Program-made: the position numbers and the translations under genes
Shown here: one piece after another, positions 1-64,000 of the stretch
Position numbering within the stretch: position 1 is the first letter of the stretch
Layout of the letters: each line of letters starts with the position of its first letter
Notes under the pieces: model-generated
Seen by the model: only the letters and a program-made list of their open reading frames with translations
Databases searched by the model: none
Told to the model about the DNA's origin: nothing
Assembly: GCA_963806185.1 (NCBI GenBank)
Contig: CAWDXE010000001.1
Span: forward strand, 736,001-800,000
DNA from: an uncultured candidate division Zixibacteria bacterium
Lineage (GTDB): Bacteria; Zixibacteria; MSB-5A5; GN15; FEB-12
DNA length: 64,000 nt
Reading direction: 5' to 3'

Positions 1-305
1 CCTTCGGCGTTCATGGGACCGGGAAACTGGTCGAGCTTCGAGTGGCCGATTCACTCACCGGCCAGACCGTCGGACTCTACCGCAAAGGGATTTTCGGATC
101 CGGCGTTCAGCAGATAATCATCCCCGGCGTGCTCAGGTCGAACCGAACCTATCGGATTGACTTCTACGCCGATCAAAACGGCAATTCAAAATACGAGGCG
201 CCGCCGACCGATCATGCCTGGCGTCTGTATGGCCATACCCCTGACAATCTGCAGCTAACCATCGACTTCGTAACCAACACCACCTACACCGACGTCAAGT
301 TCTAG
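1..305 (+). CDS. Hypothetical protein, probably 5'-truncated by the window edge
   Basis: ORF 42..305, probably extending upstream; contains DFYADQNGNSKY; lies in the same orientation as the downstream barrel gene. Confidence 0.55.
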   Translation, partial: FGVHGTGKLVELRVADSLTGQTVGLYRKGIFGSGVQQIIIPGVLRSNRTYRIDFYADQNGNSKYEAPPTDHAWRLYGHTPDNLQLTIDFVTNTTYTDVKF

Positions 306-418
306 GTCTATGCCGGCACGCACCGGCCGTATGGAACCCGGATGATGACTCGGCTGTTTCCTATAGACTGGACGCGCCGAGTCCATTATATTGCCACATA
401 TAGAAATATGAGGAATCC

Positions 419-1348
419 ATGAAGACTCGTGAATTTTTCTTCGCGGTCGCGCTGCTGGGCGGCGTTGCTCCGGCCGGACGCGCGCTGGCCTGCTCGGTAT
501 GTCGGTGCGGCGACAATGCGTTCTTGTTCTCGGAGAAGACGACCGGGCTGCCCGATCAGGAACAGGATCACCGTTTCTGGCTCAGTCTCGGCAATCAGTA
601 CTCAACCAAGTCGAATGCACTGGCCGAAGACGAAGGACCCGGCACCGAACGTCAGCGCGAATTGCGCCCATCGCTTCGCGCTTTCTACAGTCCCTCTGAT
701 CGCCTCTCGTTTTCGGTTGAGGCACCGTACCAGATTCGTCGTATCAAGTTTACGACCGCTGACGGGACGGAGCAGGAAAAATCCTCGGGTCTTGGCGACA
801 TAGAACTCGCCGCGGTATGGACCCAACACCTCGCCGGCGGCGCCGGCAAGTTCTACACCGGAGGTCTATCGCTTACGATCAAAATTCCGACCGGCGCAAA
901 TGACAAACAGCTCAATGGCGAGCGTGTGGAAGAACACCTCCAGGCCGGCACCGGCACAACCGATTGGCAACTTGGCGCCGCCATCTCACGCTTCACCTGC
1001 AACAACCGCATCTTTGCCAGCGCCTATTATCGTGTCAACGGTACCAACGAATTTGATTATCACTATGGCAACGCCGTTCTCGGCAACCTCGGGGCTCAAT
1101 GGCCCGTGGCAACTTGGCTTTCCGGCTCGGTGCAACTCAATGGTCGCTATGCCCGTCGCGATCTCCAAACTGCCCAAGTCGTAGAAAACACCGGCGGCTG
1201 GATGACCTACCTCACGCCCGGCCTGCGCCTGAACGTCTCCCCCTCGGCCAGTTTTTCGACGTCAGTTCAGCTTCCCGTCTACGACGATCTCCACGGCGAA
1301 CAGTCAGAAAAGGCTGTGTTGAGTACAGGTTTGAGCTACGAGTTTTGA
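419..1348 (+). CDS. Outer-membrane beta-barrel, Phenol_MetA/'transporter' family-like, with an N-terminal CxxCxC motif
   Basis: RBS gagga; signal peptide ending ALA-CSVCRCG; GLGDIEL, KIPTG, GTGTTD and YLTPGL motifs; C-terminal Phe (YEF). Confidence 0.75.
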   Translation: MKTREFFFAVALLGGVAPAGRALACSVCRCGDNAFLFSEKTTGLPDQEQDHRFWLSLGNQYSTKSNALAEDEGPGTERQRELRPSLRAFYSPSDRLSFSVEAPYQIRRIKFTTADGTEQEKSSGLGDIELAAVWTQHLAGGAGKFYTGGLSLTIKIPTGANDKQLNGERVEEHLQAGTGTTDWQLGAAISRFTCNNRIFASAYYRVNGTNEFDYHYGNAVLGNLGAQWPVATWLSGSVQLNGRYARRDLQTAQVVENTGGWMTYLTPGLRLNVSPSASFSTSVQLPVYDDLHGEQSEKAVLSTGLSYEF

Positions 1349-1555
1349 GCCCTGGACTGTAGACAATTCTTCACGACTAGAGAATACTCTTCATTTGTGA
1401 ATTTCTTCTTATCATTAAATAGGCAGTTCACGCGGTTGCACGATTCAGTTTAATTTGTTTAACTGCAATGAATTGAAGATATTCTAGCCACCCGCAAGCG
1501 GTGTTGGCATCTGTTTTTCAATACAATATCTGCCACTTATGGCCAATGAATCGAT

Positions 1556-2933
1556 ATGCAAGAGTTACTAGCTACATTAATACGCTGCAAAACGGTGAGT
1601 CGCCCTCTGGCCGTAATCGCGCTACAAATCGCCTTTCTGGGCGTCGCGGTTGCCGCTGTTGCCCAACCGGGAAACTCCGATAGCCTCACCCTGCCGCAAG
1701 TAATTCACGAGGTCCTCAGTCGGAATGATCGTGTTGCGGCCGCCCGCTTCATGCAGGAATCAGCCGAACGAAAAGCCTCCTCAACCGGAACGTGGGACGA
1801 CCCCATGCTCATGCTGGCCGTGGAAAACCTGCCCACCTCTCTGGACTTCAAAATGGACGATATGACTATGCGCGTCACCGGTCTGAGCCAATCGATCCCC
1901 TACTCCGGTTATAAGGGGCTCGAGCGCAAAGCCGCCCGTGCCGACGCCCAGGTCTCCACGGCGCAACTGCACATCACCACACTCGATCTGGTCACGGCCG
2001 CCAAGCAGGCGTACTTCGATTTGTACTATCGGCAAGCGAACCTGCGCGACCTTCAGCAACAGCACGAATTGTTGGAGCAGGTCGTCGCATCCACTACCGC
2101 CAAACTTCGTACCAATCAAGCCGGGCAAGACGAAGTCCTCACTGCCCAAGCCGATCTCTGGCGCCTTGAATCGTCCCTGTTGTCGCTTCAGCAGCAGGTC
2201 GATGCAGCCCGGTATAATCTGAACAGTCTGCGCGGTCTCGAGCCGAATGCTTCGGTCTTGCCGCTCGCGACGCCGGTTCTGTCGACGCCGCCCGATTCCC
2301 CGGCTTCCTGGATTGAGTCGGCCGAAAAAAGCTATCCCGAGTTGCGTCAACTTGATCACCAGGCAGAAAGCTACCGCCTATCGGCAACGGCCGCCCGGCG
2401 TATGCAGTGGCCGATGCTCACCCTCTTTGGCAGTTATGGTTACCGCGACGGGCTCTCAACTCGCCTGATGGCCGATCACGAAATTCAGAGTCGAGCCTCG
2501 GGGTGACATGATCAGCTTTGGCGCCAATATCTCACTGCCGATTTTTAGCCGGGGAAAACAGCGCCAGATGGCACGGTCCATGGACGCAATGAACAGGAGT
2601 ACGCTGGCCGGCGCCAAGCAACTTCGCCGCGATATTCGCGCCAATCTTGCCTCGTTGCACTCACGTGCTTTGCGCCTCAATCAGAGCCTGGCCTTGTATC
2701 AGGATCGGATACTTCCGGCCACCCGGGAGGCCTACCGCTCGACACTGGCCGGCTATACCACCAATCGAACTCCGTTTGCGTCGGTCTTGAATTCGGCTGT
2801 CGCTGTCTATCGCGATCAATCGACTATTAATGATCTGAATAATGAACTGGCTCGCACGCTGGCTGAGGTCGAACGATACACCTCCGATCCATCAGCCTGG
2901 GATACCACCGGTGATTCACATAGCGATCAATAA
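1556..2933 (+). CDS. cusC: TolC/CusC-family outer-membrane efflux channel, split by a frameshift near 2450-2500
   Basis: ORFs 1556..2506 and 2508..2933 are the two halves of one OEP protein (WDDPMLM, AKQAYFDLYY, ISLPIF); first gene before the RND adaptor and pump. Confidence 0.8.
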
Positions 2934-2956
2934 TCACTTCGAAGCAAGGATTACCA

Positions 2957-4486
2957 ATGACTGATACACATGTCGAATACAATCCCGATGATGAACCGAT
3001 GCCGGAAGGCAGTGAAGAGGCCCCGCCCTTCACCCACACGATGTCCATCGTGCGGTGGGTGATTCTGATCGCCATGACATTATTCGCACTCACTATGGTG
3101 CTGACCTATTTTGGAGCGACCCCTTGGGCTCAAAACGCCGGCAGCGCTGTGCAGTATCACTGCCCGATGCACCCGACGTATGTCAGCAGCCAGCCGGGCG
3201 AATGCCCCATCTGCGGCATGAACCTGGTGCCGGTCGGGAGTGAAGCCAAAACGGACACGGTTGCGATAGCCGACAGCCACATGGCTAAGCCGGGCCAATA
3301 CACCTGCCCCATGGATCCGCAGATTGTCTCCGATACCGCCGGCAAATGCCCCATCTGTGGAATGAATCTTGAACTGGTGACCGCTGCTCCAGGAGACGAT
3401 ATGAAGCACGCCGGTCACACTGCGGATCTCGGGTCCGCTCCCGTTCCCGGTCTGGTGCCAGTCACGATTGAGCCTCAGCGACTCCAGCTCATAGGCGTCC
3501 GGACTGGCACGGTCACGCGACGCAATGTGAGCAACACGACACCGCTCGTCGGCTATGTCACACCCGACGAATCCAAAGTCTCCAATCTCACAGTCCGTGT
3601 CAGCGGTTGGGTGCAGAAACTCAATGTCAATGAGACCGGCCAGCGCGTAACAAAGGAGCAGCCACTGCTCACGCTCTACAGTCAGGATCTTTATCAGGCC
3701 GAACAGGATTTTCTCGCGGCCCTGTCGATGACGCGGCAGGACGGCACCGATGCCGCCCTCGCTATTACGCATAATCAGATTCTCGATGCCGCTCGCGAGC
3801 GGCTGCGGTTGCTGGGTCTTACCACTGACGATATAACGCAACTCGAAAACTCCGGTACAGCCAGGCCGGAGATTTCTCTTCGCTCTCCTTATGACGGCGT
3901 TGTCCTGGAGAAGAATGTGAACGACGGCCAGCAAGTGACTCCCGACCAGCGCCTCTTCACTATCGCCGACTTGAGAACGATCTGGGTGCTCGCCGACGTG
4001 TACGAGGCCGATATCGCCTCGGTCAGAATCGGCCAGCCGACCACTATGACTATTGCCGCCTATCCGAATGAGCAGTTCACAGGCAAGGTGAGCTTCATCT
4101 ACCCGACAATTTCCGAGCAGACTCGCACACTCAAGGTACGGATTGAATTTGCCAATGCTGACTTCCGCCTTCGTCCCGGTATGTACGCTCAGATTGAACT
4201 CGCCGGTGGCGCTGATGAAGTGTTAGCCGTTTCGCGCGATGCTGTCATGGACGGCGGTGAAATCGCCTACGCCTTTGTCATCCACAACGGCACACACTTC
4301 GAACCCCGCCTCATAAAGATCGGCCGTTCAACCGGCGATTATGTCGAAGTTCAGGGCGGACTCAGCGAGGGTGAGACGGTAGTGACGAGCGCCAATTTCC
4401 TTATTGATTCCGAAAGCCGTCTCAAAGCGGCGATTTCCGGCATGGGCGGCGCTCAAGCCGATCCGCACGCCGGGCATGGAAAGTAG
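2957..4486 (+). CDS. cusB: CusB-type RND periplasmic adaptor with two heavy-metal-binding domains
   Basis: YHCPMHP..CPICGM and YTCPMDP..CPICGM motifs; LRPGMY; FLIDSESRL; His-rich C-terminus. Confidence 0.92.
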   Translation: MTDTHVEYNPDDEPMPEGSEEAPPFTHTMSIVRWVILIAMTLFALTMVLTYFGATPWAQNAGSAVQYHCPMHPTYVSSQPGECPICGMNLVPVGSEAKTDTVAIADSHMAKPGQYTCPMDPQIVSDTAGKCPICGMNLELVTAAPGDDMKHAGHTADLGSAPVPGLVPVTIEPQRLQLIGVRTGTVTRRNVSNTTPLVGYVTPDESKVSNLTVRVSGWVQKLNVNETGQRVTKEQPLLTLYSQDLYQAEQDFLAALSMTRQDGTDAALAITHNQILDAARERLRLLGLTTDDITQLENSGTARPEISLRSPYDGVVLEKNVNDGQQVTPDQRLFTIADLRTIWVLADVYEADIASVRIGQPTTMTIAAYPNEQFTGKVSFIYPTISEQTRTLKVRIEFANADFRLRPGMYAQIELAGGADEVLAVSRDAVMDGGEIAYAFVIHNGTHFEPRLIKIGRSTGDYVEVQGGLSEGETVVTSANFLIDSESRLKAAISGMGGAQADPHAGHGK

Positions 4487-4492
4487 CGATGT

Positions 4493-7400
4493 ATGGTAAA
4501 GGCAATTATTGATTTCTGCGCCCGTAATCGGATGGTGGTGTTTATCGCGACCGCGTTCGCTCTCGCCGGCGCCTGGTATTCCATCAATAATATTGCGCTG
4601 GATGCCATTCCGGATTTGTCAGACGCGCAGGTGATTCTCTATTCGGAATGGATGGGGCGTAGCCCTGATCTGGTCGAGGATCAGGTCACGTATCCAGTCG
4701 TAACTTCGCTACTGGCTGCACCTGGCGTGTCCGCCGTACGCGGCTTTTCCATGTTCGGTATGTCATTCGTCTATGTCATTTTCGACGAAGGCACAGATAT
4801 CTACTGGGCACGCAGTCGCGTACTCGAGTACACTCAGCAGCTTCAGGGCAAGCTTCCCGCGGGCGTAACGCCAACTCTCGGCCCCGACGCTTCGTCCGTC
4901 GGCTGGGTATTCCAGTATGCCCTTATCGACACCTCCGGCACGCACGATCTAGCTGATCTACGCACCTTCCAGGATTTCAACCTTCGCTACGCCTTGTCAT
5001 CCGTCCCGGGCGTGGCTGAAGTAGCCAGCGTTGGCGGATACCAAAAACAGTATCAGGTGGAAGTAGACCCGCAGAAGTTGCAGGCCTACGGCTTGAGCAT
5101 CGGCGACGTCACCCGCGCCGTCCGCCAAAGCAATGCCGATGTCGGCGGTCGCGTTATGGAACTCACGGAACGGGAGTATTACGTCCGGGGGCGCGGCTAC
5201 ATTCAATCGCTCGATGACCTGCGCAAGATCAGCCTCAAGGCTTCGGCTACCGGTACGCCGGTGCTGCTGGGCAGTATCGCCAATGTCTCTTTCGGCCCGG
5301 ATATCCGTCGCGGTGTCGCTGAGCTCGACGGTATCGGCGAAGCCGTCGGCGGCACGATTGTCATGCGTTACGGCGAGAACGCACTCGACGTCATCAACCG
5401 GGTCAAAGCAAAGATCGAGGAATTGAAGTCGTCTTTTCCACCCGGCATTGAACTGAAAATCGTCTACGACCGCAGTTCTCTCATCCATCGAGCCATCAAC
5501 ACGCTGAAACATAGCCTCATCGAAGAAGGAATTGTCGTCGCCTTGGTGATCTTTCTCTTCCTCCTGCATTTTCAGAGCTCGCTCGTGCCGATCATCACGC
5601 TCCCGATTGCCGTTAGCCTGTCGTTCATCCCCATGTATTTCCTGGGGATCAATTCCAATATCATGAGCCTTGGCGGTCTGGCAATCGCTGTCGGCGCCAT
5701 GGTCGATGCGGCCATTGTCCTGGTCGAAAACGCGCACAAGAGGATTGAAAAAGCGCCTCTCTCCGCCAATCGGAAGGAAGTCATCATCGCCGCCGCCAAG
5801 GAAGTTGGTCCGTCGATCTTCTACGCGCTCCTGATCATCACGATCGCTTTCCTGCCCATCTTTGCTCTCACCGGCCAGGGAGGTCGGATGTTCAAACCGC
5901 TCGCGTACACCAAGACGTTCGCGATGTTTTTCGGCGCCCTGACCGCCATTACTATCGCCCCGGCTCTCATGGTGACTTTCCTGAAGGGCAAGGTTCACTC
6001 GGAGGCCAAGCACCCTGTCTCGCGCGGCATCATCAAACTCTACAAGCCGTTCGTTTTTGTCGCCTTGCGCAATCCGAAAACGACCATCATGATCGGCCTC
6101 ATGGCCATACTGTCCGCCCTGCCGATGATACCCAAAATCGGCTCGGAGTTTATGCCTGCCCTCAATGAAGGCGACATTCTGTACATGCCGACCACCTTCC
6201 CGAACATTTCTGTCGAGGCCGCCAAGCAATACATGCAGTTCCAGGATCGCGTCATCCGTCAGTTCCCTGAAGTTGTCTCCGTTTTCGGCAAGGCAGGACG
6301 CTCGGAAACGGCCACCGACCCGGCGCCTCTTTCGATGCTGGAAACGGTTGTACAACTCAAGTCGACCGAACAATGGCGCAAGGTGACGCAGGATCGCTGG
6401 TATTCCGGCTGGATGCCCGATGCCGTTCAGCCACCGTTCCGCGCCATATGGCCCGATACGCGCTCGATCACATGGAGTGAACTGGTGGCTCAGTTTGATT
6501 CGGCCATGCAGATGCCCGGCTGGACCAACGCCTGGACGATGCCGATCAAGACGCGTATTGACATGCTCTCCACCGGTATCCGCACACCAATCGGAGTCAA
6601 GATTTTCGGCAATGATCTCGGCGAAATCGAACGTATCGGCCTGGAGCTGGAAAAATCGCTCTCCAAGATCCCAGCCACACGCTCGGTCTACTCCGATCGC
6701 AACACCGGCGGCTATTATGTCGACATCATTCCCGATCGCGACGCCATCGCACGCTACGGACTGACCATTCGCGACGTACAGGACGTGATCGAAACCGCCA
6801 TCGGCGGCACACCGATCGAAATGACTATTGAGGGCAGGGATCGTTTCAGCGTCAATGTCCGGTACCCGCGTGACCTTCGGGACAATATCGAGAAACTGAA
6901 GCGGATCCTGGTCCCGCTCCCCGCGGCCAATGCACCGTCCTCCGGCGGATCATCCGGCATGGGATCCGGTATGGGCATCGCACCGAACAATGCCCGGTTC
7001 GGGTCACCCGTGCTCGCTTCGACCGATCCATCAATTGAGTATGAAGTTTGGCAGAAGATGGTGCTCGCACAGATGAACAACGGCATGGGGAACGACGCAT
7101 CGTCCATTCCCGGCGGCGCACCATTCCCCGGCGGCGTAAACGGGATGAACAACCAACCGATGCGCCAGGCAATGCCATCGCAACAAATGAAGAGCGGGAG
7201 CTCTGCCGCGACCTACGCCAACCCGCAGGGGAGTCGCGCCATCCCCCTTGGCCAGATAGCCGAGATCAAGTTCGCCGGCGGCCCACCGATGATCCGCGAC
7301 GAAAACGGTATGCTGGTTGGCTACGTCTATGTGGACATGGATCAGAACAAACGTGACATAGGCAGTTACGTGGACGAAGCCAAGCGGGTGGTGAACGCCG

Positions 7401-8023
7401 AGATCTCCGTCCCCTCCGGTTTCTATCTGAAATGGACCGGTCAATACGAGCTCATGGAGACAATGGCCAAGCGGATGAAGATCGTTATTCCCATTACGCT
7501 GATCATTGTCGTTCTTTTGCTCTACCTGAATTTCCGTAACTTCACCGAGACCCTGATTGTGCTGGCCTCCGTACCGTTTGCACTGGTCGGTTCTATCTGG
7601 CTTATGTACTTTCTCGGCTACAACTTTTCCACCGCTACGCTTGTCGGGATCATCGCATTGGTCGGACTTGCTACCCAGACCGGCATTGTGATGATCCTCT
7701 ATCTCGATCATGCCTACGAGCGGCGACTCAAGGCGGGCAAGATCCGCAATCTCGACGACATCATCTGGGCGCACATGGAAGGCACGGTCATGCGCGTGCG
7801 TCCCAAGCTGATGACTGTCAGCACGATGATGATCGGTCTGATTCCCCTCCTGTGGGCAACCGGCAGCGGCGCCGATGTCATGAAGCGGATCGCCGCCCCG
7901 ATGGTGGGCGGGTTGATCAGCTCGGCGTTCCTGACGCTGGAAATCATTCCCGTCGTGTATACTTACTGGCGGTTGTGGCAGATTCGCCACACCCAAACGG
8001 GAACTACAATGGGCAATGATTGA
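4493..8023 (+). CDS. cusA: CusA-type Cu(I)/Ag(I) HME-RND efflux pump
   Basis: LDAIPDLSD, VEDQVTYP and GAMVDAAIV motifs; Met-triad contexts LYMPTT, APLSMLET and RIDMLSTG; RVRPKLMT; KRIAAPMVGG. Confidence 0.95.
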   Translation: MVKAIIDFCARNRMVVFIATAFALAGAWYSINNIALDAIPDLSDAQVILYSEWMGRSPDLVEDQVTYPVVTSLLAAPGVSAVRGFSMFGMSFVYVIFDEGTDIYWARSRVLEYTQQLQGKLPAGVTPTLGPDASSVGWVFQYALIDTSGTHDLADLRTFQDFNLRYALSSVPGVAEVASVGGYQKQYQVEVDPQKLQAYGLSIGDVTRAVRQSNADVGGRVMELTEREYYVRGRGYIQSLDDLRKISLKASATGTPVLLGSIANVSFGPDIRRGVAELDGIGEAVGGTIVMRYGENALDVINRVKAKIEELKSSFPPGIELKIVYDRSSLIHRAINTLKHSLIEEGIVVALVIFLFLLHFQSSLVPIITLPIAVSLSFIPMYFLGINSNIMSLGGLAIAVGAMVDAAIVLVENAHKRIEKAPLSANRKEVIIAAAKEVGPSIFYALLIITIAFLPIFALTGQGGRMFKPLAYTKTFAMFFGALTAITIAPALMVTFLKGKVHSEAKHPVSRGIIKLYKPFVFVALRNPKTTIMIGLMAILSALPMIPKIGSEFMPALNEGDILYMPTTFPNISVEAAKQYMQFQDRVIRQFPEVVSVFGKAGRSETATDPAPLSMLETVVQLKSTEQWRKVTQDRWYSGWMPDAVQPPFRAIWPDTRSITWSELVAQFDSAMQMPGWTNAWTMPIKTRIDMLSTGIRTPIGVKIFGNDLGEIERIGLELEKSLSKIPATRSVYSDRNTGGYYVDIIPDRDAIARYGLTIRDVQDVIETAIGGTPIEMTIEGRDRFSVNVRYPRDLRDNIEKLKRILVPLPAANAPSSGGSSGMGSGMGIAPNNARFGSPVLASTDPSIEYEVWQKMVLAQMNNGMGNDASSIPGGAPFPGGVNGMNNQPMRQAMPSQQMKSGSSAATYANPQGSRAIPLGQIAEIKFAGGPPMIRDENGMLVGYVYVDMDQNKRDIGSYVDEAKRVVNAEISVPSGFYLKWTGQYELMETMAKRMKIVIPITLIIVVLLLYLNFRNFTETLIVLASVPFALVGSIWLMYFLGYNFSTATLVGIIALVGLATQTGIVMILYLDHAYERRLKAGKIRNLDDIIWAHMEGTVMRVRPKLMTVSTMMIGLIPLLWATGSGADVMKRIAAPMVGGLISSAFLTLEIIPVVYTYWRLWQIRHTQTGTTMGND

Positions 8024-8152
8024 GTCTGTCAACAGCTACTTCGTTGATCCACATGGAATTGTGGCCCAACCCGTGAACCACTCCCGCCGCACCCATGCCT
8101 TCTGACGGACCGATATCTCGGTCGCAAACCCCTCGATGAGAATAATTTTCCT

Positions 8153-8181
8153 TGACATAGACCTATTTGGTCTTGATATTT
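8153..8181 (+). promoter_or_regulatory. Putative sigma70 promoter for the giant secreted protein
   Basis: TTGACA-17 nt-GATATT, about 335 nt upstream of the ATG at 8516. Confidence 0.45.
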
Positions 8182-8515
8182 GATTCGACGTAGAGTGCAT
8201 AGCTTACCGCCATGAGGTTGTTGCAGGCACTCGATTAGGTATCCGGCGAGAGAGAGCACATGATTGGTCGAAGGTAGTCACGACGGACGATTCGCAGACT
8301 TCCGGAAACCGCCAATTCCGGTTTGATTGCCGTCCGTTTCGGTTTCTGTGCCCACTCCCCAATTCCGATCTCGCTGGTCGACATACTTTGGAAAACTTAA
8401 GATTATCGCCGTCTGAATGAAGCGGCATGCTGCGCGTTAAGCATGCTGTCGGCAATTTCGGCGGACGTAGACATCATCATGTGAGGACCGGTTCTTCAAC
8501 GTTCCGGGAGGATGT

Positions 8516-11500
8516 ATGTATCGTCGACTGTTCATTGGGATATTTCTGCTTCTTTGTCTTACATCTGTAGCAAATGCGCAATACATAATCATCGGACCGC
8601 CCGATGACCAGACGATTGTTGACACCAGCATTCATCCCAGCCCGGCACCGGCCCGTCTCAAGCCGTTCGATGCCACCGCGTCTCCCGGCACGGTCACCTC
8701 GCTCGACCTGTCGCAGCTCGACTGCTCTCAGTTTCCTTCGATCTGTGCGTATGTCGACGTGCTCGACGGCAGCGGCAATCCGATCAGCGGGCTGAATCCC
8801 GACAGCTTCTGCGTCTTTCAAAACGGTGTGCCCATCCCAAGTTTCACGGTCCAGCAACTGACGGCGGGCAACTGCATTACTTCAGTATGCTTGGTGGTGG
8901 ATATCAGCGGCAGTATGACGACCGATCACCGGCTCGATTCAGCCAAATCGGCCATGCACCGGTTCGTCAACAATATGGACACCTATGATCAGGTGGCCAT
9001 CGTGACGTTTTCCAGCTGCTGGTCTCTGCTCATCAATTTCACGAGCAACAAGACCTCGCTGCACAATGCCATCAATGGGCTGTCGGCCAACGGTAACACG
9101 GCCGCTTTCGACGGCATCTACAAGGGCGTCGACTTTGCCCGCTTCCAGCTCGGGAGCAAGGCCGTTATCGCCTTCACGGACGGAGTCGAAAACCGCAGCC
9201 ACTTGTGTGCTCCCAACCCGCCCGACGGCGTCACCGACAACACGTACTCGGACGACTCCACCGCGATTGTCAATCTCGCCAATTCGGCCGGCGTGCCGAT
9301 CTATACCTTCAACCTGGGGCCGATCGACACCACCTGGTTCAATCCGTACGCCCTTCAGAAATTCGCCAATGCCACCGGCGGCTTCTGGTCACACGCCCCG
9401 ACCGGCGCGGCCATCGATTCTCTCTATTCGAAAATCAAACAGCGCTTGTGCAGTCGCTACTACATCTGCTACCAGAGTACGGACACCATCGCGAATGGCG
9501 ACATCCACTGGACCAAAATCTGCAAAAAGACCGGTCCGAACTGCACCCTCTGTGATTCGGCTTCGTGTCAGGAAACCGCCCCACCGGTCATCGTGCGCAC
9601 CCCGGCCACGATTAACCTGAGCAATTCCTGCCAATCGACTACCAGCCCGGCTTCAATTTGCGCCTACGTCACTGACCTGGATACGCCGAAAGCCAGCCTG
9701 GTGGTGACCCTGTACTATCGCACCGGACCGTCGAGTTATACGTCGATTACAATGACTCCTACCGGCGCGCCAACCGACAGCACCTTCTGCGCGTCCATTC
9801 CCATAAGCGCGCTCAAGTGCCAGACCTTTGTCGATTACTACATAACGGCATCCGACGGACAGGCGACTGTTTCCTCGCCGCAGGTCAACCCACAGGTGTC
9901 GCCGCACAATTTCGCGCTGTGCCCGAACCATCCGCCGACTGCCAATGCCGGGGCTGACCAATTTGTCTTCCAGTGCGCGCCGGCTCAACTCTGCTGGGCG
10001 GCGTCGTGCAGTGATGTCGACGGCAACCTGAAATCGTGCGTTCTCTTCAGCGGGCCCGGCACCTACAACGGATCGCAGATTTGCTTCACCCCGAACACGA
10101 CCATGAACTACGAATTCGTGCTCAAGGCGACTGATAGCTGTGATGCCGTCGGCTACGATACCGTAGTCATTCACTACACACTCAACAGCGCCCCGGTGGC
10201 CAACGCCGGCCGAGACTCGACGCTGTTCCTCTGCACACCCCAAGAGATATGCTGGACGGCCGGCTGTACCGACCCCAACAACAACTTGAGCACGTGTCAG
10301 TTGCTCTCCGGTCCCGGTACGTACAACGGCAGTCAGATCTGCTTCACGCCGCCATCCAGCGGCAGTTACCAGTTCGTGCTCAAGGCTACCGATAGTTGCG
10401 GCCTGACCTCGCAGGATACCTCGATTATCAATGTGACCATAAACTCGGCGCCGGTCTGCATCGTCCCCAATGAAACCACCTTTGCCCAGTGTGCTCCGAC
10501 TCAGGTCTGCCTGCCTTACTCCGCCACCGACGTCAATGGCAATTTCCGCTCGTGCCAGATTGTGTCGGGACCCGGCTCGCTGGTCGGTGGGAACTGGTGC
10601 TACACACCGTCCACAACTCAGAATGTGACTGTTACCATCCATTGCGATGATTCCTGCAATGCCTATTGTGAATCCAGCTTCACCGTGCATTTCCTGGTCA
10701 ACCAGCCACCGACGATTGCCTTCGGCAACGATACCTCGCTGTTCCTCTGCGCTTCGCAGCAGATTTGCCTGAGCTACACCGTGAGCGATGCCGACAACAA
10801 CGTCAATCTCGAACAACTGGTATCAGGCCCCGGGACAATCGATACGGGGGCCAACACGGTCTGCTTCACACCGGTCGCATCAGGCACCTACACGTTTGTA
10901 GTCAGAGCCCAGGACACCTGCCTGACTCAGGACCTTGATACCATCAACGTGACGGTGGCCCTCAATCAGAAACCTATCGCTGGCGCCGGTGCCGACCAGA
11001 ACCTGTTCCTCTGTTCGGCCACCCAGATCTGCTGGCCGGCCTCGGTCTCAGATCCGAACGGCAATCTGCAGAGCTCCGCCTTGACCGGACCCGGCTCGTT
11101 TGACGGCAGCCAGATCTGCTTTACCCCGGCCGCTTCCGGTATCTACACCTTCGTGCTCGCCGCCACTGATTCGTGTGGTGAACAGGCGGCCGACACGGTG
11201 AGCATACAAGTGACCCTGAATGGTGCGCCGACTATCGCTTTCGGCAATGACACGACCATCTCGCTCTGCAGTTCACAGCAATTCTGCTTTGGGTATGCGG
11301 TCTCCGATCCCAACGGACCCGGTAGTATCGTTGAGACTATGGTTTCCGGATTCGGCGCCATCGATACCTCTCTCAATCAGATATGCTTCACACCTGCAGT
11401 GTCGGGCACGTATCAGTTCATCGTCCGAGCCACCGATTCGTGCGGCGCGTACGATAACGATACCATAAGCGTGACCGTCACCATTGGCGCGGTCGCCGAC

Positions 11501-14500
11501 ATTTCGTGCCCGCCCGGCCCGATTGCCGTTTCGCTCTGCGCGCCCGGACAGGTCTGCCAGATGATCGCCATCACCCCCGGCACAGCGAACGTGACAACAT
11601 CGCTCGGTACCTATTCCGCCGGCCAACTCTGCTTTAATGCACCGACATCAGGCACGTACAACGCGACCCTTATCGCTTCTACTCCGTGCGGAGCCGACAC
11701 CTGCCTGGTGACATTCAATGTGACGATTGGCAGCGCTCCACAACTCACGTGCCCCGGAGTAACGAGCAAGTTCCTTTGTACTGCCGGCCAGGTCTGTATC
11801 CCGATCGGCGTGGTGGGCGGGGGAACAGTCTCCGTTTTACCGATTGGTTCCTACAATAGCGGCGACGTCTGTTTCACGGCCGACTCGAGCGGCCACTACG
11901 TGCTTACGGTAATTGCCTCAGGCACTTGTGGCGCCGATACGTGTACGCTTGAAGCCAACGTCCAAATCAACAGCCACCCGGTGGCCACTAACCCACCGGC
12001 CAATATCGATACCTTCCTCTGCGCCGGCGCGCAGATCTGCAGACAGTTTGCCGCGTCGGATCCCAACGGTGGCGCCCTGACCTGGTCGCGACTCTCCGGA
12101 GCCGGTACCGTGACCGCCGGTGGCCTCTGGTGCTTCACGGCAAACACGAGTGGCATCTATTCTGTTGTGGTTGCGGTCGCCGATTCCTGCGGCGCCGCCG
12201 ACACGGTCTCGATGCAATATACGGTCGCCATCAATACCGCCCCGATCGTCCAATTCGGCAACGATACGACGCTCTTCCAGTGCGCTAATGCCCAGTTCTG
12301 CGTCCCGTACACGGTGACTGATCCCAACGGCAACGTCACTCTCGAACAGCTCTTTGTCGGCACGGGCAGTATCGATACCGCCGCCAATACTGTTTGCTTC
12401 ACTCCTGCCGGTGCCGGTACGTACACGTTCGTCGTAAAAGCAACTGACGCGTGCGGTGCGACGGACGTCGACACGATTGTTGTCACCATTACTGCCAACC
12501 ACGCCCCTGTGGCCAATGCGGGCCCGGATCAAGTGCTTAAGCTGTGCACGCCCACTCAGGTCTGTTGGCCGGCGTCATGCACCGATCCGGATGGCAACCT
12601 GGATAGCTGCAAATTGATCGGCGGCCCCGGCACTTACGCCGGCGGTCAGATTTGCTTCACACCCGGCGCCTCTGGAAGCTACACCTTCATTACTCGGGCA
12701 GTCGATCACTGTGGCATCGCTGATCAGGATACGGCGATCATTACGATCACACTCAACGCCCCACCGGTCTGTCATATGCCTCCGGCTGAAACAACCCTGG
12801 TCGTCCAGTGTGCGCCTGCGCAGATCAGTCTGCCGGTCGGCGCCACTGACCCCAATGGCAATTTCTCACACTGTGAATTGGTCACCGGACCCGGCTCACT
12901 GGTGGGAGGAAACTGGGTCTTCACCCCTACTGTCGACCAGTTGGTGAAAGTCAAAGTGCAGTGCAGCGATTCGTGCGGCGCGTTCTGCGTCGATTCGTTC
13001 TTCGTAAAGATCAATCTCAACGCTGCGCCGGTAGCCAACGCCGGTCGCGATACCTCTGTGTTCGTCTGCAGCACCAAGACCATCTGCGTAGCGGCGGGAT
13101 GCACCGACGAAGATCATAATCTGTCTTCTTGTGAGTTGATCTCACCGTTTGGGAGCTACGACAGCAACACCGGCCAGATTTGCCTGACCGTCAATAACGG
13201 TGACGGCTCGGACAAGACGTACCAGCTCATACTCAAAGCCACTGACTCGTGCGGCGCGGTCGACTTCGACACGTCGATAGTCTCGGTGAACATGAACGCC
13301 GCACCGGCGATCAGCGCCCCTTCTGATTTCACAGCCTACCTCGATGCTATCGGACCCGTCTGCTTCGACATCACTGTGAATGACCCCGACGCCAATTTGG
13401 CCAGTGTGACCGTGTCACCGTTCGGCACCTACAACGCCGGGCACGTCTGCTTCGATGCCGACTCAACGGGCGTCTACTGTCTGGTTCTCACCGCCACCGA
13501 TCAATGCGGTCTAACCGACAAGGACACGGTTTGTGTTAATGTGCAGATTGACGAGTGTTTCCACGTCCAGATCGAGAAGGTGCATGATGCGATGCAGGGC
13601 CAGCATTCGCTCGTCGACATTTTCCTCAACTCCTCCGGTAAACCAGTCGGCGGCTTTAGCTTCCTTATCGCGTACGACAACTCTGCCCTCTTCCCGTCGA
13701 CCGTTACGCCCGGCGCACTCCTAACCGGCTGCAGTTGGGAGTACTTCACCTTCCGCTTCGGTGCCAACGGGAATTGCGGCAACGCCTGCCCCAGCGGGCT
13801 GCTGTCTGTCACGGCGCTCGCCGAGACCAATAATGGCGCCTACCACCCAGGATGCTATCTCGATGGCCAGGTTGGTACGTTAGCGACACTCGACTTCCTC
13901 GTCTCCAACGATCGCACGCTGGAATGCCAGTATGCACCGGTGCGCTTCTTCTGGCTGGAATGCGGCGACAACACCTTCTCCTCCAAGTACGGAGATACGC
14001 TCTGGATTTCGCGCAACGTGTACGATCTGGAACTGAACAATATCACCAACACCAGCTACAGCCTCCCCGGCTACTATGGCGCACCGAACGAGTGTCTCGT
14101 ACCCGGCGGCAAAGGCTTGCCGCAGCGCTGTATCGACTTCACCAACGGCGGCATCGACATCGTCTGCGCCGACTCTATCGACGCCCGAGGCGATATCAAT
14201 CTCAACGATCTTCCCTACGAGATCGCCGACGTAGTGATGTTCACGCAGTACTTTATCAAAGGCTTGGCGGCATTCCCGCGTGATTGCCCCGGCTGCATAC
14301 CGCCAACCTATGCGACGCAGGGGGCGATCGCCGCCTCCGACGTTAACGCTGACGGCGTTCCGCTGACTGTCGGCGACCTCGTCTACCTGATCCGCGTCGT
14401 CGTGGGTGATGCCGCTCCGTACGAGAAGCTCAACCCCAATGCCGGTTATGAAGCAACGGTTGCGGTAAGTGGTACGACCGTGCGCGTAAGCGAGTCCAAT

Positions 14501-15013
14501 GTCCGTTTGGCCGGTGCGCAAATCGTCGTGGAAGGTGATGTCACGCCGACACTCGGCAGCGCCGCTCGCGATATGGAATTGCAGTACAGCTTTGACGGCA
14601 CCGTGACTCGCATTCTGGTGTTCAGTTCCAATCACAAGGCTTCTCTGCAAACCGGCGAATTGCTCAACCTGGGCGGCCAGTTCACGGTGAAGAGCGTCGA
14701 TCTGGGAGCCGTTGATGGTTCGGTCGTGGTCGCCAGGCTTTCCAGCTTGCCCAGCGAATACAGCTTGAGCCAGAACTATCCCAACCCGTTTAACCCGGTC
14801 ACCAGGATCAACTTCGCTCTGCCTGAGGCGGGCAAGTGGAAGCTCGACGTGTACAACATCCTTGGCCAGACAGTCAATTCGTTTGAGGGTGAAGATCAGG
14901 CTGGGTACTATCAGGTAACCTGGGATGCCTCCGCTTACGCGTCCGGCGTCTACTTCTATCGCCTGAGCTCGGGCACCTATAGCGCCACTAAGAAGATGGT
15001 ACTTCTCAAGTAA
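8516..15013 (+). CDS. 2165-aa secreted protein: vWA domain, 14 Cys-rich Ig/PKD-like repeats, cohesin-like and dockerin-like modules, T9SS-type C-terminal sorting domain
   Basis: RBS ggagg; signal peptide; MIDAS DISGSM...FTDG; ~85-aa repeats N-x-x-P...C...D-x-x-G-N...CFTP...DSC..DT; GGFSFLIAYD; GDINLN and DVNADG; SQNYPNPFNP...SGVYFYRL...KKMVLLK. Confidence 0.9.
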   Translation: MYRRLFIGIFLLLCLTSVANAQYIIIGPPDDQTIVDTSIHPSPAPARLKPFDATASPGTVTSLDLSQLDCSQFPSICAYVDVLDGSGNPISGLNPDSFCVFQNGVPIPSFTVQQLTAGNCITSVCLVVDISGSMTTDHRLDSAKSAMHRFVNNMDTYDQVAIVTFSSCWSLLINFTSNKTSLHNAINGLSANGNTAAFDGIYKGVDFARFQLGSKAVIAFTDGVENRSHLCAPNPPDGVTDNTYSDDSTAIVNLANSAGVPIYTFNLGPIDTTWFNPYALQKFANATGGFWSHAPTGAAIDSLYSKIKQRLCSRYYICYQSTDTIANGDIHWTKICKKTGPNCTLCDSASCQETAPPVIVRTPATINLSNSCQSTTSPASICAYVTDLDTPKASLVVTLYYRTGPSSYTSITMTPTGAPTDSTFCASIPISALKCQTFVDYYITASDGQATVSSPQVNPQVSPHNFALCPNHPPTANAGADQFVFQCAPAQLCWAASCSDVDGNLKSCVLFSGPGTYNGSQICFTPNTTMNYEFVLKATDSCDAVGYDTVVIHYTLNSAPVANAGRDSTLFLCTPQEICWTAGCTDPNNNLSTCQLLSGPGTYNGSQICFTPPSSGSYQFVLKATDSCGLTSQDTSIINVTINSAPVCIVPNETTFAQCAPTQVCLPYSATDVNGNFRSCQIVSGPGSLVGGNWCYTPSTTQNVTVTIHCDDSCNAYCESSFTVHFLVNQPPTIAFGNDTSLFLCASQQICLSYTVSDADNNVNLEQLVSGPGTIDTGANTVCFTPVASGTYTFVVRAQDTCLTQDLDTINVTVALNQKPIAGAGADQNLFLCSATQICWPASVSDPNGNLQSSALTGPGSFDGSQICFTPAASGIYTFVLAATDSCGEQAADTVSIQVTLNGAPTIAFGNDTTISLCSSQQFCFGYAVSDPNGPGSIVETMVSGFGAIDTSLNQICFTPAVSGTYQFIVRATDSCGAYDNDTISVTVTIGAVADISCPPGPIAVSLCAPGQVCQMIAITPGTANVTTSLGTYSAGQLCFNAPTSGTYNATLIASTPCGADTCLVTFNVTIGSAPQLTCPGVTSKFLCTAGQVCIPIGVVGGGTVSVLPIGSYNSGDVCFTADSSGHYVLTVIASGTCGADTCTLEANVQINSHPVATNPPANIDTFLCAGAQICRQFAASDPNGGALTWSRLSGAGTVTAGGLWCFTANTSGIYSVVVAVADSCGAADTVSMQYTVAINTAPIVQFGNDTTLFQCANAQFCVPYTVTDPNGNVTLEQLFVGTGSIDTAANTVCFTPAGAGTYTFVVKATDACGATDVDTIVVTITANHAPVANAGPDQVLKLCTPTQVCWPASCTDPDGNLDSCKLIGGPGTYAGGQICFTPGASGSYTFITRAVDHCGIADQDTAIITITLNAPPVCHMPPAETTLVVQCAPAQISLPVGATDPNGNFSHCELVTGPGSLVGGNWVFTPTVDQLVKVKVQCSDSCGAFCVDSFFVKINLNAAPVANAGRDTSVFVCSTKTICVAAGCTDEDHNLSSCELISPFGSYDSNTGQICLTVNNGDGSDKTYQLILKATDSCGAVDFDTSIVSVNMNAAPAISAPSDFTAYLDAIGPVCFDITVNDPDANLASVTVSPFGTYNAGHVCFDADSTGVYCLVLTATDQCGLTDKDTVCVNVQIDECFHVQIEKVHDAMQGQHSLVDIFLNSSGKPVGGFSFLIAYDNSALFPSTVTPGALLTGCSWEYFTFRFGANGNCGNACPSGLLSVTALAETNNGAYHPGCYLDGQVGTLATLDFLVSNDRTLECQYAPVRFFWLECGDNTFSSKYGDTLWISRNVYDLELNNITNTSYSLPGYYGAPNECLVPGGKGLPQRCIDFTNGGIDIVCADSIDARGDINLNDLPYEIADVVMFTQYFIKGLAAFPRDCPGCIPPTYATQGAIAASDVNADGVPLTVGDLVYLIRVVVGDAAPYEKLNPNAGYEATVAVSGTTVRVSESNVRLAGAQIVVEGDVTPTLGSAARDMELQYSFDGTVTRILVFSSNHKASLQTGELLNLGGQFTVKSVDLGAVDGSVVVARLSSLPSEYSLSQNYPNPFNPVTRINFALPEAGKWKLDVYNILGQTVNSFEGEDQAGYYQVTWDASAYASGVYFYRLSSGTYSATKKMVLLK

Positions 15014-15039
15014 TCGCCGCGCACTGCGGATTGATGAAA

Positions 15040-15074
15040 GAAGGACAGGTCACGGTGACCTGTCCTTCGCTTTT
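15040..15074 (+). terminator. Rho-independent terminator
   Basis: Perfect 14-bp inverted repeat gaaggacaggtcac-g-gtgacctgtccttc followed by gctttt, just after the stop codon. Confidence 0.75.
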
Positions 15075-15159
15075 GTGACTTTACTGCTTTCCAGCGATTA
15101 TGAAAAGGCCGTAGTTGGTGGTCATGGGCCGACGTGAATCCGCCCGGAGAATTGCCCTT

Positions 15160-16359
15160 ATGTTCTGCCGAACATCCCTGTGCCTCATATTTCTGTTGCT
15201 GTGCCCCTCGTGCCTTCGGTCGGAATCGACATCCCTTGCGGACTTCTGGAACACGCCCCGGCACGGCGCCAATTGCTTCAACAAAAAAGTAACCTCCGCA
15301 TGGTGGGCCGCCGCCCACTCAGCCGGCCTTGATCTGGTTCGGCTCACCTTCTCCAAGTGGCAATCCGCCCATCGCGATTTCCTCATCGGCAATGCCGATC
15401 GATACGAAGGGCTCGTGCAGGCAGATTTGAATATACTGCGGTCGGTGCTCGATACGGCCCAGAGCTATGGCCTTCGCGTTGTCCTTGTCCCGCTGTCCGT
15501 TCCCGGTGCACGCTGGCGCCAGCAGAACGGCGACAGATTTGATCTTCGCCTGTGGCGAGATACTACCTATCGCACGCAGGTCTGCGCCTTCTGGCATGAT
15601 CTTGCGACAGCCCTCAAGGGACATCCGGCCCTGGCTGGGTACAATGTTCTCAATGAACCGATCCCTGAAAAGACGGCCATCCTTCAGCCGGATTCAGCTG
15701 AATTGGCAAAGTGGTATGCCACGACGTTGGGCACAGCAGCCGATCTTAACGAATTCAATCGCCGGGTGGTGCGATCTATTCGTGAGGTAGATGCAACCAT
15801 GCCGGTCATTCTTGATGCTGGCTGGTGGGCCAATCCAAACGGCTTCGCTTATCTGACGCCGCTTTCTGATTCGCTGGTGTACTACTCATTCCATGTGTAC
15901 GAACCTTGGAACTTCACTAATAGGAAAGCCAACAACGGCCGAATCGCCTACGGCCGCGATTCAATCGCATACCAGTGTTCCGATCGGGAACACTGGCTGG
16001 TCGATATGCCATTGCTGCAGTGCATTGTCGAGCCTGTTGCCAGGTGGCAGGCTCGATTCCACATTCCCTCGACCCATATCATCGCAGGAGAATTTGGCTG
16101 CCATCGGATGAGCCCCGGCGCCGACCGATATCTGACGGACTTGATCGACATCTTTGACACCCACGGCTGGCATTGGGCGTTCTATTCCTTCCGCGAAGAC
16201 ACCTGGGATGGCATGGATTACGAAATCGGCTCAAGACCTCTTGGGGAGAATTATTGGGAGGCTGTTGAGAGGGGTGACTCGCCTGAACCGCCCAGAGCGG
16301 ATAACCCGCTCTGGCGGGTTATCGCCGATCATCTGATAAAGACGCCGACACCGCGCTGA
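15160..16359 (+). CDS. Glycoside hydrolase family 5 (cellulase-like); start uncertain
   Basis: YNVLNEP acid/base motif; YSFHVYEP; GEFG nucleophile; HWAFYSF; N-terminal signal-like stretch. Confidence 0.85.
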   Translation: MFCRTSLCLIFLLLCPSCLRSESTSLADFWNTPRHGANCFNKKVTSAWWAAAHSAGLDLVRLTFSKWQSAHRDFLIGNADRYEGLVQADLNILRSVLDTAQSYGLRVVLVPLSVPGARWRQQNGDRFDLRLWRDTTYRTQVCAFWHDLATALKGHPALAGYNVLNEPIPEKTAILQPDSAELAKWYATTLGTAADLNEFNRRVVRSIREVDATMPVILDAGWWANPNGFAYLTPLSDSLVYYSFHVYEPWNFTNRKANNGRIAYGRDSIAYQCSDREHWLVDMPLLQCIVEPVARWQARFHIPSTHIIAGEFGCHRMSPGADRYLTDLIDIFDTHGWHWAFYSFREDTWDGMDYEIGSRPLGENYWEAVERGDSPEPPRADNPLWRVIADHLIKTPTPR

Positions 16360-16408
16360 TCGCAGTCTCGATGGCCCCGCTGCTTCTGCTCCGCTGAAAT
16401 CCGCGCCA

Positions 16409-17137
16409 TTACAGTCTGTCAGTCCGACGTCGCTTATACTCGCGCAGCTTTTCCTCACCGAGCGGTGTGGCTCGTTTCACCCTCATGCTGTCCCGCCACT
16501 CTGCCGCAAAATCCCGCTGGTATCGCCAGTTGATGGCGGCAACAATCAACATTCCGAGACACGCTCCCATGGTCGCAAGCGCCATGTCCTTGTGCGCATC
16601 CCAGACATCCCCCTGTGTGCCGAGATAAGCCATACCCAGATCGCCGCCCACGATCAGCGTTACACCCCACTCTATCAACTCATACAACATTGAAAGCGAC
16701 ATGACCAACTCAATAGGCAGATAGTAGCTCCACGCCCCTTTCGACTGAGCTACACGCATGAACAGTTCTCGCATCGGGTACGCGAAGAGCAAACCAAATG
16801 AAAAATGCACGAGCCGATCGAAGTGATTTCGCTGAAAGCCGAACATGTCGGCAAACGAGAAGCCGATTGCCCTCGTCCACTTCTCGTACGGTACCTCGGC
16901 ATAAGTGTAGTGAGCGCCGATCGTGTGAAGGCAGAGAAATACAAAGAGTACCGTATAAGATACTTTGCTCAACCGGAAGCGATTGCGAGTGAACACCAGC
17001 AGTCCGATAAACGCCACGGTGAGCAGGTTTTCAAGAACCCAGTCGGAGAAATGGGACGGTCCGGCTGCCCAGATCATCCACCAGACCGCGAAGACGCACA
17101 ATAGAATTGTGGGATATGACAATCGCTTATGATTCAT
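16409..17137 (-). CDS. DUF2238 (YjdF-like) inner-membrane protein
   Basis: DWVLEN, HTIGAHYTYAEVP, RNHFDRLVHF and LGTQGDVWDAHKDM family motifs. Confidence 0.9.
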   Translation of the reverse strand: MNHKRLSYPTILLCVFAVWWMIWAAGPSHFSDWVLENLLTVAFIGLLVFTRNRFRLSKVSYTVLFVFLCLHTIGAHYTYAEVPYEKWTRAIGFSFADMFGFQRNHFDRLVHFSFGLLFAYPMRELFMRVAQSKGAWSYYLPIELVMSLSMLYELIEWGVTLIVGGDLGMAYLGTQGDVWDAHKDMALATMGACLGMLIVAAINWRYQRDFAAEWRDSMRVKRATPLGEEKLREYKRRRTDRL

Positions 17138-17662
17138 GGTGGTCGGAGTATGTCTCCGTTGACGAAATCTTGCAACTAATTTTCCGGGGTCGTTGACTGG
17201 TCCACCGGCAGGCAAAAAATACAGGGATGGCAGCATCCTGCAGACCATCCCCGTTGCAAGAAACGTCCAAAACTACTTCATCAGCAGCATGGACCTGGAT
17301 GCGGTAAAGGGTCCCGCTTCAATTCGACATAGATCCCAGAGCGCCCGGAATTGGCCGCAAATCTGGACACAGGGTCAAATATCAGCTTGAGAATGAACGG
17401 TCAGGCTAACGGTGATAAAACGAATACAACCCGTCAGTGCCGGACATTCACCTCGGCTTTGTGTGCGGTAATGGTGATGTGTGCGTTGTCGATGAAATAC
17501 ACTTTAATATCAGGGCTGATACAGATCCATGCAAGCCATTTCTGTAAGCGCCAAAGGGCTGCACCCGGGGCTATTGTCCGCCTTGTGCCGCATTCACCAG
17601 ACACCACACCGTACCTGCCGCCAGTTTACAAATCGATTGTGTTGACCTATAATCTAAGATGA

Positions 17663-18523
17663 TTGATGAGAGGACAGCTGGCGGTGATTGGTGATATCGG
17701 ACTGGTTTTACTCGGTATTGCGGTAGGGGCTTTCGGCACGCTTATCGGCGCCGGCGGCGGGTTCATTCTTGTCCCCATCCTGCTTCTGTTGTACCCCGGC
17801 GACTCGCCCGAACTCATCACCAGCATCTCGTTGGCTGTGGTGTTCTTCAATGCCGCATCCGGCTCGATCGCGTACGGCCGCATGGGGCGCATAGATTACA
17901 AGTCGGGCCTTGTCTTCGCCCTCGCCGCTGTACCAGGCGCCATACTCGGAGCACTGACCACACAGTTCATCCCGCGACAAATCTTCAATATTATCTTCGG
18001 CGTACTTCTGCTCCTTGCGGCGATCTATCTGGCAACGCGGCGTTCTCGCGAACGTAAGACTAGCCACCATCCTCGTCCCGGTCATTTCGTTCGTCGTATT
18101 GTCGAACGGGATGGTACTGCTCATGAGTACTCCTTCAATCTCTGGATCGGTATCGTCACGAGTGCTTTGGTCGGCTACCTCTCTAGTTTGCTTGGTATCG
18201 GGGGAGGTATCGTTCATGTGCCGGTAATGGCAACCTTGCTGGACTTCCCCGTCCATCTGGCAACAGCCACGTCGCACTTTGTCCTCGCGCTGATGGCTTT
18301 AACCGGCACGATTGTTCACATCGCATCCGGTTCCTTCGACCACGGTATCGTGATGACCCTATGCTTGGCGGCTGGAGTGGTGATTGGAGCGCAAATCGGC
18401 GCCCGCCTTTCGAGCCGGATTCACGGCGACTGGATTATCCGCAGCCTGGCCGTCGCCCTGGCGCTGGTCGGTATGCGCATTCTGGCCATGGCTTTGCCTG
18501 CCTCGTGGCAATTCTGGAAATAG
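17663..18523 (+). CDS. TauE/SafE family sulfite exporter; start uncertain
   Basis: Duplicated GxGGG motifs (GAGGGFILVP, GIGGGIVHVP); ATATS; multiple TM helices. Confidence 0.88.
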   Translation: MMRGQLAVIGDIGLVLLGIAVGAFGTLIGAGGGFILVPILLLLYPGDSPELITSISLAVVFFNAASGSIAYGRMGRIDYKSGLVFALAAVPGAILGALTTQFIPRQIFNIIFGVLLLLAAIYLATRRSRERKTSHHPRPGHFVRRIVERDGTAHEYSFNLWIGIVTSALVGYLSSLLGIGGGIVHVPVMATLLDFPVHLATATSHFVLALMALTGTIVHIASGSFDHGIVMTLCLAAGVVIGAQIGARLSSRIHGDWIIRSLAVALALVGMRILAMALPASWQFWK

Positions 18524-18751
18524 CCGTAGCACCCGATCACTCCGGATGTTCTTAAAAAAAGTGGGCGCAAAACTCCGGTTTAATCGTATATTACTCTTGT
18601 GAACGGCCCTTCTCGGCCGTCCATCGTGGCCACCGGCCTGCCACGGTGACCCCGGCACACGATTTTCGGCACATTACGAAGCGGTCGACGACCCTGACCC
18701 GCATGCGTCATCGCCGCCACCGCCCAACATATACAGACCTTGAGGTGTGGT

Positions 18752-19084
18752 ATGAAAACGTTTGTGCTGATGAGTCGGTACTGTCCTCACGGACCGAGCC
18801 TCGTTGAGGTCGCTGCCCGCGTCAAGGATGGTAACAAGATCGGACGCGCCTGGATCGAGAAAGCCCAGACGCTCGTCCCCGAAGCAAAGTTTGTCGCCCA
18901 CTATGCTTTGCTGGGCGGCTACGATTTCATGGATATCTATGAAGCGCCCGATGAACAGGCTGCCGCGAAGGTGGCCATGATCGGAAATGCCAATGGTGCC
19001 TTCATGGTCGAGACCTGGACGGCAATCCCAGACCACTTCCTGGTTCAGCTCGCCCGTGAAGTAGAGCGCGCCGCAAATCCATGA
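18752..19084 (+). CDS. GYD-domain protein
   Basis: YALLGGYDFMDIYEAPD and ETWTAI; RBS gaggt. Confidence 0.8.
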   Translation: MKTFVLMSRYCPHGPSLVEVAARVKDGNKIGRAWIEKAQTLVPEAKFVAHYALLGGYDFMDIYEAPDEQAAAKVAMIGNANGAFMVETWTAIPDHFLVQLAREVERAANP

Positions 19085-19203
19085 GTCGTATTCCGTCGGG
19101 CGCTGGCGGTGTGCAACAGCGCCCGACAAAGCATTTGTTGCGGTCTGCCTAGACGCTTCCGCACTCTGTCTTTTGCACGGCTTCGGTACTGACTGTCGCG
19201 ACT

Positions 19204-19893
19204 ATGGTGAATATTTCTTCTCGAGTTGCGCTCATGCGCGAATACTACGATCGTCGCGCTCCATGGCATGATGACTACATGGATGCGTCCTCGCTCGATG
19301 GGCTCAGAGCGCGATTCGCTGAAGTGCTTTCTGTCGTGACGCCGCTTGTTCGCGACGCTACCGTGCTTGAAATCGCCTGCGGCACGGGCAACTGGACCCA
19401 GCTACTGGCCGAGCATGCTCGCACGGTCACGGCCATCGACAGCAGCCCGCGTGCGCTTGATCTCGCCGCCGTCAAATTGCGCCTTGCAGAGAATGTGACG
19501 CTGTGTTGTCTTGACGCTTTTGAGATCGACCAAATAGGCGGTCGGTTTGATTGCCTGTTCGCATCCGACTGGTATTCTCACATTCCCCGGTCGCTCATTC
19601 CTGTCTTTCTAACAAAACTGAAGACCGTAGCCCGTTCAGGCGCCAAGCTCATTCTTCTCGACATGAATTGCTTTCGGGAGCTGGCCGAAGAAATCTCCGG
19701 CTATGATGAAGAAGGTAATTGCCTCAGTCGAAGGGAACTGCCGGATGGCTCGGTGTATGAGATCATCAAGAATTTCCCCACCGAGGAAGACCTTCGTAGC
19801 CAGCTGCGGGGCTGGGGGTCAAACACAAGATTCATCCTGCCAGGTCAGCTAAATCGTTGGCTTACAATAACAAACAGGTCGATCGTTAGATAG
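19204..19893 (+). CDS. Class I SAM-dependent methyltransferase
   Basis: VLEIACGTGNWT motif I; AIDSS; WYSHIP; YEIIKNFP. Confidence 0.88.
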   Translation: MVNISSRVALMREYYDRRAPWHDDYMDASSLDGLRARFAEVLSVVTPLVRDATVLEIACGTGNWTQLLAEHARTVTAIDSSPRALDLAAVKLRLAENVTLCCLDAFEIDQIGGRFDCLFASDWYSHIPRSLIPVFLTKLKTVARSGAKLILLDMNCFRELAEEISGYDEEGNCLSRRELPDGSVYEIIKNFPTEEDLRSQLRGWGSNTRFILPGQLNRWLTITNRSIVR

Positions 19894-19939
19894 TCCTGCA
19901 GATTTCACTAATTTCGCTTGCATCCCCGCAACTTTTCCC

Positions 19940-19972
19940 GATATTATATCGTAATGATATCATAATGATATC
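19940..19972 (+). promoter_or_regulatory. Tandem TAATGATATC repeats, likely the operator of the SPFH-RHH operon
   Basis: TAATGATATC at 19952-19961 and 19963-19972, plus a degenerate copy at 19941-19950 (11-nt period), directly before RBS aggagg. Confidence 0.6.
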
Positions 19973-19984
19973 TCAGGAGGTAAT

Positions 19985-20842
19985 ATGATTAAAGAACGCG
20001 AAATCCACGCCATATCGGGTTGGGGTCCCTTGATCCTGCTCTTCGTGGTAATCCTAGGCTGCATCGGCGGCATTATTGTTGGGCCGGTGGCCATTAAGGT
20101 TGCCTGTGCGGTCGTCATGCTCGTATCCATTATTCTTCTGTGCGGCCTGTTCATGGTGAACCCGAACGAAGGGCGTGTGCTGCAACTCTTCGGACGGTAC
20201 ATGGGCACGGCCAAGACCGAAGGTCTGCGCTGGGCAAATCCGTTCTACACGGAGAAACGCGTCTCATTGCGCGTGCGGAATTTCGAGACCAACCGGATGA
20301 AGGTGAACGATATCGACGGCAATCCGATCGAAATTGGCGCGATCGTGGTTTGGAAAGTAGTGGACACCGCCGAGGCTACTTTCCAGGTAGACAGCTACGA
20401 AGGGTTCGTCAAAATCCAGAGCGAGGCGGCCGTCCGTAATCTCGCCACCAAGTACCCGTACGACCATCCCGGTGAAGACAATGTCGCGCTGCGCAGTCAA
20501 CCGATGGTCGTCGCCAAACTTCTGCAGGAGGAAATACAAGATCGTCTCCAGCAGGCCGGTGTCGAGGTCATGGAAGCGCGCTTGTCGCACCTCGCCTACG
20601 CGCCGGAAATTGCGGAGGCTATGCTCCGACGTCAACAGGCCGGCGCAGTCGTGGCCGCCCGCAGACTGATTGTCGACGGTGCTGTCGGCATGGTCGAAAT
20701 GGCCCTCGACGAACTCGCGAAAAAGAACATCATCGAGTTTGATACCGAGCGCAAAGCTGCCATGGTCTCGAATCTGCTCGTGGTGCTTTGCAGTGAGTCG
20801 TCCAGTCAGCCGGTCATCAACACAGGCACACTCTATCATTGA
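19985..20842 (+). CDS. SPFH/band-7 domain membrane protein
   Basis: Two N-terminal TMs; [48 protein letters not shown]. Confidence 0.92.
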
Positions 20843-20845
20843 GTT

Positions 20846-21040
20846 ATGGCTGAACGGAAGTCATTCCTACTGCGCATCGAAAAGGAGATGCTCGACCAGC
20901 TCCAGGGATGGGCTGACGATGAATTGCGCAGTCTCAACGGCCAGCTCGAGTATCTTTTGAGGGATGCATTACGCAAGGCGGGGCGTCTCAAAGCCCCGCC
21001 GGGCGCGGCCGGATCGTCAACTACTGAATCAGAGAAGTAG
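20846..21040 (+). CDS. Small Arc-like ribbon-helix-helix DNA-binding protein
   Basis: RKSFLLRI...WADDELRSLNGQLEYLLR; starts 3 nt after the SPFH stop. Confidence 0.85.
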   Translation: MAERKSFLLRIEKEMLDQLQGWADDELRSLNGQLEYLLRDALRKAGRLKAPPGAAGSSTTESEK

Positions 21041-21063
21041 TCTTGTCGTTGCCACGGTGACGT

Positions 21064-22304
21064 TCACAACGCAATGCGCAGCGATGGGTCGGCTGTTCCG
21101 ATAGCTGCATTGTAAGTTTCAAACAGTCGATCCGGCGCCGCGAGTAACGCAATGGCCGGCTGTTTGTCGGTGCCGTTCTTGCTGATCGTTCGAATCATCC
21201 ACCACCCTAGCGTATAGACCATCGATGGCCGGTCCATGGCGCGCTGTCGCACGGCCGTCTCCAGATCCTCGACCTTCGAGCATCTCGGTGCAGGTGGTCC
21301 CGAAGTTGTTCCATCGCCAACTCATGGTAGCTCCTCCCCATCCACTCCCGGAACGCTATCGCTTGCGTAGAATCCACCTTGACCGTCGCCAACCGCTCGT
21401 TGAGCTGCGCTATCCAATTCCGCACTACCTGACTGTCTTCGAACACTTCCTTTTGCGATGGCGACAAACCGTCAATTTGCTTCGCGATACCTTCCGATAC
21501 GATCCCCCGCTGAACAACGGACAAGACCCCTTGATAGTCGTTCGAACGGGTAGCGCGCGGGACATATTGCACGGCGAATATGTGATGCAGCTCATGTCCA
21601 ATGATCGGCTCCATCACATCCGCACCGACACTATCGAGATTGTCCAGCCCCGGTGACTGATGACTGAACACTGCGCCGTAAAGATCGAACCCGACCTTTC
21701 CCTGGTGCGCAAACGCGTCGCCATTGCCGTCGTAGAAGAAATAGATCTCAGGGGTAGTGAATTCGCCGGCAGGGAGCCACGGCGTTGCCAGGTTCCGGCA
21801 CCGTTCCATATCGATCTTCGGAATCACTTCCCTGACCCACTTCGCAACTTTGTCCCGCTTCCGGCAAAGGAGCAGCAGGTTGTTAGCGATACTGGCTGGA
21901 CCATCGATTGCGACGAAAGGAAGGTGCAGTAGCATGTCCCGGTGAACCTCGGGAGTCACATTCCGAAAATGCGAGTAGTACACCTGGTAAGTCGGGGAAT
22001 TTAGCAGCGTATCGATTGCTTTCTGCAAGGAGAGATCTTGTCGGTTCCTTGACGCCGGCGCCTCGGCCGCTGCAACTCGTACCCCTTCCGGCAACGTAGC
22101 CAGACTGTCAGAGACCCGTTCCCACCCCGGATTATGGGCCAGCAGCGTGTCCACCACCGCCAACAACAGGCTCACCCCGTCGCTGTGGAGCTTTGTCTGA
22201 CTCTGATCCGGAACTGAATTCGAACAGGCACATGACACCAAGATGCCGATCATCACGGAAATCACGATCCTCTTGATCAACCGTATTGCTTCAACTGCTC
22301 TCAT
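21064..22304 (-). CDS. Putative Zn-dependent lipoprotein protease (DUF5700-like), frameshifted near 21270-21290
   Basis: Lipobox-like VSCACS; HELHH...SEGIA gluzincin pattern; C-terminus continues in ORF 21064..21252 (VYTLGWWM). Confidence 0.65.
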
Positions 22305-22561
22305 ATTACACTCCGGCTCCCCCTCCTATGATGAGCCATACTCATGGCGGGTTGCAACGACTTTTTAAGACTCGTTCGTCTTCGCCGCCAGAAGTATCTA
22401 TACGGATTTGGTGCTGTTTCTGACTCGAGGTGTTGAACAGATCAAATCCAGTCGTTAACGATCAATTCCTCTCGTTCAGTACGACTCGCCTTGATTCTGT
22501 CGATAACTGTGCATAGTATAGGGATGAACAACATGCACGTTCTGGAGCTGAGAGATTTTCT

Positions 22562-23953
22562 ATGCAGACTATACACGATCCACACGACGCCATAAATTCT
22601 CGCATCGTCAAGCCAGGCAGCCGGATATACATGTCCGGCAATGCCGCCACCCCGCAGGTGATAACTAAAGCGCTCGGCGCGGACCACACGGTAAACGGCC
22701 TTGACCTCTATGTCGTTCTTCCGCTCGGTGATGGCATAAAGGAACTCTATTCCCGCGAACGGTGTCAGGGAATCACCCATCGCGTCATTTTCAACAGTCA
22801 ATGGACGCGCGACGCTATCAACAACGGCTGGGCATACTACCACCCCACTCACCTCTCCGAACTTCCCCGGACCATTCGCTACCACTTCAAGCCAAGTGTC
22901 GTGTTTGCCTCCGTAAGCGGACCCGATCGCGGCGGACGGTATTCGCTGGGGACGACTGTCGAGGGTGTACTGCGTGCGATCCACGAAGTCAAGCGCGCCG
23001 GTGGCGTGGTCATTGCGGAGAATAACCGGCAAATGCCATTCGTCCTGGGTACCACCATCGACGAATCTTCGATCGACTACATGATTGATGTCGACTATCC
23101 ACTTCCTCAGGCCCCGTTTCAACACCCCGATGATCAGGCGAAGCGCATCGGCGAAATTATCGCTGCGCTGTATGTCAAGGACGGACGGGGAACGACAGCC
23201 GGCTCGACTTTGCAGTACGGAATCGGCGAGGTACCGGAGGCAGTCACCGACGCCATCCTTCGCCTCGGGTACGGCGACCTGGCTATTCACACAGAGTTGT
23301 TCGCCGACGGCATGGCGCGCCTTGTACAAAAGGGCGTGGTAACGAACAGATGGAAGACCAATCTGAATTTCTCCGTCTCGTCAATATTTCTCAGCGAGTC
23401 GCAGGCTGGGTATGATTGGATGTCGTACAACAGCGCCGTTCAGAGCCGGCCGAGCAACTACACCAACTCGGTTTTCAAGATTGCCGAGCTACCGAACATG
23501 GTGGCGATCAATAGCGCGATCGGTGTGGATCTTCACGGCAACATTTGGGCGGATTCGCTCGAGGCCCGCAAGATTTACAGCGGCGTCGGCGGTCAGGCCG
23601 ATTTTATCCGCGGCTCGCAGTACTCCAAGATAGGGGTGGCGATCATTGCGCTGAAATCCTCGACGAGTGACGGTATCTCCAAGGTGGTCGACCGTTCGCC
23701 GGCCGGCATCACGACGACCGCTATTCCCTCAGACCAGGTTATCCTGGTGACCGAGCAGGGCGCTTTCGATCCGCGCGGCCTGAGCCTTGGTGAACGGGCG
23801 CTGGGCATCGCACATCTGGCTCGCCCGGAGGAACGCGATCGTCTGTTGAAGCTCGTGATGGACAATGCCGCGTATCACAAGTCGTCCACGGGCCACAGCG
23901 GTCGCATCCCCGGCTTCACCAGCTACGACGACGCGGTGAAGGGGAGGTACTAG
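22562..23953 (+). CDS. Acetyl-CoA hydrolase/transferase (4-hydroxybutyrate CoA-transferase-like)
   Basis: TLQYGIG; HTELFAD (catalytic Glu); INSAIGVDLHG; SGVGGQADF; VTEQG. Confidence 0.9.
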   Translation: MQTIHDPHDAINSRIVKPGSRIYMSGNAATPQVITKALGADHTVNGLDLYVVLPLGDGIKELYSRERCQGITHRVIFNSQWTRDAINNGWAYYHPTHLSELPRTIRYHFKPSVVFASVSGPDRGGRYSLGTTVEGVLRAIHEVKRAGGVVIAENNRQMPFVLGTTIDESSIDYMIDVDYPLPQAPFQHPDDQAKRIGEIIAALYVKDGRGTTAGSTLQYGIGEVPEAVTDAILRLGYGDLAIHTELFADGMARLVQKGVVTNRWKTNLNFSVSSIFLSESQAGYDWMSYNSAVQSRPSNYTNSVFKIAELPNMVAINSAIGVDLHGNIWADSLEARKIYSGVGGQADFIRGSQYSKIGVAIIALKSSTSDGISKVVDRSPAGITTTAIPSDQVILVTEQGAFDPRGLSLGERALGIAHLARPEERDRLLKLVMDNAAYHKSSTGHSGRIPGFTSYDDAVKGRY

Positions 23954-24084
23954 CGGTCGCACCGCCTTACGGGATTAAACCGCCTCTTTTGCCTGATGAC
24001 GATCTCTGCTCCTCCTCTTGACAATCACCATCAATTGACGTAGAGTCATAGAGCGATTATACCATTCTACGTTCGGAGGAGAGC

Positions 24085-24591
24085 ATGACGCGCTTGATCG
24101 GCTGTTGCATTCTGGCCTTCTTGGTTTGTGGTTTTTCGGTAGACGCCAGGGAGATAAAGCTCAAGAACACTTTCTTCGGGGGATGGAAATACTCTGTCGA
24201 TGGGGGCGACTTTCATAAAGTCGGCTGGACCGGTAAGACGCTTCGACTAGAGATGGAGGACAATCCAGAATCCGTCAAGCTGATTGATTCCTATCGCAAA
24301 TACAATCTCGCTGGCCAGATTATTGGTATACCCGGAGGGTTCTTGGTGGGCTGGGCGGCCGGATCTGCCATCGCCGGCAGATACAAAGACAGCGACAAAA
24401 CCTTACTCACAATTGGTGCTCCGTTGTGTGCCACCAGCATCGTGTTAGAATTGGTTGCGAACGGCAAACTGAAAAAGGCAATCAAAACGTATAACGACCC
24501 GGCCCCGGCAGTAACTCTTCGGACAGATGTTCAGATGCGAACAGTGAACGGTCACGCGACTGGATTTGCAGTACTCGCATTGGGATTCTGA
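24085..24591 (+). CDS. Hypothetical exported/membrane protein
   Basis: RBS ggagga; signal peptide; two hydrophobic segments; upstream TTGACA-17-TAGAGT. Confidence 0.7.
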   Translation: MTRLIGCCILAFLVCGFSVDAREIKLKNTFFGGWKYSVDGGDFHKVGWTGKTLRLEMEDNPESVKLIDSYRKYNLAGQIIGIPGGFLVGWAAGSAIAGRYKDSDKTLLTIGAPLCATSIVLELVANGKLKKAIKTYNDPAPAVTLRTDVQMRTVNGHATGFAVLALGF

Positions 24592-24620
24592 TCGAGTCAC
24601 GAATAACTGCACAACCACCA

Positions 24621-24666
24621 GAAAGCCCGGCACAGGGAGTTGACAATACTCTTGCGCCGGGCTTTC
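24621..24666. terminator. Long GC-rich hairpin, probable terminator between convergent genes
   Basis: gaaagcccggc...gccgggctttc 11-bp perfect outer stem with further inner pairing. Confidence 0.55.
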
Positions 24667-24714
24667 CGTTGAATTGGCACGTGGTGTCGGACCCCCGTGC
24701 CTGACACTATTCCC

Positions 24715-24766
24715 CCAATACTCATTGCGAGGAGCGCTTCCCAGCGCGGCGAAGCTATCTCGAATC
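24715..24766 (+). repeat. REP-like palindromic repeat, copy 1 at the GIY-YIG locus
   Basis: ccaatactcattgcgaggagcgcttcccagcgcggcgaagctatctcgaatc; 49/52 identical to 25207-25258. Confidence 0.9.
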
Positions 24767-24813
24767 TCTTGATCGCCGCTGAACAGTCGCTCTCTGAAGC
24801 CCTTCACTAGTGT

Positions 24814-25104
24814 CTACTTTCCCTCCAGAATCTCCGTGCCCAAATCCTCCCACGTTGGGTTCATCGCGTTCACCAGTGCGATCTTGTCGCTCCGTGATCC
24901 TCCCTTGAGTTGCTTTTCCCGAATAATCGCCTCTCGAAGGTCAGGCGTCTCCTCGAAGTAAACCAGCTTGTATACTCTGTATTTCTGTGTAAACCCGGCG
25001 ATCAACCCCTGTCGATGCTGAAGCAGGCGTGCCCGGATGTTCCTTGTCACACCCGTATAGAGGACGGTGTTTCTTGCGTTTGTAAGTATGTAAACGAATG
25101 GCAT
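24814..25104 (-). CDS. Small stand-alone GIY-YIG nuclease (96 aa, YhbQ/UPF0213-like)
   Basis: FVYIL...LYTGVT..R..QH...FTQKY...LVYFEE...AIIREKQLK...NPTWEDL; the longer ORF-track start (25284) only reads through the repeats. Confidence 0.9.
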   Translation of the reverse strand: MPFVYILTNARNTVLYTGVTRNIRARLLQHRQGLIAGFTQKYRVYKLVYFEETPDLREAIIREKQLKGGSRSDKIALVNAMNPTWEDLGTEILEGK

Positions 25105-25121
25105 AGAACCTCGCAGGCCTT

Positions 25122-25156
25122 GAGATTGCTTCGTCGCTTCGCTCCTCGCAATGAGT
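25122..25156 (-). repeat. REP-like repeat, inverted copy just upstream of the GIY-YIG start codon
   Basis: Reverse complement is actcattgcgaggagcgaagcgacgaagcaatctc: same arms as the direct copies with a shorter loop. Confidence 0.9.
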
Positions 25157-25206
25157 CCTTTGAGACTTCGACGTAGCCTCATGCCCCCGTGGGTCAAACC
25201 ACTAAG

Positions 25207-25258
25207 CCAATACTCATTGCGAGGAGCGCCTCCCAGCGCGACGAAGCAATCTCGAATC
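25207..25258 (+). repeat. REP-like palindromic repeat, copy 3 at the GIY-YIG locus
   Basis: ccaatactcattgcgaggagcgcctcccagcgcgacgaagcaatctcgaatc. Confidence 0.9.
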
Positions 25259-25508
25259 CCGCTACAACCTGAGACTCTCCCCACGCTCCCATTACTCTAT
25301 GGGAGTAGGTATAGTGTGTTTGTCCCGAGAGAATCTCCACCCCCCCACTGACACCTGCAGTCAGTCAAAATCGTCACATTTACCCCCCACTTGACTTATC
25401 CACAATAATTGCCGTTCTTGTCGCCAACCTAAAACGTTTCCTGATACCGTCCCGGTGGGAAATCCTCGCTCGCGCACAACTGCGCTTCGGACAGTTTCAC
25501 GAACAACT

Positions 25509-26789
25509 ATGAAAGACCACATGACAGCAGCTAAACTGTCCCCCGCCGGATTCTCCGGCCTCGGTATCGCTCCCGGCCTCATGGCCGCCATCGCTCGCCT
25601 CAACTTTGTCGAGCCCACCGCCGTCCAGCGCAAATCGATTCCGGTCGGTCTAGAAGGCAAGGACGTTATCGTCATCGCTCAAACCGGCACCGGCAAAACC
25701 CTGGCTTACGGCATCCCCCTCATTCAGCGCCTCGCCCAGATCAAGGGGCGCGGCCTCGTCCTGCTTCCCTCGCGCGAGCTGGCCATCCAGGTTGACGAAG
25801 CCCTCAAGTCGGTCGGCAAAGCCGTCGGCATGCGCTCGGCCCTTCTGATCGGCGGCGCCTCGATGAGTCTCCAGCGCACCGCCCTGTTGAAGCGTCCGCG
25901 CATTATCATCGCTACCCCGGGCCGATTGCTCGACCATATGCAGCATCGCACAGTTGACCTCACCGACGTTCGCATCCTTGTGCTCGACGAAGCCGACCGG
26001 ATGCTCGACATGGGCTTCGCCCCGCAGATCAATCGTGTGTTCGACGTAGTCCCAAAAGATCGTCAGACCATGCTTTTCTCGGCCACTATGCCGGGTGAAA
26101 TCGTACACATCGCGCAAAAGCGGATGAAACTTCCGATCCACGTCGAAATCGCACCGCCGGGCACAACCGCTGATAGAGTTGAACAGGAAGTCTTTTTCGT
26201 CGATCGCGAGAATAAGACCAGCCTGTTGGAAATCCTCTTGAAGGAATCTCCCGGCTCGACTCTTGTGTTCACCCGTACCAAGCATGGCGCTCGCAAGCTG
26301 ACACGCTCAGTGAAGAATATGGGCCACTCCGCCGCGGAACTCCACTCCGACCGCACCCAGGCCCAACGTCAGGCGTCGCTGGCCGGATTCAAATCGGGTA
26401 AGTATCGCGTATTGGTGGCTACTGATATCGCCGCGCGCGGTCTTGACGTCACCGGTATCGAGATGGTCGTCAACTACGATCTCCCAACCGAAACCGAGAC
26501 CTACGTCCATCGCATCGGTCGCACCGGCCGCGCTGGCCAACCGGGCCGCGCGGTGTCATTCGCGACCTTTGACCAACGCAGCGATATTCGCGATATCGAA
26601 CGCCTGATTCGCACTGCTTTGCCGGTCTCCAAGCTCCCCTCATCGCTCCCGGCGCGCACCCGTCTGGATCGGCCGGAAGACATTCGATCTCAGAATGTCC
26701 CCACGCGTGTTTCACCGCCCAGAGAACAACCGGCCTTCGGCCGCGCCGCTCGTCGCGACGGTTTCAAGAAGCGCCGCCAGATTCGATAG
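25509..26789 (+). CDS. DEAD-box RNA helicase (RhlE-like)
   Basis: Q motif PTAVQ; AQTGTGKT; PSRELA; TPGRL; DEAD; SAT; HRIGRTGRAG. Confidence 0.95.
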   Translation: MKDHMTAAKLSPAGFSGLGIAPGLMAAIARLNFVEPTAVQRKSIPVGLEGKDVIVIAQTGTGKTLAYGIPLIQRLAQIKGRGLVLLPSRELAIQVDEALKSVGKAVGMRSALLIGGASMSLQRTALLKRPRIIIATPGRLLDHMQHRTVDLTDVRILVLDEADRMLDMGFAPQINRVFDVVPKDRQTMLFSATMPGEIVHIAQKRMKLPIHVEIAPPGTTADRVEQEVFFVDRENKTSLLEILLKESPGSTLVFTRTKHGARKLTRSVKNMGHSAAELHSDRTQAQRQASLAGFKSGKYRVLVATDIAARGLDVTGIEMVVNYDLPTETETYVHRIGRTGRAGQPGRAVSFATFDQRSDIRDIERLIRTALPVSKLPSSLPARTRLDRPEDIRSQNVPTRVSPPREQPAFGRAARRDGFKKRRQIR

Positions 26790-26799
26790 ACATGTTATG

Positions 26800-27178
26800 C
26801 GTGGCGCACGTCTCGTGCGCCACGTTGTCCTTTTCCCCTGCCACATCATCACAAATCGTCATGCTGAAGCCGATTCAAATCGGCCTTCAGCATCTGCGTG
26901 TCCACCGAACTTTCGAACATGTCATTGAGAGGCTCACTTCCCCATAGATGTCATTGCGAGGCGCGCTTCGCGCCGTGGCAATCTTTCAGTTCACTTCACG
27001 TTGTCCGTCACCCTTCGCCTCCGCTCAAGATGAACTACGTCGAAGTGCGACTGTACAATTGCTTCCCCGCCCTCACCCCAACCCTCTCCCTGAAGGGAGA
27101 GGGAGCATAGATGCGTACCCCAGAGGTCACCGATTGACGAAGTGTATCTTGAGCAAAGCCGAAGGGCTCAGGCTGACA
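26800..27178. repeat. Mosaic cluster of at least five different short palindromic repeat units (BIME-like)
   Basis: Hairpin units at 26800-26824, 26857-26895, 26949-26992 and 27069-27103, plus an inverted pair at 27011-27035 and 27145-27178; four unit types recur at 63780-63967. Confidence 0.85.
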
Positions 27179-27212
27179 CAAGTGAATTCAACTTTAGCTT
27201 GAGAATGGGAAA

Positions 27213-28244
27213 TTAGAACCCAATATGCAGCGCTTTGATCAGGTAGAAACACCCCGCTGCAATCAACCCCGCCGCCGGAATCGTCAAAAGCCACGCCCAC
27301 ACGATGCGTTCCGCTACACCCCACTTGATTCCCGATAACTTCGTAGTACTGCCAACACCGATAATGCCGCCCGTTATCGTGTGCGTTGTGGAAACCGGAA
27401 TACCAAAATGAGTGGCACCGAAAAGCGTGAGTGCCCCGGCGGTCTCAGCACAAAAGCCGCCCACCGGCTTCAGCTTCGTGATCTTCATTCCCATCGTCTT
27501 GACTATCCGCCAGCCGCCCAATGCCGTGCCGACACCCATCGCCGCGTGACACGATAAAATGATCCAAAGCGTGTTCCACTCGGTGAGCGAAAGCTGGGTC
27601 CCTGGCCGCATCATGCCCCCGGCAATGAGCAGGGCCATGATAATGCCCATCGTCTTCTGCGCATCATTGCCGCCATGTCCCAACGAATATAGAGCCGCGG
27701 AGAATAACTGTGCCTTGCGAAATATCTTGTCTACTTCGGTCGGACGATACCTCCTGAACAGCCAATAAACTCCCACCATAATGGCGAAACCGAGCACCAG
27801 TCCAATGAGCGGCGCGAGCGGAATAAACTTGACCGTCTTCCAGATATTCTCCCAGTGAATGACGTCCATCCCCTTGTAGGCAAGACCGGCCCCGGCCACG
27901 CCGCCGATCAGCGCGTGCGACGAACTGGTCGGCAAGCCAAGCCACCAGGTGATCAGATCCCAGACTACTGCCCCCAACAATCCCGCGAGTACAACATACA
28001 CGTACACCGTGTCGGTGCCGTCTATCTGTACAATCTTCGCAATCGTATCGGCTACACGTGGCGCAAAGATGAACATCGCCACAAAGTTGAAAAATGCCGC
28101 CCACAGCACCGCCACACGCGGGCTGAGCACGCGCGTCGAGACAACTGTTGCTATCGAATTGGCCGCATCGTGAAACCCGTTGATCACGTCAAAAACCAGC
28201 GCGACGCCGACTGTACAAACGACTACAATCTCAACGGAACTCAT
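27213..28244 (-). CDS. pit: PiT-family inorganic phosphate transporter
   Basis: NGFHDAANSIAT, GLPTSSSHAL, HGGNDAQKTMG, GIPVSTTH. Confidence 0.95.
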   Translation of the reverse strand: MSSVEIVVVCTVGVALVFDVINGFHDAANSIATVVSTRVLSPRVAVLWAAFFNFVAMFIFAPRVADTIAKIVQIDGTDTVYVYVVLAGLLGAVVWDLITWWLGLPTSSSHALIGGVAGAGLAYKGMDVIHWENIWKTVKFIPLAPLIGLVLGFAIMVGVYWLFRRYRPTEVDKIFRKAQLFSAALYSLGHGGNDAQKTMGIIMALLIAGGMMRPGTQLSLTEWNTLWIILSCHAAMGVGTALGGWRIVKTMGMKITKLKPVGGFCAETAGALTLFGATHFGIPVSTTHTITGGIIGVGSTTKLSGIKWGVAERIVWAWLLTIPAAGLIAAGCFYLIKALHIGF

Positions 28245-28246
28245 GC

Positions 28247-28876
28247 TTAGGAAGCCTCAATGACAATACCCGATACAATGTTTGCCACTTCCTCACAACG
28301 GTCGGTGGCCCGCTCCAGCCGTTCAAAAATCTCTTTCCACTTGATCACCATCACCGGGTCCTTTTCTTCCTTGAACAGATGACCCAGGGCCGCCCGAAGA
28401 ATCTGGTCCGCCTGATTTTCCGCTTCGTAGACGGCTATGCAGTGTTTTTGTACCACCGAGCCGTCCTTATTGATCGAATCAAGATGGGTGATCGCACCAT
28501 CGATCTCCGTCGCGGCTCTCACCAGTGCCTCGGTAAACTGCTTGAACTCCGGCCTTACTTTCGACATCTCGTACAACGCCATGCGCGACGCCACCGAGTC
28601 GACCGAATCGACAATGTCATCCAGACGTTTGATCAGCCGATGAATATCAGAGCGATCGATCGGCGTGATAAACGTCCGGTGCAACGCGCCGATACACTCA
28701 CGCGTGATGTCGTCCGCCTGGTGTTCAATCTCTTTGATCCGATCCGCCCGGCGACCCATTTCACCTGGATTCGCCGCAAACGAATCAAGCTCCCGACAGG
28801 CCTCAATCGTTATCTTGGTGTGTCTCTGGAAATAGCCGAAAAAACTCGTTTCCCTGGGCAGCAGGCTCTTGAACAT
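28247..28876 (-). CDS. DUF47 (PhoU-like Pit accessory) protein
   Basis: IEHQAD, TFITPIDRSDI, ENQAD, LERATDRCE; directly upstream of pit. Confidence 0.9.
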   Translation of the reverse strand: MFKSLLPRETSFFGYFQRHTKITIEACRELDSFAANPGEMGRRADRIKEIEHQADDITRECIGALHRTFITPIDRSDIHRLIKRLDDIVDSVDSVASRMALYEMSKVRPEFKQFTEALVRAATEIDGAITHLDSINKDGSVVQKHCIAVYEAENQADQILRAALGHLFKEEKDPVMVIKWKEIFERLERATDRCEEVANIVSGIVIEAS

Positions 28877-28878
28877 GG

Positions 28879-29577
28879 TTACTCCTTCGTTTCCTTCCGG
28901 CCGGACTGACCATTTGGCTGGCGCTTCCCGTGACGGACAATGTCGCCCTCAACAAGATATATCACGTCTTCGGCGATATTGGTGGCATGGTCAGCCACCC
29001 GTTCGAAGTTGCGCGACACCGCCAGTAGTTGTATAAAGAACCGCACTCGCGACGGATCGTGCAAAATACCGTCCTGTACCTGCTGATACATCTGGCGATG
29101 AATCGCATCGATCTCATCATCAGCCGGTAATACTCGATAGGCCTTGGCCACATCGATATCGACCAGCGCGTCGATCGCCAGCCGCAACATCGTCTGCACC
29201 TTCTTGGCCATGGTCAGAAAGTCAAATGCGGTCTCGGCCGGCGCCTCGGTCGCCAACACCGCCGTCCGTTCGGCGATATTCACCGCCAGATCGCCGATGC
29301 GCTCAAGATCGTTATTGATCTTCATGACCGCGATGATATACCGCAGATCTCCCGCCACGGGCTGATGAAGCGCAAGTACCTTGAGACACTCTTCTTCGAT
29401 CTCAACCTCGCGTGCATCTATCTCACGGTCTTGTTCGATTACTTTGTTGGCCAGGGGGACATTTCGATCGGCGATGGACGTGACCGCCATGTGCAGAGAT
29501 TCCTCGACATAGGCGCTGAGCGACAATATAGATTTCTTCAGAAGCTCGAATTCACGTTCCAGATGTCGCGCCATCAT
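28879..29577 (-). CDS. phoU: Phosphate signalling protein PhoU
   Basis: LALHQPVAGDLR, DLERIGDLAVNIA, ERVADHATNIAE; RBS aaggag. Confidence 0.93.
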   Translation of the reverse strand: MMARHLEREFELLKKSILSLSAYVEESLHMAVTSIADRNVPLANKVIEQDREIDAREVEIEEECLKVLALHQPVAGDLRYIIAVMKINNDLERIGDLAVNIAERTAVLATEAPAETAFDFLTMAKKVQTMLRLAIDALVDIDVAKAYRVLPADDEIDAIHRQMYQQVQDGILHDPSRVRFFIQLLAVSRNFERVADHATNIAEDVIYLVEGDIVRHGKRQPNGQSGRKETKE

Positions 29578-29761
29578 GCCACTCCTTGTCGAGGCGTTGC
29601 GGCGAATATAACGAGACACCCGGCAGGGGTAAAATGAATTCCTCACTCCGCTAAAACAATGTCCGAATGTGTAAATCGTGTGGATAACCCGGAGAAAGTC
29701 GACTGCCGCCGACAACGCCAATATCAACTATGCCGTAAGAACTTACGACCGGATGGCCGGG

Positions 29762-30688
29762 TCAAACGGAGACTTTCGTTTTCGTCGGCAGGTTGAGTCC
29801 TGAGAGGACCAGACCGGCAAAGATGAACGATCCGCCGATGGCTCCCTGACGAGTGAACACTTCCCCTCCCACCGTCCAGGCAAAAATCGCGGCAAACACC
29901 GGTTCGAGCGCAAAAATCAGCGATACGCGAAGCGGTGAGGTGAGCTTCTGGGCAAACATTTGAATGACGAATGCGGACAGCGTCGGCAACAACGCCAGAA
30001 AGATCACCGCCCACCAGGTGGCACCATTCGCCACACCGAAAGACCTTCCGGTCGCGGCGCTCATGATGATACTGAAAACGCCTACCAGCAGAAACTGCTG
30101 ACAGCTTATCCGGATCGGGTCCAATCCCCCTTTCATGAACCTATCGGAGTACAGCAAGTGCAGCGCATACGTCATTGCGGAAATCAACGTCAGGGCATCG
30201 CCAAAATTTATCTCGCGCAACCCCCCGGTGAGCACCCATAGTCCGGACAGCGAAACGACTGACGCGATCAGCTCCATGACGGTGGGTCGCGACTTGAATA
30301 TGGTGATGAGGAAAATCGGCACGAACAGGACAAACAGACCGGTGATGAAACCGGAATTGGCGGCCGTCGTATATTTCAGCCCTACTGTCTGCGACGCATA
30401 CAGCCCCCACAGGATGACCGAGAGGGCCAGCCCTTTGCCGAAGTCTTTGAAGAGTGATTGACGTTTGATAATCAACCAGACCAGCAGCACCGAACCGGCC
30501 ATGAGAAAGCGGTAGCCAACCATGGTGATCGGATCGATTCCCGCAAGTGCACCTTTGACAATAACAAAGGTTGCTCCCCAGATCAGTGCTGCATAGAGCA
30601 ATCCGGCATCGGCCCACCATGCCAGTCGCCGATGGCGAGTATTGACCTGAGCATCAGTTACCATGTCGTCATTCAACTCTCCACTCAC
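29762..30688 (-). CDS. DMT/EamA family transporter
   Basis: IWGATF, QTVGLKYTTAANSGFIT, IFALEPVFA; about 10 TMs. Confidence 0.9.
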   Translation of the reverse strand: MSGELNDDMVTDAQVNTRHRRLAWWADAGLLYAALIWGATFVIVKGALAGIDPITMVGYRFLMAGSVLLVWLIIKRQSLFKDFGKGLALSVILWGLYASQTVGLKYTTAANSGFITGLFVLFVPIFLITIFKSRPTVMELIASVVSLSGLWVLTGGLREINFGDALTLISAMTYALHLLYSDRFMKGGLDPIRISCQQFLLVGVFSIIMSAATGRSFGVANGATWWAVIFLALLPTLSAFVIQMFAQKLTSPLRVSLIFALEPVFAAIFAWTVGGEVFTRQGAIGGSFIFAGLVLSGLNLPTKTKVSV

Positions 30689-30697
30689 AATCGCTGA

Positions 30698-32164
30698 TTA
30701 TCCCCGCCGGCCGCCGAACAGTGATCCCAGAACTCCGCGTACCAGCGAGCGGCCCAACTGACTGCCGACCGATCGCATCGTGCTCTTGGCAAACGCCTCC
30801 ATCGACGTATCCGCCGTTCTCCCTCGGGAGGTCTGGCCCGCTCGACCGACCATACGCTCTGTTTCCGCCTCCGGCTCCTTCAGTGCCTGTTCCGCACGCA
30901 CCTTCAAAAGCTCGTAGGCCGACTCGCGATCGACACCCTTCTCATAGTGACCGAAGATTCCTGACTGTCCGATAATCTCCTGTCGTTGATCCGATGTGAT
31001 CGGGCCGATCTGACTGTATGGCGGCAACATGTAAGCCGCGTCGACAACTCCGGGACTGCCTTTATCGTCGAGAAACGACACCAGCGCCTCGCCGATCTCC
31101 AGCTCAGTGATCTTTCGTTCGACATCCAGTTTCGGATTGGTGCGAAATGTCTGAGCGGCCGCCTTCACCGCCTTCTGATCGCCGGGTGTGAACGCACGAA
31201 GGGCATGCTGTACTCGGTTGCCGAGTTGAGCGAGAACCGTCTCGGGAATATCCAGCGGATTCTGTGTGACAAAAAAGATCCCCACCCCTTTCGATCGGAT
31301 CAACCGCACCACCTGCTCGATCTTCTCGAGCAGTGGTTTCGGCGCATCCGTAAACAAGAGGTGCGCCTCGTCAAAGAAGAACACCAGCTTCGGCTTGTCC
31401 ACGTCGCCTACTTCCGGCAACCGCTCAAACAACTCCGCCAACAACCAGAGTAGAAACGTGGAATACAACTTCGGCGACTGCATCAGCCTGTCCGCCGCCA
31501 GCACATTTACAATGCCTTGTCCCTTGGCGTCCGTCTGTATCAGATCATCGAGGTTGAGCGCCGGTTCACCGAAGAACTGATCCCCCCCTTGTTCCTCAAT
31601 TGCTACCAGACCGCGTTGAATCGCCCCGATACTTGCCGCTGAAATATTGCCATATTCAGTCGTGAACTGCTTGGCGTTCTCACCCGCATATTTGAGCATT
31701 GCCTGGAGATCCTTGAGATCGAGCAGGAGCAGTCCGTTGTCATCGGCAATCTTGAACACCAGACTCAAAACGCCGCTTTGAGTTTCGTTCAGATTTAGTA
31801 ATCGTGACAGTAGCAGCGGCCCCATGTCCGACACGGTGGCCCGCACCGGGTGCCCCTGCTTGCCGAAAAGGTCCCAGAACACAACTGTGCGACCGGCATA
31901 CTCATGCTGCGTGATGCCGAGTTTCTCCAACCGCGCGACAATCCTCGGCGATGCGGTACCCGGCTTACTGATGCCGGAAAAATCCCCTTTGACGTCAGCC
32001 ATGAATATCGGCACGCCGGCCTTGCTCAACCGCTCGGCCATCACTTGCATCGACACGGTCTTACCGGTTCCGGTTGCTCCGGCCACCAACCCGTGGCGGT
32101 TCACCATGTTCGTCAGCAGGACGATCTCACTCGCCCCTTTGGCAACAACAATTGGCTCTCTCAT
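30698..32164 (-). CDS. DUF853/YjgR HerA-like P-loop ATPase
   Basis: [43 protein letters not shown]. Confidence 0.93.
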
Positions 32165-32320
32165 GCTTCGCTCCCGATGTTACGGTATCAATGCCCTCAT
32201 GGTAATACGGTGGGCCGCCTACTGGCAAGCCGTTCACTCGTCGCGAGTCGATTTTCTGTATCTTTCTCCGGGTCTCGCACGTATACTAGCCTGATCTTTG
32301 AACGGAGGTGCCGCCAACCG

Positions 32321-33211
32321 TTGGTCACTGTCACAAACCTGAAGAAAAGCTACCCCGGAATCATTGCTGTCGATGATATCTCTTTTGAGATCCATCGGGG
32401 CGAGGTGTTTGGCCTGCTTGGTCCCAATGGGGCCGGCAAATCCACCACCATCAACATGATTGTGGGAGCTTTGGCCCCGGACAGCGGTACAATCGCCATT
32501 GATGGCGGAGGCGGCCCGGATAATCCCGACGTTCGCCGCAAGATCGGAACCGCGCCCCAGTCCCTCGCCATTTACGATGACCTTTCTGCCGAGGAGAATC
32601 TCTGCTTTTTCGGCCACCTGTACGGACTGTCAGGGAAGAAGCTCCACTCGCGTGTCGATGAGGTCCTCGACCTGGTTGCCCTAACCGACCGTCGCAAAGA
32701 CCGCGCGGCCAATTATTCCGGCGGCATGAAGCGCCGGCTCAACCTGGCTTGCGCCCTGGTACATGACCCACCCTTGCTGATGCTCGACGAACCCACGGTC
32801 GGCGTTGATCCGCAATCGCGTAATCTCCTTTTCGAGAAGATCGAATCGCTCCGGTCTCAGGGCCGCACTGTTCTCTACACGACGCACTACATGGAAGAGG
32901 CCCAGCGCCTGTGCGACCGGGTTGCCATCATCGACCATGGCCATATCCTCGATCTGGACACCGTCCCAAATCTGCTCAAACGCCATGGCGGCATGTCTAT
33001 GGTTGAGGCGGAATTTGAGACAGTGCCGCCAGCCGGCCTGTCATTGCCAGGCACACTCGAGGACCGCACGCTCCGTTTTGAATCCGCCACCCCGTTTGAA
33101 GAGATCGCCCGACTGACCACCTTGGGCGTTCCGTTCAGCCGGATCGAATTCCGCCGTCCCGACCTCGAAAACGTTTTCCTCAACCTGACCGGACGGAGGC
33201 TGCGCGACTGA
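32321..33211 (+). CDS. ABC-2 exporter ATP-binding protein; start uncertain
   Basis: [39 protein letters not shown]. Confidence 0.93.
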
Positions 33212-34488
33212 TGGGCACCATTTTTCATTTGGCCATGAAGGACCTGCGCATCCTCTGGCGTGACAAGTTCGGCCTCTTCTGGGTGCTGGCTTTTCCCCTT
33301 CTGATTGCACTCTTTTTCGGGGCCATCTTCTCGCAGGGCGATTCGGAAACGCGCAGCATGAATGTCGCCTTCATCGGCGACGACTCAGCCGGGGCACGTG
33401 ATTTTGAAGCCCAGCTTAGAAAATCGACAATACTGCAAGTTCGATCAATGCCGTTGGATTCGGCTCGGGGGCTTGTTTCGCGCGGCAAACTGGTGGCCTA
33501 CGTTTCCTATCGGGATACGGCGCAATCGCAGGGGACCTTCTGGCATTCCAGCCCGCCCGACATTTTGATTGGCATTGATCCCTCGCGCAAGGCGGAGTCG
33601 GAGTATCTGAAGGGTATCGTCACCCAATCGTATTTCGCCCGGATGCAGCAGACATTCAGTGATCCTTCAACGCTTCGTCGGAGCATGGCGAAGGATCGAA
33701 AATGGATTGATTCCGCTCCCGGCCTCGATAGCACCGAACGACGGATTTTCAGCCAGTTCTATGTCAGTCTCGATACGATGCTCGGCATGAGCGCCAACGA
33801 TACCGCCTCGGCCGCCGGTACGCCGGGCAAGTCACCGTTCGCCGAGCCGAATATTCGTGTCGAGCCGGTCACGCTCGCTGCGGTATGGCCCAAATCCAGT
33901 TGGGAAGTCACTTTCCCGCAGTCACTTCAGTGGGCGCTCATTGGCTGCGCCGCCGCTTTCGCCCTCTCCATCGTCACCGAACGCACGCGCGGTACCTACC
34001 ACCGCCTCCGTCTTGCCCCGCTCACCAGGGCCCAGATTCTGGCCGGCAAAGGGCTCGCCTGCTTCATTGCCTGCGTGACTGTCAGTGTGATCCTCCTGGC
34101 CATCGGCGTCTTCATTTTCAAAGTCCGCGTCGTCTCTCCCACCGGCCTGATTGCGGCCATGGTCAGTTCATCGTTGTGTTTCGTCGGACTCATGATGCTG
34201 ATTAGCGTCCTGGGCAAGACCGAGGCGGCCGTCTCCGGCGCCGGTTGGGCCATCATGCTGGTCTTCTCAATGACCGGCGGCGGCATGGTTCCGCTTATGG
34301 TGATGCCCAAGTGGATGCTGGCCTTGGGCAATATCAGCCCGATCAAATGGAGCATTCTCGCCTACGAGGGGGCGATCTGGCGCGGCTTCGGCCCGTCCGA
34401 TATGCTCCTGCCCATCGGCCTTCTGCTCGCCATCGGCACTGTCGGCTTTGTCGCCGGCACGGTCGTGCTCCGTCGCGCCGACCGCTAA
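33211..34488 (+). CDS. ABC-2 exporter permease
   Basis: KDLRILWRD; IVTERTRGT..RL..P; GGMVP; overlapping stop/start with the ATPase. Confidence 0.9.
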   Translation: MGTIFHLAMKDLRILWRDKFGLFWVLAFPLLIALFFGAIFSQGDSETRSMNVAFIGDDSAGARDFEAQLRKSTILQVRSMPLDSARGLVSRGKLVAYVSYRDTAQSQGTFWHSSPPDILIGIDPSRKAESEYLKGIVTQSYFARMQQTFSDPSTLRRSMAKDRKWIDSAPGLDSTERRIFSQFYVSLDTMLGMSANDTASAAGTPGKSPFAEPNIRVEPVTLAAVWPKSSWEVTFPQSLQWALIGCAAAFALSIVTERTRGTYHRLRLAPLTRAQILAGKGLACFIACVTVSVILLAIGVFIFKVRVVSPTGLIAAMVSSSLCFVGLMMLISVLGKTEAAVSGAGWAIMLVFSMTGGGMVPLMVMPKWMLALGNISPIKWSILAYEGAIWRGFGPSDMLLPIGLLLAIGTVGFVAGTVVLRRADR

Positions 34489-34647
34489 TACGGAGCTTGT
34501 CGATCCCTCTTGACGACTCTCTTGACCCCCTGCTGAACGTCTCGTATATTTCTACCGGCCTTCGCCTCCCGAAGGAACCACCCTCACTTTGCCGGTGTTG
34601 CGTCTCGTGTGAGTACCGTTCGGACTGAAAAATCGAAGGGAGTACCA

Positions 34648-35271
34648 ATGAACTTCTGGCGACCTCACATCACCCCTGCTTCCCCGCGTCTCTTCGGCAA
34701 TGACTTCCTCGAATTGCTTTCCCGGACCCACCCGGCCGTGGTGTTGATTATCTATCTCCCCGTGTCCGCCGGTTCGCTTTGGTACGGCCTGACGCACACG
34801 AATTTGTCCGCCCTGACTGTTTTCGGCCTGTTTCTGGTGGGGATGCCGACCTGGACGCTCACCGAGTACTGGCTCCATCGCGCGGTCATGCACTGGGTGC
34901 CCGATACCTCGTGGGGACCGCGCATGCATTTCTGGGTCCATGGCGTTCACCACGACTGGCCAAACGATCCCCTTCGCCTGGTCATGCCTCCGTCGATCAG
35001 CATTTCTCTTTGGTTTCTCTTTTTCGGTCTCTGGCGACTGGTGATGGGTCGTTACGCCTGGCCGTTTATGAGCGGCTTTACAATCGGCTACGTCATCTAC
35101 GATCTATCGCACTACTTCTTCCACCACTTCCGCCCCGGCGCCGCCTGGGTCAAAGCGTGGCAACGGCATCATTTACTGCACCACCACCACGACAAATACG
35201 ATCAACGGCATTTCGCGATTTCACTGCCGATCTGGGACAAGCTCTTCCGCACCCTCGGCCCGAGCCGGTGA
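34648..35271 (+). CDS. Fatty-acid hydroxylase/sterol desaturase family (FA2H/Scs7-like)
   Basis: His boxes EYWLHRAVMH, HGVHH, HYFFHH, HHLLHHH; DPLRLVMPP; upstream TTGACC-17-TATATT. Confidence 0.88.
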   Translation: MNFWRPHITPASPRLFGNDFLELLSRTHPAVVLIIYLPVSAGSLWYGLTHTNLSALTVFGLFLVGMPTWTLTEYWLHRAVMHWVPDTSWGPRMHFWVHGVHHDWPNDPLRLVMPPSISISLWFLFFGLWRLVMGRYAWPFMSGFTIGYVIYDLSHYFFHHFRPGAAWVKAWQRHHLLHHHHDKYDQRHFAISLPIWDKLFRTLGPSR

Positions 35272-35340
35272 GACCAATGTTCATGCCGCCGGCAGGACGC
35301 ACCGACGGTACGAACGTATGTGGGCCACTGAGCTGCTGGA

Positions 35341-37230
35341 TTATCGCCTCGTCAACATCAATGGTCGCTCAATGCGAGTCGAGATGACCGTGCCGTCTAC
35401 TCGCACTGCCCAATTGCCGTTGTCATTGCTCGCACTGACACTCAATATCGGACTCCGGCCGGGGACGTCATCCTGAACCCAGGCTTGGCCACCATCATCG
35501 GTATGATAAAGAAAGCCTTCCCGATCCCCCAACACGCCGTGCAGAGTATCCGCGAAGTCACCCAGCAAATATTCCAAACCATCCGGCAGGGGTAACGGCT
35601 CCCATGATGCGCCGCCGTCGCGAGTTCGGTATGCCGTGGTATTGTTTGAAAACGCAATACCGTTGGCGGAATCGAAGAACTGACACTTGGCGAGAAGTAG
35701 CGATGAAGAATGCAGGGAATCCGGGTTGGCAACCTTCGCCCAGGTATCGCCGCCGTCTGATGTGCGAAGTACCATTCCTTTCAGGCCCACCGCCCAGCCG
35801 TGATGCGAATCGCCGAAGCAGACGTCATATAAGCGTACGCCGGGTGTAGAGTGGGCGAGACTCCATGTCCTGCCGCCGTCTGCAGTCTTATAGACGGCGG
35901 TATTCGCGACGAGTAGACCCCGCTCGGTATCCGCGAAATCGATCGCGTCCGCGAGAGCAATTCCCAGATAACTCACACTGTCCCAGGTGCGACCACCATC
36001 GTTGGTACGATAGATGCAATTCCACGTCGATAACATCAGACCATTCGCGCGATCGACGAAATCGATCGACTTGAAGCCGGGAGGAACTGCGGCCTCCCAG
36101 GTTTCTCCCCCGGTGAGCGACATCATGGCTTCAAACTGGCCGGAGACCGCAACAAGATCGGGTGAAGCGACCTGCACCTGAAGCGGATTGCCAAACAGAA
36201 AACATGTCGAGAGCTCCCAGGTACGACCACCGTCGTCGGATCGACCGGTACAACCGTAGTCGCCCACGGCCACTACCGTAGTTGGCGAGAGAAACTGGAG
36301 GTCATAAATCCCGAAATATGTGTCGCCGTATGGCTCCCACGTTTCGCCTCCGTCTCTCGTAAGCATAATGGTACGTGATCCGGCAGCGATGCCCTCGCGC
36401 GGAGAGTCGAAGTGGAACGCACTATAGGCCTGGCCAAGTTTGTCCGCCGACCACGTCTGCCCACCATCAATGCTGCGAGTTAGAAAACCGCGATGTGTGG
36501 GGTCACCGCCTGACCAGATTGTTATTACCCCTCCCGCCAGAATCACGTCAGCGCTCAATGCTTGAATCGCCATTACATAGCGGTCGCCATCCAGCTTATG
36601 CAGACTCCAGGTCGCGCCACCGTCGTGCGTAGTCAGAATGATCGCTTCCTCTGTGCCCTTGTAGCCGGCCACGCAGCCGTCGCGTGGATTTGCAAATGAA
36701 ACTGCGGTGAGCAAGGCTGTGACGCCGGATTCCTGCCGCACCCAGCTACTACCACCATCTGTCGTATGGTAAATCTGGCCCGCATCGCCAACTATCCATC
36801 CTTCACGATCGTTCAGGAATGTGAGCCCGCGAAGGCCGGTCGCATTGAGACTGCCGCGGTGCCATCCGACATCGCCGAAGCCGCGCACAAACAGCCCAGC
36901 CGTCCCGGTAACCCAAATCGTGTGATTCGCATATTGCGCGGAATTCCAATTTCCGGACGCCGGTATAGAGTCCCAGACCCAATGCCTGCCACCGTCAATT
37001 GTGCGATACACCGTGCCTCCCGTACCCACGGCCCAACCGTGTGAGCTGTCGACAAACGCCACTCCACTTAGCGAGTTATCAGTCAGCGGTAGGTGCTGTG
37101 TCGACCAGTTGAATGGCTCAGATGAGAGATCTGGACGCGAACGGACCGGATTGTCACTTCCGCACCCAGCCGCGATTATGGCGAGCGCAACGATCATCAG
37201 AATCGTACGAATGCGTTTTTCCCTAACCAT
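35341..37230 (-). CDS. YCF48-like/BNR (Asp-box) repeat beta-propeller lipoprotein
   Basis: Lipobox IAAGC; about 12 (T/S)xDGGxTW repeats. Confidence 0.88.
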   Translation of the reverse strand: MVREKRIRTILMIVALAIIAAGCGSDNPVRSRPDLSSEPFNWSTQHLPLTDNSLSGVAFVDSSHGWAVGTGGTVYRTIDGGRHWVWDSIPASGNWNSAQYANHTIWVTGTAGLFVRGFGDVGWHRGSLNATGLRGLTFLNDREGWIVGDAGQIYHTTDGGSSWVRQESGVTALLTAVSFANPRDGCVAGYKGTEEAIILTTHDGGATWSLHKLDGDRYVMAIQALSADVILAGGVITIWSGGDPTHRGFLTRSIDGGQTWSADKLGQAYSAFHFDSPREGIAAGSRTIMLTRDGGETWEPYGDTYFGIYDLQFLSPTTVVAVGDYGCTGRSDDGGRTWELSTCFLFGNPLQVQVASPDLVAVSGQFEAMMSLTGGETWEAAVPPGFKSIDFVDRANGLMLSTWNCIYRTNDGGRTWDSVSYLGIALADAIDFADTERGLLVANTAVYKTADGGRTWSLAHSTPGVRLYDVCFGDSHHGWAVGLKGMVLRTSDGGDTWAKVANPDSLHSSSLLLAKCQFFDSANGIAFSNNTTAYRTRDGGASWEPLPLPDGLEYLLGDFADTLHGVLGDREGFLYHTDDGGQAWVQDDVPGRSPILSVSASNDNGNWAVRVDGTVISTRIERPLMLTRR

Positions 37231-37491
37231 GATTCACCTCCCCGACGGGGAAAACATAGATTCATGTATCTAATAGTAGGCATTGGAGGCAGCCAGGGCC
37301 ATGACTTTGTAGGCAATCGCCCTAGAATTGACAAGAATTACACTCTCCTCCGTCAGGAAATAGACGCTGCAAAATGTGGGATGTGTAACCTCCGTTAACT
37401 CGTTCGAACATATTACAATAGAGTGGAATGACAAGGCGACAAAAATACCCTACCATTCCGTACACGAAATCCGACCAAAAAATCTCCTATT

Positions 37492-37509
37492 TTGTTACTT
37501 TTTTCACAA
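37492..37509 (+). promoter_or_regulatory. Candidate Rex (NADH/NAD+ sensor) operator upstream of hemA
   Basis: TTGTTAC-TTTT-TTCACAA versus consensus TTGTGAA-N4-TTCACAA (2 mismatches). Confidence 0.5.
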
Positions 37510-37600
37510 AACATGACATTCAAATGACAATATAGACCGCGTAGGTCGTAAACTACCCTCAACAAAACGACAAAGATCGGCAAGGGATATTTTGGAGAGT

Positions 37601-38869
37601 ATGACAACCGGCGTAATCGGCACCTCGATCTGGCAGCAGAACATGCAACTGCTTGAACGGCTCACTATTGACCGTTCCCTCCGCCCGGCCGACCTGGCCC
37701 GGCTCCGGACTGCTCTCGATGTCGACGAACTGGTTTACCTCGCCACCTGCAACCGGGTCGAGTTCATCTACTCCGCCTCCAGCAACATGTCGAACCAGAA
37801 GCGCCTGCACCGCCTGATCGACTTCTTCTTCCGCGGACAGGCAAATATCCCCTTCTTCCCCAACGACTTCTATCATTTCACCGGCCGTGAGGCGATCACT
37901 CACCTCTTCCGTACCACTTCCTCGCTGGAATCCCTCGTTGTCGGCGAAACTCAGATTACCGGACAGATCAAACAGGCTTTGCAGGATGCTCAGCAGAACG
38001 GCCTTGTCGGCCCGCAGCTCGGCACCTTGATCAACGAAGCCCTGATGGTCGCCAAACGGGTAAAGCGTGACACCTCTATTGGAGTTGGAGCGTTGTCCAT
38101 GGCCTCGCTGGCCGCAATGGAACTGCGGGACCACCTTTGCACTGCTGACAATCCGGCTATCGCCCTCGTCGGATCCGGGGCGATGACCCAGAAACTGGCC
38201 AACTACCTGGTCGAGCATCGCTTCGCACGGCTTCTCTTTGTAAACCGTACGCTCGCCAATGTTACTGACCTGGCCGCGCAGTTTGGTTGTCCGGCGATTG
38301 CGCTCGACGATTTCAGGGCCAACCCGCCGCAAGTTGACGCCATCTTCTCGGCGACCGCCTCGGTCGACGCTGTCTTTGGCTCCGACTTCCTGGGCCGTCT
38401 TGCCGCACGCCCCAAACCAATCGTCTGTGTCGACCTCGCCGTCCCGCGCGATTTCAGTGTTGAATTCGCCGGCGACAGCAAAGTGTCGTATATCGATATC
38501 CCCCTGCTCAAGACTCGGGGCAACGTCAATCTCCGTCAGAAATTTGTCGAGGCCGGCAAAGCCAACGACATCGTACGCGACGCCGTCACGAAATTTCTGG
38601 CCGATCGCGTCGAGCTGTCCTTGAAACCGATCTTCCACGACAGCTACCAGGAATCGCTGGCCCTTGCTCAGCGTGCCCTTGACGACATGTTCGCCAAGAG
38701 CCTCCCCAACCTTGATGACGACGAAAAGCAGGCCCTCCACCGACTGGTATCAAAACTGGTCGGCAATGCGGCCTTTCAACCGGTAAAAATTCTCTCGGAT
38801 AAAATCGCGCAGTCTACGGGCGAACTGCATGTCACCAATCTTAAGAACATTCGCAAAGAAGCAGTGTAG
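37601..38869 (+). CDS. hemA: Glutamyl-tRNA reductase
   Basis: TCNRVE; SLESLVVGETQITGQ; VGSGAM; DLAVPRD. Confidence 0.93.
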   Translation: MTTGVIGTSIWQQNMQLLERLTIDRSLRPADLARLRTALDVDELVYLATCNRVEFIYSASSNMSNQKRLHRLIDFFFRGQANIPFFPNDFYHFTGREAITHLFRTTSSLESLVVGETQITGQIKQALQDAQQNGLVGPQLGTLINEALMVAKRVKRDTSIGVGALSMASLAAMELRDHLCTADNPAIALVGSGAMTQKLANYLVEHRFARLLFVNRTLANVTDLAAQFGCPAIALDDFRANPPQVDAIFSATASVDAVFGSDFLGRLAARPKPIVCVDLAVPRDFSVEFAGDSKVSYIDIPLLKTRGNVNLRQKFVEAGKANDIVRDAVTKFLADRVELSLKPIFHDSYQESLALAQRALDDMFAKSLPNLDDDEKQALHRLVSKLVGNAAFQPVKILSDKIAQSTGELHVTNLKNIRKEAV

Positions 38870-38877
38870 TTACCCGT

Positions 38878-39795
38878 ATGAACCTGACCATCGGCACGCG
38901 CGGGTCGGACCTCGCGCTCTATCAGTCAAAATTCATCCGTGATGTCCTCGTTAAGGATCACGGCTGCAATGTTGAAATCAAGATTATCAAGACTTCCGGC
39001 GACAGGATCGATACCGTTTCCTTCGATCAAATGGAAGGAAAGGGGTTCTTCACCAAAGAACTTGAAGATGCTCTGCTTGCCCGCGAGATCGATCTTGCCG
39101 TCCACTCCCTCAAAGACCTGATGACGACACAGCCCGACGGATTGAAACTGGGCGCTGCCGGCTATCGGGCCGATCGACGCGAACTTTTGTTGGTGCGGCA
39201 GGGGGCTCGCACCAACACTGGTTTGCTTCCGGTGAAGGCCGGCTCGATCATCGGCACCTCCGCCGCTCGTCGCAAGGCGCAAATCGCCTACCACCATCCG
39301 CAGCTGCAGATTCGCGACCTGCGCGGCAATGTGCCCACGCGCGTGAGCAAACTGCGCGACGGTCAGTTCGATGCCATTCTTATCGCCGCCGCCGGCATTC
39401 AACGATTAAATCTCGATTTGACCGGTCTTGATGCCATCCCACTCAATCCGGAGGCCTTCCTCCCCGCACCGGCGCAGGGAATTCTCGGTATTCAGATTCG
39501 CGACAACGATCCTGCGGTCGACGCCGTTATCAGCAAACTCGGCTCGCCCGCGGAATTTCGCCAGGCTCAGCTCGAACGCGGCCTGTTGACCATGTTCGGC
39601 TCCGGTTGTTCGCTGCCGCTCGGCGTCTATTCGCAGATGCTCGGCGACCGCATGCGCCTCAAGGCCGTTCTCGGAGTACGTGAACAGGATGCATGGCTTG
39701 GTCTCAAGCAGGTCGACGTTGTCGGCACCGACATTGACTCGATGCTCGCCATCGCCTTTTCCCAGCTGCAGGAGTGTGCTCCATGCCGCGCCTAG
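38878..39795 (+). CDS. hemC: Hydroxymethylbilane synthase
   Basis: IGTRGSDLA; GKGFFTKEL; AVHSLKD; RGNVPTR; GCSLP. Confidence 0.95.
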   Translation: MNLTIGTRGSDLALYQSKFIRDVLVKDHGCNVEIKIIKTSGDRIDTVSFDQMEGKGFFTKELEDALLAREIDLAVHSLKDLMTTQPDGLKLGAAGYRADRRELLLVRQGARTNTGLLPVKAGSIIGTSAARRKAQIAYHHPQLQIRDLRGNVPTRVSKLRDGQFDAILIAAAGIQRLNLDLTGLDAIPLNPEAFLPAPAQGILGIQIRDNDPAVDAVISKLGSPAEFRQAQLERGLLTMFGSGCSLPLGVYSQMLGDRMRLKAVLGVREQDAWLGLKQVDVVGTDIDSMLAIAFSQLQECAPCRA

Positions 39796-40481
39796 CTGTA
39801 ACCCGCACCTCCGAGCAGCTTGTTGATCTTACTGGCCGGGCCGCCGGGCGAGGTATTGAAATTGTCCCGCTCCCCGTTGTGGTGACACGACCCATTTCAT
39901 TTGAATGGCCTCGGACACTAAATGCCGATTCCGTGAGTTGGGTCCTGTTCTCATCCTCCAACGCCGTGCATGCTTTCTTTGACCGCCTGAATGTGCTGAC
40001 AATTACTCTGCCCGCCACCGTGCGTTTTGGCGCCATTGGTGACCGAACCGCGGCCGCTCTCAAGTCGTCCGGCAAATCCGTCGATTTCATGCCGTCCGAC
40101 GCTTACGGTCAGTTGCTGTTTGATGAGTTTCTCGATACGCAAATGCCCAAGGGTCAAATCGTGTACGCTCGCGCCCGCGAAATCAATTTCGATCCGCAGG
40201 AGCTCTTCGCGAAACAACATGTCGCGTATTGCCCGATCATCTGCTACGAAACGGTCTCGCAGCCGGTTGATCCTGAAATAGTTCATAGTCTGTCCTCCGA
40301 CGATTACATTTTGTTCACCGCACCGTCGGCTGTCCGCGCTTACCACGAACAATTCGGCAAACCGACAGCGAGACCGATCGCCATCGGCCGCACCACCGGC
40401 TCGGAAATGAGCCATCACGGCTGGGTCGGTGTGCACTGGATGAATAAGCCCGTCATCGAGCAAGTATTGGAGTACTTATAA
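39783..40481 (+). CDS. hemD: Uroporphyrinogen-III synthase
   Basis: AVTR, FSSSNAV, AIGDRTA, YET, FTAPSAV, IGRTT; lies between hemC and hemB. Confidence 0.85.
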   Translation: MPRLAVTRTSEQLVDLTGRAAGRGIEIVPLPVVVTRPISFEWPRTLNADSVSWVLFSSSNAVHAFFDRLNVLTITLPATVRFGAIGDRTAAALKSSGKSVDFMPSDAYGQLLFDEFLDTQMPKGQIVYARAREINFDPQELFAKQHVAYCPIICYETVSQPVDPEIVHSLSSDDYILFTAPSAVRAYHEQFGKPTARPIAIGRTTGSEMSHHGWVGVHWMNKPVIEQVLEYL

Positions 40482-41461
40482 TGGAATTGTTGTATCGCCC
40501 CCGGCGACTGCGCCGCAACCCGGTTATTCGCGAGCTGGTTGCTGAAACGACCCTCACCACGCGCGGCATGATTCAACCATATTTCGTTTGCGACGGCAAC
40601 AATGTCAAAGACGAAATCAACGGTTTGCCCGGCATCTATCGCGAGTCAGTCGACTCGCTGGTCAAGTCAATCGCCGATGATCACAAGCTGGGCATACGGA
40701 GCGTCATGCTCTTCGGCGTGACTGACCGCAAAGACGCGCAGGCTCGCACGGCGCACGACGACAAGAATCCGGTCATCCTTGCCACCAGGCAACTCAAGCA
40801 GAAATTCGGCGACGATCTACTGGTCGGTGCTGATGTCTGCCTCTGTGCTTACACTGACACCGGCCACTGCGGCGTCACTGTGGCAGGCGACGTGCATAAC
40901 GACAATTCCGTAGAAGTGCTCACTGAAATGTCGATTCGGCTGGCCAAAGCCGGCGGCGATTGTGTCGCGCCGTCGGACATGATGGATGGCCGCATCGGCT
41001 CCATCCGTGAAGCTCTCGAGGAAGAAGGGCTCACCAACACGCTCATCATGGCCTATACCGCCAAGTATGCCTCGGCCTACTACGGTCCGTTCCGCGAAGC
41101 GGCCAAGTCCGCGCCCGGCAAAGGGGATCGCAAAGGATACCAGATGGATTTCCGCAACCGGACTGAGGCGATGCGGGAGTTGCGTCTCGACGCTGACGAA
41201 GGCGCCGACCTCGTGATGGTTAAGCCTGCTCTTGCCTACCTTGACATCATCTCCGATTTCGCCGCCCACAGCGATCTGCCGGTAGCGGCCTATAACGTTT
41301 CCGGCGAGTATACGTCAGCGAAACTCCTGGCCAAGGCCGGACTGGCGGACGAGAAGTCGATCGTAATCGAGAACCTCACCGCCATCACCCGCGCCGGAGC
41401 CTCGATCATTCTCACCTATCATCTGCGCGACATTCTCAAAAACGGGTGGCTCCATGCATAG
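40481..41461 (+). CDS. hemB: Porphobilinogen synthase (Zn-type)
   Basis: RPRRLR; DVCLCAYTDTGHCG; PSDMMDGR; YYGPFREA; MVKP; YNVSGEY. Confidence 0.97.
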   Translation: MELLYRPRRLRRNPVIRELVAETTLTTRGMIQPYFVCDGNNVKDEINGLPGIYRESVDSLVKSIADDHKLGIRSVMLFGVTDRKDAQARTAHDDKNPVILATRQLKQKFGDDLLVGADVCLCAYTDTGHCGVTVAGDVHNDNSVEVLTEMSIRLAKAGGDCVAPSDMMDGRIGSIREALEEEGLTNTLIMAYTAKYASAYYGPFREAAKSAPGKGDRKGYQMDFRNRTEAMRELRLDADEGADLVMVKPALAYLDIISDFAAHSDLPVAAYNVSGEYTSAKLLAKAGLADEKSIVIENLTAITRAGASIILTYHLRDILKNGWLHA

Positions 41462-42749
41462 CACCGAGAAATCGCAGAAGATTATGACCCTCACATCGCG
41501 CGTCATCCCCGGCGGCGTCAACTCACCCGTCCGCGCGTTCAAATCTGTCGGCGGCACACCCCGGGTTATCGACCGAGGTGAAGGCGCCTATCTGTATGAC
41601 GTCGACGGCAACAAGTATCTCGACTTCTGCTGCTCCTGGGGGCCGCTCATTCTCGGGCACGGCGATCCGGATGTGGTCGCTGCCGTCAAAACACAGGTCG
41701 ATCGCGGCATGACCTTTGGCGCCTCAACCGAACTCGAGTATCAACTGGCCGAGTTTATCGTCGCTCACGTCGAGCCGGTCGAGAAGATACGCTTCGTTTC
41801 CTCTGGCACCGAGGCGGTCATGTCCGCTATACGGCTGGCCCGCGGTTTCACCAAACGCGATCTTATTCTCAAATTCGACGGCTGCTACCACGGCCACAGC
41901 GATCACCTGTTGGTGAAAGCCGGTTCAGGTCTGGTGACTTTCGGCAATCCGTCATCTGCTGGCGTTCCCGAGGCAATTACCAGTAACACCGCTGTCCTGC
42001 CGCTCGACGATGAGGACGCCCTTGAGAAATTTTTCGCCCAGCACGGTGATCGTCTCGCAGCCGTTATCATCGAAGGCATACCCGCCAACAACGGTCTCTT
42101 GATTCAACGTCATGATTATATGCGCCTCTTGCGCGCCCTCACTGAAAAAGTAGGCGCACTGTTGATTCTCGACGAGGTCATAACCGGCTTCCGCCTCGGT
42201 TTTGGCGGCGCCACCGCCTATTACGGCATTCGTCCCGATCTCGTCACCTACGGCAAAGTCATCGGTGGCGGTATGCCGGTCGGCGCCTTTGGCGGCCGTG
42301 CCGACATTATGGATTTGCTCTCCCCGCTCGGCCCGGTCTATCAGGCCGGTACGCTGTCCGGGAATCCGGTCGCTATGACCGCAGGCTTGACCACTCTCAG
42401 GAAACTGGCCGACGGAAGGATATACGCCCACCTCGAGTCGCTCAACCGCCGCTTCGTATCCACTCTCATGGGCAAGGTGGCAAATCACACTGTCAACGTC
42501 GCCGGTGTCGGCTCGATCTACTGGATCGTATTTCAGAAAGATCTTCCCCGCGCGGCTCACGCGATCAGCACCGACGGCATCGGCCACTACAACCGGATGC
42601 ACGACCGCATCCTGCAAGCCGGCATCTATCTGCCGCCCTCAGGCTACGAAGTCTGCTTCCTTTCGGCCGCTATGAATGAGGCGGTGCTCGATCAGGCTGC
42701 GGATACGCTGGCCGCAGGAATCCGTCAGGAGGCTCACGTATGGGCATGA
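41454..42749 (+). CDS. hemL: Glutamate-1-semialdehyde 2,1-aminomutase
   Basis: PGGVNSPVRAF; SWGPLILGH; SGTEA; DEVITGFR; GKVIGGGMP; QAGTLSGNP. Confidence 0.97.
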   Translation: MHSTEKSQKIMTLTSRVIPGGVNSPVRAFKSVGGTPRVIDRGEGAYLYDVDGNKYLDFCCSWGPLILGHGDPDVVAAVKTQVDRGMTFGASTELEYQLAEFIVAHVEPVEKIRFVSSGTEAVMSAIRLARGFTKRDLILKFDGCYHGHSDHLLVKAGSGLVTFGNPSSAGVPEAITSNTAVLPLDDEDALEKFFAQHGDRLAAVIIEGIPANNGLLIQRHDYMRLLRALTEKVGALLILDEVITGFRLGFGGATAYYGIRPDLVTYGKVIGGGMPVGAFGGRADIMDLLSPLGPVYQAGTLSGNPVAMTAGLTTLRKLADGRIYAHLESLNRRFVSTLMGKVANHTVNVAGVGSIYWIVFQKDLPRAAHAISTDGIGHYNRMHDRILQAGIYLPPSGYEVCFLSAAMNEAVLDQAADTLAAGIRQEAHVWA

Positions 42750-43768
42750 ATGAGACACCGTTCATCAAAGCCTGCTGGCGCAAGAACGACGGCCAGATTC
42801 CAGTATGGATTATGCGCCAGGCCGGGCGTTACCTTCCCGAGTACCGGGCTATCCGCGAACGCGTGAGCTTTCTGCAGTTGTGCAAGACGCCCAGTCTCAT
42901 CGCTGAAGTCGCTCGTCAGCCCGTTCACCGGTTCGGTCTTGATGCGGCCATTCTCTTTTCCGATATCCTCACTTTGCTTGAACCGATGGGTGTCACCGTT
43001 ACTTTCCCCGACACCGGCGGTCCCACCCTTGGCAACGGCGTCAGCACGCCGGCCGACGTTGACCGACTCACTGACGTCGATATCAGCGCCAGTTTCCCGT
43101 TTGTTGTCAACGGCCTCAGGGAAATCAAGAAGGTCCTGCCCGATACTCCGCTCATCGGCTTTGCCGGCTCGCCGTTTACGCTCGCCTGCTACTTGATTCA
43201 GGGCAAGGGATCGCATACGTTTGACAAGCCCAAGCAGTTCATCCACAAGTACCCTGCCGCCGCCGAAAAATTGATCAATCTGTTGACCGACATCACCGCC
43301 CGTTATCTCGACGCTCAAATCGAGGCCGGCGCCGATGCCGTTCAGATCTTTGACAGTTGGGGAGGCGTTCTCTCCAAAGACGACTATGTCGACTGGTCCG
43401 CCCGCGCCAGCAATGAAATATTCGGCCGGTTGAAATCGCGCGGCGTTCCTCGTATCTTGTTTGTGAATAACATCGCTCCATATTTGAACGTCGTGAGTGA
43501 TATCGATTGCGACGTGGTCGGCGTCGACTACCGCATCGATTTGGCCGAGGCTGCCGCCGCTTTGCCCGACAAGGCCCTGCAGGGAAATCTCGATCCCACC
43601 GTGCTTTTCGGTACTCGCCAACACGTGATCGAGCGGACTCTGGACATTCTCGAATCGCTGGAACGACACGACAATCTGATTTTCAACCTCGGCCATGGAA
43701 TCCTTCCGGAAACACCGGTCGAATCGGTCGAGGCAATTGTGGAAACGGTGCACCAATACCGGAGATAA
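42740..43768 (+). CDS. hemE: Uroporphyrinogen decarboxylase
   Basis: PVWIMRQAGRYLPEY; DAAILFSDI; QIFDSW; QGNLDP; FNLGHGI. Confidence 0.97.
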   Translation: MGMNETPFIKACWRKNDGQIPVWIMRQAGRYLPEYRAIRERVSFLQLCKTPSLIAEVARQPVHRFGLDAAILFSDILTLLEPMGVTVTFPDTGGPTLGNGVSTPADVDRLTDVDISASFPFVVNGLREIKKVLPDTPLIGFAGSPFTLACYLIQGKGSHTFDKPKQFIHKYPAAAEKLINLLTDITARYLDAQIEAGADAVQIFDSWGGVLSKDDYVDWSARASNEIFGRLKSRGVPRILFVNNIAPYLNVVSDIDCDVVGVDYRIDLAEAAAALPDKALQGNLDPTVLFGTRQHVIERTLDILESLERHDNLIFNLGHGILPETPVESVEAIVETVHQYRR

Positions 43769-43770
43769 CC

Positions 43771-45168
43771 ATGCACGGCGAACAGTCCGCCACTACCGTC
43801 CCAGTTGAACTGCTGAAGAAATACGACCGCTCCGGGCCGCGCTACACCAGCTATCCCACCGTCCCGATCTGGTCGGACAAAACCGGACCGGTCGACTATG
43901 CCGAGGCATTGCGCAATGCCTCGCAACATACCGCCACACCGCTGGCACTCTATTGCCACATCCCGTTCTGCAGACACCGCTGTTACTACTGCGGCTGCAA
44001 TACGGTCATCACCAATAGCCAGACGCGCATTGAATCGTACATCGAAACTCTCGTGAAGGAGATCGACAACACGGCTGAACTTCTTGGCGGGCGCAACAAA
44101 GTGAGTCAACTGCATTTCGGCGGCGGCACCCCCACTTTCATCGACACCTCCGGTCTCGCCATCGTCCTCCAGGCCCTTGATAAACGATTCACGTTCACGG
44201 CCAACTGCGAACGATCGATGGAGATCGACGCCCGCGTCACCACCAACAAGCAAATTGACTTTCTGGCCGCCTGCGGCTTCAATCGCCTTTCCATCGGCGT
44301 ACAGGATTTTGACCCCATCGTCCAGCAGGCTGTCGGCCGAGTGCAGGGCGAGGAGGAAATCGTCCGCATCCTCGACCGGGCCCGCCAACTGCATTTTTCC
44401 GGAATCAACTTCGATCTGATCTACGGCCTCCCTCGGCAAACTTTGGAAGGCTTCAGCGCCACAATCGACAAGACGATCGCCCTGCGTCCCGATCGGATCG
44501 CCCTCTATTCCTTTGCCTACCTGCCGGGGCAGATGGCACACCAATCAAAGATTCGCCTCGAGGACTTACCCGCCACCGAACTGAAATACCGCCTCTTCGC
44601 GACGGCGATTGAGAAATTCACCGCTGCCGGCTACCGCCAGATCGGCATGGATCACTTTGCTCTGCCGGACGATGAACTGTCGGTCGCACAGTCCGACGGA
44701 CGCCTCTTCCGTAACTTTATGGGGTATACTGTTCAGGCAGCGCCTGAGATGATCGGCCTTGGCATGTCGGCGATCGGTTACATCGACGAGGCCTTTTTCC
44801 AGAATCATCACAAACTCGATTCCTATCAGAACTCAATTGCGCAGGATAAATTTGCCATCTTCCGGGGCCTGAAATTGACGCCCGATGACCTGATTCGCCA
44901 GTACCTCATCACCCAGCTCATGTGCAATTTCCAGGTCCGGTTCTCCGAGCTGGCCGCCAGATTCGGCGTGCAGTACAACGAATACTTCGCCGATGAGCAC
45001 AGCCGCCTGAATGAGTTTTTCGACGATCACCTTCTGCGCGAGGTGCCCGGCGGTCTGGAGATCACGCCACTTGGACGGACCTTCGTTCGGAATATGGCGA
45101 TGACGTATGATTCCTATTTTAACCGCAACCAGTCGGGCAAGCAGCCGACTTTTTCGCGGACAATCTGA
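43771..45168 (+). CDS. hemN: Oxygen-independent coproporphyrinogen III oxidase (radical SAM)
   Basis: GPRYTSYP; HIPFCRHRCYYCGC; GGGTP; IGMDHF; RNFMGY. Confidence 0.95.
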   Translation: MHGEQSATTVPVELLKKYDRSGPRYTSYPTVPIWSDKTGPVDYAEALRNASQHTATPLALYCHIPFCRHRCYYCGCNTVITNSQTRIESYIETLVKEIDNTAELLGGRNKVSQLHFGGGTPTFIDTSGLAIVLQALDKRFTFTANCERSMEIDARVTTNKQIDFLAACGFNRLSIGVQDFDPIVQQAVGRVQGEEEIVRILDRARQLHFSGINFDLIYGLPRQTLEGFSATIDKTIALRPDRIALYSFAYLPGQMAHQSKIRLEDLPATELKYRLFATAIEKFTAAGYRQIGMDHFALPDDELSVAQSDGRLFRNFMGYTVQAAPEMIGLGMSAIGYIDEAFFQNHHKLDSYQNSIAQDKFAIFRGLKLTPDDLIRQYLITQLMCNFQVRFSELAARFGVQYNEYFADEHSRLNEFFDDHLLREVPGGLEITPLGRTFVRNMAMTYDSYFNRNQSGKQPTFSRTI

Positions 45169-46127
45169 TGCCTGAACAGTCTCCAAAAGCCTGTGTGATC
45201 CTTCTCGGCATGGGAGGGCCGTCGTCGCTTGCCGATATTCGCCGCTTCCTGATCAACATCTTCTCCGACCGTTCTATTATCCGCCTTCCCGGGGGAGCGC
45301 TTCTGCAAAAACCGTTCGCCCACATGATAGCTGCACTACGCACGAAGAAGGTCCAAGCTCATTACGACATGATCGGTGGTTCTTCACCGCTACTCAAATG
45401 GACTGAATCACAATTAGGACATATTGAGAAACTGATGCGGCCGGAGATTGCCAAATTTCGCGGCTATGTCGGGATGCGATATTTCCATCCCCTCACTGAA
45501 GTCGCTGTACGGCAGGCGTACGATGACGGGTATCGCGTCATGTACTTCCTCCCCATGTACCCGCAGTATTGTCGCGCAACTACCGGCTCATCGTTCGAGG
45601 CCGTCAGCCGGGCGCTGCGCGGCTTGGGTGGTGTGACCCCCATCTTTATCAAGGACTTTCACGATCATCCCGGCTATATCACCTTGCTGCGCGAATACAT
45701 TGACAGGCACATTCAGCCGGATGAGACCCTGCTTTTTTCTGCGCATTCGATACCGCAGAAATTTGTCGACGAGGGCGACCCGTATGTCGATCAGGTGCGA
45801 CGAACCGCCGCTCTCGCCGCCGGTAAACGAGTCTATCATGTATCATTCCAGAGTCGCACCGGTCCGGTCAATTGGGTTGGTCCGGACACCGTCGGCGAAT
45901 CGAAACGCCTGCTTGGTGAGGGGCATCGCCTTTTCATCGTCCCCATCAGCTTTGTCTGCGATCACATCGAAACACTTTATGAAATCGATATCGAGCTCCC
46001 TGAGATACTCAGGCGTCAGGGTGTTGAGCCAAGCATTCGTCGCATGCCGATGTTCAACGACGATCCCCGCTTCGGCGAGGCGCTGGCCGATCTGGTGCGT
46101 GAACGGATGGTGACCCATGCCCGTTAA
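45168..46127 (+). CDS. hemH: Ferrochelatase (protoporphyrin-type)
   Basis: LGMGGP; IGGSSPL; GMRYFHP; FSAHSIP; SFQSR; FVCDHIETLYEID. Confidence 0.95.
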   Translation: MPEQSPKACVILLGMGGPSSLADIRRFLINIFSDRSIIRLPGGALLQKPFAHMIAALRTKKVQAHYDMIGGSSPLLKWTESQLGHIEKLMRPEIAKFRGYVGMRYFHPLTEVAVRQAYDDGYRVMYFLPMYPQYCRATTGSSFEAVSRALRGLGGVTPIFIKDFHDHPGYITLLREYIDRHIQPDETLLFSAHSIPQKFVDEGDPYVDQVRRTAALAAGKRVYHVSFQSRTGPVNWVGPDTVGESKRLLGEGHRLFIVPISFVCDHIETLYEIDIELPEILRRQGVEPSIRRMPMFNDDPRFGEALADLVRERMVTHAR

Positions 46128-47487
46128 GGATGTTGTCATCGTCGGCGGCGGCATTTCCGGCCTGTCCGCCCTCCATTACATTCGCACGCTCAAACCCAAT
46201 TACTCAGTCACCCTCTACGAGGCCGAATCGCGTCTGGGCGGGACCATCGGTACCGATCATATCGACGGCTTCAGTTACGACTGGGGTCCCAATGGATTTT
46301 TGGATCGCGAGCCGCTCACTCTGCAGCTCTGCAAAGAACTTGGCCTCACCAATCAGCTCGAACGCGCCAATGCCAACGTCTCCAATCGCTTTATTCTCCG
46401 TGGCAACAAATTGCGAGCCGTCCCGATGACTCCGTTGGCTTTCCTGAAATCCGACATCCTCAGTTGGCCCGGCAAGCTGCGCATTCTGAAGGAACCGTTT
46501 GCCGCCAAAGCCCCAGTCGGTGTTGACGAGTCGATTTACGACTTCGGCCATCGGCGCATCGGCCGCGAAGCCGCGGATTACCTGATTCAGCCAATGGTAT
46601 CCGGCATTTATGGCGGCGTTGCCGGCCGCATGTCATTGGCTTCATGCTTCCCCACCATGCGTGAGATGGAAGTCGAATACGGCTCGCTTTTCAAAGCGAT
46701 GATCGCCAAAGCGAAAAAGGCCAAAGTCGAGGGAAAGAAATCCGGCGGCCCTGCCGGACCTGGCGGCTGGCTCACCTCGTTCTATGGCGGCCTGGAGCAA
46801 ATCATCAAACGGTTTCATGAATTGTACGACAGCCACATTGTCACGGGTAATGGCGTGAATTCAATCACCCGTCAGTATGGTAACTTTCTAGTTCAGTTGG
46901 CCAACGGCGAGTCAATCGAAACCCGTCAGGTGATCGTTGCCACACCGTCGTACCAGGCCGCGTCAATTATTCGGCCTGCCGGTGCCGCTCTTGCTGAAGC
47001 TCTTGCCTCCATCCCGTACGCTCCGATTGCGGTTGTCTGCCTCGGCTTTCCTGCAGGAGCCGTGCGGCATTCGTTGAACGGCTTCGGCTTTCTTGTTCCG
47101 TCCAGGGAAAATCGCCGCATCCTCGGCTCGATCTGGACCTCGTCGATTTTCAAAGACCGTGCCCCGCAAGGCTCTGTCCAGCTCCGCTGTATGGTTGGGG
47201 GTGATGGTGATCATGACTCGGCCAATCTGGCGGAAGAAGAGTTGATCAGGACCGTGCTGAAAGACCTTGACGATATCCTCGGCATCGACGGCGATCCCCA
47301 AAGCCTCAAGATCTATCGCTGGACACATGGTATACCGCAGTACCGCGTCGGTCACGGTGCAATTCTGAAGAAGATCGAGTCTCAACTTGGGACAATCCGG
47401 GGTCTGCACCTCGCCGGGAACGCCTACTATGGCATCGGTCTCAACGATTGCGTCAAGCAGGCGTACAAAATCGCCCTCAACACCTGA
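46117..47487 (+). CDS. hemY: HemY-type FAD-dependent protoporphyrinogen oxidase
   Basis: VGGGISGL; GPNGF; GFGFLVP; IPQY; GIGLNDC. Confidence 0.93.
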   Translation: MPVKDVVIVGGGISGLSALHYIRTLKPNYSVTLYEAESRLGGTIGTDHIDGFSYDWGPNGFLDREPLTLQLCKELGLTNQLERANANVSNRFILRGNKLRAVPMTPLAFLKSDILSWPGKLRILKEPFAAKAPVGVDESIYDFGHRRIGREAADYLIQPMVSGIYGGVAGRMSLASCFPTMREMEVEYGSLFKAMIAKAKKAKVEGKKSGGPAGPGGWLTSFYGGLEQIIKRFHELYDSHIVTGNGVNSITRQYGNFLVQLANGESIETRQVIVATPSYQAASIIRPAGAALAEALASIPYAPIAVVCLGFPAGAVRHSLNGFGFLVPSRENRRILGSIWTSSIFKDRAPQGSVQLRCMVGGDGDHDSANLAEEELIRTVLKDLDDILGIDGDPQSLKIYRWTHGIPQYRVGHGAILKKIESQLGTIRGLHLAGNAYYGIGLNDCVKQAYKIALNT

Positions 47488-47517
47488 TCGCAGCACCTCG
47501 CCAATGGAAATCGAAAA

Positions 47518-47546
47518 GGCCCTGCGGGCATTCAGCCGGCAGGGCC
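47518..47546. terminator. Hairpin between convergent hemY and qNor
   Basis: ggccctgc...gcagggcc stem preceded by gaaaa (U-tract on the minus strand). Confidence 0.55.
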
Positions 47547-47567
47547 CCTCTTGGATTCAATGATTGA

Positions 47568-49869
47568 CTACCGGCCTGTGCGAGGCCCGGCTGCAGGCGT
47601 CCCCGGATTATCCGGGATCAGGTCACCTTTGGCGGTCCGCTTCAGCGAATGCCCGGTCGCCAGACCAAAGATAAACAGCGCCATCGTAACTGCGCCGACG
47701 GCAAAGATCGTGTCGCCGATCGCTCGCAGCCATTTAAACACCATCACTGCTGGTGAGTAGAGAAACTCTCCGGATCGGGCGAACCAGTAGCCATGCTGCA
47801 CCGACGCCCAGGTCTGCATGAAACCCACGGGTAGGACGCTCAACAGAACCATGAGGAGCAAACCGCCGTTAATACTCCAGAATGCAAACCTGATCACGTT
47901 GTCCTTCCACTCGCTGCGCACATAGAGCACGCGCAGACAGAAGAGCATGAGTCCAAGACCCAGCGTCCCGTACACCCCGTACAGGGCCGTATGGGCGTGA
48001 ACCGGTGTCGTGTTCAGTCCCTGCATGTAGTAGAGCGCGATCGGCGGGTTAATCATGAATCCAAACAGCCCTGCGCCGACCATGTTCCAAAATGCCACGG
48101 CCACAAAAAAGTAGATCGGCCACTTGTACTTCTGGACCCATGGCGTCGAACGCGCCAGTCGAATATTGTCCCAGGCCTCGAACCCGATAATCGTCAACGG
48201 CACAACTTCAAGCGCACTGAATACCGCCCCCAGTGCCATCACCGCCGTCGGCGTACCCGAGAAATACAGGTGATGAAGTGTGCCGATGATCCCACCGGTA
48301 AGAAAGATCGTCGTTGAGAACAGCACCGATGCATTCGCGGTCGACAACCTGATCAACTGCAGTCGTGCGAAGAGGAAGGCGATCACCACCGTGGCGAAGA
48401 CCTCAAAGAACCCTTCCACCCAAAGGTGAACCACCCACCACCGCCAGTACTCGACTATTGAAAGGTGTGTATTCTTGCCGTACATCAGTCCGGCCATGTA
48501 GAAATGCGCCGATAGCGATCGACGATATCAGGAACATCGTCATCAACGGCTTTTGCGGCCCCCCCTGTTTGATTGCCGCCACGATGCAGCGGCCTACCAT
48601 GAAAACCCAGAGCACCAGCCCGATCAACAGGAAGACCTGCCAGAATCGGCCGAGATCGATATACTCGTACCCCTGATGGCCGAACATGAACGAGGCATCC
48701 GCCGATAATTTCTGTTTCACACTCAGCCACTCGCCGGCCATCGATCCCAGGACAATCACCAGCAAAGCGGTGAACAGGAAATTCACGCCAAACCGCTGAA
48801 ATTTCGGCTCACTGCCGGACACCGCCGGGCCTATGTAAAGTCCTGCTGCCAGCCAGGCCGTGGCTATCCAGAAAATCCCCAGTTGGGTGTGCCAGGTACG
48901 GGCAACCGAGTACGGAAGATACTGCGCCAGCGGTATGCCGTAGAATCCGTCCCCCTCAACACCGTAGTGCGCGACGATCACTCCCATCACGATCTGAAGG
49001 AGGAACAGTCCGGACACCACCCAGAAGTATTTGACTACTGCCTTTTGTGATGGCGTCGGTTTGAAGGCGATCAACGGATCATCGCCGGGTATTCGTTCCG
49101 CCAGCGGTTCCTTCGCCTGCGAGGCATGATACCAGACCAACAGTCCGACGCCGGCCAGCAGCATGATGATTGAAAATCCGGTCCAGATGATCGCGTCGCT
49201 GGTCGGCTCATTCCCCACCAGGGACTCGTGGGGCCAGTTTGACGTATAGCTGATATCCTCACCGGGGCGGTTGGTTGACGCTGCCCACGATGACCAGAAA
49301 TAGAAAGCCGTCAGCTGGCGCAGCTTCTCCGGATTGTTCAACGTGCCGGCCGGGATGGCCGCCCGCGTATCCCCCTTCGAGTACACCTCGGTGTAATGAT
49401 TGAAGTTCGCTTCAAAGGCCTCTGCCCGCACCGGATCAAGCACCAGTCGATTGGTGCTCGCATCGTAGGTGTTCGTACGCATCAGCTTCTTTAACCGCGC
49501 TGCATACACCGCCTTCTGATCATCCGACAGTTGATCGTACGGTTTGCCGTCGCTTTCGTTCGCCCAACGGTCCAGTATATAGGTAGCTTCCCGGTGAAGG
49601 TAATCGGCCGACCAATCGGGCGCCACATAACTGCCGTGACCCCAGACTGAACCCTGCTCCATTCCTCCCATGGCCTGCCAGACATTCTGCCCTACCGTGA
49701 TCTGGCCGGAACCGATAATCACCCGACCATCGCTGGTTACCACCTGATCCGGAATCGGCGGCTTCTCCTGATATATCCTGAGGCCCGCCCATCCCAGAAC
49801 GAGAAATGAGGTCACTACGACCACGGCAAAGGCTAACCAGTACTTGCGAAGATTCTGCTGTTGAACCAT
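47568..49869 (-). CDS. norB: Quinol-dependent nitric oxide reductase (qNor), split by a +1 indel at about 48502-48504
   Basis: GSVWGHGSYVAPDWSAD, RTWHTQ, EYIDLGR, WWVVHLWVEGFFEVF, GTLHH, HAHTALYG; removing one T fuses the two ORFs as GAFYMAGLMYG. Confidence 0.93.
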
Positions 49870-49895
49870 GACGAGTCTCTCCAATCCCTCTCTGC

Positions 49896-50522
49896 TTACC
49901 GCGTTGGCGATGTTTGGTGAGCGCAGCCACAGCCACCCGGGCCATGGACTGGAGTCAAGTGTGTGTGCGGGACATTATACTTCTTCGCCAGGGCAAAGGC
50001 CAGATCCAGAAACTTCTCGTGCGTGCCCACACCCATGTGATCGGTCTCGACATGGTCAAATTTCGCGTTCACCTGCGCCACATCGGCTTCGCTCATGACC
50101 CGATCTGCCATCGGAAACAGAATATTGTCTTCCTTAAAAATGTGCCCTCGAAGAAGCGTGACATATCCGCGGGCGTTTCCCGTAAAGGTATCAATCGCTT
50201 CTTTTTCCCCTTCCGCAGCCGCGGCAATTGCACCGGCCATCCCGCGCACAAATTCCCGCCCCATCTCATGCTCGTGCAGCATGACGGCAATCGGGCCACC
50301 TTCGGCCGGTATGCCTTTCTCGATCAACGCCGGAAAGAGTTGCCCTTCTTCCTTTCCGTGATGACAACCATCCGCAAATGTCTTTATGAAATTGACCGCA
50401 TCAAGCGCGGCCTGCTGGTCAAGCTTCCCTGTTTCTTCAGCCTGATCGGCAATGGCATCCAGGCAATCGAGCACCACTTCGATGACTCGGTGTTCTGATT
50501 TCAGTACGTCAGTCGGTTTCAT
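49896..50522 (-). CDS. Hemerythrin (HHE cation-binding) domain protein
   Basis: EHRVI; HHGKEE..LFP; EHEMGR; HIFKEDNILFPMA. Confidence 0.9.
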   Translation of the reverse strand: MKPTDVLKSEHRVIEVVLDCLDAIADQAEETGKLDQQAALDAVNFIKTFADGCHHGKEEGQLFPALIEKGIPAEGGPIAVMLHEHEMGREFVRGMAGAIAAAAEGEKEAIDTFTGNARGYVTLLRGHIFKEDNILFPMADRVMSEADVAQVNAKFDHVETDHMGVGTHEKFLDLAFALAKKYNVPHTHLTPVHGPGGCGCAHQTSPTR

Positions 50523-50580
50523 TGTTTCTCCCTTGTATTAACTAATCACATGTAAATATCTTATTATATGTCAAAAAAAC

Positions 50581-50997
50581 TCATTCGGACCTGAGGCTAG
50601 CTTTCTTTGCCGCGAGGTCGGCCACAGTAGTCTCCTTGAGAAACCGTAAGTACTTTTCCCGTATATCTTTCCACTGATGATGCACGGCGCACGGCTGACC
50701 GTCCCGACAATTTCCGCCCATAAAGCAATTCCCCCAGCGACTTACCTTATCAATTGGCTCTACAATATCGAAGAGCGATATCTTTGCGGCAGGTTTGGCC
50801 AATCTGAAGCCACCGTTAAAGCCCTTTTGTGATTCAAGTAATCCATTCTCCGCCAATATCTTAAGTAGCTTCCCCAGGTAGTTTTGGGGAGCCCTTATCT
50901 CCTTGGCAATGAAGGCCGCTCCAGCGTATTCCTGGGGCGCCAGTCCGGCCAGAAGGCTTAGGGCGAGCGAAGCGTGTATGCTGGTCTTGGATATCAT
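50581..50997 (-). CDS. Rrf2-family Fe-S transcriptional regulator (NsrR-like by context)
   Basis: YLGKLL; SQKGFNGGFRLA; ISLFDIV; C-x5-C-x5-C (CFMGGNCRDGQPC). Confidence 0.9.
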   Translation of the reverse strand: MISKTSIHASLALSLLAGLAPQEYAGAAFIAKEIRAPQNYLGKLLKILAENGLLESQKGFNGGFRLAKPAAKISLFDIVEPIDKVSRWGNCFMGGNCRDGQPCAVHHQWKDIREKYLRFLKETTVADLAAKKASLRSE

Positions 50998-51019
50998 ATT
51001 TAAGCTCTTTTCACATGTT

Positions 51020-51048
51020 TTTATACGATTACTTATCGGAAAAGTCAA
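51020..51048 (-). promoter_or_regulatory. sigma70 promoter of the rrf2 gene
   Basis: Minus strand TTGACT-17 nt-TATAAA. Confidence 0.65.
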
Positions 51049-51239
51049 GTATTTCTTTAGAGATTTTTTGGCTGACCTTACCCGTCCGCCGGCGGAATGT
51101 TTGGATCAATCTACTCTATCTCTGCCGGCGCGCCTCATCTGATCGAGTCTGGCGACCAGAATCCTCTTGCCCCCGCCGGGCCCGGATATTTGTTTGCCTC
51201 GAATAATATCACCACATCGCATGCCGACAGGAGTCGTCT

Positions 51240-54062
51240 ATGACATCTCAGAGACTCGGGTATCCATTGCTCGCCGTCGCCTTCATGTTGCTCGCCTCTT
51301 CAGCCCCGTTCGCCACGGGGAATCCCATTTATTCGCCGAGTGTCGTCGCTGACACCCTTCCCTACTACGATACCTCGAGCTACGACAAGTCGATTCCTGC
51401 CCCCAACGCCTACACGTCACACCCCGGCGGCGAGTGGCCGGCGTCGTGGTCTGAAGTACTTGCCTACGCGCGAGCGGTCGCCGAAAAATCAGATCGTGTG
51501 CGATTCTTCACACAGGGAGAAACTTTCGAAGGTCGCGCGCTCATCTACCTGGTCATCTCCTCGCCGGAAAATATCCGGAATCTCGACAGTCTTCGCTCCA
51601 CGATGGCGCGGATCGCCGATCCCTCACAATCAATACCCGCTGCCGAACTTGACAAAACTACCGAGTCACAACCGGCCTTCGCCTGGCTCGGATACAGCAT
51701 CCATGGCGACGAACTCTCCGGCACTGACGCCGCCGTGCGTCTGATCTGGCACCTGGCCGCGGCGAACGATCCGGCGACACTCCGAATTTTGGAAGATCTC
51801 GTCATCATCATCGACCCATCGGAGAATCCTGACGGCCGGGATCGTTACCTGTCAATGCTGCAAACCTACCACAGTAATATGTCGAACTGGGACGATCAGG
51901 CGATGCAGCACAACGGTGTCTGGCCGTGGGGACGCGGCAACCACTATTGGTTCGACCTCAATCGTGACTGGATATTTGTCACTCAGCCCGAGACCAGGGC
52001 ACGCGTAGAAACTATTCTCAAGTACAATCCATTAGTGGTGGTCGATGCCCACGAAATGGGTTCCGACGACAACTTCCTCTTCGGCATGCCGCGCGAGCCG
52101 ATCAATCCGAATACGCCGCCCACCGTGAAACAGTGGATGCAGGTGTTCACGCAGGAACAGGCCAAAGCGCTCGACAAATTCGCTTGGCCCTACTACACCG
52201 GTGAATGGCACGAGCAATGGTTTATTGGCTACGGTTCAGCCTGGCCCACCATGTTCGGCGCTCTCGCCATTCTCTATGAGCAGGCGCGGGTCGGCGGCGG
52301 CGCCATCATGCAGCCGGGCAATTATCTGTTGCATTATCAGGAGGCGGTTCACCATCAGTTTGCCTCCTCCCTGGCCAATCTCACGTCGCTCGCCGATCAT
52401 CGCGTCCAGTTGCTTCGCGACTATCGCGAAACCCGCCGCCAGATTGTTGAAAACGGCCGAAAGTCCAATCTTGCCTACCTCGTCGTGCCCGACCGTGACA
52501 GCGCACGCCTCTCAACATTCATCAAATCACTTCTCGATCAGGGTATTCAGGTACAACGGGCCAGAGCGGAATTCACTGTGAGTTCCGTCACCGACATCTA
52601 CCACAAGAGTCTGTCGTCAAAACGATTCCCCATCGGCACTCTCATCGTCTCCACTGCTCAGCCTCATGGCGCACTGGTTAAGGCGATCTTCGAATTCGAC
52701 CCGCATTTCGATCAGACAGAACTGGATCTGGAACGTCGCGAAGTAGAAAAGACCGGCGGCACCCGTCAGTACGAAACCACTACCTGGTCGGTGCCGCTTG
52801 GTTATGACCTGGAAACATATGCTACTACTTCCGACTTCACTGCCACAGTCGTTCCCCTTTCCTACTTGCCCTCGTCTCCCGGCTATCTCATCAATGCCGG
52901 CGCCCAGGTTGGGTATTTGGTCGACATGCTGGGGGAACTTACCTACAGACTGCTCAACCAACTCTTTCAGCACGGCATAAACGTCTACGCCACGGAGAAC
53001 GCCGTCACTGTCGAAGGACGCACTTACCCGCGTGGCTCACTGTATATCCGCAAACGCGGCAACCCCGCCGACCTCGCGCAAACTCTGGAGCGCCTTGCCG
53101 GGCAGGTGGGCATCAGCATTTATGGTGTCAATACGGGCCTCGCAACCGAAGGCTCGATGCTCGGCGCTCCGACCTTCCGTCTGCTCACCGAGCCGCGCAT
53201 CGCGCTTGTTGCCGGCAACCCCATGGACTTCAGTTCTGCCGGTTCAATTTGGTTCACGATCGATCGCCAACTCGAACTCCCCCATTCGCTCCTCAGCCTT
53301 GAGTGGCTGCCCTACACGAATCTTGACAAGTACAATGTGCTGATCATTCCCGACGCCTGGGGCGGACAGATCGGCGAGCGCCTCGGCAAGAATGGCGCCC
53401 AAACCCTCCGCACCTGGGTTGAAGCCGGCGGGACGTTGATTCTCGTCGGAAGTTCCGCCGCCTGGGCGGCCGATACCGCCACCGGCTTGTCATCGGTCCG
53501 CCTTCGCAGTCAGGTGCTAAATGATCTGGGCGAATGGGAAAAATCTTTGCAGCGCGAATTGGCCGCCGAAAAGATCGCTGTCGACACCGCCTCCGTTTGG
53601 AACCCCGCAAGAGTACCGAAGGACACATCGAAAGTTCAAGCGACGGACTCAAAAATCATCGAAGCCGACGAGCAATGGGCCACCCGTTTTCAGCCCCGTG
53701 GCGCCTTCCTGCTGGCTGAGATTGATACTACGGAATGGCTGTCATTTGGCCTCAGGAAAAACCTTCCTGTGCTCGTCTACACCGACAAAATCTTTCTCTC
53801 TAAAAATCCGGTCATCGCGGTCGCACGACTCACTAACGACAAGAACGAGCTTCGCCTCTCCGGCCTCCTCTGGCCCGAGGCCCGCGAGCGGTGGGCCGGC
53901 TCTGCCTTCGTGACTCGCGAGTCTGTCGGAAGCGGCCAGATCGTTCTCTTTGCGGGAGAGCCGAACACACGTGCCTATGCCTGGGGCACGCGGACACTCC
54001 TGGCCAATGCGGTCCTCTACGGCCCCGGTTTCTGCGGCTCGCGTATCGATTATAAAAAGTAG
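51240..54062 (+). CDS. Secreted M14-family zinc carboxypeptidase with C-terminal GATase-like region
   Basis: Signal peptide; SIHGDE; NPDGRDR; DLNRDW; DAHEMG. Confidence 0.88.
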   Translation: MTSQRLGYPLLAVAFMLLASSAPFATGNPIYSPSVVADTLPYYDTSSYDKSIPAPNAYTSHPGGEWPASWSEVLAYARAVAEKSDRVRFFTQGETFEGRALIYLVISSPENIRNLDSLRSTMARIADPSQSIPAAELDKTTESQPAFAWLGYSIHGDELSGTDAAVRLIWHLAAANDPATLRILEDLVIIIDPSENPDGRDRYLSMLQTYHSNMSNWDDQAMQHNGVWPWGRGNHYWFDLNRDWIFVTQPETRARVETILKYNPLVVVDAHEMGSDDNFLFGMPREPINPNTPPTVKQWMQVFTQEQAKALDKFAWPYYTGEWHEQWFIGYGSAWPTMFGALAILYEQARVGGGAIMQPGNYLLHYQEAVHHQFASSLANLTSLADHRVQLLRDYRETRRQIVENGRKSNLAYLVVPDRDSARLSTFIKSLLDQGIQVQRARAEFTVSSVTDIYHKSLSSKRFPIGTLIVSTAQPHGALVKAIFEFDPHFDQTELDLERREVEKTGGTRQYETTTWSVPLGYDLETYATTSDFTATVVPLSYLPSSPGYLINAGAQVGYLVDMLGELTYRLLNQLFQHGINVYATENAVTVEGRTYPRGSLYIRKRGNPADLAQTLERLAGQVGISIYGVNTGLATEGSMLGAPTFRLLTEPRIALVAGNPMDFSSAGSIWFTIDRQLELPHSLLSLEWLPYTNLDKYNVLIIPDAWGGQIGERLGKNGAQTLRTWVEAGGTLILVGSSAAWAADTATGLSSVRLRSQVLNDLGEWEKSLQRELAAEKIAVDTASVWNPARVPKDTSKVQATDSKIIEADEQWATRFQPRGAFLLAEIDTTEWLSFGLRKNLPVLVYTDKIFLSKNPVIAVARLTNDKNELRLSGLLWPEARERWAGSAFVTRESVGSGQIVLFAGEPNTRAYAWGTRTLLANAVLYGPGFCGSRIDYKK

Positions 54063-54273
54063 TCAATGGTAGTCCTCATTTGGCGACGGGTGGTGTGAGC
54101 CACCCGTCCTCTATCCGTATACCGATCTATATTATCCATTTCGTCTTGCCCGCTGCCACTCCGGTTGTTATCATGTCTCGGTCGTCGCGTAACCCGATTC
54201 CGTTCGGCATTGCCAAGTCGGGACTGTAATTGCCGCACCGGCATCCGCCGCCACGTACAGAGGAGACACCTGC

Positions 54274-55266
54274 ATGCGCTTAGTCGGAAAAATAATTCTC
54301 GGCATCATCGCCCTTGGCCTGGTGGTAGTAGTCGGATTGGTCGTCTACGTGAAACTGGCCTATCCGAAAGTCGGGCCGCCGCCAACCGTCACCGTTACCC
54401 CGACCCCCGAACTGCTTGAACGCGGTTATTACCTCGCCAATCATGTGGCAGTCTGTATGGACTGTCACTCCGAACGCGACTGGACTCGCTATTCCGGTCC
54501 GGCCAAAGACGGCACGATGGGCAAGGGCGGAGATCGCTTCGGCGAAGAATTCGGTTTCCCCGGAAATTTCTACGCCAAAAACATCACACCGCACAATCTG
54601 GCGGATTGGACTGATGGCGAGATCATCCGCGCCATAACAGAAGGCGTTAATCGCGAGGGCGAGCCATATTTCCCGATCATGCCCTACCCGTCGTACAAGC
54701 ACATGGCTGCCGAAGACGTTCAGGCCATTGTCGCGTACGTCCGCTCGCTCCCGTCGATAGCGTCCGAACCGGCGAAATCAGAAGCCAACTTCCCTTTCAG
54801 TCTGATTATGCGGCTGATACCGGCACCCGCCGAACCGATGACCATACCGGCCAAGAGCGATACGACGGCGTATGGCAAGTATCTGGTGACTATTGCCGGT
54901 TGCGGCGACTGCCATACACCGACCGACCGGGGCCGTCCTATCGATTCGATGCGTTTTGCAGGCGGAATGGAATTCAGCCTGCCCTGGGGAATTGTGCGCT
55001 CGGCCAACTTGACCCCGGACAATGAAACGGGCATCGGCGACTGGGACAAGGAAACCTTCGTCTTGCTATTCAAAGGGTACGACAACGATGAGGCACGCCA
55101 TCTCTCTGTCCCGGCCGGAGAATTCAACACGGTCATGCCCTGGACCATGTACGCCGGTATGACCGAAGAGGATCTGGGCGCCGTCTACACCTACTTGCAC
55201 TCGCTGAATCCGATCACTCATCAGGTGGAGCGGTTTACTCCCCAGGGAACAGCCGTCAGCCATTAG
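54274..55266 (+). CDS. Membrane-anchored diheme cytochrome c
   Basis: N-terminal TM; CMDCH and CGDCH; NITP/NLTP; IMPY/VMPW distal Met; RBS aggag. Confidence 0.9.
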   Translation: MRLVGKIILGIIALGLVVVVGLVVYVKLAYPKVGPPPTVTVTPTPELLERGYYLANHVAVCMDCHSERDWTRYSGPAKDGTMGKGGDRFGEEFGFPGNFYAKNITPHNLADWTDGEIIRAITEGVNREGEPYFPIMPYPSYKHMAAEDVQAIVAYVRSLPSIASEPAKSEANFPFSLIMRLIPAPAEPMTIPAKSDTTAYGKYLVTIAGCGDCHTPTDRGRPIDSMRFAGGMEFSLPWGIVRSANLTPDNETGIGDWDKETFVLLFKGYDNDEARHLSVPAGEFNTVMPWTMYAGMTEEDLGAVYTYLHSLNPITHQVERFTPQGTAVSH

Positions 55267-55289
55267 GCCGGGATTATCAGCCCTCATCG

Positions 55290-55318
55290 AAGCCCCGCTA
55301 CAGCGGGGTTTCTTTTTG
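55290..55318 (+). terminator. Rho-independent terminator
   Basis: Hairpin aagccccgct-ac-agcggggttt followed by cttttt. Confidence 0.8.
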
Positions 55319-55408
55319 TCGCTTGATCAAAGTCAAACCGATTGCAGTCGCGATTGATTGTCCTTATTTTCACAAGACCTTTTGGACCGATAAAGTAGAG
55401 GAGTTGGC

Positions 55409-56924
55409 ATGGCGGATACGATCAGGAAGCAAAGTCTTTTCAAGCACCCCTTGGCGGCATGGGGCGGTGCGTTGTTTTTTGCTGGCGCGGCGGCCTTCAT
55501 CATTCTCGCCATTGTCGACCTTATGGCCGCTGTCGACAACCCGTACCGGTCACTCATAACCTTCGTCGGCGCGCCGGCTGTCAGCCTGCTCGGTTTCATC
55601 CTCTTCATGCTGTCAATCCGCATACAGGTCATGAAAGCCCGCAAGCGGGGCGAGAAGGTCCGCTTCAATTTCGCCATTGAACCCTCCGATCCCGGCTACA
55701 TGCGCAACCTCTGGCTCTTTCTCGGTCTGACCGGCACATTCATCTTCCTGGTCGCTTACAGCGGCTATAAAGGATACGAGGTCACCGACTCGGTTGGCTT
55801 CTGCGGCGAAACCTGCCACACCGTCATGAATCCTCAGGCGGTCACCTATCAGAATTCCGCGCACGCCCGTGTCCCCTGCGTAGAATGCCACATCGGCCCC
55901 GGTGCGTCATTCTGGGTCCGTTCCAAAGTTGACGGCGCCCGACAGGTCATCGCGGCGATCTTCAATACCTACAGTCGCCCAATCGAAACACCGGTCATGA
56001 ATCTCCGGCCCGCCCAGCAAACCTGCGAAGGGTGCCACTGGCCCCAGCAGTTCTACGGTCAGAAGTTGGTTACCCACACCTACTACCGCTCTGACTCCGC
56101 CAATACTCCCTGGACGGTTTCGATGCTCGTGAAGATCGGCGGCGGCAATCCGCGCTCCGGCCGACAGGAGGGCATCCACTGGCACATGCTGCAGGAGAAC
56201 AAAGTCGAGTACATCGCGTCGGATCGCAAGCGCACGTCCATTCCGTGGATACGCGCGACCAAGGCCAACGGCGAGGTTTCCATCTACACCGACCCGGGCG
56301 CAACCATGCCTGATACGACCGCCGACAGCGTGGAAATTCGCCGCTTCGATTGTATGGATTGCCACAATCGCCCCAGCCATCGCTTCCAGTCACCGGCTGT
56401 CGCGATTAACCTTGCCCTCTCGACTCGCGCTATGTCACCGGGACTCCCCTATGTGCGGCAGGTTGGTATCGACCTTTTGAACGCGAATTACGCCACCAAA
56501 CAGCAGGCGCTCGATTCCATTGCCAAAAGTCTGCCTACTTACTATGCGACTAACTATCCCGATATGGTCTCGTCGCATAAGGCCGATATCGATCAGGCGG
56601 TCGGGGCACTGCAATCGATTTACGATCAGAACTTCTTCCCGGAAATGAAAACCGACTACCGCGCCCGAGAAAATCACCTCAGCCATTTCACCAACGACGG
56701 CTGTTTCCGTTGTCACGATGGGGTCAAGAAGAATGAAAAGGGCGAGGTGTTAGCTCACGACTGCCGCACCTGCCACACGATCGTGGCCCAGGGGCCGTCG
56801 GAGAGTATTGCTCAGGCTGGCCAGCAATATCAACGGGTTGGATTTCCAGCATCCGGAAGATATCGAGGACGCCTGGAAGGAGTCCAAGTGCACCGAATGT
56901 CACACGCCGGAATCGGGGTATTGA
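55409..56924 (+). CDS. NapC/NirT-like membrane-anchored multiheme cytochrome c (7 heme motifs after correcting a +1 indel at about 56815)
   Basis: 3 TMs; CGETCH, CVECH, CEGCH, CMDCH, CFRCH, CRTCH; the shifted frame gives GLDFQHPEDIEDAWKESKCTECHTPESGY-stop. Confidence 0.85.
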
Positions 56925-58604
56925 TCAGGCTTTGACGATTTTGCGGTAACGGTTGCGGCGGTTTTCGAATAACTTGCCGCCCAGTTCCTTCTGGCGCCAC
57001 TCTTCGTATTCGCGGAAGTTCCCCGTGAACCACCGCACCTGACCCTCGCCTTCAAAGACGAGCAGGTGCGTGCAAATGCGGTCGAGAAAGAAGCGATCGT
57101 GGCTGATCACCAGCACGCAGCCACCGAAATTCAAGATCGCCTCTTCCAGCATCCGCAGCGTATTGACATCCAGATCATTGGTCGGTTCGTCGAGCAACAA
57201 CACGTTCCCGCCGACTTTCAGCACTTTGGCCAGATGGGCGCGATTCCGCTCGCCGCCCGAAAGCTTGTCGACCGTCTTCTGCTGGTCTGATCCCTTAAAG
57301 CCAAACCGCGAGAGATACTGCCGAAGCGGCACGGTCTGCTTGCCGAGCTGCACCTCTTCGAGCCCGTCACCAACTTCCTGCAGGAGTGAGTGCGTGCCCA
57401 GCGAATCGCGGCTCTGATCGACATACCCCATCTTGACCGTCGAGCCGATCACCACCTCGCCCGTGTCCGGCTTCTCTTTGCCGACAATCAGTTTGAGAAG
57501 CGTGGTCTTGCCGGTCCCATTGGGACCAATCACCCCGACTACCGCCGAACGCGGAATGATGAAATTCAGATCGGAGAAGAGAATCGTGTCGCCGTACTGC
57601 TTGGCAACATTCTTGAATTCAATCACCTTGTCGCCCAGCTCCGGTCCCGGCGCAATCGTGATGACGGAGCTGTCTTCCTTCGCGACCGCATTCTCGCGCG
57701 CGATCAGTTGCTCGTATTCCCGCAAACGGGTGCGGGCCATTTCGTGACGGTCATTGTTTGACATCTTGATCCAGGCCAACTCATGCGCCAGCGCCCGCGA
57801 GCGAGGGGAATCTTTCTTCTCCGCCGCCGCCAGTTTGGCCAGCTTCTGTTCCAGCCACGACGAATAGCTTCCCTCGTACGGAATCCCCTTTCCGTCGTCC
57901 AATTCCAGAATCCACTTGGTGATGTTGTCGAGAAAATACCGATCGTGCGTGACGATAATCACCGTGCCGGGATAGTCCTTAAGCTGTGTTTCCAGCCAGT
58001 CGATCGTTTCAGCATCGAGATGGTTGGTCGGTTCGTCGAGCAACAGCAGATCCGGACGTTCGAGCAACGCCCGGCAAAGCGCCACCCGTCGCCGTTCACC
58101 ACCCGACAGCGTGTTGACAATCCGGTCATCTTCGGGCAAATACAAAGCGTCAGCCGCGACAGCCAGATGCTGGTCCAGATTCCAGGCGTCGACCGCGTCC
58201 AGTTTGTCCTGCAGCACCCCCATCCGGTCCATCAGCTTCTGCATCTGGTCGTCCGACATCGGCTCGGCCATCTTGCCGGTGACCTCGTCGTACTCCTTGA
58301 GCAGCTTCATCGTTCTGCCGAAAGCTGCTTCCAGATTCTGCTTGACCGTCTTGTCGTCGTCGAGTACCGGCTCCTGGGCGACAAATCCCGACCGGTAGCC
58401 GCCGAGCAGCTCGGCCTTGCCGACAAACTGATCGTCGAGCCCCGCCATGATGCGAAGCACTGTTGACTCTTGCCGGCGCCGTTTTCTCCCGACGATGCCG
58501 ATCTTGGCTCCGGGGTAGAAACTGAGGTAGATGTCCTTGAGTACCTGTTTCTGGCCGTAGTACTTATTGAGGCCGAGCATCGTGAAAATATATTGTTCGC
58601 CCAT
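56925..58604 (-). CDS. ettA: ABC-F energy-dependent translational throttle protein
   Basis: LSFYPGAKIG; two ABC domains (LSGGERRR, LSGGERNR, DEPTNHLD, DEPTNDLD); first Walker A locally scrambled by compensating indels. Confidence 0.93.
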   Translation of the reverse strand: MGEQYIFTMLGLNKYYGQKQVLKDIYLSFYPGAKIGIVGRKRRRQESTVLRIMAGLDDQFVGKAELLGGYRSGFVAQEPVLDDDKTVKQNLEAAFGRTMKLLKEYDEVTGKMAEPMSDDQMQKLMDRMGVLQDKLDAVDAWNLDQHLAVAADALYLPEDDRIVNTLSGGERRRVALCRALLERPDLLLLDEPTNHLDAETIDWLETQLKDYPGTVIIVTHDRYFLDNITKWILELDDGKGIPYEGSYSSWLEQKLAKLAAAEKKDSPRSRALAHELAWIKMSNNDRHEMARTRLREYEQLIARENAVAKEDSSVITIAPGPELGDKVIEFKNVAKQYGDTILFSDLNFIIPRSAVVGVIGPNGTGKTTLLKLIVGKEKPDTGEVVIGSTVKMGYVDQSRDSLGTHSLLQEVGDGLEEVQLGKQTVPLRQYLSRFGFKGSDQQKTVDKLSGGERNRAHLAKVLKVGGNVLLLDEPTNDLDVNTLRMLEEAILNFGGCVLVISHDRFFLDRICTHLLVFEGEGQVRWFTGNFREYEEWRQKELGGKLFENRRNRYRKIVKA

Positions 58605-58710
58605 GGGTGGCTTTCCGCGCTAAAAGGGTCCTGAAATTGCCTGTGATCGGTCAGTATGTAGCGCGAAAATAGACGGAAGTCAAGCGGGGTGTTGGGGCAC
58701 CCCGTACGGG

Positions 58711-60249
58711 CTATTTGAGATAAATGACCTTCTTCGAATCCCCGCCGGAGTCGGTGGTGGCGCGGATGAAGTAGACGCCGGATGACCTATCCCCCGCATT
58801 CCAGGCAATCGTCTGCTCCCCGGCTCCGAGTTCATCGTCATACACCGTGGCAATTTTCTGCCCCAGCATATTGACAACGTCGATCTTCACCCGCTGGCGA
58901 CGGTCATTGCTGACGGGCAGGACGATACTCCCGTTGAACGGATTGGGGTAGGGCGCTCCAAGCGCAAACGACGCCGGCAAGGCGTCAGGCGAATTGTCGT
59001 CGACACCGGTGGAGACGTCGAGGCGGTAGACGGAGATGGAGCTATCGTTGTAGGTAACGAGACGCGGCTGACCATCGCCAAAGGAAGTGGTCCAAATGTG
59101 TTTTGACGGCGGCAACGGAATGCACGCCAGACGGGCGCCGTCTTCTCCACGGAATAAGCACAGTGAGCTATCGTACTGGGCGAAAAAGTACCCGGGAAAC
59201 CACGGGTGATAGACAATGGAGCCCTGAAAGCGATAGTCCCTGATGAACCAGCGTAGGGTCAGCGAATCCGGCGATGTGATGTCATACATCGCATAGCCAC
59301 CGCCGGAGCTGGAGTCTTCGCTATTGGTCCGTTCGCCCCAACTACGCAACCACCAGTACCAGGTTGCCAAATTCGGTCTCGAAGATCCAGCAACCATTGC
59401 GCCAATATCACCAACATAATTGTATTCTGCGGAATACTCGTACAACATACTCGCGACCTTGGAGCTGCCCCCAAGTGACGATACGATTCTGCTTGTCCCA
59501 TTGGGCCGCAGATGCGCTACTTCGGCACCATCGCTGGCGAGTTCAAATCCTATTACACTCAGGAAATAACTCCAGTGATCGCTGCAGAACACCAATGACC
59601 CATAGTCCGCATCATTGTACTCCCGAACCTCGCCTACGAAGTTGTCCGTCGCCCAAGTGATAGAATCAGGAAAGTGGTCGTATAACAGAGCTAGATTCAC
59701 TACCCGAAACGGATACTCGGGCATGGTAAGACCCAGACTAACCAATAACTCTTTCAACCCGTCATTGTCCAGATCCACGGCATCAAAGGCTGATACCTTC
59801 AATGGCGCCCAAGCTTCAAACGAGGCCCGACGCTCCAGTGTATCTTCGGCCACAAGGGAGTATCCAAGAGCACCATCGAAGAGACGGACGAAATGTTGAG
59901 AGGGAAGAGCAACATGAATATCGGAGATGGTGGAGATGTAGGCGATATCCGCCTTGCCATCGCTCGTCAGATCCGCGACAACAAACTTCTCAATGTATTC
60001 CGGATCCGTCACCGATGCGTGAAAGAGTATGGAGTCGCCGGCAATATCACAGAGAAACACGTCGTGCCGCCCAAGTACTCCGACTTCCGGAAATCCGTTA
60101 GCCGTAACATCGGCGAATACCACCTGAGAGACCTCGCCGACAGACGGCGGCGTGAACGTCAGATGGTGCACTAGCTCAATCGTCGCGCCGAATGCTGCTG
60201 ACGCCACAAAGCTCAACGCAAGACCGACTAAACTCATGACTCGACGCAT
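58711..60249 (-). CDS. Secreted FG-GAP-like repeat protein with T9SS-type C-terminal sorting domain
   Basis: RBS ggaggg; signal peptide; DVTANG, DLTSDG, DLDNDG repeats; PYPNPFN...SGVYFIR...KKVIYLK. Confidence 0.8.
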   Translation of the reverse strand: MRRVMSLVGLALSFVASAAFGATIELVHHLTFTPPSVGEVSQVVFADVTANGFPEVGVLGRHDVFLCDIAGDSILFHASVTDPEYIEKFVVADLTSDGKADIAYISTISDIHVALPSQHFVRLFDGALGYSLVAEDTLERRASFEAWAPLKVSAFDAVDLDNDGLKELLVSLGLTMPEYPFRVVNLALLYDHFPDSITWATDNFVGEVREYNDADYGSLVFCSDHWSYFLSVIGFELASDGAEVAHLRPNGTSRIVSSLGGSSKVASMLYEYSAEYNYVGDIGAMVAGSSRPNLATWYWWLRSWGERTNSEDSSSGGGYAMYDITSPDSLTLRWFIRDYRFQGSIVYHPWFPGYFFAQYDSSLCLFRGEDGARLACIPLPPSKHIWTTSFGDGQPRLVTYNDSSISVYRLDVSTGVDDNSPDALPASFALGAPYPNPFNGSIVLPVSNDRRQRVKIDVVNMLGQKIATVYDDELGAGEQTIAWNAGDRSSGVYFIRATTDSGGDSKKVIYLK

Positions 60250-60425
60250 ATTCCCTCCAGCTTGTCCTACCCTCAAGATATGCCATAAAGACGTTCCAGC
60301 AACACAATTGTGGAATGACTTAACGATAATATAAGACATTGCCTTACAATAACATGCCCAACAAAATACCCCGACACACCTGCCGGGGTACATAATGAAA
60401 CAAGTCTGTTCAGATTGAAGTCTGT

Positions 60426-61517
60426 CTACGCCTTGTCGACCTTCTCCCCTGTCATCAATTCAATCTCCGACAACAACGTCTCGACCAGCTGGTTCTCATC
60501 CATCCGCTTCACAATCTCACCCTTCTTGATGAGCATCCCCTTACCGTCGCCGCCGGCAATCCCTACGTCCGCGGCGGCCGCTTCGCCCGGCCCATTCACT
60601 GCACACCCCATCACCGCCACTTTCAGCGGCGTCTTGATATTGCGCGTGCGACGTTCAATCATCTCCGCCATCGGGATCATATCGATCTGACATCGTCCGC
60701 ACGTCGGGCAGGCGATCACCTCGACCCCGTCGGTCTTAAGCGCACAGGCGGTGAGAATCTGTTTCGCCACCCGCACCTCATGCACCGGATCGGCCGTCAA
60801 CGATACGCGAATTGTATCACCGATACCGGTCATCAGGATCGTCCCAATCCCCACCGAACTCTTGATCGATCCCGTCTCCAGTGTCCCCGATTCAGTGATC
60901 CCCACGTGCAACGGATACTCGCACTTGGCCGCCAGCATGTGATACGCCCAGAACGCCGTCACCGTGTTGGTCGACTTGACCGATATGACGATATCAGTGA
61001 AATTCATATCCTCGAGCACCGCAATTTCCCGCAGTGCTGCCTCGACAAACCCTTCTGGATTATCGTGACCGTACTTCTCCAGCACATCTTTTGGAAGTGA
61101 TCCGGAATTGACGCCGATCCGAATCGGCACCCCTTTATCCTTGGCCGCCTTGGTCACCTCGCGGACTTTCCACTCCGCTCCGATATTGCCCGGATTGATC
61201 CGAATCTTGTCAAACCCCGACTCAATTGCCTTGAGCGCCAGCTTGTACTGAAAATGTATGTCCGCCACGAGCGGCTTGGTTACCCGCTTGCGGATTTCGG
61301 GGAGAAACTCCGATGTCCGGTGGTTGAGTACCGCCAGCCGAACGATGTCGGCACCCGCCTCGAACAACTGGTTGCACTGCGCGACCGTCGCCTCGACGTC
61401 GGCGGTGTCGGTCGTCGTCATCGACTGTATGGCAATGGGAAAGCCGCCGCCGATCAGCACGTCGCCGATCTTGACACCCTTGCTTTTGCGGCGCTTTATG
61501 GGATACGGTATTTCCAT
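60426..61517 (-). CDS. ispG: (E)-4-hydroxy-3-methylbut-2-enyl-diphosphate synthase
   Basis: IQSMT; LVADIHF; RINPGNIG; RIGVNSGSL; GIGDTIRVSL; ACPTCGRC; MGCAVNGPGE. Confidence 0.97.
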   Translation of the reverse strand: MEIPYPIKRRKSKGVKIGDVLIGGGFPIAIQSMTTTDTADVEATVAQCNQLFEAGADIVRLAVLNHRTSEFLPEIRKRVTKPLVADIHFQYKLALKAIESGFDKIRINPGNIGAEWKVREVTKAAKDKGVPIRIGVNSGSLPKDVLEKYGHDNPEGFVEAALREIAVLEDMNFTDIVISVKSTNTVTAFWAYHMLAAKCEYPLHVGITESGTLETGSIKSSVGIGTILMTGIGDTIRVSLTADPVHEVRVAKQILTACALKTDGVEVIACPTCGRCQIDMIPMAEMIERRTRNIKTPLKVAVMGCAVNGPGEAAAADVGIAGGDGKGMLIKKGEIVKRMDENQLVETLLSEIELMTGEKVDKA

Positions 61518-61593
61518 AGCGAACTGAAGTCCTTGCATGTATACTAAGGCCGGTAATTTACCCATTTTACACAGCGACGCAATGGAAAGTTGG

Positions 61594-62023
61594 ATGAAAT
61601 CAGTCTGGGTTAAACGATTGCTCCCCTTTGTCTTAATCGTGGCGATCTGGTTCGGCTACGACTGGTATTCGACACGCCGCGAGGCCTTGATGCTGGCCGA
61701 AGAACATCGCTACGCTCTGGCTACCGCCCGCGTCTGGGTCGCGACCGCCAGATTTCGCCTCGACGAAAAAGGGTACCTGCAATATCGAGATTCGCTCTTG
61801 GCGGCTGAGGGATTGTCGGCTGAGTAATTTGAAGGCGTTTCAGAAGCAGTATGAACAGACGCCGGACGCGGCGCTCCGCTACGCCGCAACCATCAACAAG
61901 ATGGTTGATTCGCTCGTGGTAAAGAGGATTCAGTGCTCGGCATCAAGCGGGACACCACCGCTGAAGAATGAAGTTACTCCGTCTGAAAGGCGTTCGGGTA
62001 CTGTTCCAGCTTGCCGTTGCTGA
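61594..62023 (+). CDS. Hypothetical membrane-anchored protein, probably one gene broken at about 61825
   Basis: N-terminal TM; ORF stops at 61827 and resumes at 61829 in the next frame; true end uncertain. Confidence 0.45.
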
Positions 62024-62345
62024 ACGTCACCACGTCAAAGCGCAAATCGCAATTGATGATCCCCGCCGAATCGAGATAGGCGTACGCCGCCTCGATCAAG
62101 TGCATCTGCTTTGACTTGTTGACTTTCAGCGACGGATGACCAAACGCATCACTGCCGGCGTACTTCACCTCGACAAAGATCACCTGGTTATCTTTGCGGA
62201 CTACCAGGTCGATCTCCTTCTTGCCGGCACGCCAGTTCTGCGCGATGACTTTGAATCCCTGGTTCTGATAAAAGCGGGCCGCCTGCTGTTCAAACTCTCG
62301 GCCAAGCGCCTGCTTGTTCGGTTTGGTTTCAGTCTTGGAGGACAT
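61974..62345 (-). CDS. yraN: YraN (UPF0102) family nuclease
   Basis: LG..E..A...NWR....EIDLV....FVEVK; RFDVV; follows rnhB. Confidence 0.9.
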   Translation of the reverse strand: MSSKTETKPNKQALGREFEQQAARFYQNQGFKVIAQNWRAGKKEIDLVVRKDNQVIFVEVKYAGSDAFGHPSLKVNKSKQMHLIEAAYAYLDSAGIINCDLRFDVVTFSNGKLEQYPNAFQTE

Positions 62346-62991
62346 ACGGTTTCACCAGATCGGCAACAGGTTTGAATGATTTGCGATGAATCTCGCACGG
62401 ACCGTGTTCGGCCAGTTCGCGAAGGTGCGCCGGCGTCGGATACCCCTTATGGGTGGCAAACGCGTAATGCGGGTACAGTTTCTCGTACTTGCTCATGATC
62501 AGGTCGCGCGTCACCTTGGCGACAATTGACGCGGCCGCGATCGCCTTACACCGGCTGTCACCCTGTACGATCGCCATCTGCGGTATCGGCAGCTGCGGAA
62601 TCGGGAAGTTGCCGTCGACCAGCACGAAGTGCGGGGACTTCGCTCAGACCCTTCACCGCCTTCTTCATCGCCAACAGCGAGGCCTGCAGGATGTTGATCG
62701 AGTCGATCGCTTCGTTGTCGATGATGCCGACCGAACAGACCAGGCCCAGCTCGACGATCTGCTCGAACACACTCTCGCGACGCAGTTTGGTCAGTTTCTT
62801 GGAATCGTCGACACCGTCGATCGTAATCCCCGGCGGCAGTATGACCGCCGCAGCCACCACCGGCCCGGCCAGCGGACCGCGACCGACCTCATCGACTCCG
62901 CACAACGCATGACATCCCTTTTCCGTAGACGTGCCGTCTCGATCTCAGGGAAAGTCGATCAGGCTAAGCTGTGCGTGTCGCGGTGTTTCAC
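62329..62991 (-). CDS. rnhB: Ribonuclease HII, broken by indels
   Basis: [19 protein letters not shown] and INILQAS in ORF 62558..62905; [24 protein letters not shown] and HRKSF in ORF 62329..62625. Confidence 0.9.
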
Positions 62992-63094
62992 TTGTTCTCC
63001 AGCCGGAGTAATACCGGCAAATTAGCGTGCTTTACAAGCAATTAGTTGCTACTACTATATCGGCAGTCAACCGTGCAAAATTAAGAGCGGGTAT

Positions 63095-63766
63095 ATGCAG
63101 AAGAAGAATCGTCCGACAGCCGACAATCCCACCGAAAGACACCACCCACACCCGCGCGGGGCTCGTACACCAAGATGAAGCGCGCTCCCAAGCCCCGCTT
63201 CTTCGAGTTCTCCGTTATCGCCGGTGAACTAAAGGGCAAGTCGTTCACACCCCCGATCTCGGCATCACCCGCCCGCCGCTGACCCGCCTGCGCAAATCGA
63301 TCTTTGATTTTCTGACGCCGTATTTGCCCGATGCCCGCTATCTCGATCTGTACAGCGGAACCGGCTCGTATATGTTTGAGGCGGTCTCGCGCGGCGCCGG
63401 TAAAGTGGTCGGCATCGAACGCGACCCTCAGTTGACGAAGGCCATCAACGATCAGGCGAGGAAATTCAATGTCGATGATCGCCTGAACTGCTTTCTCAAT
63501 GACGTCTTTGTTCTGCTCCCGCAACTTGCGCGCCACGGCGAAGTGTTCGATATCATCATGATGGCGCCGCCGCAGTATTTGGGGCTGGTCAATCAGACCT
63601 TGCGACTGCTGAAGACCCTGCCGTCGCTTTGTGCGCGATGCTTTGATTCTCTGCCAGACGGATACGTCTGAATTGCGCTCATCTCAAGATCGACGGCTTC
63701 ACGTTGCAGCAGGAACGAAAGTACGGGAACACGACTTACACGGTGCTGAAGTTGGCGTCTGAGTGA
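63095..63766 (+). CDS. rsmD: RsmD-family 16S rRNA methyltransferase, broken by indels
   Basis: VIAGELKG, RKSIFDFL, LDLYSGTGS..FEAVSRGA and KYGNT lie in different frames; start uncertain. Confidence 0.8.
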
Positions 63767-63779
63767 TTCACTCCCCGCT

Positions 63780-63967
63780 CGTCATCCTGAATCATTCTTA
63801 TGATTCAGGACCTCAGTGTCCACCGCTCTCTCGATCACGCCATCGCGAGGCGCGCTTCGCGCCGCGGCGATCTTTCAGTTCGTGGTTGGCGTACGTCTCG
63901 TGCGCCGACTGATCCTACGGGCCCTCACCCCAGCCCTCTCCCGTGCTATACACTCCCTGGGAGAGGG
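63780..63967. repeat. Second mosaic palindrome cluster, sharing four unit types with 26800-27178
   Basis: Units at 63780-63825, 63838-63881 (39/44 identical to 26949-26992), 63882-63909 and 63921-63967. Confidence 0.85.
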
Positions 63968-64000
63968 TGACAGAGTGTCATGCCCGCCTTGAGCGCCACC

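Follow-up and report, generated by a model that had tools for sequence, protein, structure and literature searches.

The closest described relatives of the locus reported here are the Ssn family of single-stranded DNA (ssDNA) nucleases (Chenal et al. 2025, Nat Commun, PMC11893778), GIY-YIG proteins of 94 aa within cd10448 (GIY-YIG_unchar_3) whose genes are flanked by NTS/SRM hairpins. The Neisseria meningitidis homologue, SsnA, was shown to cut such repeats as ssDNA: it binds the hairpin only in single-stranded form and cuts a few bases upstream, in a Mg-dependent reaction restricted to ssDNA and to one strand of the repeat. How well it cuts is set mainly by the three bases that precede the palindrome, where changes mainly reduce cutting. 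In N. meningitidis, SsnA lowers the integration of transforming DNA. The text of that paper gives SRMs at only 71% of the homologues, counts Azospirillum lipoferum 4B among the 29 genomes defining the family and draws a parallel with REP-associated transposases in its Discussion, as a hypothesis only. A second related group is formed by the CGTC-tagged REP families CGTC-1 to -4, which include Neisseria dRS3 and Rickettsia RPE-4/RPE-6 and are described as lacking a dedicated transposase (Di Nocera et al. 2013, PMC3733652).

We analysed a 64,000-nt stretch (the window) of the genome of an uncultured candidate division Zixibacteria bacterium, labelled G000 in coordinates, for which the original prediction had proposed a small GIY-YIG gene as the possible enzyme of the palindromic repeats around it, in a RAYT-like system using a different nuclease fold. 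The gene itself, paralogue A (Table 1), was confirmed: its product carries PF01541 (E 6.7e-17) as the sole Pfam domain, with no second domain, and its predicted structure (model pLDDT 94) matched GIY-YIG folds, while no NCBIfam model matched the protein. The SsnA reference in our alignments was the N. gonorrhoeae homologue, the protein assayed in PMC11893778 being the meningococcal one. Paralogue A aligned to it without gaps at 46% identity over 92 of 94 residues (E 1e-28 in the pairwise alignment, E 1e-18 in a 7.3-Gb database search), and the three residues needed for SsnA cutting are intact in the alignment. With the gonococcal protein as stand-in, paralogue A falls within the homology rule of PMC11893778 (E<1e-10, >75% coverage) and below the stricter 60% identity-to-SsnA filter, which that paper uses as a secondary filter only. 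In a quick tree of 96 rows (SH-aLRT support, no bootstrap), it grouped with the gonococcal SsnA homologue and the A. lipoferum 4B protein, apart from the YhbQ-like outgroup; the Ssn clade (92 rows, against four YhbQ/UPF0213-type outgroup rows) had an SH-aLRT support of 89. By its sequence, the gene belongs to the Ssn family of ssDNA nucleases published in 2025, a known system. PMC11893778 already describes this family, links gene and repeats and draws the comparison with REP transposases, so the earlier headline of a RAYT-like GIY-YIG system is not new. An extension of the gene to 156 aa from a GTG start, running through the repeats, was rejected because most homologues are 92-104 aa long. A phage collection gave only ten distant Rhizobium phage matches.

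The fold is shared with YhbQ/UPF0213 and Slx1-type GIY-YIG proteins (PDB 1zg2 and 6seh; Foldseek probability 1.00), and the PDB matches included no solved Ssn structure, the best being the UPF0213 protein 1zg2. This best match would suit a generic structure-specific nuclease of the YhbQ/UPF0213 type, with the repeats as incidental terminators or RNA stabilisers, but such a reading is scarcely credible. By sequence, the match to 1zg2 is weak (E 0.0013, against 1e-28 for SsnA), identity to YhbQ/UPF0213 and Slx1-type proteins is ~30%, and the tree places paralogue A on a separate branch from the YhbQ-like rows. A promoter and terminator scan of 24550-25520 found no site, and the flanking pattern recurs across phyla, while none of three YhbQ/UPF0213-type loci examined had inverted tagged hairpins on both sides.

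Paralogue A is flanked on both sides by oriented, tagged hairpins whose tags point outward (copies 1 and 2), with a third copy beyond (Table 1). The 49/52 identity noted in the original prediction between the blocks 24715-24766 and 25207-25258 was reproduced by alignment, as was the inverted copy upstream of the gene, which matches copies 1 and 3 perfectly over 17 nt in inverted orientation. In all three copies, A-CTC precedes the ATTGC stem. Whether sequence conservation extends 5' from the tag as far as the cut site was also considered; the idea was dropped, as the flank varies beyond the A at -1 (30/32 copies). The decayed element between copies 2 and 3 extends the direct repeat of copies 1 and 3 to 88 nt at 80% identity. 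Genome-wide, the unit count proposed earlier gave 37 exact matches of TCATTGCGA-N8-38-GCAATC, compared to none for the reversed control pattern, and filtered repeat copies numbered 81, compared to one in a Markov-1 control genome. With standard DNA parameters, the three gene-flanking copies fold no better than shuffles (z -0.68, +1.99 and +0.05). Their interior is purine-rich, and the purine-rich interior of such copies may form non-standard G-A pairs. We read the repeats as hairpins because of the compensatory outer-stem change in 51 of 53 copies of the G-tagged sister class (26 T-A, 25 C-G) and because of their variable, self-complementary inner arms. Rfam returned no family at 24500-27300, only two chance lncRNA matches. 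Nearby, a 168-aa ORF at 24085-24591 has a signal-like N-terminus and no Pfam or NCBIfam match, and a 19-nt inverted repeat that follows it (24616-24671) faces the cassette.

Table 1 Genes and repeats of the locus, with the Ssn-like paralogues of the same genome (positions are those of the window unless a contig is given)
Feature	Position	Strand	Remarks
Ssn-family single-domain GIY-YIG nuclease gene by sequence (paralogue A)	24814..25104	-	96 aa; Y5, Y16 and E63 correspond to SsnA Y6, Y17 and E64; flanked by CTC-tagged TTGC repeats, 32 genome copies
CTC-tagged hairpin, copy 1	24720..24761	+	downstream of gene, tag outward; one stem mismatch (GCTAT)
CTC-tagged hairpin, copy 2	25122..25156	-	upstream on coding strand, tag outward; ends 17 nt before ATG
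CTC-tagged hairpin, copy 3	25212..25253	+	tag-to-tag with copy 2
Hairpin of a separate dispersed repeat family	24684..24707	-	back-to-back with copy 1; 12 genome copies
Decayed relative of the 24684-24707 hairpin	25171..25206		between copies 2 and 3
GTC-tagged hairpin, paralogue-B class	26950..26983	+	not paralogue A's class
Degenerate paralogue-B-class copy	63839..63872	+	tag GCC, ATCGC/GCGAT stem
Paralogue B	G000:C7:1009895-1010185		68% identical to A; GTC-tagged TTGC repeats with GTGGC arm, 55 genome copies
Paralogue C	contig C1		58% identical to A; ATTCCGG stems, 21 genome copies
Paralogue D	contig C6		45% identical to A; classical SRM-matching repeats, 36 genome copies

Similar to the published Ssn loci, the cassette consists of a single-domain GIY-YIG gene (94-96 aa in the family) whose product aligns without gaps and keeps the catalytic Tyr/Tyr/Glu, set between inverted, oriented and tagged hairpins with a C after the stem; the repeats are also dispersed outside genes, and gene and repeat are associated across genomes. 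It differs from them in its hairpin class, which combines an ATTGC outer stem with a purine-rich internal loop and a variable inner hairpin: none of the 47 genome-wide matches of the published SRM pattern lies at this locus, and none of the 27 TTGC-class loci matches that pattern. Further differences are the CTC tag, where the published loci have GTC, a protein signature typical of the TTGC class (TN..TV and KGGSR in place of AS..GT and KKWNR), and the presence of four Ssn-like paralogues with four classes in one genome. The CGTC-tagged REPs of PMC3733652 share with this class an unpaired GTC-type tag, a stem starting with A-T pairs, a short tail and the occurrence of dimers and clusters, but have stems of 8-9 bp and loops of 4-5 nt, whereas the outer stem here is 5 bp and encloses a long, variable interior. 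The string ATTGCGA was absent from the supplements of PMC3733652; the consensus list in its Figure 2 lay outside this comparison, and overlap with one of the four families is possible. In a literature search that covered text (figures and subscription papers aside), PMC11893778 was the only paper found on Ssn, and none printed the TTGC motif as a repeat. RAYT/TnpA-REP systems with GTAG REPs and REPINs likewise place a small nuclease gene between inverted, tagged palindromes found across the genome, and action on ssDNA hairpins, taken over from SsnA, would be a further likeness. The fold sets the two apart, as paralogue A is a GIY-YIG protein without an HUH motif (only PF01541 was found, PF01797 being absent). 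HUH enzymes become linked to DNA through a tyrosine and are able to rejoin strands, whereas only cleavage has been shown for Ssn.

In a second comparison, homologous loci were evaluated for flanking repeats, with 88 of 98 loci with a long match retained after dropping identical proteins, weak matches and cut flanks. An outward-tagged hairpin was found within 200 nt in 51 of the 88 loci and on both sides in 29; of 516 control windows, which were not intergenic-matched, 23 and 27 scored, counted per strand. The detector used here missed copy 2 at paralogue A. Outward orientation exceeded inward orientation both upstream (38 vs 17) and downstream (42 vs 12). Repeat class and protein also co-varied: the 27 TTGC rows required 7 changes on the protein tree against a shuffled mean of 24.0, and the 23 classical-class rows 7 against 20.9, with none of 500 shuffles as low in either case, for class labels that were set after seeing the loci and that leave 30 of the 96 rows unlabelled, some of them missed by the pattern. 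The TTGC rows form a grade on this tree rather than one clade. Ssn matches are patchy in the phylum (149/285 genomes) and were present in 54 of 65 genomes with at least 20 TTGC repeats, compared to 95 of 220 with fewer, in counts that ignore kinship. Among the 285 genomes, ten with at least 30 repeats have no Ssn match at E<=1e-15; a profile recheck of five of these returned one broken gene and four only weak matches. The broken gene (G025:C9:41764-42041) consists of two overlapping pieces with internal stops, in a genome with 74 TTGC repeats. Overall, the enrichment in the flanks, the tracking of the protein tree by repeat class and the more frequent presence of the gene in repeat-rich genomes support the earlier proposal, and the hairpins around the gene very likely have the GIY-YIG protein as their cognate enzyme. 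Among the loci compared, one Ssn cassette, on a Planktothrix plasmid, separates the MmeI-like gene of a DISARM locus from drmA (L072:1489-1773), and another lies between sufB and sufC of Azospirillum lipoferum (L071:1486-1779). A further record, NZ_CP119140.1 (L070), is a 2.17-Mb N. gonorrhoeae sequence filed as a plasmid although chromosome-sized.

Four Ssn-like genes were found in the Zixibacteria genome, each between its own hairpin class (Table 1). The repeat copies at 26949 and 63838, which the original prediction had counted as diverged members of the gene-A family, turned out to be of the paralogue-B class, a separate subfamily with a G-tag and a GTGGC/GCGGC-type 3' arm. The two TTGC subfamilies are split by tag and 3' arm, with a CGAA arm in 27 of 30 CTC copies and in none of 56 GTC copies. 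The classes nevertheless co-cluster, as 17 of the 32 CTC copies have a repeat of another class no more than 500 nt away, where the random mean is 1.8. Such co-clustering would be expected if RAYT-like HUH transposases of this genome, or host repair, had spread the repeats, with the Ssn genes only riding along in repeat-rich intergenic hot spots; the hairpin of another family back-to-back with copy 1 and the presence of six Y1_Tnp (PF01797) genes in the genome, all away from this locus, fit the same idea. However, none of the six has a CTC, B, C, D or E repeat within ~500 nt, and a single class per Ssn gene, in fixed outward orientation and following the protein tree, argues against this route, which we regard as very improbable.

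Other repeat arrangements were observed in the same genome, where 23 mixed clusters comprise three or more repeats. Within the window, 26859-27170 is an intergenic mosaic that follows a DEAD-box helicase gene and contains a GTCATGCTGA-type hairpin, a CCCTCACCCC-type hairpin (of which there are 9 in the genome), a half and a full B-class copy and a 31-nt pair in inverted orientation (27011-27041/27136-27166). Four tandem 111-nt units at G000:C7:890147-890516 each carry an ATTCCGA-stem hairpin intermediate between classes B and C. At G000:C5:47756-48420, a YhbQ-like GIY-YIG gene that falls outside the Ssn clade (38% identity) is followed by two GTCACCCTGAGC-type hairpins in inverted arrangement, a class with 17 genome copies. 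The core of this hairpin forms the inner stem of the commonest CTC subfamily (inner sequence identical in 12 copies, or 16 counting near variants; G000:C5:9552-138959 and others), which is therefore a nested or chimaeric repeat; three copies of this subfamily lie ~290 nt apart at C5:9552-10176. At G000:C5:189737-189990, a small GIY-YIG gene sits directly behind a tRNA-like sequence and is followed by a second copy of its 3' end, which looks like an integration footprint.

The tag distinguishes this genome from its relatives. The body ending in GAAGCAAYC occurs here in 25 CTC copies and no GTC copy, whereas, across the 284 other genomes of the phylum, GTC copies total 2,048, spread over 124 genomes, and CTC copies 5, each in a different genome. 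Counted by prefix, the 32 CTC copies lie on five contigs, 29 of them away from the gene, and the 30 that were parsed contain 16 different inner hairpins with one tag; 23 of these 30 have the stem base AC instead of AT, unlike copies 2 and 3. The tag position governs cleavage in SsnA and hardly varies elsewhere; here it has changed throughout one body type and also in the three copies around an intact gene. A changed preference of the enzyme, which would now hold or copy CTC, accounts for this most simply. Points against it are the differing stem base of those 23 copies and the incompleteness of the assembly. Judged from the repeats, the switch likely means that the target preference of the enzyme changed along with them. 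Copying of one founder by a different route would likewise leave a uniform tag. The tag change could not be traced clearly to any one residue, as only I23L passed the threshold; R21 and D73 of paralogue A are rare in the TTGC class but lie in variable columns, and G69 is found in 92% of the TTGC-class rows where 95% of the classical rows have W. The closest relative in the protein search was 64% identical (among 89 matches), and thus these matches offer no second CTC-flanked orthologue that would replicate the pairing of enzyme and tag. In viral contigs, a single match of the CTC pattern lay inside a 476-aa ORF, at a locus with no GIY-YIG-like ORF, and was taken as chance.

With fair confidence, we propose that paralogue A is an Ssn-family nuclease predicted to bind its flanking hairpin as ssDNA and to cut a few bases 5' of the tag, with a specificity that likely shifted from GTC to the CTC tag of three neighbouring and 29 dispersed copies. 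By analogy with SsnA, the cut would be hydrolytic. The expected sites near 24716 (+), 25160 (-) and 25208 (+) would border the cassette on either side, on opposite strands, and would also lie in the stretch separating copies 2 and 3. Cutting would presumably occur when these strands are single, during replication, repair or DNA uptake, and could limit or steer recombination at the marked loci, while the preference of the enzyme would keep the tag constant across copies.

Alternatively, the CTC tag could represent escape or self-protection, in which the enzyme still wants GTC and its own flanks are resistant, with the CTC copies uncut and piled up or owned by an unassembled paralogue. This reading gains from the finding that SsnA mainly cuts less well when the three bases preceding the palindrome are altered (PMC11893778), from the difference at the stem base between most dispersed CTC copies and the gene flanks, and from the stem mismatch in copy 1. 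The assembly is also 82% complete, so that an unassembled paralogue could own the dispersed CTC copies. However, other Ssn genes, including the three paralogues in this genome, keep GTC flanks, so self-protection is not generally needed; moreover, this body type never carries GTC in the genome and would offer such an enzyme no target, and all catalytic residues of paralogue A are intact. We consider escape improbable, and paralogue A is likely a specificity variant that cuts CTC-tagged ssDNA hairpins.

Beyond cutting, and in addition to this explanation, the nuclease might replicate its repeats, with a nick 5' of the tag starting copying or insertion, which would make Ssn the missing dedicated enzyme of the CGTC-type REPs. 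One dispersed class per paralogue, a tag switch fixed in every copy of one body type and matching the gene flanks, the patchy distribution of the gene and cassettes inside otherwise coherent operons (sufB-sufC, MmeI-like/drmA) are in line with such a role. Against it, no direct repeat or target duplication was found flush with the tags outside the terminal hairpins at paralogue A or at 59 other cassettes, where the longest shared words were distributed like the control, and the repeats persist in genomes without an intact gene. GIY-YIG chemistry is moreover hydrolytic, with no covalent intermediate for rejoining strands, and we know of no rejoining chemistry for this fold. We consider replication by the nuclease possible but rather unlikely. 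The fuller version, in which Ssn proteins read and propagate hairpins as the long-missing enzymes of the CGTC-type REPs, the enzyme and a whole repeat family switched from GTC to CTC, and one genome harbours four orthogonal nuclease-repeat replicators, appears doubtful to us. In four sequencing runs, only repeat-sized and short fragments were found at the cassette, with no joint across it; none of the runs listed shares half of the words of the locus, and there was no RNA run among those listed. Tandem partial duplications of flank, tag and 5' arm in 18-23 nt units were also observed, with five in a row before paralogue D (G000:C6:151085-151200), as were half CTC copies with a full GTC copy immediately behind them; these are listed together at L033, L045, L007, L025, G000:C7:73362 and C1:198922. 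Such duplications and half copies could reflect slippage at hairpins or a nicking footprint.

Taken as a specificity variant, paralogue A offers a natural experiment, since a tag position that is almost invariant elsewhere (2,048 GTC to 5 CTC) is fully switched in this genome (0 to 25), and paralogue B, 68% identical and with GTC-tagged repeats, provides a built-in control. With this pair, tag reading by an enzyme of 96 aa becomes open to test, as does the spread of the repeats by such an enzyme, which PMC11893778 offers as a hypothesis. If paralogue A is CTC-specific, this Ssn protein would be an orthogonal ssDNA-cutting tool.
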